A stretch of 32,000 nucleotides of DNA from Thermofilum adornatum (GTDB taxonomy: Archaea; Thermoproteota; Thermoprotei; Thermofilales; Thermofilaceae). The position numbers were made by a program, and so were the translations under genes. Location: assembly GCF_000446015.1 (NCBI RefSeq), contig NC_022093.1, forward strand, positions 450,001-482,000, read 5' to 3'. The notes under the pieces were generated by a model, which worked only from the letters and a program-made list of their open reading frames with translations, was not told the DNA's origin and did not search any database. How positions within the stretch are numbered: position 1 is the stretch's first letter; every line of letters begins with the position of its first letter. Below are positions 1-32,000 of this stretch, in pieces.

Positions 1-101
1 TTATGCGTTACCTTGGCAGCGAGTGGTTCAAGAAGAAGTCTGGCCTAAGCTTCGAAGTGAGGGCCCCGCAGAACGCCGAGAGTATACGCCTCGTATAGGG
101 G

Positions 102-635
102 CTACTTTGTTGAGAGGTTCCAGACCTCGTCTCCTAGATAGTGGAGCGTTTTTATGGCTTTTCCTTTTTGGCTGGTCTTGATTTCTTGTGAACTCATCAG
201 GGATAAGCCTATAGCTATTGTCCTGGCCTTGTCTAGTTCCTTTACGAGGACCCTTGTGTTGGGCCCGAATTCTCCCTCTATCTTTTTTATTCCTGGAACC
301 ATTACGTCTGCACCGTTTAGGATTTTTGGCACGGCGCCGGCATCAACGTATACGGAGGGGTAGCTTGGGGATAGATTAGCCTTGTAGATATAGTATAGAG
401 AGGGTATGAATCCGTCCCCTGTTACCCTGACAAATGCCAGGGTGTTGTCTAGAAAGTAGAGCTCGCTGAGCTCTGGATGTTTGACTATGGCTATTTCTAC
501 GCGTTCTGCTTCCTGTATCTTAGCGACGTAGTCTTTTCCAAGCTCCTTCTCTGCTTCTTCCTCTAGCTTCTTCCTGTCCTTCTTACTCAGAAGGTACCTC
601 GAAACTATCTTCAGTTCCTTTGGAGACTTGCTCAT
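102..635 (-). CDS. PUA domain-containing RNA-binding protein (pre-PUA + PUA, archaeal MCT-1/Tma20-like)
   Basis: This is track ORF 102..650. The codon at 650 is TTG, so the ATG at 635 is preferred. The N-terminus (RYLLSKKDRKKL) and the C-terminal PUA-like pattern (GADVMVPGI, VLVKELDKARTIAIGLSLMSSQEI) fit the family. Confidence 0.7.
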   Translation of the reverse strand: MSKSPKELKIVSRYLLSKKDRKKLEEEAEKELGKDYVAKIQEAERVEIAIVKHPELSELYFLDNTLAFVRVTGDGFIPSLYYIYKANLSPSYPSVYVDAGAVPKILNGADVMVPGIKKIEGEFGPNTRVLVKELDKARTIAIGLSLMSSQEIKTSQKGKAIKTLHYLGDEVWNLSTK

Positions 636-1173
636 AGCTTCCACCCTCAACAGTATAATAGGTTACGACGCCCTCTTTATCTACTACTGCCACGACGAGC
701 TCCCTGTCGCTTTCTAGGGCCCTTCTAAACATGTCTTCAAACTCTTCGAACCCCATCTTTGTGCCCTCCACTACGATCCTTATGAGTAAGCGGTGCACCT
801 TGTTCTTCTTTTTCCAGTCGAGGAGAAACTCGCGTGGGTTTACCCCCTGCCGGACTATAAATGACCTATTCCTCAGGTCTGCATACACGTTCAGCTTCAG
901 CCAGAAGTCGGGGTCGCCCTGGGCCGCTAGCTTTACAAGTTCGCTGAACTGGACTTCTTCCCCCTTCTCGTTTTTCACTTTGAGTAGGCCCCTGTGGAGG
1001 AGGTATGCGGCTTCAACAAGTGAAAGTTCTAGCCCGGACGTCGTCTGGAAACCGTAGCCCTTCTCGGCAAGCTTCGAAACGGCATCGCTGTCTGTAACTA
1101 TTACTTTGTCGCCTGACAGCCGGCCTTCGCCGATAATCTTCTGTGGCTCTTGCTGTGTTTTCCGTTCTTCCAC
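583..1173 (-). CDS. endA: tRNA-splicing endonuclease subunit (EndA family), possibly the non-catalytic structural subunit
   Basis: By-eye alignment to M. jannaschii EndA matches LSLVEAAYLL, VYADLRNRSFIV and VVAVVDKEGVVTYYTV. The triad His seems retained (VHRLLIRIV), but the Tyr and Lys positions look substituted. The start codon is GTG. Confidence 0.65.
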   Translation of the reverse strand: MEERKTQQEPQKIIGEGRLSGDKVIVTDSDAVSKLAEKGYGFQTTSGLELSLVEAAYLLHRGLLKVKNEKGEEVQFSELVKLAAQGDPDFWLKLNVYADLRNRSFIVRQGVNPREFLLDWKKKNKVHRLLIRIVVEGTKMGFEEFEDMFRRALESDRELVVAVVDKEGVVTYYTVEGGSYEQVSKGTEDSFEVPSE

Positions 1174-1193
1174 GCGTTATTTTGACCATCGTA

Positions 1194-1204
1194 CAATATA
1201 AAAG
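1194..1204 (-). promoter_or_regulatory. TATA-box-like element (CTTTTATATTG on the minus strand) about 26 nt upstream of the endA start; may also serve divergent moaB
   Basis: An AT-rich octamer lies in the 65-bp divergent intergenic region. The spacing fits a leaderless archaeal transcript. Confidence 0.35.
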
Positions 1205-1238
1205 TTCTTGCCGCATAGTTAAGACTGGTGAATAATCG

Positions 1239-1784
1239 ATGCCGCACCATACCCATTCTGGGATGCATGAGCACAAAGCCAAGGCCCTGAAAAACCTCAG
1301 GTATGCTTTTGTCACGGTCAGCACGTCGCGCTTCGAGGCAAAGCTTGGAGAAAAAACCATACCCGACGAGTCCATAGAAGTAGCTAAAAAGCTCATAGAG
1401 GCAAACGGCGACACGCTTGTAGAATACGTTTTGATTCCCGACAACCCGCGGCTCTTGCTTGAAGCATTCCTGGAGCTTGCAGTCAGGGAGGATATAGACG
1501 TGATTGTGTTTAGTGGCGGGACGGGGCCCGCGCCCAGCGATGTAACGATCCAGACGCTTGGACAAGTCCTCGAGAAAACCCTGACTGGTTTTGGGGACGT
1601 CTTTAGATATCTTAGCTACAACGAGATAGGGCCTCCAGCCTTCCTAACAAACAGTGTTGCCGGCATCTTTTCTGGCAAGCTCGTGTTCCTCTTGCCTGGC
1701 TCGCCGAACGCAGTGAAACTTGCATTGGAGAAACTTATATTGCCCGAAAGCGGGCATATCCTGTCGCTGGCTAGGGGTAAGTAG
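1239..1784 (+). CDS. moaB: molybdenum cofactor biosynthesis protein B (MogA/MoaB family)
   Basis: The motifs VIVFSGGTGPAPSDVT and LLPGSPNAV are present. The gene is adjacent to moaC with a 2-nt gap. Confidence 0.85.
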   Translation: MPHHTHSGMHEHKAKALKNLRYAFVTVSTSRFEAKLGEKTIPDESIEVAKKLIEANGDTLVEYVLIPDNPRLLLEAFLELAVREDIDVIVFSGGTGPAPSDVTIQTLGQVLEKTLTGFGDVFRYLSYNEIGPPAFLTNSVAGIFSGKLVFLLPGSPNAVKLALEKLILPESGHILSLARGK

Positions 1785-1786
1785 CT

Positions 1787-2242
1787 ATGTCTGAAGCCGG
1801 GAAAGTGAGAATGGTCGATATAACTGGGAAAGAGGAGGTCTACCGTGAGGCTACGGCTGTTGGAGCTATAAAGCTACGCAGGGAGACAATCGAGAAGATT
1901 AGAGGGGGCGAGGTCCCAAAGGGCGACGTTGTCTCCGTGGCTAAGACCGCGGCTATTCTTGCCGTTAAACGTACGTGGGAAATTATACCCCTATGTCACC
2001 CTATTCCAATAACATCTGTACAGGTTGACGTGGAGTTGCTTGACGAAGAGGCAAAGGTCACTGTGAACGTGAAGACAACTGCCAGGACAGGCGTAGAGAT
2101 GGAGGCCCTTACGGGTGTCAGCGTGGCCCTTCTCACGATTTGGGACATGGTTAAAGCCCTCGAAAAGGATGAGCGCGGCCAATACCCGCAGACAGAAATA
2201 AGGTCGATAAGAGTAATTGAAAAGGTAAAGAAAAAGGAGTAA
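1787..2242 (+). CDS. moaC: cyclic pyranopterin monophosphate synthase MoaC
   Basis: IIPLCHPIPIT and GVEMEALTGVSVALLTIWDM are typical MoaC motifs. Length is 151 aa. Confidence 0.9.
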   Translation: MSEAGKVRMVDITGKEEVYREATAVGAIKLRRETIEKIRGGEVPKGDVVSVAKTAAILAVKRTWEIIPLCHPIPITSVQVDVELLDEEAKVTVNVKTTARTGVEMEALTGVSVALLTIWDMVKALEKDERGQYPQTEIRSIRVIEKVKKKE

Positions 2243-2252
2243 CAAAATTTAG

Positions 2253-2723
2253 CTATCTTTCTTTCCTGGGAACCCTTTTCGAGTCCCCAATTATCCAGTA
2301 GTCGCCGTCCTCCCTCTTTTCGAGCTTCCAGACGTATGCCTCATGCTTAACCCGTTCAAGCACCGTGTATAGCCCATTCACGGCTTCTTTTCTCGACACA
2401 GAGGCTACAGCTATAAAGAGAACGGGCTCGCCTGGGAACGCTTCGCCCTTCTTGTGGTAAATCATTATCCCGAGGAGGCCGTTCTTTTCGAGCTCCTCGC
2501 GGGCTATTTTTTCTAGGCTCTGAGTGGAGTATGGCTCGGCGGCTTCATATACAAGGCTGTTGACCTTTTTACCCTCCATATTGCCCTTGATGCGCCCTGT
2601 AAATATCGTTACTGCTCCAGCCTCTCTGCCCAGTGAACCTAGAAAATCGCCGAGTAGCTGGGCTGGCTCAATTTTTTCGACGAACCCCACCCGAATGAAG
2701 CCTTTCTGTGCCATTTTATCCAC
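2253..2723 (-). CDS. moaE: molybdopterin synthase catalytic subunit MoaE
   Basis: The length is MoaE-like and the pattern (VTIFTGRIKG, HEAYVWKLE) fits. It overlaps the upstream moaD by 8 nt. Confidence 0.8.
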   Translation of the reverse strand: MDKMAQKGFIRVGFVEKIEPAQLLGDFLGSLGREAGAVTIFTGRIKGNMEGKKVNSLVYEAAEPYSTQSLEKIAREELEKNGLLGIMIYHKKGEAFPGEPVLFIAVASVSRKEAVNGLYTVLERVKHEAYVWKLEKREDGDYWIIGDSKRVPRKER

Positions 2724-2970
2724 CAGATACTGGGGGCGCTATAATTATTTGGCTTTCGTCTGGAAGGTACTCGTCGGGGTCTAGGCGTTTACCGTTTACG
2801 AGCACCAGGAGCTCTTCGACGGGGGATTCTTCCATGCGATACTTCTCGTACAGGAGCTGTAGAAGCTCTCTGAGTGTAGCCTTCTCTTTATCTAGGACAA
2901 TCACTTCTTGGTCCTTGCCTACTTGGTCCCTGACGACCGAGACATATTTTACGTATAGCTTCAGGGGCAT
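2716..2970 (-). CDS. moaD: MoaD/ThiS-family small sulfur carrier protein (C-terminal Gly-Gly)
   Basis: The protein is 84 aa and ends in APPVSGG. It is translationally coupled to moaE. Confidence 0.8.
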   Translation of the reverse strand: MPLKLYVKYVSVVRDQVGKDQEVIVLDKEKATLRELLQLLYEKYRMEESPVEELLVLVNGKRLDPDEYLPDESQIIIAPPVSGG

Positions 2971-2975
2971 CTGGG

Positions 2976-4181
2976 CTACGCCTTTAGGAATTCCACCATG
3001 AACTTTCGGAAGAACTCTATGTCTTCTAGATACACGAATTCGCCCTCACTGTGGATGTTTGTCCCTTCACGTATTGTTCCAAAAGCAATCACGTCCATTC
3101 CGTACTCGTCGAAGAAGGAGCCGTCGTTTCCGCCCAGCTCTGCCGCTATCCCGATATTGCCTCCTCTAGCCTTGCTGGCCGCAGTGACGACTTTCTGCAC
3201 GAAGGCCTGGTTTTTCGAGTACCAGCCTTTTTGTTTCCCGAGGATCGTTGTCTCAAGTGTTACTCCATGCTTCATGGCTATAGAGGAAATCGTGCTGAGG
3301 AGCCCGCGTATAGCCTCTTCCAGGTCCTCCTCCGGCAAAAGCCTCATGTCGAAGCCGGCCCACGCCTCTCCCGGTATACGGTTGTGCTTCTCTGGCTCAG
3401 AGGGCGGAAGCTTCACAATATTAATTGTGAACCTCCCCCAGACATACGGCACTGGGCTTCCAGGAGGAGACGGAAACCTAGAAATCTTCGAGCCGCGGAC
3501 AGCCTTGAACTCCATGAGGTCTCCGAGTACCCTTACCAGGTTCTCGGCCGCGTTGCTCGCTGTGTGCGGGTAGCCCGCGTGTCCAGACCTTCCTTTGACC
3601 TTTATCCATCCCTCCACGACGCCGGACGCGCCTACAGAGACGTACTCTGAGCCCGAATCCACTATGACCACGTGATCCCATCTAGCACCACTCTCGAGGA
3701 GCCTCCTGATACCTGTCCCTCCAACCTCCTCGTCGCCCGTAACGATGACTACGGGGTTGTATGCGAGCTCCGCGCCCGACTCTTTTAGATCCACAAGCCC
3801 AGCGATCGACGCGACGATGCCGGACTTGTCGTCTGCCGCGCCCCGGCCGTACAGCTTTCCATCTCTGACTATGGGCGTGTATGGGTCGATCTCTTCGCCG
3901 TCTATCTTCCAGGGCCCCTTTGCCGGCACAACGTCGTAGTGGGAAACAAAGGCTACAGAGGGCTTGCTCTTTGGAGGATTAGGGAGGGTAATTATCAGTG
4001 TTGGTATTTCTCCTCCCTCCAGGTCTATTCTCTCAACCTTTAAACCGTTCGACTCGGCTATGCGGGCAACAGCGTCCGCGGCCTCGCGGTAATGCTTCCT
4101 GACCAACTTGTTCTCTACGTAGTAGACCTCTGAGGGGATTTTTACAAGCTCACTTAGCGCCTGGACAATGTCTAAAGGCAT
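2976..4181 (-). CDS. M20 family metallopeptidase (ArgE/DapE/carboxypeptidase-like)
   Basis: The metal-binding motifs SHYDVVP, GRGAADDKSG and VTGDEEVGG are present. Substrate cannot be assigned. Confidence 0.75.
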   Translation of the reverse strand: MPLDIVQALSELVKIPSEVYYVENKLVRKHYREAADAVARIAESNGLKVERIDLEGGEIPTLIITLPNPPKSKPSVAFVSHYDVVPAKGPWKIDGEEIDPYTPIVRDGKLYGRGAADDKSGIVASIAGLVDLKESGAELAYNPVVIVTGDEEVGGTGIRRLLESGARWDHVVIVDSGSEYVSVGASGVVEGWIKVKGRSGHAGYPHTASNAAENLVRVLGDLMEFKAVRGSKISRFPSPPGSPVPYVWGRFTINIVKLPPSEPEKHNRIPGEAWAGFDMRLLPEEDLEEAIRGLLSTISSIAMKHGVTLETTILGKQKGWYSKNQAFVQKVVTAASKARGGNIGIAAELGGNDGSFFDEYGMDVIAFGTIREGTNIHSEGEFVYLEDIEFFRKFMVEFLKA

Positions 4182-4233
4182 AAACAGTCAACCTAACTAT
4201 GTTTTATCTTGAATTTAAAGGTTATTTTAGGTG

Positions 4234-5121
4234 CTACACCATCTGTTCAAGCAGTTCCTTGAGGCCCCTCGCCACGGAAGGCGCGACAGAGACCTTCGAG
4301 ACGGGCGATGGAACAGTGTCTGTGGCTACCACTTCCTCTATGCCCGCGTAGTACAGCTTGTCGAGCGCCCCCTGAACCATGACCGCGTGGGTGCAGACGG
4401 CCTTCACGCTTTTTGCTCCCGAGCCCAGCACGTTTTTCGCGGCCAAGGCCATGGTTCCACCCGTACTTATAATGTCGTCAACAATGATTACGTCCTTGCC
4501 AGCTACCTCTAGGCTCTTCGGATAAATCTTCACTTCGCCTGTGACTCTGTCCCTCTCCTTCACTAGGTAGTCGAACTCCGCGCCCAGGTGCTCTGCAACA
4601 CTCTTTGCACGCTCCAATGCGCCCATGTCCGGGGCCAAGACAAGTGGATTAGAGACTTTCCCCTTGAAGTAGCCTGCAATCTCTTCGGCTGGCAAGACGT
4701 TTATAGACGGGACGCTGAGGTATTCGCCTAGCACACGGGGCTGGTGGAGGTCGACAGTGACAAGGCCGGACAGCCCGAGAGCCTCCAGCGACTTCAAGAC
4801 AGCCTTGACACTTATCGGCTCCCCTTCCAGGAAACGCTTATCCTGCCTAGCGAATGCCAGATACGGCACAACAGCAATTATACTGCCCTCCGCGTATGCA
4901 GAGAGGGCCTCCACCGAGAATAACAGCTCTAAGAACCTTTTCTCTTGGCTAGGATACATTGATGAGACAAGTATGGCTACGCCCCTAGGCTTCGAGGGAA
5001 CCCTCACATAGACCTCGCCGTCGGGAAAAGTCTTCTTCTCCAAGAACACGAGTTCATCTCCAAGATGTCTAGCCACCTGGGCAGCAATCCCGTTCGATGC
5101 TTCCAGAGAATATACCGTCAT
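4234..5121 (-). CDS. prs: ribose-phosphate pyrophosphokinase
   Basis: The PRPP-binding loop DVIIVDDIISTGGTM is present. The N-terminal Prs domain pattern and the 295-aa length also fit. Confidence 0.9.
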   Translation of the reverse strand: MTVYSLEASNGIAAQVARHLGDELVFLEKKTFPDGEVYVRVPSKPRGVAILVSSMYPSQEKRFLELLFSVEALSAYAEGSIIAVVPYLAFARQDKRFLEGEPISVKAVLKSLEALGLSGLVTVDLHQPRVLGEYLSVPSINVLPAEEIAGYFKGKVSNPLVLAPDMGALERAKSVAEHLGAEFDYLVKERDRVTGEVKIYPKSLEVAGKDVIIVDDIISTGGTMALAAKNVLGSGAKSVKAVCTHAVMVQGALDKLYYAGIEEVVATDTVPSPVSKVSVAPSVARGLKELLEQMV

Positions 5122-5242
5122 CCCGAGAAATACCTACGCAGAAATAAAAATCTTTGCATGAGAAAAAAATGGAAAACCCGAAAGTACCATGAAAAAATGC
5201 ATGCACAGCAAAAAAGACATATCAGCCGCCAGCAAAGTTGAC

Positions 5243-5591
5243 CTTTCAATTCATTCGTTTCTGATACAAAACTCGAAAGATTTTAGCATTGCTTGGACAG
5301 ATTAAAAGCTTTCAATTCATTCGTTTCTGATACTTAGACTCTCTGTATCTGTATTATCGACCGAGAAGGTCCCCCTTTCAATTCATTCGTTTCTGATACA
5401 CTACTTCGAGCTCAGTGAGGTTCACGACATCCCTGAGCTCTTTCAATTCATTCGTTTCTGATACAGGGTGGTGGACGAATGAAGCTCACGGTTTGGTACG
5501 AGGACCTTTCAATTCATTCTTTTTTGATACAAATAAAACACGAAATAAGGGAACAAATCAAGGACACTTTCAATTCATTCTTTTTTGATAC
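5243..5591 (-). CRISPR. CRISPR array 1: 6 x 25-nt repeats and 5 spacers (36-41 nt)
   Basis: Repeats start at 5243, 5309, 5375, 5440, 5506 and 5567. The plus-strand repeat is CTTTCAATTCATTCGTTTCTGATAC, which on the minus strand reads GTATCAGAAACGAATGAATTGAAAG. It ends in the ATTGAAAG archaeal crRNA 5'-handle sequence, so minus-strand transcription is inferred. The last two repeats share two substitutions. Confidence 0.95.
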
Positions 5592-5800
5592 TGTTTCCTT
5601 GGGGTTTATTTTGTTGGGGTGTTATTTATTTGTTTTGGTGTTGGGTGAAAGTGTTTTTGTGTAAGTGTTTCTCGTTAAGTACATTAATTTTGTTTTATTT
5701 TTCCTCGTTGTTGCATGTAAATGATATGGAACGGGAAGAGGGTCTAGGGAAGAGTGTATTTTACAAAAAGGCTTCTTCCCGTAAAGCGTTAAAGTTTCCC
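5592..5800 (-). promoter_or_regulatory. putative CRISPR leader for array 1 (right-hand flank; extent uncertain)
   Basis: A 472-bp non-coding, T/G-rich region lies between the array and the hypF stop. It shares the short motifs GGGGTTTAT and TTCCCGTAAA with the right flank of array 2. Confidence 0.4.
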
Positions 5801-6063
5801 GTGGAAAACGTTTCTACAGAGATTTCCAGGGGAACCATTTCCTCCCAACCCGTATCACAATGGAGAAATCTCTGTTTTTCACTTTCGTATATTTTTAATT
5901 TTGGAGCGAGGGGTTTTTCCTGGTTTTCCGAAACGCTTGTGTGGTCGTTATGGATGTACAGCTTTGTGTGGTGTAGGCTTATTGTCGGGTAGCGGGTACG
6001 TGGAGGAACGTAGAGGTGCATTAATTCTTTCTGAGCCGCATCTATGCAAAGCTCTATGTGTGG

Positions 6064-8328
6064 TTAGATGTAGCCCTGAAGGTAGGCGTAGTAGATTTGT
6101 CCGGCGGATATGGAGTTGTCTCCGGGAGGCAGCTTTTTGGGGAGAATGGTGTTTTCCTTGCCAAAGATGGCTCTTATGCCCTTAACTATTGGGGTGTTGA
6201 CTGCGGCGCCTCCGGACACGAGTATTTTCTTGGCGCCTTTTTCGCGGGCAATTTCTGCTAGTCGTTTTCCGAGGAGGAACTGGACTGTGTAGGCCAGGTC
6301 ACGTGGGCTGTGTCTGAGCTCGCCTTGTAGCAGTTTCAGGAGGAAATCGTATGTCTTGACTGTGTCTCCCTCGGCATCTAGGAGGCTGTCTGATATGATG
6401 TTTCCCCCATAGCTGTATTCTTCTAGTGTTATTGCTGGCTCCCCCTCGTAGTTTCTTTTCCAGGATACGCCTAGCGCTGTTGAGACTGCGTCGAGGAAGC
6501 GACCCGCACTGCTTGACATTGGCGAGCCGCTTGTCTGCCTGGCGGCGAGCCGGGCCTCGCTTAGCCCTCCTGGGAGGTATCTTTGTAGCCCGTTGGACTG
6601 GAATATTTTTAGTGCTTCTTCTTCTCCAAGTGCCCGTGTTAGGGTTCCAATGAGTATCCTTGCTGGGTAGACTGTAGCCATGTCTCCTCCGGGCATTGGT
6701 AGGTAGTCTAGGTGTCCGAGCCTTTCGTATCCCTGGCCGACGTATAGTACTTCTCCTCCCCATATCTGGCCGTCGTCTCCGTACCCGACGCCGTCTATTG
6801 CGATGCCGTACTCCTCTGTGGAGGCTGTTTCAAGCATGACCGCCGAGACGTGGGCCACGTGGTGCTGGACTTCGACCAGGTTGTTGGAGCATTTTGACGC
6901 TATTTCTTCGGCTACGAGCCTCGAGGGGTAGGCTGGGTGTTTGTCTGTCACGACTATGGCGTCGCACTCTTTTATGCCGTATGTCTTGATGAGGAAGCTC
7001 AAGGCTTCCCTCAGGAACTCGAGGGTCTCCAGGTTTTCGAGGTCTCCTATGTGCTGTGTGGGGATAACGTATTTTTCTACGGCTACGCTGCCTGTATTCA
7101 TTAGGAATGCGCCAGTAGCTATGGCGGGGCTCTTGATGCTTCTTGGAAGAATGATCCAGCGAGGCGCGTATCCACGGCTTCTCCTTATCATTACTGGCTC
7201 GCCGTCTGTAAATCTGACTACGCTGTCGTCTGCCCTGTTGACTATCCTCCTGTTATGCATCAGGAAATAGTCTGCCACCTTTCCGAGCTTTCTTAGCGCC
7301 TCGTCGTTGTCCTTGATTATGGGTTCTCCGCTCTCGTTTCCGCTGGTCATGACTAGGAACTTGTCTCTTGTATCCATGAGGAGGAGATAGTGTAGGGCAG
7401 TGTAGGGAAGCATGACCCCGACGGTCTTTAGGTTTGGGGCTACAAGCTCGGAAACCGCCCCGGGCTTTCTTGGGAGTATCACGATGGGCCTGGCTGGGCT
7501 TGTCAGGAGTTCTCGTGCACTGTCGTCTACTTCCGCTATTTTCTCGGCGACTTCTAGGCTTAGGGCCATCAATGCAAAGGGCTTTGTCGGGCGCTTTTTG
7601 TGTCTGCGTAGCTTCTCTAGTACGCTGTCTTCTGTGGCTAGGCAGGCCAGGTGGAAGCCGCCTATCCCCTTTACAGCTACGATGTAGCCCTCGTTTATTA
7701 GCCTTGCCGCTTCACGTATCGGGTCTTCGGCTTCTAGCTGTTTTCCAGTGGGGTCGACTAGGAAAACCTTGGGGCCGCACTTGGGGCACGATATTCCCTG
7801 TATGTGGAACCTACGCAGATTGTTGGGGTCTCTGTATTCTTTTTGGCACTCTTCGCAGAGTGGGAAGTCTCTCATCGAGGTGTTTTCTCGGTCGTAGGGG
7901 ATCTTCTCGATCACTGTGAATCTGGGTCCACACCATGCACAGCTATGGAATGGGTACCTGTACCACCTGGAGGACGGGTCGAGGACTTCTCTCAAGCATT
8001 CTTCACATATTCCGAAGTCTGGCGGGATCATTGAAAGCTTCGTGATTGTTGTGCCGCTTTTGAGTATGATGAAGTCCTTGTAGCCTTTTGGGGCTTCGGC
8101 TTGAATGTGGATCTCTTCTATCTCTGCCGAGCGGGGCGTCTTGTTCTTCAGGTCGTATAGGAAGTCTTCTATCTGTTTAGGGTCTCCCTCTACCCATATC
8201 TCTACCTCGCTCCCGCCCAGGTTTAGGACATAGCCCTTTAGGCCGTGTCTTACAGCTAGCCTGTAGACGTGGGGCCGGAAACCCACGCCTTGGACAATCC
8301 CGGCAACCCTTACACGTAAAGCCTGCAT
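6064..8328 (-). CDS. hypF: [NiFe]-hydrogenase maturation carbamoyltransferase HypF
   Basis: An acylphosphatase domain (VRVAGIVQGVGFRPHVY) is present. Two zinc-finger pairs follow (CEECLREV..CAWCGPRF and CEECQKEY..CPKCGPK), and the C-terminal half is YrdC-like plus Kae1-like. The ATG at 8328 (MQALRVRV) is preferred over the track start at 8424. Confidence 0.9.
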   Translation of the reverse strand: MQALRVRVAGIVQGVGFRPHVYRLAVRHGLKGYVLNLGGSEVEIWVEGDPKQIEDFLYDLKNKTPRSAEIEEIHIQAEAPKGYKDFIILKSGTTITKLSMIPPDFGICEECLREVLDPSSRWYRYPFHSCAWCGPRFTVIEKIPYDRENTSMRDFPLCEECQKEYRDPNNLRRFHIQGISCPKCGPKVFLVDPTGKQLEAEDPIREAARLINEGYIVAVKGIGGFHLACLATEDSVLEKLRRHKKRPTKPFALMALSLEVAEKIAEVDDSARELLTSPARPIVILPRKPGAVSELVAPNLKTVGVMLPYTALHYLLLMDTRDKFLVMTSGNESGEPIIKDNDEALRKLGKVADYFLMHNRRIVNRADDSVVRFTDGEPVMIRRSRGYAPRWIILPRSIKSPAIATGAFLMNTGSVAVEKYVIPTQHIGDLENLETLEFLREALSFLIKTYGIKECDAIVVTDKHPAYPSRLVAEEIASKCSNNLVEVQHHVAHVSAVMLETASTEEYGIAIDGVGYGDDGQIWGGEVLYVGQGYERLGHLDYLPMPGGDMATVYPARILIGTLTRALGEEEALKIFQSNGLQRYLPGGLSEARLAARQTSGSPMSSSAGRFLDAVSTALGVSWKRNYEGEPAITLEEYSYGGNIISDSLLDAEGDTVKTYDFLLKLLQGELRHSPRDLAYTVQFLLGKRLAEIAREKGAKKILVSGGAAVNTPIVKGIRAIFGKENTILPKKLPPGDNSISAGQIYYAYLQGYI

Positions 8329-8432
8329 TGTGCTTAGCCTACACATGGGCAACAAAAAAGGTTTTTCGATCTTGGAAAAGCCGGGCATGACTCTGCAAAA
8401 AACATATCTTTGTTTTTGGCCCAATTTTCTTT

Positions 8433-9677
8433 ATGGAAAAATTCGACTATACATATGCATATAACATAGCGCTGGCCCTTTCTAGACAGCCCAGGTTTAC
8501 GGGTACAGAGGGCGAGAGGCAGGCTAGGGAGCTCATAGTGAGGGAACTGGAAAGCCTCGGCTATAACCCGTCCCTCGAGAAATTTTCTGTCAAGACATAC
8601 GACGTTGTAGAGTCGGAGCTAGAGATAGTCAAGCCCCATAACAAGAAGATAGAGTGCAGCGTGTTAGGCTTCAGCGGTGAAACGCCCATAGAGGGAGTAG
8701 AGGGAGACATATTATACATCGAGAACGCGGACAACATTCTTCTCCCAGAAGCTACAGGCTGGATTGGCCTCGCGTCGCAGAGGCCCTCCAGGGAGTACTG
8801 GAAAAAGCTAATAGGAAAAGCAAGTGGGCTGGTCATCGTTGAGGGTTCTCCCTACAGGGAGCTCAGCCGGGTAGCGATACCATACGAGTGGAGGGAAAAA
8901 ATGGGCTCTCTCCCCAGCGTCTATGTCAGGTATAGAGACGCATATGAACTGCTCTCGGCCGAGAGGGCAAGACTAAAAGTTGTACAGACCTATAGGGACA
9001 CTGAGACATACAATATTTTTGCCACAATAGAGGGATCCAAGTACCCAGACGAGGTCATATATGTTACGGCCCACTACGACAGTGTACAGGGGGTCCCCGG
9101 CGCCACCGACAACGCTGGCGGAACCGCCATGGTCTTGGCCCTTGCAAAGGCTCTCTCTGCCTCCAGGCCCAAGAGAACCGTCCGGTTTGCACTCTTCGGC
9201 GCAGAAGAGCTTGGACTACGCGGCTCACTCTTCCACGTAAACTCGCTTAGCGACGACGAGAAGAAAAAGATAAAGACAGTAGTCAACCTCGACGTGCACG
9301 GAGGAATCTTTGGCTCGTCAGCCGCAATCATAAGTGGCGCAAAGAGCCTCAGGTACTTTGTAGAGGCGCTGGCCAAACGTGTAGGCGTGAATCTGAGCAT
9401 ATCGGAAGACGTGATGAGTAGCGACGGTTCGTCCTTCGTTAAACACGGTATACCAGCTGTAAACCTCTATAGGGCTAGTGGTTCGGGCGCGGACATACAC
9501 ACGGTGAAAGACAGCTCGGAGCACCTACACCCAATCGCCTTTAAGACGATCGGGTACTTTACGTTGCTCCTCCTCGAGGAAATCCTCAACGCCGAGGAGA
9601 TACCCTTCGAAAGAGAGATCCCAGAAGACATAAAGAAGAAAGTAGAGGAGTACTTTTCAAGAAGACAGCCCATCTAG
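8433..9677 (+). CDS. M28 family aminopeptidase (with inserted PA-like domain)
   Basis: The zinc-ligand motifs TAHYDSVQGVPGATDNAGG and FGAEELGLRGS are present. Confidence 0.8.
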   Translation: MEKFDYTYAYNIALALSRQPRFTGTEGERQARELIVRELESLGYNPSLEKFSVKTYDVVESELEIVKPHNKKIECSVLGFSGETPIEGVEGDILYIENADNILLPEATGWIGLASQRPSREYWKKLIGKASGLVIVEGSPYRELSRVAIPYEWREKMGSLPSVYVRYRDAYELLSAERARLKVVQTYRDTETYNIFATIEGSKYPDEVIYVTAHYDSVQGVPGATDNAGGTAMVLALAKALSASRPKRTVRFALFGAEELGLRGSLFHVNSLSDDEKKKIKTVVNLDVHGGIFGSSAAIISGAKSLRYFVEALAKRVGVNLSISEDVMSSDGSSFVKHGIPAVNLYRASGSGADIHTVKDSSEHLHPIAFKTIGYFTLLLLEEILNAEEIPFEREIPEDIKKKVEEYFSRRQPI

Positions 9678-11120
9678 CTTCCTGGAGAGCGCCCTGTAGC
9701 CCCCTTTAAAGCTCCAGGCTTTGTAGCCGAGCTTCCTCAACGTGTAGGCCGCTTCACGGCTGAGCCCGCCCTCGTCGCATATAAAGATGTATTTCTTGTT
9801 TGGATCCAGCTTATCCAAGGCTACTGGGAGCTCTGCGAAGTCAATGTTTATGCTTCCGGGCACGTGGCTTTCTCGGTACTTCTCTGGGGGACGCAGATCA
9901 ATAACTATGCTGTCTGGGTCGATGGTGCTTATCTCCACCTCATCCAGTGACTCCGCCTGGATTCCCAGGGTTCTGAGTTCTATCTCCCTTAGACTCGAAA
10001 CAACACCCTCGAAAACTGTCTTATCGATTTTATCTTCTTCTCTTAGAACCTCCTCAAGCCTGCTTCTCGTGCGCGGATGCACCGAATATACTCCGCAAAC
10101 CTCTTTGACGCGTGCGCTGGCCTCGTATGTGCCTATTTCTCTCGCCCTAGCGATTATTTCCTCCTTGTCCATCCCTATGAGCGGTCTATACACTGGCAAC
10201 GATACGGCCGTCGAGGACGAGTAGAGGTTTTCCAGGGTTTGGGACGAGACTTGCCCAAGGCTCTCGCCGGTGACTATGCCCAGGGCGTTTATCTTCCGGG
10301 CTACGTGCTCAGCCGTCCTATACATGTACCTTTTCAGGACGACGCCCAAGAGGCCTGGATCCACTTTTTTCCTAAGTTCCTTTACCAGTGGCCTAAAGTC
10401 CGCGACATACAGCTTGGGAGAGTAGCCGTAGCCCCAGTTATCTACAAGCATTTTTACAACCGATGCTACTAGTCTCTCTGTTAGCTCGCCAGCCATGTTA
10501 CAGAATACAAAGTGGACCTCGGCCCCCCTTTTAAGCATGTACCATGCCGCGACTATGGAGTCGAAGCCCCCCGAGACTAGGGCAACAACTCTCCCCTCCA
10601 CGCCCACTGGGAGCCCTCCGTAAGCCTTCACCACGTCTTGGAAGAGATAAGCCTTGTTCCCCCTGACCTCGATATACACGGTGAACTCTGGATTCTCTAG
10701 GTCTACGCCCCTCGAGCATGGGTAGAGCCGTCCACCAACCTCCCTGGCTATGTCCATAGAGGTAAAGCTATGCGTCCCCGTTCTCCTCGCCTTAACAGCA
10801 AAAGTCTTTCCCTTCACCTTGTCACAGAACAGTTGATAAGCTACTTCAACTATTTCTCCTAGGGTTTCGAACTCGAACTCCACGGCGCTTGAAATAGACG
10901 TGATCCCGAAGACCCTGCGTAGCACCTTTATCGCCTCCTGGGTAGAATATACGTATATTCGTCCATACTCTCTCTTGACCTCGCCCTGCAGGCCGCTAAG
11001 CCTCAAGGCCTCCTTGATGTTTTCGATAAGCTTCTTCTCGAACCTGTCCCTAGACTTTTTCCCCTTTATAGTTACCTCTCCAAGCCTGACTATCAGCACG
11101 TCGCGCAGTTTGTTCTCCAT
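9657..11120 (-). CDS. thiI: tRNA 4-thiouridine synthase / sulfurtransferase ThiI with C-terminal rhodanese domain
   Basis: The N-terminus is THUMP-type, the PP-loop SGGFDS is present, and a C-terminal rhodanese has its active Cys in FICDEGGLS. The track start at 11126 is GTG, and an ATG at 11120 gives MENKL. Confidence 0.85.
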   Translation of the reverse strand: MENKLRDVLIVRLGEVTIKGKKSRDRFEKKLIENIKEALRLSGLQGEVKREYGRIYVYSTQEAIKVLRRVFGITSISSAVEFEFETLGEIVEVAYQLFCDKVKGKTFAVKARRTGTHSFTSMDIAREVGGRLYPCSRGVDLENPEFTVYIEVRGNKAYLFQDVVKAYGGLPVGVEGRVVALVSGGFDSIVAAWYMLKRGAEVHFVFCNMAGELTERLVASVVKMLVDNWGYGYSPKLYVADFRPLVKELRKKVDPGLLGVVLKRYMYRTAEHVARKINALGIVTGESLGQVSSQTLENLYSSSTAVSLPVYRPLIGMDKEEIIARAREIGTYEASARVKEVCGVYSVHPRTRSRLEEVLREEDKIDKTVFEGVVSSLREIELRTLGIQAESLDEVEISTIDPDSIVIDLRPPEKYRESHVPGSINIDFAELPVALDKLDPNKKYIFICDEGGLSREAAYTLRKLGYKAWSFKGGYRALSRKLDGLSS

Positions 11121-11149
11121 AAGCACTCATCTTAAAATAAACACTTGGC

Positions 11150-11157
11150 TTATATTA
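11150..11157. promoter_or_regulatory. near-palindromic TATA element (TTATATTA) between divergent thiI and a small ORF
   Basis: It lies about 20 nt from ATG 11173 and about 30 nt from the thiI start, in a 52-bp divergent gap. Confidence 0.3.
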
Positions 11158-11172
11158 CAGTTTTTAGACTAG

Positions 11173-11328
11173 ATGATTATGAGTGAAATTGTCCTCGGGA
11201 CGATGGACTTTATTCTCCTAGTGATAGGAACCGTCGCATTCATAGCGCTTCTCATTGTCTTCGCCATAGAGTATCACTACTGGAGACTGAGGAGACAAAT
11301 GAAGAAAATCATAGTGAAGGCCGGGTAG
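11173..11328 (+). CDS. small (51 aa) single-pass membrane protein, hypothetical
   Basis: This ORF is below the track size cutoff and runs from ATG to TAG. It encodes MIMSEIVLGTMDFILLVIGTVAFIALLIVFAIEYHYWRLRRQMKKIIVKAG. One hydrophobic helix is followed by a basic tail, and a TATA-like element lies upstream. Confidence 0.4.
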   Translation: MIMSEIVLGTMDFILLVIGTVAFIALLIVFAIEYHYWRLRRQMKKIIVKAG

Positions 11329-11367
11329 ACCCGATAAGCTTAAAGCCACAATGAAAAATAATTACTT

Positions 11368-11423
11368 GCAATGACGAGATGAACCCGAACGCGACCAAGT
11401 GACGATGGCCGTCGCTACTGAGT
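11368..11423 (+). ncRNA. candidate C/D box sRNA with variant boxes
   Basis: C is AUGACGA (11371-11377), followed by a 13-nt guide. D' is GCGA (11391-11394), followed by 4 nt. C' is GUGACGA (11399-11405), followed by a 12-nt guide. D is CUGA (11418-11421). The candidate is intergenic, between the small ORF and the rpl35ae 3' end. Both C boxes carry U5 to C, and no clear terminal stem is present. Confidence 0.35.
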
Positions 11424-11437
11424 ACTCTGATTCTTTT

Positions 11438-11701
11438 CTAGGAAACAAGAACTTTTCCTCCTACAGCTTGCCCAGGCAGATGACGCTCAAAATAGGCTAT
11501 GGCCCTGCCCTTCCTCCCGTGCATCTTCACAATCCTGCCGACAAACTTCTCGCCAGTGACAGGATGTATCCAGACAACCTTCCTCCCTATAACTTTGTGG
11601 GCGTCCTTATATGTTACACCCTTCAGCTCGACTAATACCTGCCTAGGATAGTACCTTTTCTGTCCGCGCCTGAAAGAGACAATGTACCCTTCCAAGCGCA
11701 T
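11438..11701 (-). CDS. rpl35ae: 50S ribosomal protein L35Ae (eL33)
   Basis: The protein is 87-88 aa. GRKVVWIHPVTGEKFVGRIVKMHGRKGRAIAYFERHLPGQAVGGKV fits the L35Ae pattern. The track start at 11704 is GTG, and the next codon (11701) is ATG. Confidence 0.9.
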   Translation of the reverse strand: MRLEGYIVSFRRGQKRYYPRQVLVELKGVTYKDAHKVIGRKVVWIHPVTGEKFVGRIVKMHGRKGRAIAYFERHLPGQAVGGKVLVS

Positions 11702-11757
11702 CACCCAGCAAATTATAAAGATAAAGCGTTTTTAACTTTTTCCCCAAAACGGGGAGA

Positions 11758-12003
11758 CTAGTGTGTCTTCGAGCAGATATCTGTACACTTGTCTGCAAAC
11801 TCGTCACATATATGGTCGCAGGCGTTCTTGTTGTCGTTACATATCTCTTCGCACTGGTCGCTGTATGCCCCTGGAAACTCGGAGCACTCCTCCATGCACT
11901 CCGACGCGTTCTCAGAACACTTTGCATGGCAATCGTCTACAAAGTCCATGCACTGTGAGATGCATTCATCCATGATTTTCTTCGCGTCTCGCCTGTCTGA
12001 CAT
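11758..12003 (-). CDS. acidic cysteine-rich small protein (81 aa, 12 Cys as six Cx3C motifs), function unknown
   Basis: The ORF has an ATG start. The strict periodic Cys pattern (see finding) argues for real coding. It is co-directional with valS, the ASCH gene and rpl35ae. Confidence 0.6.
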   Translation of the reverse strand: MSDRRDAKKIMDECISQCMDFVDDCHAKCSENASECMEECSEFPGAYSDQCEEICNDNKNACDHICDEFADKCTDICSKTH

Positions 12004-12031
12004 GTATATACCACGTTGCTGAATTATTATT

Positions 12032-12628
12032 TTAACTTTTGCCCTCGTTGTTAGCGTTAATCTTCTGGAGCAACCCCTTCTCCTCTAGCAAGCGCGCGGC
12101 CCGCCTCAACACGTCCCTGACTATGAAGCGCTGGTCAAGCCCTCCCAGAGCATACGCGGCCCGACGTATAGAGCCCGTCTTCGCGACGAGTTCTAGGACG
12201 TTTTTCTCGTAGTCGTCGAGCTCCAGGGACTGCAGGGCCTTTACTGCAACTTCTTGGAAAGACACGCCGTACGGCCAAGAAATGTCCGCGTCTCGGACTG
12301 CGTCCTTGTAGACATGGATCCATTTAAAAACGATGATGCATAGGCGCGTGTCCTCGTTTACCCTTGGATAATGCTTCTTGAGCTGTATGCGTAGCTCCTG
12401 CAGACTCGTGAAGCCGTCAAGCAACGCCTCGTCGACAGTGATGTCGCGCAACTTTTTCTTGTAGACGGCCACTATCTCGACTTCCCCTATAACCCTCCCG
12501 CCGCAGTGCACAAGTGCCTTGTCGCCTGGCTTCAGGTTGGGACAGCGTACACGTATAGTTGCCCGCTTCTCGCCTGAAACAAGCTTGTCTAGGTAGTTCC
12601 TGGAAAAGAGGAGATGTTTTTCACGCAT
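12032..12628 (-). CDS. ASCH (PUA-like) domain protein with a C-terminal helical, possibly wHTH, domain
   Basis: The N-terminus LDKLVSGEKRATIRVRCPNLKPGDKALV...ITVDEALLDGFTSLQEL matches the ASCH pattern. The gene lies 2 nt downstream of valS. Confidence 0.6.
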   Translation of the reverse strand: MREKHLLFSRNYLDKLVSGEKRATIRVRCPNLKPGDKALVHCGGRVIGEVEIVAVYKKKLRDITVDEALLDGFTSLQELRIQLKKHYPRVNEDTRLCIIVFKWIHVYKDAVRDADISWPYGVSFQEVAVKALQSLELDDYEKNVLELVAKTGSIRRAAYALGGLDQRFIVRDVLRRAARLLEEKGLLQKINANNEGKS

Positions 12629-12630
12629 GT

Positions 12631-15057
12631 CTACGGCTGTAGGGAGATAGTTATTTCTGGGTATTCTGGAACAGCCCTGTCTCCTCTACCACTGCTTGTC
12701 ACTTCTACTTTTTGTGCCCTGAGGGTACCCGCGATGTCCCCGGTAGCCTTCCTCAGCTCCTCGAGGTGCATAGTAGTATAGATGGTGAGCTTGGAGATTT
12801 CTTTGCTCAGCGGTATCTTTGCGTCGTGTTTTGCCCGTCTCCCCTCCGCAATTATGGCTACAACGATTTCTCCTGTCTTCGCCTTTTCCGCGTCGTATTC
12901 TACCTGCTCTGGCCAGGGCGAGGTAGTTATGCTTTCCCAGTTTTCGGAGCCCTTGAGAACTTCCTGGTAAATCTCCTCTGAGACATGTGGGGCAAAAACC
13001 GAGAGCATCTGTATAGTCCTCAGCAACACTAGCCTCAACACGTATTTTGCTACACGGTCGCCCTGAGACAGCCTATACTTTATGATCTCTAAGTAGTGGT
13101 CACAGAGCTTGTGCCAGGCAAAGTCTACCAGCCTCTGTGAAGCCTCCTGGAACTGGTAGTTCTCAAGCGAAGACGTGACCTGCCTTATAGTCTCGGACAG
13201 CTCTCGAAGTATCCAGTGGTCTACATGTGATAGCTCCTCCATGCTTGGCGGTGGAACCTCCTCTATAAATGAGCTCGCGAGCCGGGCAGCGTTCCATATC
13301 TTCACGAGGAACCTGTGCGCATAGTCTACGCCCTCCCACGAGAACCTCACGTCCTGTCCAGTGGAGGCCGCCATCGCGACCCAGAGCCTGAAACTGTCTG
13401 CGCCGTACTTTTCGAGGACCTCTGTGACAGCTACATAGTTTCCGTAGCTCTTGTGCATCATCCTGCCGTCTGTGCCGCGGACCATGCCGTTGATCAGTGC
13501 GGTCTTGAACTGGGGCTTGCCGAAGAGGGCTATACCCCTGAGCAGTAAATAGTAGTCCCAGGTTCTAATTATGTCGTAGCCGTTTGGCTGGAGGTCTGCG
13601 GGGAAAAGCCTCTCGTCAAAGTTGTCTGGCCAGCCAGCGTGGACGGCGGCAGTTATGCTTGAGTCCATCCAGGTATCCATGACGTCTCTTTCTGGGACAA
13701 TGTTTTTAGACCCACACTTTGGACACTTCTCGAAGGGTGGACTGTCGAAGCGTGGGTCGTGTGGGAGCTTCTCTGGTGGCACGACGAGCTCTGCTCCGCA
13801 GTCCTTGCAGTAGTAGACGGGTATTGGCGTAGCGAACAGCCTCTGCCTGGAGATTACCCAGTCCCAGTCTAGGTTGAGAACCCAGTTCTCGAGCCTCTTG
13901 TACATGTAGGGTGGAACCCAGTTTATCCTCTTTGCTTCTTCGAGAACCTTCTCGTTAAGAGCCGTAGACTTCACGAACCACTGTTTCTTTGGAAGTATCT
14001 CGACGGGCGTATGGCAACGCCAACAAGTGCCAACAGTGGACTGTATGTTTTCAGTTTTGACAAGTAAACCCTTTTCTCTTAGTATCTCTGCTATTTTTTT
14101 CCTCGCTTCCTCAATTGGCAGTCCCTGCAGGGGGCCAGTGTTCCCGTTCATTCTGCCGTTGTCAGTGATAGAGATTATCAAGGGCAGGTTGTGTTTCTTC
14201 TGCCATTTTACGTCTGTCTTGTCGCCGTAGGTACAGATCATCACGGCGCCTGTACCGAATGTCTTGTCTACGTCTTCGTCGAAGATTATGGGAACCTTAC
14301 GTTCATAGATGGGGACGACTGCATGTTTGCCTTGGAGGCTCCTATACCTCTCGTCAGTCGGGTTTACTGCTACAGCTACACAGGAAGCTAGAAGCTCGGG
14401 CCTAGTCGTGGCTATTACGACGTCCTCGCCCGTCTCGGCGACCTTGAACTTTATGTAGTATAGGGGACGAGATTTCTCCACGTATTCTACTTCTGCCTCG
14501 GCGATGGCCGTTTCGCATCTTGGGCACCAGATGACAGGGTGCTCCCCGCGGTAAATCAGCCCCTTCTTGTACATCTCTACGAAGCTTAGCTGTGTCCTAC
14601 GCCAGTAGTCAGGATTCATCGTCATGTACTCGGTTGTCCAGTCTATGCTCAGCCCAAGCCTTTTAAGGGCGGCACGCATGTCGCCTATCCACTTGAGCGT
14701 GTATTCCTTGCACAGCCTGAGAAACTCCAGGGGGTCTACCTCGCTACGCCTCTTGCCGATTGCACGTTCAACCCTGACCTCTGTGGGAAGCCCGTGGCAG
14801 TCCCACCCCTGCGGGAAGAAGACATTGTAGTCCCTCATCCTCTTGTATCTAGCAACGAAGTCGATGTATGAAAAGTTGAGGGCATTGCCCACGTGGAGGT
14901 CTCCGCTTGGATAGGGTGGCGGCGTGTCAATCGAGAATGTTGGCCTAGTCCTGTCTTCGCGTCTGAACCGGTATAGGCCTTTTTCTTCCCATGTTTTCTG
15001 CCATTTTTCTTCGACAAGTTTGAAGTCGTATACCTTTGGTAGCTTGAATTCAGCCAT
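12631..15057 (-). CDS. valS: valine--tRNA ligase
   Basis: Class I signatures are present: PPPYPSGDLHVGNA (HIGH-like), WDCHGLPTE and MHKS (KMSKS-like). The 808-aa length fits archaeal ValRS rather than LeuRS or IleRS. Confidence 0.8.
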   Translation of the reverse strand: MAEFKLPKVYDFKLVEEKWQKTWEEKGLYRFRREDRTRPTFSIDTPPPYPSGDLHVGNALNFSYIDFVARYKRMRDYNVFFPQGWDCHGLPTEVRVERAIGKRRSEVDPLEFLRLCKEYTLKWIGDMRAALKRLGLSIDWTTEYMTMNPDYWRRTQLSFVEMYKKGLIYRGEHPVIWCPRCETAIAEAEVEYVEKSRPLYYIKFKVAETGEDVVIATTRPELLASCVAVAVNPTDERYRSLQGKHAVVPIYERKVPIIFDEDVDKTFGTGAVMICTYGDKTDVKWQKKHNLPLIISITDNGRMNGNTGPLQGLPIEEARKKIAEILREKGLLVKTENIQSTVGTCWRCHTPVEILPKKQWFVKSTALNEKVLEEAKRINWVPPYMYKRLENWVLNLDWDWVISRQRLFATPIPVYYCKDCGAELVVPPEKLPHDPRFDSPPFEKCPKCGSKNIVPERDVMDTWMDSSITAAVHAGWPDNFDERLFPADLQPNGYDIIRTWDYYLLLRGIALFGKPQFKTALINGMVRGTDGRMMHKSYGNYVAVTEVLEKYGADSFRLWVAMAASTGQDVRFSWEGVDYAHRFLVKIWNAARLASSFIEEVPPPSMEELSHVDHWILRELSETIRQVTSSLENYQFQEASQRLVDFAWHKLCDHYLEIIKYRLSQGDRVAKYVLRLVLLRTIQMLSVFAPHVSEEIYQEVLKGSENWESITTSPWPEQVEYDAEKAKTGEIVVAIIAEGRRAKHDAKIPLSKEISKLTIYTTMHLEELRKATGDIAGTLRAQKVEVTSSGRGDRAVPEYPEITISLQP

Positions 15058-15176
15058 GTGTATGCACCAAGGATGCTGAAAAAATAGGGACTTGCTGATA
15101 ATTTAAGCTTAGCGTGTGGTGATGCTCCCAATATAAATAGAAAAATTATATGAGAGGTAGATGTATGTCTACGGTT

Positions 15177-15956
15177 CTAATGGTGATGGTGGTGATGGTG
15201 ATGCTCGTGTACGTCTTCGACAGTTTCTTCTATTTCTTCTGAGCCTAGACCTGCCAGTTGCTCCTGTAGCTTTTGTGGAAGCTCGACACCATAGGCTTGG
15301 AGAATCTGTGCAACAAAGTAGGGGTCTGGAGCGGCGCCTTCAAATTCAAGCTTGTCTTCTCCATCTATTTGTATAACGTTTTTGGGCACCGCGTAGACCC
15401 CGTACTTGTCGGCTAGATCCGAGAACTCTAGGGCCTCTATCATGTCTCCATAGATATTTTTGTTCACCATTGCGAACCTGTGCGCCGCCCTGACGGCTAG
15501 TGGGCAGTATGGACACGTGGGCGTTACGAATATCATTATGCGTGTGGGCCTTGTGACGTATTTGAGCAACGCTTCCTTTATCTCTGGCGATACGTTGACT
15601 CGCCCAGTAGAGGCGTCTACAATGTCCTCTATGAATGCCCCGAACTCGTAGCCGGCGGGTATCCCAAAGTAGCGTATGTTCCACTCGTCGACGCCGTGGA
15701 TTAGAAGCGCTGGGAACATGTCGATGTTGTACTTCCTTGTTTCTGGGTCGGACTTTACATGCTTGATTACTGTCACCTTGTTGTTTGACGTCTGCTGAAC
15801 CAGGTCGAGGATCTGCTGTGTGTCTTCACAGTAGACGCATTCGGCATCTGGGTCTAGGAACCAGTGTATCTTTACGGGTGACTCTAGCCCTGCAAAAGTC
15901 TTCTTTAATTCTTCTACTAGTTCCTCATCATATTCTACTGGCATAGTGTAGCCCAC
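15177..15956 (-). CDS. protein disulfide oxidoreductase (two thioredoxin-fold units, CVYC and CPYC) with a C-terminal His-rich tail
   Basis: The architecture is PfPDO-like, with CxxC motifs in both halves. The protein ends ...EETVEDVHEHHHHHHHH. The track start is GTG, and an ATG four codons downstream (15944) is an alternative. Confidence 0.8.
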   Translation of the reverse strand: MGYTMPVEYDEELVEELKKTFAGLESPVKIHWFLDPDAECVYCEDTQQILDLVQQTSNNKVTVIKHVKSDPETRKYNIDMFPALLIHGVDEWNIRYFGIPAGYEFGAFIEDIVDASTGRVNVSPEIKEALLKYVTRPTRIMIFVTPTCPYCPLAVRAAHRFAMVNKNIYGDMIEALEFSDLADKYGVYAVPKNVIQIDGEDKLEFEGAAPDPYFVAQILQAYGVELPQKLQEQLAGLGSEEIEETVEDVHEHHHHHHHH

Positions 15957-16001
15957 GCTTCTTAGAATGGCCTATTTAAATTTTTTGTGTATACAGAGTG
16001 A

Positions 16002-16721
16002 CTATTCAATGACTGTATAGCTTTCGCCTTGTCCAACAAATATCTTTGAAGGCTTCTTGATGGCAAATATGCCTGTCTCTAGAACTCCCGGCAGGGACTT
16101 GAGTTTTTCCTCTAGTATCCTCATATCACCGCTCCACTTGAGTGTCGCGTCTAGCAGGAAACCGCCGTTATCAGTGATAGCGGGGCCAAGCTTTTTCTCC
16201 GAGAAAACTCGTAGCGAAGACTCGGCGTTAAAGGTTTCCCGGAGAGCCTTCACCACTTGGCTGTATGACATTGGGTGGACCTCTATTGGAACAGTTAGGG
16301 GCCCGTCAAGCTTTGCCCGTAGCTTTGTGTGGTCAACAATGATTACGTATTCCCGTGCATAGTAGTTGACAAGCTTTTCTCTTAGGAGGCACCCTCCCCC
16401 TCCCTTGATGAGGGACTTGTCTGGGAAAACAGTGTCTGCGCCGTCTATGCTTAGGTCCGGCGTAAAGCTGTTCAGTGAGACTTCTATTAGGCCCAGCGTG
16501 GCGGCTAGGATGCTTGTATCGTATGATGACGAGACAATGTAGACTTTGAGGCCTTCTCTTTTGACCTTCTCGGCGAGAAGCTTCATGAAGATTTTGACTG
16601 TTGACCCGCTGCCCAGCCCGAGAACCATTCCGTCTTTCACGAGTTGTAGGGCTGCGAGCGCGGCGGAGGTTTTTTCTTGTGTTAATTGGTCGTGTTGTTT
16701 CTTTTGCTCCATTTGAGGCAC
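16002..16721 (-). CDS. rpiA: ribose-5-phosphate isomerase A
   Basis: The motifs LGLGSGSTV, DGADTV and IKGGGGCLLREK are present. Confidence 0.9.
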   Translation of the reverse strand: MPQMEQKKQHDQLTQEKTSAALAALQLVKDGMVLGLGSGSTVKIFMKLLAEKVKREGLKVYIVSSSYDTSILAATLGLIEVSLNSFTPDLSIDGADTVFPDKSLIKGGGGCLLREKLVNYYAREYVIIVDHTKLRAKLDGPLTVPIEVHPMSYSQVVKALRETFNAESSLRVFSEKKLGPAITDNGGFLLDATLKWSGDMRILEEKLKSLPGVLETGIFAIKKPSKIFVGQGESYTVIE

Positions 16722-16844
16722 GGGGATAAATATGCGTGCATTATTATAGTTTTGGCCCCCGGGAAACTTTGAGTATTTATTTTGTTCACTTATTTTTGCT
16801 CTTTATCTTAAATGTTGGTCTTTTATGCGATGTAGGCGAAAAAA

Positions 16845-17147
16845 GTGTTGGTGAAAGCCTCCGTGGAAACCGTTGGAGATTGGCCTTTGATGGACGAGGA
16901 GATACTTATCCTCGAGACAGGCGACAAGATGTACTTTAATTTTCCATACACTCTTTACAGGAAAGAGCTACGCAAGAGGCTAATAGACTACAACGTAGAA
17001 GCAAAGGTTACAGAGAACGCTCTAGGAGGCAAAAGAGTCGAACTCATCGTTGACAAACAGGTAGGCCTAGAGATCAAGGCTTGGCTGGCGCTACGGCTAC
17101 CCACCATGGATGGAAAATACTTTATAACAGAAATGGAGGAAGTCTAG
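16845..17147 (+). CDS. hypothetical protein (85-100 aa)
   Basis: The ORF has a GTG start at 16845 and an alternative ATG at 16890. I recognise no family. It lies directly upstream of the leader-distal end of CRISPR array 2. Confidence 0.4.
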   Translation: MLVKASVETVGDWPLMDEEILILETGDKMYFNFPYTLYRKELRKRLIDYNVEAKVTENALGGKRVELIVDKQVGLEIKAWLALRLPTMDGKYFITEMEEV

Positions 17148-17213
17148 TCATTCTCGCTCCACTCGCCCGCTTTCCTTTTCCCCGGGAAAACAAAAACAAC
17201 TTTGATACTTCGT

Positions 17214-18085
17214 CTTTCAATTCTTTCTTAGTTGCATCTAGGGGCGGCGGCTTTGGAAGCTGCGGTGGTTCCATTCTCTTTCAATTCTTTCTTAGTTGCA
17301 TCCCAAAGTGGGAGGCCTTAAAGAGAATGAGGGTCTTACGCGATGTCTTTCAATTCTTTCTTAGTTGCATCGAGGCTGAAAAAAGCGGGCTACACGGAGG
17401 GGGCAATAAACACTTTCAATTCTTTCTTAGTTGCATCCCGTCAGAGTTTATTCCAAAGCTGGGCATCACATCAGCCTTTCAATTCTTTCTTAGTTGCATC
17501 AAAGGCGAGTTCGGCGTCGTGGGTGGAGAAAAGATTGCATTGGCAACTTTCAATTCTTTCTTAGTTGCATCACTGAAAAGAGACTTGTTTACCTCTACAA
17601 AGCGATAACTTTCAATTCTTTCTTAGTTGCATCAGGGCTTCCGCGTGCCTGATACTAACCGTGACCGATATTGAGGCTTTCAATTCTTTCTTAGTTGCAT
17701 CTCATTCAGATATCAATGCCGCGCTCAACATCCTCAAAAAAGCCTTTCAATTCTTTCTTAGTTGCATCTGGAGGTTGGGGACTTCGAGGAACGAAAAACT
17801 CTTTTAGACTTTCAATTCTTTCTTAGTTGCATCCTCGAGGTCTAGGATTGCACTCTTAAGCCTAATATAGTTCTTTCAATTCTTTCTTAGTTGCATCTCT
17901 ACCTGGCTAAAAGATTTGATTACTATTTCTTCCACTTTCAATTCTTTCTTAGTTGCATCAGAGAAATCTGAGAACTCATTAAAAGTCCTATTGCATACTT
18001 TCAATTCTTTCTTAGTTGCATCTCAACTCTTGATGCGTCAGGGACACGCTGTCATATTCACTTTCAATTCTTTCTTAGTTGCATC
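17214..18085 (-). CRISPR. CRISPR array 2: 14 identical 25-nt repeats and 13 spacers (37-46 nt)
   Basis: The plus-strand repeat is CTTTCAATTCTTTCTTAGTTGCATC. Repeats start at 17214, 17278, 17347, 17413, 17476, 17547, 17609, 17677, 17744, 17809, 17873, 17935, 17998 and 18061. The minus-strand reading GATGCAACTAAGAAAGAATTGAAAG ends in ATTGAAAG. Confidence 0.97.
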
Positions 18086-18360
18086 CGAAATTTTTTACCC
18101 AGGAGGGGTTTATATGTTTAACGTTTGATTTTATCAAGAAGTCTGTAAAACTGCCCTAGCACTCAAAATTACACATTGGAAGCTTCTGAAACTTCCTTAT
18201 CGAGAAACTTCCCGAAACACCCCGTTTTAGGTCGGGAATTTTTCCCGTAAACCTAAATTTAAAATAACCTTCCCAACGAGAAACTTCATAAATAACTTTT
18301 AGTTTGGCTTTAAGGAAGATATTGACAAAAATCTATTTTGGTTTATAAGAAGGCTTTTGT
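18086..18360 (-). promoter_or_regulatory. putative CRISPR leader for array 2 (extent uncertain)
   Basis: This AT-rich non-coding flank lies on the side predicted to be upstream by repeat orientation. On the minus strand CATATAAACCCC lies about 20-30 nt from the first repeat. It contains repeated GAAACTTCC and CGAGAAACTTC motifs. Confidence 0.45.
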
Positions 18361-18567
18361 ATACTTGGAGAACTGGAGGGGTGAGTTTTCCTGTTTGGGT
18401 CTGACTAATCACTTGAATGTTTCCTGTCGGAGGTTTCGGGCTATCTGGGTTTTGATTTAGGATGGCCGTGTGTTTTCGTTTTTGAGTGGTGGATCCTGGG
18501 AGGCTGTGGCTGTGGACTGTTGTTTTGGGGGCGCTCGTTTTAAATAGGTCTCTACGTATCTAACAAT

Positions 18568-18621
18568 GCAATGATGATCCTTGTAAGGTCTGTATAGGTG
18601 ATGTGTCGAACCCCGCTGAGC
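18568..18621 (+). ncRNA. candidate C/D box sRNA (2'-O-methylation guide)
   Basis: C is AUGAUGA (18571-18577), followed by a 12-nt guide. D' is CUGU (18590-18593), followed by 4 nt. C' is GUGAUGU (18598-18604), followed by an 11-nt guide. D is CUGA (18616-18619). The flanking GC (18568-69) can pair with GC (18620-21) as a terminal stem. The candidate is intergenic, 38 nt upstream of the methyltransferase gene. Confidence 0.5.
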
Positions 18622-18658
18622 TAGAAATTCTTTAAAGCGGCATTGTTGTTTCGTTTTT

Positions 18659-19300
18659 GTGGGTGGGTGCCAGTATATTGTGGCTATAGAGGTGCTTGAG
18701 CCGTTTATAAGCAAGTGGATGTTCCACGAGTTAAAGCATGTGTTAGAGGTGCTTCCCGGGGACTGTGTTCACATTTATAACGTTAGGAGGGAATGCGAGG
18801 TCTCCATTCTTGCGGGTCTTTTCGGCTATGTGTCTCAGGGGAGCATAGCGGAGAGCGGGGACTTGCAGCGGTTTGACAGGGTGTTGGTGCTTGATCCACG
18901 TGCAGAAAAAGCGCTCTCGCCGGGGGACTTCTCGGGCCGGGTTCTAGTCGTTGTTGGTGGTATTATGGGTTCGCATCCACCTTCTGGGAGAACCCATAGA
19001 GAGCTGACTAGCAGGCTTTCCGTGGGCGAGGCGAGAAATATTGGGGCTGGGCAGTATACGATTGACGGCGCAGTATATGTGGCTAGCGAGGTTGCGAGGG
19101 GGAAGAGGTTGGAGGAGGTCCCCTTTGTTGACGGGCTGACTTTGACGGGTGAAGGTTTCGAGGTGTTTTTGCCGTATCGCTACCCATTGAGGAACGGTGC
19201 CCCGTTTATTTCTGAGGAAGAGAAAAGATACATTCTAGAGGAGCTAGAGGAGGACGAGTACCAGTTTTTATCCCAGGGCAGGCCCCCGGCCATATGCTAG
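18659..19300 (+). CDS. SPOUT-class SAM-dependent methyltransferase, Sfm1/DUF431-like
   Basis: By-eye similarity to yeast Sfm1 is seen in four stretches: YIVAIEVLEPFISKWMFHEL, VLVLDPRAEKALSPGDF, VVVGGIMGSHPPSGRTHREL and LPYRYPL. The start codon is GTG. Confidence 0.65.
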   Translation: MGGCQYIVAIEVLEPFISKWMFHELKHVLEVLPGDCVHIYNVRRECEVSILAGLFGYVSQGSIAESGDLQRFDRVLVLDPRAEKALSPGDFSGRVLVVVGGIMGSHPPSGRTHRELTSRLSVGEARNIGAGQYTIDGAVYVASEVARGKRLEEVPFVDGLTLTGEGFEVFLPYRYPLRNGAPFISEEEKRYILEELEEDEYQFLSQGRPPAIC

Positions 19301-19354
19301 AGACATGTTGCCGTGCCGGCGCCAAGCCCTCTTGGTTCTTGTTCAACGGTGCGT

Positions 19355-20752
19355 TTACTCGCTTGTCTTGACTCTTTCTACAGATACGAGGTCGGTTGAG
19401 CCGCGTCTCCTGCCAGACGTGAAGACTACTAGTTCTCCCACGTTGACTAGGCTGTTTTCGAGGGCTTTTGCGAGCATTTTCTGGAAGATTTCTGGGTCGG
19501 TTTTTTGTATCTCTGGATAGTAGAGTGGGGTTGCCCCGCTCATGAGGTTTGTGTAGCGTGCTGTTTTGAGGTCGTTTGTAATGAGTATTACTGGTTTCTG
19601 TGGCCTGAACTTTGAGAGCCGTCTCGCGGTGTTTCCCTTTTCGGAGAACGCTATGATCTTTGCGTTGATTATTTTTGAGAGGAGAACTACTCCTTCCGCT
19701 ATCGACTCGTATAGGTCGGCCTTGTCTGACGTTATCTCTAGGGGTTCTGGGGGGAGTTTCTCTGCCTCTGTGATTATTTTCTTGAGCCAGACAACTGATT
19801 CTACTGGGTATTTGCCCGCGGCTGTTTCTCCTGCAAGCATGAGGGCGTCGGCCCCCATTCGGACCGCTGTTATGACGTCTACGACCTCGCTCCTGGTGGG
19901 AATGGGGTTGTTGATCATTGATTCTAGGAGCTGGGTGGCAACTACGCTTGGTTTTCCCTGTCTTCTAGCCTCTCTTATTATGAAGTTCTGTAGCCTGTAG
20001 ATTTCTTCTAGCTCATAGTAGTTTGCTAGGTCGCCTCGCGCAACGAGGACTGCGTCGCTCAGCTGGAGTATGCTTTCAAGGGACTCCACTGCGCTTTTCG
20101 TCTCTATCTTTGCCATTATCTTGACGTCTTCTGCGCCCAGGTCGAAGAGAGTGTCTCGTAGTTGCTGTATGTCTTGAGGCTTTCTTACAAAGCTGAGAGC
20201 AATAACATCGAAGCCTGTTTTAACTGCGAACTCTATGTCCTTCATATCCTTCTCTGTGATCGTGGGTAGCGGGACATCCTTGCCCCTAATTGTTACAGTC
20301 TTCCTGGGCTTGACTTCGCCTTCTACCACCGCTTGGCAGACGGCTTCGCCGGCGCCGACCTTTGTGACTCTAAACGTGAGTGCGCCTCCTTCGACTAGTA
20401 CCTCGTCTCCCTCCTTAGCTATTTCAAAGAACGGGGCATAGGGGACTGGGACTTTTTTGCTCTCGGCTGTCTCTTTCGCGTTTACAAAGACTACGTCGTC
20501 TCCTGGGTTAACCCTGAAGCTGTTGAAGTTTCCTAGACGTATTACTGGTCCCTGCAGGTCTCCCAGTATCGTTATTGGACGTGTCTGGGTCTCGAACTTT
20601 CTGAGAGTATCTACTATTTCCTTGTATTTTTCATAGTCTGCATGGGAGAAATTTAGCCTGAATATTCTTACCCCTTCCAAGATTAAGCGTTTTATTGTTT
20701 CCTCGCTCCAAGATGCGGGTCCAAGCGTTGCCACGATCTTAGTTCTTTGCAT
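19355..20752 (-). CDS. pyk: pyruvate kinase
   Basis: The motifs KIVATLGPAS, IMAKIETKSAV and VARGDL are present. Length is 465 aa. Confidence 0.9.
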   Translation of the reverse strand: MQRTKIVATLGPASWSEETIKRLILEGVRIFRLNFSHADYEKYKEIVDTLRKFETQTRPITILGDLQGPVIRLGNFNSFRVNPGDDVVFVNAKETAESKKVPVPYAPFFEIAKEGDEVLVEGGALTFRVTKVGAGEAVCQAVVEGEVKPRKTVTIRGKDVPLPTITEKDMKDIEFAVKTGFDVIALSFVRKPQDIQQLRDTLFDLGAEDVKIMAKIETKSAVESLESILQLSDAVLVARGDLANYYELEEIYRLQNFIIREARRQGKPSVVATQLLESMINNPIPTRSEVVDVITAVRMGADALMLAGETAAGKYPVESVVWLKKIITEAEKLPPEPLEITSDKADLYESIAEGVVLLSKIINAKIIAFSEKGNTARRLSKFRPQKPVILITNDLKTARYTNLMSGATPLYYPEIQKTDPEIFQKMLAKALENSLVNVGELVVFTSGRRRGSTDLVSVERVKTSE

Positions 20753-20770
20753 GGGTTTTGTTTGCCTGGA

Positions 20771-20782
20771 TTTAATATAAAG
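20771..20782 (-). promoter_or_regulatory. TATA box (CTTTATATTAAA on the minus strand) for pyk
   Basis: Its centre lies about 24 nt upstream of the pyk ATG, within the 30-bp gap after the helicase stop. This implies a leaderless or near-leaderless mRNA. Confidence 0.4.
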
Positions 20783-23700
20783 CTATGTTTGTTCCTCTTT
20801 TTGGCCTAATAGAAGCCACAGGAGATAAATTATCCTCGCGTTCTCTTCGACAAATTTTTTGAAGAATTCGTCGTAGGTTTCGCTTACCATGTCTGGATAA
20901 ATTTTCCTGGAGTTTTTTACCTTCAGCTGGAGGTTTGTTATCTTGAGTTCTAGGTCTTCTAGCCTAATGGGCTGTGTTACCCCTATTGCCCTGTATGCGT
21001 CGCTTCCAAGGAACTGCCTAATGGTCAGGAGGGTGGCAGGCGAGCCAAATTTTTCTTCGGCTTTCTGCTTGAGGTCTATGACTAGTTTGAGCTGGATGAG
21101 TCCGCTTAGGAGGGCTGCCTGGTATGTTAGGCCAGAATTGTGGAGCTCGCTTCTTACCCTGTCAAGGTCATAGACCAGGATCTTAAAGCCACTATTGACA
21201 AGATTCATGAGCGTGTTGTTTACTGTGTCTACGGGGCCGCTTGACTTGTAGTAGTACTTGTCGAACGAGGATACCTTGGCTTCTTCCCCGTCGTAGATGC
21301 AGATATAGGTTCTGAGGACTTCTCCCGTCTCTGTTAGGGGGATCTGGAGGGTTTCCATTGATAATACTTTGAGGTGCCTGCCAGGCTTCGGCACGAAGAA
21401 CTCTTTTCCGCCAAACTGAAGTCTTATCTTGTTCTTTGCAAGTATATATTCCAGGACCCTCTTCGCAAACATTTTCGCAATGTCCCAGCTCCCAGACAGC
21501 GAGACCCATTCAACGTGTGCCTCCTCGTCCCTCTGCAGAAGGTATATCTCGCTGAGATCAGAGGGGGCGAAGCCGTCTATTTCATTGTAGATTTTTGCCC
21601 AGTCTAGCTTCTCGATGTAGCCTGCACATTCTTCTTCCCACAGTACAAGGGTTTTCCTGCCCCCAAAAGATGAGAGGGAATATGAGAATGTCCACAGGGG
21701 AAGATTGTATTTTTCGCGCAGAAAGACTGAAAGCGTGGCCAGCCCGAGCCTTATCTTGTTGGTGTCTTCCCGAGAATCGAGCTCGTATAGTTCTCCGTAC
21801 GTGAAATCACTGTACCTGCCGGCCACGAATCCTGGAACCTCTATTACCTTGCGTCTATGCAGGATGAGCGTTTTTCCGGAAAGGTCGTACACTTGGCCCC
21901 TCTCGCTCTCCGTTATCCAGAGAACCTTGTAGGGGAGCTTAATGTACATCCCGAAGCCAGTAGTTGGCGGTATCACGTTGCTGACGGCTTCTGAGCGTAG
22001 CAGCCCCCTATAGAAGTCTCTGTAGAGGCTTGGTTGCTCGCCCCACTGTATCTTTGTTTTTTTGTATTCCTCGATGGTGTAGGCTAGGGCATCGTGGCTG
22101 TAGAGGAGCTGCTCGCTCAATGGATACACTTCTATTTTCCTGACTACTCTCCCCTTGCTACCGCCGATCTGAATATTTGCAACGATGCCATCACTAGTGT
22201 AGTCGAAGCATCCAACTTGGAACTTTTCCACGAGGTCAGAGAACGAGACGTCTTCTAGGTATTTCTCTGACGAATCTATCTTGAAGACTCTTTTCACGCC
22301 GAACGGTGGGGCATATTCGTAAAAGTTGATATAGTACCATGCCTGTTCCCCTCTTTTGGTGAGCCTGTTCCCCTCGAGAAGCCCTAGACTCTGCAGGAAC
22401 TCTGCTTCGCTTCTTGACAGCTTTTGTCTCGCCTTTACCTTGAATAGGTAATAGAACAAGTATGCATACTTGTTGTCCTTGTTTATCAGCGTGATTTCTA
22501 GTGGAGACTTCACCCAGCTAAAGAAGGCGTCTACGCCACGCGAGAGTAGTTCGCGGTCCCACCTAGAGATAGGTATTATTATAGACTCGGTAAACTCTTG
22601 TTCAAGCCTTCTACCTTTTCTTCCCTCCTTTTGGTAAAACTCCCTTACATCTTCTGGAAGCCCAAGATGTATTATCCTGGCTATGGTTCCAATGTCTATT
22701 CCCTGGGCAAGGGTCTTCGGAGAAATAATGATCCTTATTTCTCCCTTTCTGGCTTTTTCCTCTATTTCCTCTCTTTGCCTTTTCGAAACAAGGTGGTGAT
22801 GTGTAGCCACGAGTTCAAGGTTTTTCTCGCCGAGCCGGCTCCTCAGCTTCCTGTAGAGGTCTTCTGCAGACTCAATACTACGTGTAAAAACAACAGTAAC
22901 GACGTCGTCCTCCAGATATGAGGAGACAATTTCCACGGGGTCTATAAAAGGCGATGGGACATCTACTCCAAGCGCCCTGAAGACCTCCACTATTTTGTAC
23001 AAGTTTTTCTTGAAAAGGTCGAAGTCTTTTAGTGAACGCTTTATGTCTTCACCGACTCCGGCCTCTTCGAGCAGATATGCGTGTTCCTGTGCAAACTTCC
23101 ATAGTTCTTCCAAGTTTTTCCCGAGAACCAGTATGTACTTGTTCCTCCTCTTGAAGGGCTTACCTTCTATAACCACGCATTCACGTGAAGTTGTCTCTGT
23201 CAGCATGGCGCATAGCTCCTCGGGGTTCGAGATCCCGGCGGTCAGCACAGCTACCTGTAGCTGTTGCCTGATTTCAGAGAGAATCTTTAGCATAGAATAG
23301 AGTAGGGCGATTTCTCTTGGGCTATAGAAGTCTACCTCGTCTATAACGATTAGGTCTAGATTGTTAAGGAAGGCATACAGGATTGAGCTGGAGGGTTTTG
23401 TAGCTATTCTCTTTATCTCCATTAGCATGAAGGCTGGATTAGTCACAACGATGTCTGCCTCTTTTAGTTCTCCTCTCAGCGTAGAAATCTTCTTTCCGTC
23501 TCTTAGCAACTGCTCTTTCGAAACAGAGTCTATCCTTGCAGTCTTTATGCCAAGGCTACGTGAGTAGTCCTCTATCCTCTTCAACTGGTCAGAAGCAAGG
23601 GCCAGCGTGGGGTAAATTGCCAGGGTCTTTTTGCGGTGTTTCCACGCATATATGAACCATGCCTCCGTCTTCCCACTGCCAGTTCCAGCCCTCAGTATAA

Positions 23701-23908
23701 TGTTTTTTCCCTCGGTCAGAGCCTGGAGTGCCCTTAACTGATGCACGTATATTTTTCTCGTCAAAAGTTTCCCAAGTAGTCCTTCAGCCCCGCTTATGCC
23801 AAATAGCTCTGAGAACGTTGTTTCAAGCGTTTCCGGCTCTGACTCCGGCTCCTCGCCTGTAGTGTAGTAGTAGGACAGCTTGTCTAATAATGTCTCCGAA
23901 TTAAGCAT
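20783..23908 (-). CDS. large SF2 (DExD/H-box) ATP-dependent helicase with an uncharacterised C-terminal half of about 550 aa
   Basis: The full motif set sits in the N-terminal 480 aa or so: I AGTGSGKTEAW, Ia YPTLALASDQ, II VIDEVDFY, III LTAG, V SPKTLAQGIDIG and VI QKEGRKGRR. I recognise no family for the C-terminus. Confidence 0.8.
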   Translation of the reverse strand: MLNSETLLDKLSYYYTTGEEPESEPETLETTFSELFGISGAEGLLGKLLTRKIYVHQLRALQALTEGKNIILRAGTGSGKTEAWFIYAWKHRKKTLAIYPTLALASDQLKRIEDYSRSLGIKTARIDSVSKEQLLRDGKKISTLRGELKEADIVVTNPAFMLMEIKRIATKPSSSILYAFLNNLDLIVIDEVDFYSPREIALLYSMLKILSEIRQQLQVAVLTAGISNPEELCAMLTETTSRECVVIEGKPFKRRNKYILVLGKNLEELWKFAQEHAYLLEEAGVGEDIKRSLKDFDLFKKNLYKIVEVFRALGVDVPSPFIDPVEIVSSYLEDDVVTVVFTRSIESAEDLYRKLRSRLGEKNLELVATHHHLVSKRQREEIEEKARKGEIRIIISPKTLAQGIDIGTIARIIHLGLPEDVREFYQKEGRKGRRLEQEFTESIIIPISRWDRELLSRGVDAFFSWVKSPLEITLINKDNKYAYLFYYLFKVKARQKLSRSEAEFLQSLGLLEGNRLTKRGEQAWYYINFYEYAPPFGVKRVFKIDSSEKYLEDVSFSDLVEKFQVGCFDYTSDGIVANIQIGGSKGRVVRKIEVYPLSEQLLYSHDALAYTIEEYKKTKIQWGEQPSLYRDFYRGLLRSEAVSNVIPPTTGFGMYIKLPYKVLWITESERGQVYDLSGKTLILHRRKVIEVPGFVAGRYSDFTYGELYELDSREDTNKIRLGLATLSVFLREKYNLPLWTFSYSLSSFGGRKTLVLWEEECAGYIEKLDWAKIYNEIDGFAPSDLSEIYLLQRDEEAHVEWVSLSGSWDIAKMFAKRVLEYILAKNKIRLQFGGKEFFVPKPGRHLKVLSMETLQIPLTETGEVLRTYICIYDGEEAKVSSFDKYYYKSSGPVDTVNNTLMNLVNSGFKILVYDLDRVRSELHNSGLTYQAALLSGLIQLKLVIDLKQKAEEKFGSPATLLTIRQFLGSDAYRAIGVTQPIRLEDLELKITNLQLKVKNSRKIYPDMVSETYDEFFKKFVEENARIIYLLWLLLGQKEEQT

Positions 23909-24013
23909 GTCTTCCTAGCGTTGCGATATTTCTAGGCATTATTTTACCCTTTTGCTGTTTTTCATTTCGTATATAACTTTATAAGGAGAGTAGGTCTTCA
24001 ACCTTAGAGTAAT

Positions 24014-24706
24014 ATGCATCCATTCATCAAATGGCTGTTTGATGTTGCTAATTGGGTAGGAGGCTACCCAGGGATTTTTGTCATTTCTCTTCTTGGTAAC
24101 CTCCTGCCGTTTATGCCAATTCCCTACCTTTTCGTGGTATATCTCTATGCGACCTTTATTCCTGGCTCCAACCCAATCTTGGTTGGTATCGTGAGCGGCC
24201 TCGGTGGTGGGGTAGGCAAGCTTCTTGTCTACCTGGCTAGCAGGGAAGGTGCACATGTAGTTTTAAGCGAGGAGTCACAGAAGAGATATGAGCGAATCGG
24301 CAAGCTACTAGGAAACTATGGCGCCCTAATGGTCTTTCTCTTCGCAGTTACACCTTCTCCCGACGACGTAATTATTATCCCGCTTGGCCTCATGAAGTAT
24401 GACCCCCTAAGGTTCTTCGTCGCAGTTACAATCGGAAAAATAATGATCAGCATTGCTACTGCATATTTAGGTAAAACTGTTGCATTTTTGACAAAAGAAA
24501 GCCTCCTATATGAGATCATAACATCCATACTTCTCTTTTTATTTGTAATGATATTGCTAGTTATCGTTGACTGGGAACTACTTCTAACAGACCTAGGAGA
24601 AAAGGGACTGCAGAGATTCCTCATGGAACTTAGGAGGAACGGCTTCTCAAGGTATCTCAGAAGAACTAATCGAGCAAGAGAAGACACGGGAAATTCTAAG
24701 TCCTAA
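24014..24706 (+). CDS. DedA/VTT-domain family membrane protein
   Basis: The DedA-like pattern GYPGIFVISLLGNLLPFMPIPY is present. Multiple hydrophobic segments are followed by a basic C-terminal tail. Confidence 0.65.
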   Translation: MHPFIKWLFDVANWVGGYPGIFVISLLGNLLPFMPIPYLFVVYLYATFIPGSNPILVGIVSGLGGGVGKLLVYLASREGAHVVLSEESQKRYERIGKLLGNYGALMVFLFAVTPSPDDVIIIPLGLMKYDPLRFFVAVTIGKIMISIATAYLGKTVAFLTKESLLYEIITSILLFLFVMILLVIVDWELLLTDLGEKGLQRFLMELRRNGFSRYLRRTNRAREDTGNSKS

Positions 24707-24762
24707 TAATCTCAACCCTCAAATAAAAAAGGATATTAAGCTGGAAAACTCCTGGTTTCTTC

Positions 24763-25011
24763 GTGGCCGAAAAAGACTATAAGTATGAAATCGAGATAAT
24801 CAAGCTCGAAAAGCCTCTGAAGATTGACGCAAAGCTTCTAGAAGACCTAAAGCAGGCCAAGCTTTCCAGAAAAATGATTGCAGAAATGAAGAAAGAGGCT
24901 GTAAACTGCCCTGTTCTAGGCACACAGGTGCCGTTCCTACAATGCTATAACTGCAAGAACTTTGTCCGCAGAGTCAAGGGAAAAGTTTATTGTAGAGGCA
25001 ACCCACTCTAA
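24763..25011 (+). CDS. small hypothetical protein (82 aa) with a 4-Cys C-terminal putative zinc-binding motif
   Basis: The start codon is GTG. The N-terminus is charged and helical, followed by C-x11-C-x2-C-x12-C. It lies 9 nt upstream of the phosphatase gene. Confidence 0.45.
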   Translation: MAEKDYKYEIEIIKLEKPLKIDAKLLEDLKQAKLSRKMIAEMKKEAVNCPVLGTQVPFLQCYNCKNFVRRVKGKVYCRGNPL

Positions 25012-25020
25012 GATAAAGCT

Positions 25021-25899
25021 ATGGAGAACCGTCCGGGAATAGAACAAATTGAAGAGACTGCAAAGAAATACTATTTTCCCGACAAGGATTTTTCCATTGA
25101 AAAACGCCAAGTAGAAGAGCTTCTCGAGGAGTCAAAAAAGACGCTATCTCGGGAAACTATAGTCATAGATGCAGAGACGGGCAAGGTGCTCTTTGTGGGA
25201 GATACTCATGGGGACATTGAAAGTACAAAAAACGCGTTGCTGAAGGCGGTTGAATTATCGGTAGACAAAGTTGTATTCTTGGGGGACTACGTTGACAGGG
25301 GGCCCTACCAGTTGGGAAATATTCTCTTTCTGTTAGAAGTAAAAAACATGTATCCAGGGTGGGTCTATCTTCTCAGGGGCAACCACGAAACAAGGGTGAT
25401 GAATGAGGCGTATGGTTTCCTTAGAGCCGTGACTCGTATATATGGGCCAGGTTTGTACGACGTGTTTGAAGAATTGTTCTCGAACCTTAGTCTAGCATTT
25501 TTGTTGAACAAAAGAATACTTGCCGTACACGGGGGAATACCTATTCGACCTATATCTATCGAAGAAATTCGCGGAATTCCCAAGGGTCTAAAAGACCATG
25601 AGATTGAAGGGAACGATATAGTTCTCCAGATGCTCTGGAATGACCCGGACGAGTACATTGAGGACTATGCCGATAGCCCTAGGGGTCCAGGCATCTATCT
25701 CTTCGGCAAAAGAATTTTTGAAGAGTTTATGTCTAGAAACAGCCTAGATTTGCTTATAAGGGCTCATGAGCCGGTAGAAAATGGTGTCAAGTATTTGTTT
25801 GATGGGAGGCTGGCCTCAGTTTTTAGTTGCAGGTTTTACGGTATTTCGCCTGCGGCATTGCTACTGGATGGTAATAAGAGAGAAATTGTAACGCTCTAG
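25021..25899 (+). CDS. PPP-family serine/threonine protein phosphatase (PP1-arch type metallophosphoesterase)
   Basis: The signature motifs GDTHGD, GDYVDRG and LRGNHE are present. Confidence 0.85.
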   Translation: MENRPGIEQIEETAKKYYFPDKDFSIEKRQVEELLEESKKTLSRETIVIDAETGKVLFVGDTHGDIESTKNALLKAVELSVDKVVFLGDYVDRGPYQLGNILFLLEVKNMYPGWVYLLRGNHETRVMNEAYGFLRAVTRIYGPGLYDVFEELFSNLSLAFLLNKRILAVHGGIPIRPISIEEIRGIPKGLKDHEIEGNDIVLQMLWNDPDEYIEDYADSPRGPGIYLFGKRIFEEFMSRNSLDLLIRAHEPVENGVKYLFDGRLASVFSCRFYGISPAALLLDGNKREIVTL

Positions 25900-25907
25900 T
25901 TTTGCGT

Positions 25908-27830
25908 CTAGTATGTTACGCGTAGTTTGAACTCTGCCTTCTTTCCTATGTTCCAGTTTCTGACTGGCCTATAGTATCCGACTATCCTGCTCCAGTGGTC
26001 TACCTCGTTGCTGCCGCAGTGTGGACAGGTGTCTATGTATCCCGTCACGCTTTTTCCACATTTTCTGCAGACGGTTATTGTTGGGGTTATGCTGAAGTAG
26101 ACTACCTTCGTGTTTGTGGCTATCCTGTATATGAGGTTTCTAAGTGCCTTGGGGTCTGGCTGCTCGTGTAGGAATAGGTGCATCATTACTCCTCCCGTAA
26201 ATTCTTGCTGAACCTCGCCTTCCCATATTGCTCTCTGGTATATGGGGACATCAGCATAGTATGGCACGACGCTGTTGCTGTAGAAGTACGCGGTGCCATC
26301 CGTGGGTATGAGTATGTCGCCGTTTTGCAGCTCTTCCTTGAAGAGCTTCACGTCTGCCGAGGCGAGTTTGTAGCCTGTGCTCTCGCCTGGTATCTCTTCA
26401 ACGTTGTATAGGACGCCGTCTTTCTGTTCAAGCTCTTGTGCCCTCTCCCTTATGAGCGACACCATCTTTTTCTCGATGTCTATTGCCTCCTTCATGTCGC
26501 TTGTAGAGCCCTCGAACCACAGCTTGGGGTTTCTCATGAAGTTTGCAGAGGCTTCAGGTAAACCAATCACGCCGATAGTGTTGAAGTGGTGTTTAAAGTG
26601 CCCGAGGTAGGTCTTTGTAAGAGGCATCAATCCAGCCTTAAGAGATTTCTCATATCTCTTTCTAAGGGTGTTTAGCACGCTCCTGGCATTTTCCAGCAGA
26701 GAGTCCAACAGTTCCTCGAATCTAGGCCACTCTCCCCTGCTAAGTATCGCTAGCCTTGGCAAGTTAAGCGTAACAACGCCTATGCTCCCGGTGGCGTCTG
26801 GCAACGCCCATATACCGTAGGCTCTGGAGTTCTCTTTGGACTTCATGAATTTTTCAAACGCGTCCTCTTCGTCTGCATGGTCAAGCTTGAGCTTGAGCCC
26901 GTTGGACGCCCCATTCATTACGTGGCTTACGTCGATTGTGAGGCGGCAACACATCGCGTAGAGAGCTTCAACGTTGCTTGCATAGCCGTTGAGCAGGTAT
27001 GCGGAGCCCTTCCTAGACAACGTCTCGAAGAATACATCTGTGAAATCTCCCCATCTCCTGCCGTTCCAGTCGAAATTCTTGGTAAGCATCACTGTTGGAA
27101 TGGGGAAGGTGAAGGGTTGCCCAATTGCGTCCCCGTCCCTATAAAGCTCGAATAACATCCTGTCGGCTATTAGTGCCTCTTCCACGTAGTCTCCAAGGGT
27201 TCCCTTCTTTTGTCCCCCAATTATCGCCTCTCCTTCAAGCATGTCTTTGCTAGTATCCATCACTATCGTTATATTGGTGAATGGGCTTTGATAGCCGGCT
27301 CTAGCCGGATAGTTAAGCTCGAAAAGCATTCCCTGGAGTATCTGCTTTACCCTCTCTGGCGACAAGGCGTCTTTAGCTATGAATGGAGCAATGAATAGGT
27401 CGAAGGCGCTGACTGCCTGCGCGCCTGTCCACTCCTGGGCACCCATAAAGAAGAAGTTCGTTAGATGGGCAACGGCTGTGTCGAGGTGCTTAGCTGGAGA
27501 AGAAACAATCGTGGGAGTCTTAAGACCCATCTGTAGAACCTTCTTGTAGCTCCATCCGGCACAGTAGGGTATCCAGAGCGCGTCTGGAAGCTTGTGTATG
27601 TGCAGATCCCCCCTAAAGTGTTGCTCGACGGCTCCTGCAGGCAGGTACTCTGCAAGTACTTCTCTGCGTTTAACCATTTTCTCGAAGAGATAATTCCTAA
27701 AATTACTGTAACTAACATTATGATTAGCGTTTTCATTTTTCTCCCAATCTAAATCCGAAAGATACGATCTCTCAAACTCAACAATTTCTGGAACCTTTTT
27801 CTGGGCAACAGTTTCAACCATAGTGATCAC
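25908..27830 (-). CDS. nrdD: anaerobic ribonucleoside-triphosphate reductase (class III)
   Basis: The C-terminus carries a Zn site (CRKCG...CPHCG) followed by the glycyl-radical motif RIVGYYRPV. The track start is GTG, with an alternative ATG at 27821. Confidence 0.85.
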   Translation of the reverse strand: MITMVETVAQKKVPEIVEFERSYLSDLDWEKNENANHNVSYSNFRNYLFEKMVKRREVLAEYLPAGAVEQHFRGDLHIHKLPDALWIPYCAGWSYKKVLQMGLKTPTIVSSPAKHLDTAVAHLTNFFFMGAQEWTGAQAVSAFDLFIAPFIAKDALSPERVKQILQGMLFELNYPARAGYQSPFTNITIVMDTSKDMLEGEAIIGGQKKGTLGDYVEEALIADRMLFELYRDGDAIGQPFTFPIPTVMLTKNFDWNGRRWGDFTDVFFETLSRKGSAYLLNGYASNVEALYAMCCRLTIDVSHVMNGASNGLKLKLDHADEEDAFEKFMKSKENSRAYGIWALPDATGSIGVVTLNLPRLAILSRGEWPRFEELLDSLLENARSVLNTLRKRYEKSLKAGLMPLTKTYLGHFKHHFNTIGVIGLPEASANFMRNPKLWFEGSTSDMKEAIDIEKKMVSLIRERAQELEQKDGVLYNVEEIPGESTGYKLASADVKLFKEELQNGDILIPTDGTAYFYSNSVVPYYADVPIYQRAIWEGEVQQEFTGGVMMHLFLHEQPDPKALRNLIYRIATNTKVVYFSITPTITVCRKCGKSVTGYIDTCPHCGSNEVDHWSRIVGYYRPVRNWNIGKKAEFKLRVTY

Positions 27831-28111
27831 GTAGATGTGTATGTGCAGACAAGTTTTTCACTGTCTGGAAATATATGCAGGAAGAACTCATAATCGAAAA
27901 TGAATATCATAGTAAAAATGCTAAGACTAAATTTATTTTATGACTTTTTACAAAATTTCTCTATCAAGTATATCGAAAAATCTAGATAGTTTTTCGTTGC
28001 TTGTAGTAGATCAATTAAAGGCTAAGTGTTCATCTTTTGTAGTTTCTCCCATAGTAGGTCTTAACATTAATAATAAAAATATCTTCATTCCTATACATAC
28101 AATCGGTAAGT

Positions 28112-29608
28112 ATGACTGACCCGAATCTTGAGAAGTTTTTTAACCCCGAGAGCATTGCTGTTATTGGGGCTTCCCGGGAAGAAGAAAAGCCCGGCCACGT
28201 CATCTTTAAGATTCTGCTTGAAAACAGGAAGAGGGGCCTCTTAAAGGCAAGGGTTTACGGGGTGAACCCTAAGGCAGACTATATTTTAGGAGAAAAAATC
28301 TATCCCAGCGTCTCCGCGATACCTGACAACGTTGATCTTGCAGTTATCGTGGTTCCAGCTAACCTCGTAGAGAGCGCGATGGAGGACCTAGGAAAGAAGG
28401 GCGTGAGGGCCGCAATAGTGATCACTGCCGGCTTTAGTGAGATTGGCAACGTAGAATTAGAGAGGAGAGTTGTTGATAAAGCCAAAAAGTTTGGAATCAG
28501 AATTATGGGTCCAAACTGTGTCGGAGTGTTCTCTGCGTGGAGCGGTGTTGACACTATATTTCTGCCGTACACCAAGGTTCTTGGTGACGGTAGAGAAGTT
28601 TTGAGTGCACCAAGACCCGAGAAAGGTTACGTAGCATTAATTTCGCAGAGCGGCGCTGTAGGCACAGCGGCCCTTGACTACATGTCTGGAGAGGGTATAG
28701 GGCTTTCACACTTCATCAGTGTTGGCAACAAGGCCGATGTCGACGAGGTCGAGCTGATCGAGTTTTTGAAGAACGATCCACGGACAAGAGTTATACTGCT
28801 GTATGTTGAAAACATAAAGGAGGGCAGGAAATTTATAGATATAGTTAGCGAGGTCACAAAGGAAAAACCGGTAATAGCCCTGAAGGCTGGCCGAACAGCG
28901 GCAGGAAAACGCGCAGCCGCTTCACACACAGCGGCTATCGCTGGCGTAGACGAAATCTATGATGCGGCGTTCAGGAGGGCTGGCGTTATAAGGGCAAACG
29001 ACATCGAGGAACTGTTTGACTTGGCAAAGGCATTTGTCAAGCAGCCTCCCGCCAGGGGAAACAGGATTGGAATAATCACCGATGGGGGCGGCGCAGGGGT
29101 CATGGCTACGGACATGGCCGAGATGCTTGGCTTGAGGGTTCCCGAGCTCAAGGGCGAGGCTCGGGAAAAGCTGGAAGAGCTGAAGGATAAAGGTTTTCTA
29201 CCCAAATATTCACAGCTGTCAAACCCAGTTGACTTAACAGGCTCTGCTACCAGTGAAATGTTTGTAGAGTCCACCAGGATACTTCTCGAATCAGACGAGG
29301 TCGACGCTGTCGTTATTTTGGCTCTGCACCAGGTGCCCGGCATCCCTGACCCAGTAGCCCTCGCACGTGAAATCGCAGGCATTGCCAAGAACTACGATAA
29401 ACCTGTCGTCGCTGTAGACACTGGGTGGAGCGAGACAGCCATACTGGAAAGAAGGGAATTCGACATAAATGGTATACCAGCGTATCCTACTCCCGAGAGA
29501 GCTGTAAAGTCCCTTGCAGGTCTGATTAGGTACGGTGAGTACCTTTCTCGCAAGGGGGTGCTTGATAGATACGTTGAGGGGATCCTAAGGCTAAGGGCTA
29601 GAGATTAA
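28112..29608 (+). CDS. acdA: acetate--CoA ligase (ADP-forming), alpha subunit
   Basis: It has a CoA-binding N-terminus (SIAVIGASREEEKPG) and succinyl-CoA-synthetase-like domains (ISQSGAVG, AASHTAAIAG). The 498-aa length fits archaeal ACD alpha. Confidence 0.8.
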   Translation: MTDPNLEKFFNPESIAVIGASREEEKPGHVIFKILLENRKRGLLKARVYGVNPKADYILGEKIYPSVSAIPDNVDLAVIVVPANLVESAMEDLGKKGVRAAIVITAGFSEIGNVELERRVVDKAKKFGIRIMGPNCVGVFSAWSGVDTIFLPYTKVLGDGREVLSAPRPEKGYVALISQSGAVGTAALDYMSGEGIGLSHFISVGNKADVDEVELIEFLKNDPRTRVILLYVENIKEGRKFIDIVSEVTKEKPVIALKAGRTAAGKRAAASHTAAIAGVDEIYDAAFRRAGVIRANDIEELFDLAKAFVKQPPARGNRIGIITDGGGAGVMATDMAEMLGLRVPELKGEAREKLEELKDKGFLPKYSQLSNPVDLTGSATSEMFVESTRILLESDEVDAVVILALHQVPGIPDPVALAREIAGIAKNYDKPVVAVDTGWSETAILERREFDINGIPAYPTPERAVKSLAGLIRYGEYLSRKGVLDRYVEGILRLRARD

Positions 29609-29679
29609 GGTTCTTCTCTTTATGTATATCTTTTTATATATATATAATGAGGTATTTGTTAATAGTAAATATTGAAAAA

Positions 29680-29687
29680 TTTATATT
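29680..29687 (+). promoter_or_regulatory. TATA box (TTTATATT) with purine-rich BRE-like GAAAAA, upstream of atpI
   Basis: Its centre lies about 32 nt upstream of the proposed TTG start at 29716. A second (TA)n run lies at 29635-29648. Confidence 0.35.
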
Positions 29688-29715
29688 GGTTTAGCCAACT
29701 GTTATATGAGGAAAA

Positions 29716-32000
29716 TTGTCGCTACCAGAAAAAGTTGCAAGGTTTAGGGCAGCGGCTCCAGCTGAGCAAGAAGTAGCATTGCTAAATGCAATTATAAGTG
29801 TTGGCAGTGTCCACTTGGAAAGCGAGCTTGGGTCTTTGAAGAGTGCTCTACCAGAGCTTCTTGTAGATGTCCTAGAAGGCAGAGTGAACTATGCTAACCT
29901 GAATGTTGACGAGGCCTTAGAGGTTGCAAGGAAGGTTCTCCGCCCAGAAGACCCGTTCCTGCTTAAGCTAGAGGACAAGGTAAAGGAATTGAGACAAGTA
30001 GAGTTTATAGAGAAAATTTTGGATAAGCTTGGTGGAATAGGGGTTTCGCCTGACAGCTTCGGCAAACAGCGTCTCGGCGTCATAACGGGCTTTATGCTGG
30101 TTAGAGATGAGAACGTGCACGATGCCATAAGTGAACTTGTAAATGCTGGGATAATTGTTAGACGTGCAAGAGTCTCACCCGAGCACCACATAGTCATCAT
30201 GATTTACAGCGTCAACAAGAGCCAAGAGGTAGATGCAGTAAAGAAAAAATACTCTTTAGGCATACAGTTACCGCAGTGGTTCTTTGAGCCCCTAGAAACG
30301 GCAAAGAGAAGGGCCGAGGAAGAAAAAACCAGGATCAAAAAAGAGATAATAGAGACGCTCGTAGAGATTGCTGGTGTCCTAAGAGACGCCTTTGAATTTG
30401 AAAGAGCCACTAGGATAGAAATTATCTCTAACACCTTGAAGGCAATAGAAAACGCTGAAAAGAACATCCAAGAACTAGAGAGACTCTTCACTGAACTCAT
30501 GGCTTTTAACATCGTGCACGGGATCTGTAGAAAGAGAATCACTGTTTTCGAAGAAATCGGCCTTAAAAAACCAGTATGTGAGCTTTTAAGAAACATACTC
30601 AATAACGAAAAGGTTACACGTCAACAGTTCAGGAGAGTGCTGGCTCATATCTTTTCCCAGGAGGAACTAGACGAAATCGAAAACGAATATACAAGGCTTC
30701 TCTCTCTACAAAGCCTGTATAAAGCCTTGGGGACACTAAAATTAGAAGAATTAGCCGAGAAAAGCGTTTACATTGTGGCATCAGGAGGACAAAGACTAGA
30801 AGAAGTAGAGCGCCCAGAATACATTGTGAGTTATGGGTACAAGACTATAAACAAGTTTGCTGACGAAGACATGCGTATCTACATCTTCTCAGTCCCGGAG
30901 GAAACCTCGTCAGCTTTAGTCAATTATTTGAAGGACAGACTGAGGGCACAAGTAATTGTTGTAACTAGAGACAGCCAAGCTTTTAACAATACTCAGGAAC
31001 AGCTTGCTAGAAGCCTAGAAACTGTAAAAAACAGTCTTTTGACAACTATAGTCTCAAGGAGCATCTTTAAAACAGGTACAAAGCCTGAAAGGATCCTCTC
31101 AATACTTAACAATGAGGAGCTGAAAAAAGCCTACAGCTACATATCCCAGCTTAAAAGTGGTGTTCCACAGAGGGGGCTACCAGAGGGAGACATATATTCA
31201 TATCTAAAGTCTCTAACAGGGCTCGCAGATGAGACTTCCGAGGAGATAAGCCATGTGCGCGAGGAAATAGAGTTTGTAAAAGAGGTTCCATGTGAAAACG
31301 TTACGGAGAGACTCAGAAACATTGAAAAATCCCTCGTAGATGTCTCGAGCAAGCTTGTCGAGCTACTTTCATACAAATCCGTCGTTGAAACAATGTTTAG
31401 GGCACAGCCACTCTTGAGTGAGATCAGGGTCTTCAGAAGCAGGAGAATCACGGTCATAGAGGGGTATGTCCCAGTAAAATATGTCCCACTGCTAGAACAA
31501 ACACTAAAAAGCAAGGTGCCGAGACTCTTGTACTTTAAGTACTTCGAAATCCCGAGGACAGCCACTGCTCCTACCTATGTCGAAAGAAAAGGCTTGAAGA
31601 AATACTTGTACACGCTTACGTCGATGAGGGGTACACCAGCCTACTGGGAGTTAGACCCAACACTCATCTTTACAGGGCTATTCATAGTCATGTATGGAAT
31701 GATGTTCGGCGATATTGGACACGGACTAGTACTCTCGCTGTTCGGAGCATTCATGTGGAAAACGAAATACAGGCTGTTGGGAATAACAAGGGAGGGAGCA
31801 GCCACACTAGGGGTTCTCTCACTGCTAGCAGGACTTGCGAGCATGATTTTCGGCTACATATACGGAACCATGTTTTTCTTGGTGCCGCTCGGCAAACCCA
31901 TTATTGCGCCTATACATGACGTTTACGGCATAATAGCTGTAGCTCTATGGTTCGGAGTTGCACAGCTAATACTGGCATTCATACTGAACATGGTAAACCT
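29716..32000 (+). CDS. atpI: A/V-type ATP synthase subunit I (a-subunit), 5' part; the ORF runs off the window end
   Basis: This ORF is not in the supplied track because it has no stop in the window. The frame containing 29710-32000 is open for about 2.29 kb. The N-terminus SLPEKVARFRAAAP..LLNAIISVGSVHLE is typical of subunit I. The motifs TPAYWELDPT and MYGMMFGDIGHG at residues 640-670 or so mark the start of the membrane domain. The proposed start codon is TTG. Confidence 0.8.
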   Translation, partial: MSLPEKVARFRAAAPAEQEVALLNAIISVGSVHLESELGSLKSALPELLVDVLEGRVNYANLNVDEALEVARKVLRPEDPFLLKLEDKVKELRQVEFIEKILDKLGGIGVSPDSFGKQRLGVITGFMLVRDENVHDAISELVNAGIIVRRARVSPEHHIVIMIYSVNKSQEVDAVKKKYSLGIQLPQWFFEPLETAKRRAEEEKTRIKKEIIETLVEIAGVLRDAFEFERATRIEIISNTLKAIENAEKNIQELERLFTELMAFNIVHGICRKRITVFEEIGLKKPVCELLRNILNNEKVTRQQFRRVLAHIFSQEELDEIENEYTRLLSLQSLYKALGTLKLEELAEKSVYIVASGGQRLEEVERPEYIVSYGYKTINKFADEDMRIYIFSVPEETSSALVNYLKDRLRAQVIVVTRDSQAFNNTQEQLARSLETVKNSLLTTIVSRSIFKTGTKPERILSILNNEELKKAYSYISQLKSGVPQRGLPEGDIYSYLKSLTGLADETSEEISHVREEIEFVKEVPCENVTERLRNIEKSLVDVSSKLVELLSYKSVVETMFRAQPLLSEIRVFRSRRITVIEGYVPVKYVPLLEQTLKSKVPRLLYFKYFEIPRTATAPTYVERKGLKKYLYTLTSMRGTPAYWELDPTLIFTGLFIVMYGMMFGDIGHGLVLSLFGAFMWKTKYRLLGITREGAATLGVLSLLAGLASMIFGYIYGTMFFLVPLGKPIIAPIHDVYGIIAVALWFGVAQLILAFILNMVN

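Follow-up and report, generated by a model that had tools for sequence, protein, structure and literature searches.

A small twelve-cysteine protein family of Thermofilum, possibly a disulfide-stapled helical hairpin

The window analyzed here, a stretch of 32,000 nucleotides from Thermofilum adornatum, carries a genuine gene, under purifying selection, for an acidic protein of 81 residues with twelve cysteines. The family to which this protein belongs was found here only in Thermofilum, is absent from Pfam and NCBIfam, and appears to be a multi-rung form of the known Cx3C helical-hairpin theme. In our best explanation, to which we give somewhat less than even credence, two helices form a hairpin in the cytoplasm and are held together by several (up to six) disulfides. 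The disulfides, a partnership with a nearby protein disulfide oxidoreductase (PDO) and the role of the protein are matters that we infer.

Gene, cysteine pattern and neighborhood

The first-pass annotation had placed the open reading frame (ORF) without naming a strand. The coding frame is on the minus strand, the plus-strand frame being broken by stops, and the translation obtained here is the same as the one quoted then.

11758 to 12003, minus strand: coding sequence of the 81-residue, 12-Cys acidic protein, with a TAG stop at 11758-11760 (ORF translation, orthologues)

The sequence contains the peptides NACDHICDEFADK, IMDECISQCMDFVDDCHAK and CTDICSK, and its N-terminus has neither a hydrophobic stretch nor a signal peptide. 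The composition reported earlier was reproduced, with Asp and Glu accounting for 25.9% of the residues and His occurring three times, and the protein has a computed pI of 4.27 and a net charge of about -13. Cysteine makes up 12 of the 81 residues (15%), an even number divided 6+6 between the two halves. As previously listed, the cysteines occupy residues 14, 18, 25, 29, 36, 40, 51, 55, 62, 66, 73 and 77, which corresponds to a spacing of 4,7,4,7,4,11,4,7,4,7,4.

It had also been pointed out that the six cross-pair sums of Cys positions all equal 91, and this mirror symmetry had been read as a sign of a hairpin. The count is correct, but the constant sum is arithmetic and not independent evidence, because the half-pattern 4,7,4,7,4 is palindromic and any two such halves will mirror each other. 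The informative features are instead the 11-residue period (three turns of helix), the division into 3+3 and the conserved loop. The spacing is matched by 406 of the 7.1e13 possible placements of 12 Cys on 81 positions (p about 6e-12) and is thus not attributable to chance, while six Cx3C pairs at any spacing arose in 4 of 2,000,000 random placements. Three ORFs of 65-77 aa overlap the 12-Cys ORF on the plus strand.

The co-directional string of valS, ASCH gene, 12-Cys ORF and rpl35ae described in the first-pass annotation was borne out by Pfam, with all members on the minus strand. The neighbors identified by Pfam are as follows.

16002 to 16721, minus strand: rpiA
15177 to 15956, minus strand: PDO-like protein disulfide oxidoreductase with two thioredoxin folds (Thioredoxin_3, 1.5e-21)
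12631 to 15057, minus strand: valS
12032 to 12628, minus strand: ASCH protein
11438 to 11704, minus strand: rpl35ae
9657 to 11126, minus strand: ThiI

ThiI, which has a rhodanese domain, is encoded two genes downstream of the 12-Cys gene. The PDO-like gene is found three genes upstream, and substantiates the earlier statement that the organism encodes a PDO: besides the two thioredoxin folds, its product has two CxxC motifs (CVYC at 40 and CPYC at 148). Rfam and tRNA scans of the window gave no matches.

In both the window species and T. pendens, this PDO has an acidic C-terminal stretch together with a natural His8 tail. The PDO of a lineage without the 12-Cys gene has no His tail, so that the tail was seen in 2/2 readable gene-bearing lineages and in 0/1 gene-lacking lineage. 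As a lead drawn from three lineages, this co-occurrence points to possible cooperation between the two proteins and a possible involvement of metal. The PDO is a possible partner of the 12-Cys protein.

Orthologues, selection and distribution

The check on ORF conservation proposed earlier came out in favor of a real gene, conserved in the minus-strand frame in relatives. Gene calls for the exact 81-residue protein exist on 19 public Thermofilum contigs, including CP007493.1, which we take to be the 1.75-Mb chromosome of Thermofilum strain 1505, as well as contigs of hot-spring MAGs with the same gene order. Eight strains or MAGs with 98.3-99.8% identity over 10 kb share an identical 12-Cys gene. 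In T. pendens Hrk5 (CP000505.1) the orthologue is an ORF of 84-86 aa directly upstream of rpl35ae, with 55% identity over 71 residues and 12/12 Cys in register. In addition, the metagenomic contig L264 has an uncalled orthologue between the ASCH gene and rpl35ae, with 73% identity and again 12/12 Cys. A 2-kb insertion in T. pendens parts the 12-Cys gene from the ASCH gene and the genes upstream of it while the adjacency to rpl35ae is kept, and rpl35ae is the only neighbor conserved across lineages.

Identity between the T. pendens and window genes at the three codon positions is 70/75/32%. In the same comparison pN is 0.29 with synonymous sites saturated, and TGC and TGT have been swapped at 7 of the 12 Cys codons with the residue kept. 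Furthermore, two variant contigs, 97.1% identical, differ by 7 and 5 synonymous changes as against 1 and 2 amino-acid changes, the latter being R4K and H81C only. The H81C replacement is a change of three adjacent nucleotides, and through it the variants L139 and L140 possess a 13th, unpaired Cys.

These data bear on the reading of the ORF as non-functional, that is, as an ORF arisen by chance or as the by-product of a signal on the opposite strand, which we regard as effectively refuted. The overlapping plus-strand ORFs would suit it, as would the fact that gene callers skip the 12-Cys ORF on some contigs (L012, L264) and that the protein is missing from a collection of 15 billion proteins. 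However, the codon-position conservation fits the minus-strand frame only, all twelve cysteines have been retained at 55% identity, synonymous differences among close variants far exceed amino-acid differences, and the probability of the Cys pattern given above is minute. The plus-strand antisense ORFs were likewise rejected as the true gene on codon-position identity. A published proteome study of T. adornatum (PMC6965361) gives regulated genes only, under their locus tags.

Besides the cysteines, most of the residues that are invariant in the orthologues are acidic ones of the surface, namely D12, E13, D20, D23, E31, E38, E39, E42, E52, D57 and D71. Also invariant are the core residues I15, F21, I54, I65 and I76, and G45, A46, S48 and Q50 in the loop region. 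The three His residues, to which attention had been drawn, show no conservation across the orthologue alignment (H26 is replaced by S, H64 by E/Q and H81 by C/G/R), and N32 and N58 also vary.

The gene is not present throughout the genus. In the Thermofilum lineage represented by L013, L014 and L018, the syntenic site consists of a spacer of 417 bp in which no trace of the 12-Cys gene is left, and an Rfam search of the L013 spacer gave no matches. Judged by the identity of its ASCH protein to that of the window species (70% vs. 62% for T. pendens), this lineage is the closer relative of the two. Given this absence from a lineage closer than the gene-bearing T. pendens, the 12-Cys gene is probably ancestral in the genus and dispensable, on a comparison of three or four lineages. 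Among more distant ASCH homologues, P0007 and P0008 show neither synteny nor a Cys ORF, and the use of the ASCH neighbor as a probe in genome contigs recovered no relative.

Family searches

No characterized family fits the protein, as sequence and profile searches against Pfam, NCBIfam and PDB were all non-significant. The one lead concerns the copper storage proteins (Csp) and DUF326 (PF03860), which the first-pass annotation had already set apart from the present pattern. That distinction stands: Csp3 cysteines follow a 4,3,4,3 spacing, exemplified by C8, C12, C15, C19, C22 and C26 of BsCsp3, and hhalign gave a probability of 4-5%. More specifically, the family alignment scored 5.2% and 3.7% against BsCsp3, the sequence used being identical to PDB 5FIG. 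PF03860 did not match the window protein even at E<=10, and the H81C variant gave no match either. The T. pendens protein reached 18.0 bits (E 0.0028, residues 13-26), below the Pfam gathering threshold of 20.4 bits, and the L264 protein 7.8 bits (E 4.8). No Csp was returned by PDB sequence and profile searches. Membership in Csp/DUF326 was ruled out by the sub-threshold or absent scores, the low hhalign probability, the 4,7 spacing and the presence of two helices.

The small Tim family zf-Tim10_DDP was absent from the Pfam matches of the tested family members at E<=10. CHCH membership was ruled out by the Cx3C/Cx6C spacing together with the lack of a Pfam match of the 12-Cys protein to CHCH. 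Histone-fold matches in PDB to NF-YB and HapC (E 0.07-0.5) and Pfam matches to PAH_ZNF598, DUF7674 and BAR were rejected as compositional.

Larger searches were also performed. Word-indexed HMMER searches of the 15-billion-protein collection returned nothing; the query itself is not in that collection, and the exact sequence and two T. pendens start variants were all missing from it. A phmmer search of 1.84 billion representatives returned P0001 only and not the query itself. These negatives are weak, because a collection without the query could not return even the query. A metagenome scan with a two-sequence alignment yielded near-identical copies only, tblastn against plasmids and phages gave no matches, and Foldseek against PDB found generic helical hairpins only (E>1). 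Whatever its function, the protein establishes a new family, small and confined to a single genus. It also reveals a gap in coverage, being missing from large protein collections and skipped by some gene callers.

Predicted fold and the proposed disulfide ladder

The antiparallel helical hairpin suggested earlier is supported by an AlphaFold2 prediction from the single sequence (mean pLDDT 89), which divides the protein as follows.

11884 to 11997, minus strand: predicted helix 1, residues 3-40, with C14, C18, C25, C29, C36 and C40 (AlphaFold2)
11869 to 11883, minus strand: predicted loop, residues 41-45, SEFPG (AlphaFold2 secondary structure, orthologue alignment)
11767 to 11868, minus strand: predicted helix 2, residues 46-79, with C51, C55, C62, C66, C73 and C77 (AlphaFold2)

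On both predicted helices the cysteines sit at hendecad positions a and e. In helix 1, position h is taken by I10/F21/N32/F43 and position i by M11/V22/A33, while in helix 2, position d is taken by I54/I65/I76 and position h by Y47/N58/F69. The hydrophobic arcs cover h, a, e, i and b on helix 1 and d, h, a and e on helix 2.

The feasibility of the proposed six-rung ladder was examined in a rigid-body model of two ideal, dyad-related helices whose separation, crossing angle and phase were searched. Clash-free ideal helices in the a-e' register (sum 91) allowed all six pairs to form at once, the paired C-alpha atoms being 5.1-5.9 Å and the C-beta atoms 3.7-4.3 Å apart, with the axes separated by about 9 Å and crossing at 5-10 degrees. 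In this model, then, a six-disulfide ladder is feasible in geometry. However, the a-a' register (sum 87), which would give three disulfides and six free thiols, is equally possible with ideal helices, and this counts against the six-rung form.

The preferred explanation can be described in these terms. The small cytoplasmic protein would fold as a single long antiparallel helix-loop-helix, in which three Cx3C pairs per helix, 11 residues apart, would bring all twelve cysteines to the helix-helix interface, with aromatic and aliphatic residues filling the neighboring h, i and d positions. The interhelical disulfides would be C40-C51, C36-C55, C29-C62, C25-C66, C18-C73 and C14-C77. This amounts to three copies, on a hendecad repeat, of the twin-Cx3C staple known from small Tim proteins and alpha-hairpinins, and the product would be a rigid, hyperthermostable rod of about 5 nm whose strongly acidic surface is conserved. 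The PDO-type oxidoreductase of the third gene upstream would build the ladder and possibly also undo it. The acidic surface may bind a basic partner or cations, and the twelve redox-active thiols may act as a thiol/disulfide buffer.

Several lines of evidence favor the ladder. In alpha-hairpinins, Cx3C...Cx3C hairpins have established C1-C4 and C2-C3 disulfides, a precedent (PMC7191063). Crenarchaea have been reported to be universally disulfide-rich, with PDO as the marker (PMC3177088), and a PDO gene near the 12-Cys gene points in the same direction. So do the even number of cysteines, their 6+6 split and their retention in register in all orthologues. By analogy, the recurrence of the Cys register in exported-looking proteins, described below, also favors disulfides. 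On the other hand, the 13th, unpaired Cys of L139 and L140 suits a ligand better than a closed ladder, and the DUF326 score of the T. pendens protein, just under threshold, counts against the ladder as well. Thermofilum is a strict anaerobe of sulfidic springs, which makes the in vivo redox state uncertain.

If the ladder is real, it would be the densest regular interhelical disulfide array that we know of in a natural cytoplasmic protein, involving 12 of 81 residues with a rung every 4 or 7 residues. It would also offer a small test case for PDO-made cytoplasmic disulfides in crenarchaea and a hyperstable helical scaffold for protein engineering.

Analogues and known systems

An 8-Cys degenerate DNA pattern gave at least 120 matches each in genome contigs and viral contigs; those listed were mostly TGT/TGC simple repeats and included none from the Thermofilum genomes. 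At least five small bacterial proteins were found to contain Cx3C-x6-Cx3C-x10-Cx3C-x6-Cx3C, namely L029 (Pseudomonas), L035, L074 (myxobacterial MAG), L112 and L119, and they share the register of the Thermofilum protein over its central eight Cys. P0001, a eukaryote-like repeat protein, shows about 44% identity over 27 residues and repeats just the central Cx3C-x10-Cx3C unit. In all of these, as in the Thermofilum protein, the sequence between the cysteines is hydrophilic and helix-like. Signal-peptide-like or lipobox-like N-termini were noted by eye in 6/6 analogues, a small sample among the matches listed, and by these export signals the analogues would sit in disulfide-forming compartments. 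The bacterial proteins, with their export-like N-termini, would have four rungs, as opposed to six putative rungs in the Thermofilum protein, which has no signal peptide. No Pfam or NCBIfam family was found for the six analogues, and homology between any of them and the Thermofilum family was not detected (hhalign 12.5% for the bacterial ones). The six register-sharing proteins are therefore treated as analogues only, possibly convergent.

Among known systems, the small Tim proteins (Tim9/Tim10) and the alpha-hairpinins are close to the predicted Thermofilum fold, being helix-loop-helix proteins with one Cx3C motif per helix. The central unit C36x3C40-x10-C51x3C55 resembles the twin-Cx3C form. 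The twin Cx3C motifs of small Tim proteins are 11-16 residues apart, and the Thermofilum Cx3C-x10-Cx3C is one residue short of this range. The Thermofilum protein comprises three such units, nested with an 11-residue period and totalling 12 Cys, in contrast to the single unit of small Tim proteins and alpha-hairpinins. Moreover, it is archaeal, cytoplasmic and acidic, unlike a basic secreted peptide or an intermembrane-space chaperone, and it has no Pfam match or detectable homology to either group. The alpha-hairpinin motif is defined as XnC1X3C2XnC3X3C4Xn, with four Cys and X being any residue but Cys (PMC7191063). Only the innermost unit (C36/C40/C51/C55) fits it strictly. Membership among the plant alpha-hairpinins, a group of short defense peptides that are secreted, cut from precursors and as a rule basic, was ruled out by the archaeal source, the absence of a hydrophobic N-terminus and the pI of 4.27.

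The CHCH or twin-Cx9C proteins, such as Cox17 and Mia40, are likewise disulfide-bridged antiparallel helical hairpins, some of which bind Cu(I). However, they are eukaryotic and have Cx9C spacing and two disulfides, as opposed to the Cx3C/Cx6C spacing of the archaeal protein.

Csp1 and Csp3 (PDB 5FIG, 5ARM, 5FJD) resemble the Thermofilum protein in having many Cys on helices, and Csp3 is cytosolic as well. Their cysteines point into the helical core, where intrahelical CXXXC pairs serve as Cu(I) sites. In contrast to the 81 residues and two predicted helices of the Thermofilum protein, Csp are single-chain four-helix bundles of about 108-133 residues. Their Cys lie at heptad a/d with the 4,3,4,3 spacing, compared with 4,7 and bulky hydrophobics within the Cys stripe in the Thermofilum protein. 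The Csp principle, in which Cys line the faces of helices and CXXXC provides a site for Cu(I), remains a valid analogy.

Possible metal binding and redox switching

The chief competing explanation, a thiolate metal binder or store, is possible, although we consider it unlikely on balance. Here the hairpin would be reduced, alone or as a dimeric four-helix bundle, and its Cx3C pairs would coordinate the metal. They could form a stack of three tetrathiolate layers (C14/C18/C73/C77, C25/C29/C62/C66 and C36/C40/C51/C55) with Phe/Asn layers in between, and each tetrathiolate layer would bind Zn(II), Fe or Cd. Alternatively, Cu(I) or a different soft metal would occupy bis-thiolate Cx3C sites like those of Csp. 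Such a protein would function in buffering or detoxification in metal-rich hot springs. There is a precedent in Csp3, in which eight Cu(I) sites are built from the two thiolates of a CXXXC motif within a helix (PMC5171941).

Additional observations are in keeping with a metal role. The gene is small, rich in Cys, limited to one lineage and dispensable, and in this it resembles accessory metal-stress genes. Reduced twin-Cx3C small Tim proteins bind Zn(II), which also supports the reading. The same is true of the His/Cys switch at position 81, the weak DUF326 similarity of the T. pendens and L264 proteins, and the restriction of the His8 tail of the neighboring PDO to gene-bearing lineages. The hydrophobic arcs exceed the needs of a two-helix interface and would fit dimerization. 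However, the case for Csp membership fails on the scores and spacing given above, and the bulky Phe, Tyr and Ile in the Cys stripe would fill a cavity that Csp keeps free. The metal reading is also weakened by the lack of conservation of the His residues and of N32/N58, by the Pfam analysis of the neighborhood, in which no metal-homeostasis genes were found near the 12-Cys gene, and by the exported appearance of all the analogues found with the same register. If metal is bound nonetheless, the Csp copper stores would have in this protein a minimal counterpart with two helices; we know of no earlier two-helix Csp-like metal store in archaea.

A redox-switchable hybrid, with metal (e.g., Zn) or free thiols in the reduced state and a disulfide ladder in the oxidized state, appears distinctly unlikely. 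Together with the PDO it would constitute a cytoplasmic 12-electron thiol/disulfide buffer, an oxidative-stress sensor or a sulfane-sulfur carrier in a sulfur-respiring cell. Both end states are individually plausible, and small Tim proteins show precisely such a Zn/disulfide duality. The PDO is encoded nearby, its His tail co-occurs with the 12-Cys gene, and the rhodanese-bearing ThiI is found two genes downstream. However, the argument is inferential, and the His-tail co-occurrence rests on three lineages. Conserved adjacency also extends to rpl35ae only, given the insertion that in T. pendens intervenes before the ASCH and upstream genes.

A bolder proposal, of still lower probability in our view, is that the 12-Cys protein and the His-tailed PDO form a novel archaeal cytoplasmic redox/metal module, or 'thiol battery'. 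In the reduced state the three tetrathiolate layers would bind Zn, Cu or some other soft metal, oxidation by the PDO would zip up the six-disulfide ladder, and the His8 tail of the PDO would take the released metal. The module would thereby serve a hyperthermophile as a buffer for metal as well as for redox equivalents. To our knowledge, the hyperthermophilic host lacks glutathione.

Flanking signals

Two short elements next to the 12-Cys gene were noted, both with low confidence.

11742 to 11754, minus strand: short inverted repeat with a T-run, CCCCGTTTTGGGG (from sequence)
12024 to 12035, minus strand: A/T-rich TATA-like box, TTAAAATAATAA (by eye)

The inverted repeat begins 4 nt past the stop codon of the 12-Cys gene and may be a termination signal ahead of the rpl35ae promoter; it was not flagged by the terminator scan, which is of the bacterial type. 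The TATA-like box is positioned 21-32 nt upstream of the ATG and overlaps the ASCH stop codon. It may be the gene's own promoter, for a leaderless or short-leader mRNA. A counterpart, AATAATATATAG, occurs at a similar distance in T. pendens, though the gene there is detached from the ASCH gene, and A/T-rich boxes 20-35 nt before the start can thus be recognized by eye in both species.

Representation in sequence collections

The protein of the Cys12 gene, which encodes an acidic 81-aa polypeptide with 12 Cys, and two start variants of its T. pendens counterpart were not found in a collection of 15 billion proteins. In the contig index, by contrast, gene calls for it exist on 19 contigs. The family is invisible to homology searches that use this protein collection. 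In the representative library, the sole phmmer match to the query was P0001 (E = 1.5e-6), a eukaryote-like protein of 289 aa with a signal-peptide-like N-terminus. It carries four copies of C-x3-C-x10-YCEEIC joined by acidic or His-rich linkers, and it gave a weak match to DUF7833.

Population variants

Two metagenome contigs carry variants of the gene:

L139 (Ga0080004_1098634), 3001-3246, Cys12 variant
L140 (Ga0272449_1003546), 3001-3246, Cys12 variant

In both, three neighboring nucleotides differ (ACA CAC to ACG TGC), which turns the C-terminal His81 into Cys and creates a 13th Cys and an extra Cx3C motif (C77-x3-C81). The remaining differences are synonymous, with the single exception of R4K.

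Genomic neighborhood

The following features concern the surroundings of the gene in the window and in related loci:

Window 15177-15956, (-), PDO-like oxidoreductase with a C-terminal acidic stretch and a natural poly-His tail
L015 (T. pendens) 682-1449, PDO
L013 656-1375 and L018 656-1375 (Thermofilum lineage without the Cys12 gene), PDO
L013 4577-4993, also in L014 and L018 (same lineage), 417-bp spacer between the ASCH gene and rpl35ae
L015 4690-6450, 2-kb insertion between the ASCH gene and the Cys12 gene
Window 11173-11328, (+), 51-aa ORF in the rpl35ae-thiI gap, on the strand opposite to both genes

An ORF of more than 40 aa, similarity to the Cys12 gene and an Rfam match were all looked for in the L013 spacer, and none was found. 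The T. pendens insertion, possibly a mobile element or one specific to this lineage, contains an acidic ORF of 76-77 aa on the opposite strand, as well as an ORF of 485-488 aa with no recorded Pfam domains.

The window PDO ends in an acidic stretch followed by poly-His (...VEDVHEHHHHHHHH), and the T. pendens PDO likewise combines an acidic stretch with a poly-His end (...EELHHHHHHHH). The His tail is shorter in strain 1505 (...HEHHH), while the PDO of the lineage without the Cys12 gene has no His tail and ends in ...GTSQEL.

The 51-aa ORF contains a single hydrophobic segment resembling a membrane span (MIMSEIVLGTMDFILLVIGTVAFIALLIVFAIEYHYWRLRRQMKK...). At its position, a gene of 49-55 aa is called in related loci, including T. 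pendens and the metagenomic contig L264.

Bacterial Cx3C proteins

Five small Cx3C proteins were taken from among the listed matches of the Cys-only DNA pattern scan:

L029 3845-4186, (-)
L035 2271-2534, (+)
L074 about 1500-1783, (+)
L112 1104-1352, (-)
L119 about 6000-6270, (+)

Their sources include a Pseudomonas as well as gammaproteobacterial and myxobacterial MAGs. No family match was obtained against Pfam or NCBIfam. All have four Cx3C motifs in an x6/x10/x6 register and, judged by eye, appear lipoprotein-like or secreted-like. They may represent a previously undescribed class of Cx3C hairpins that have four rungs and are exported.
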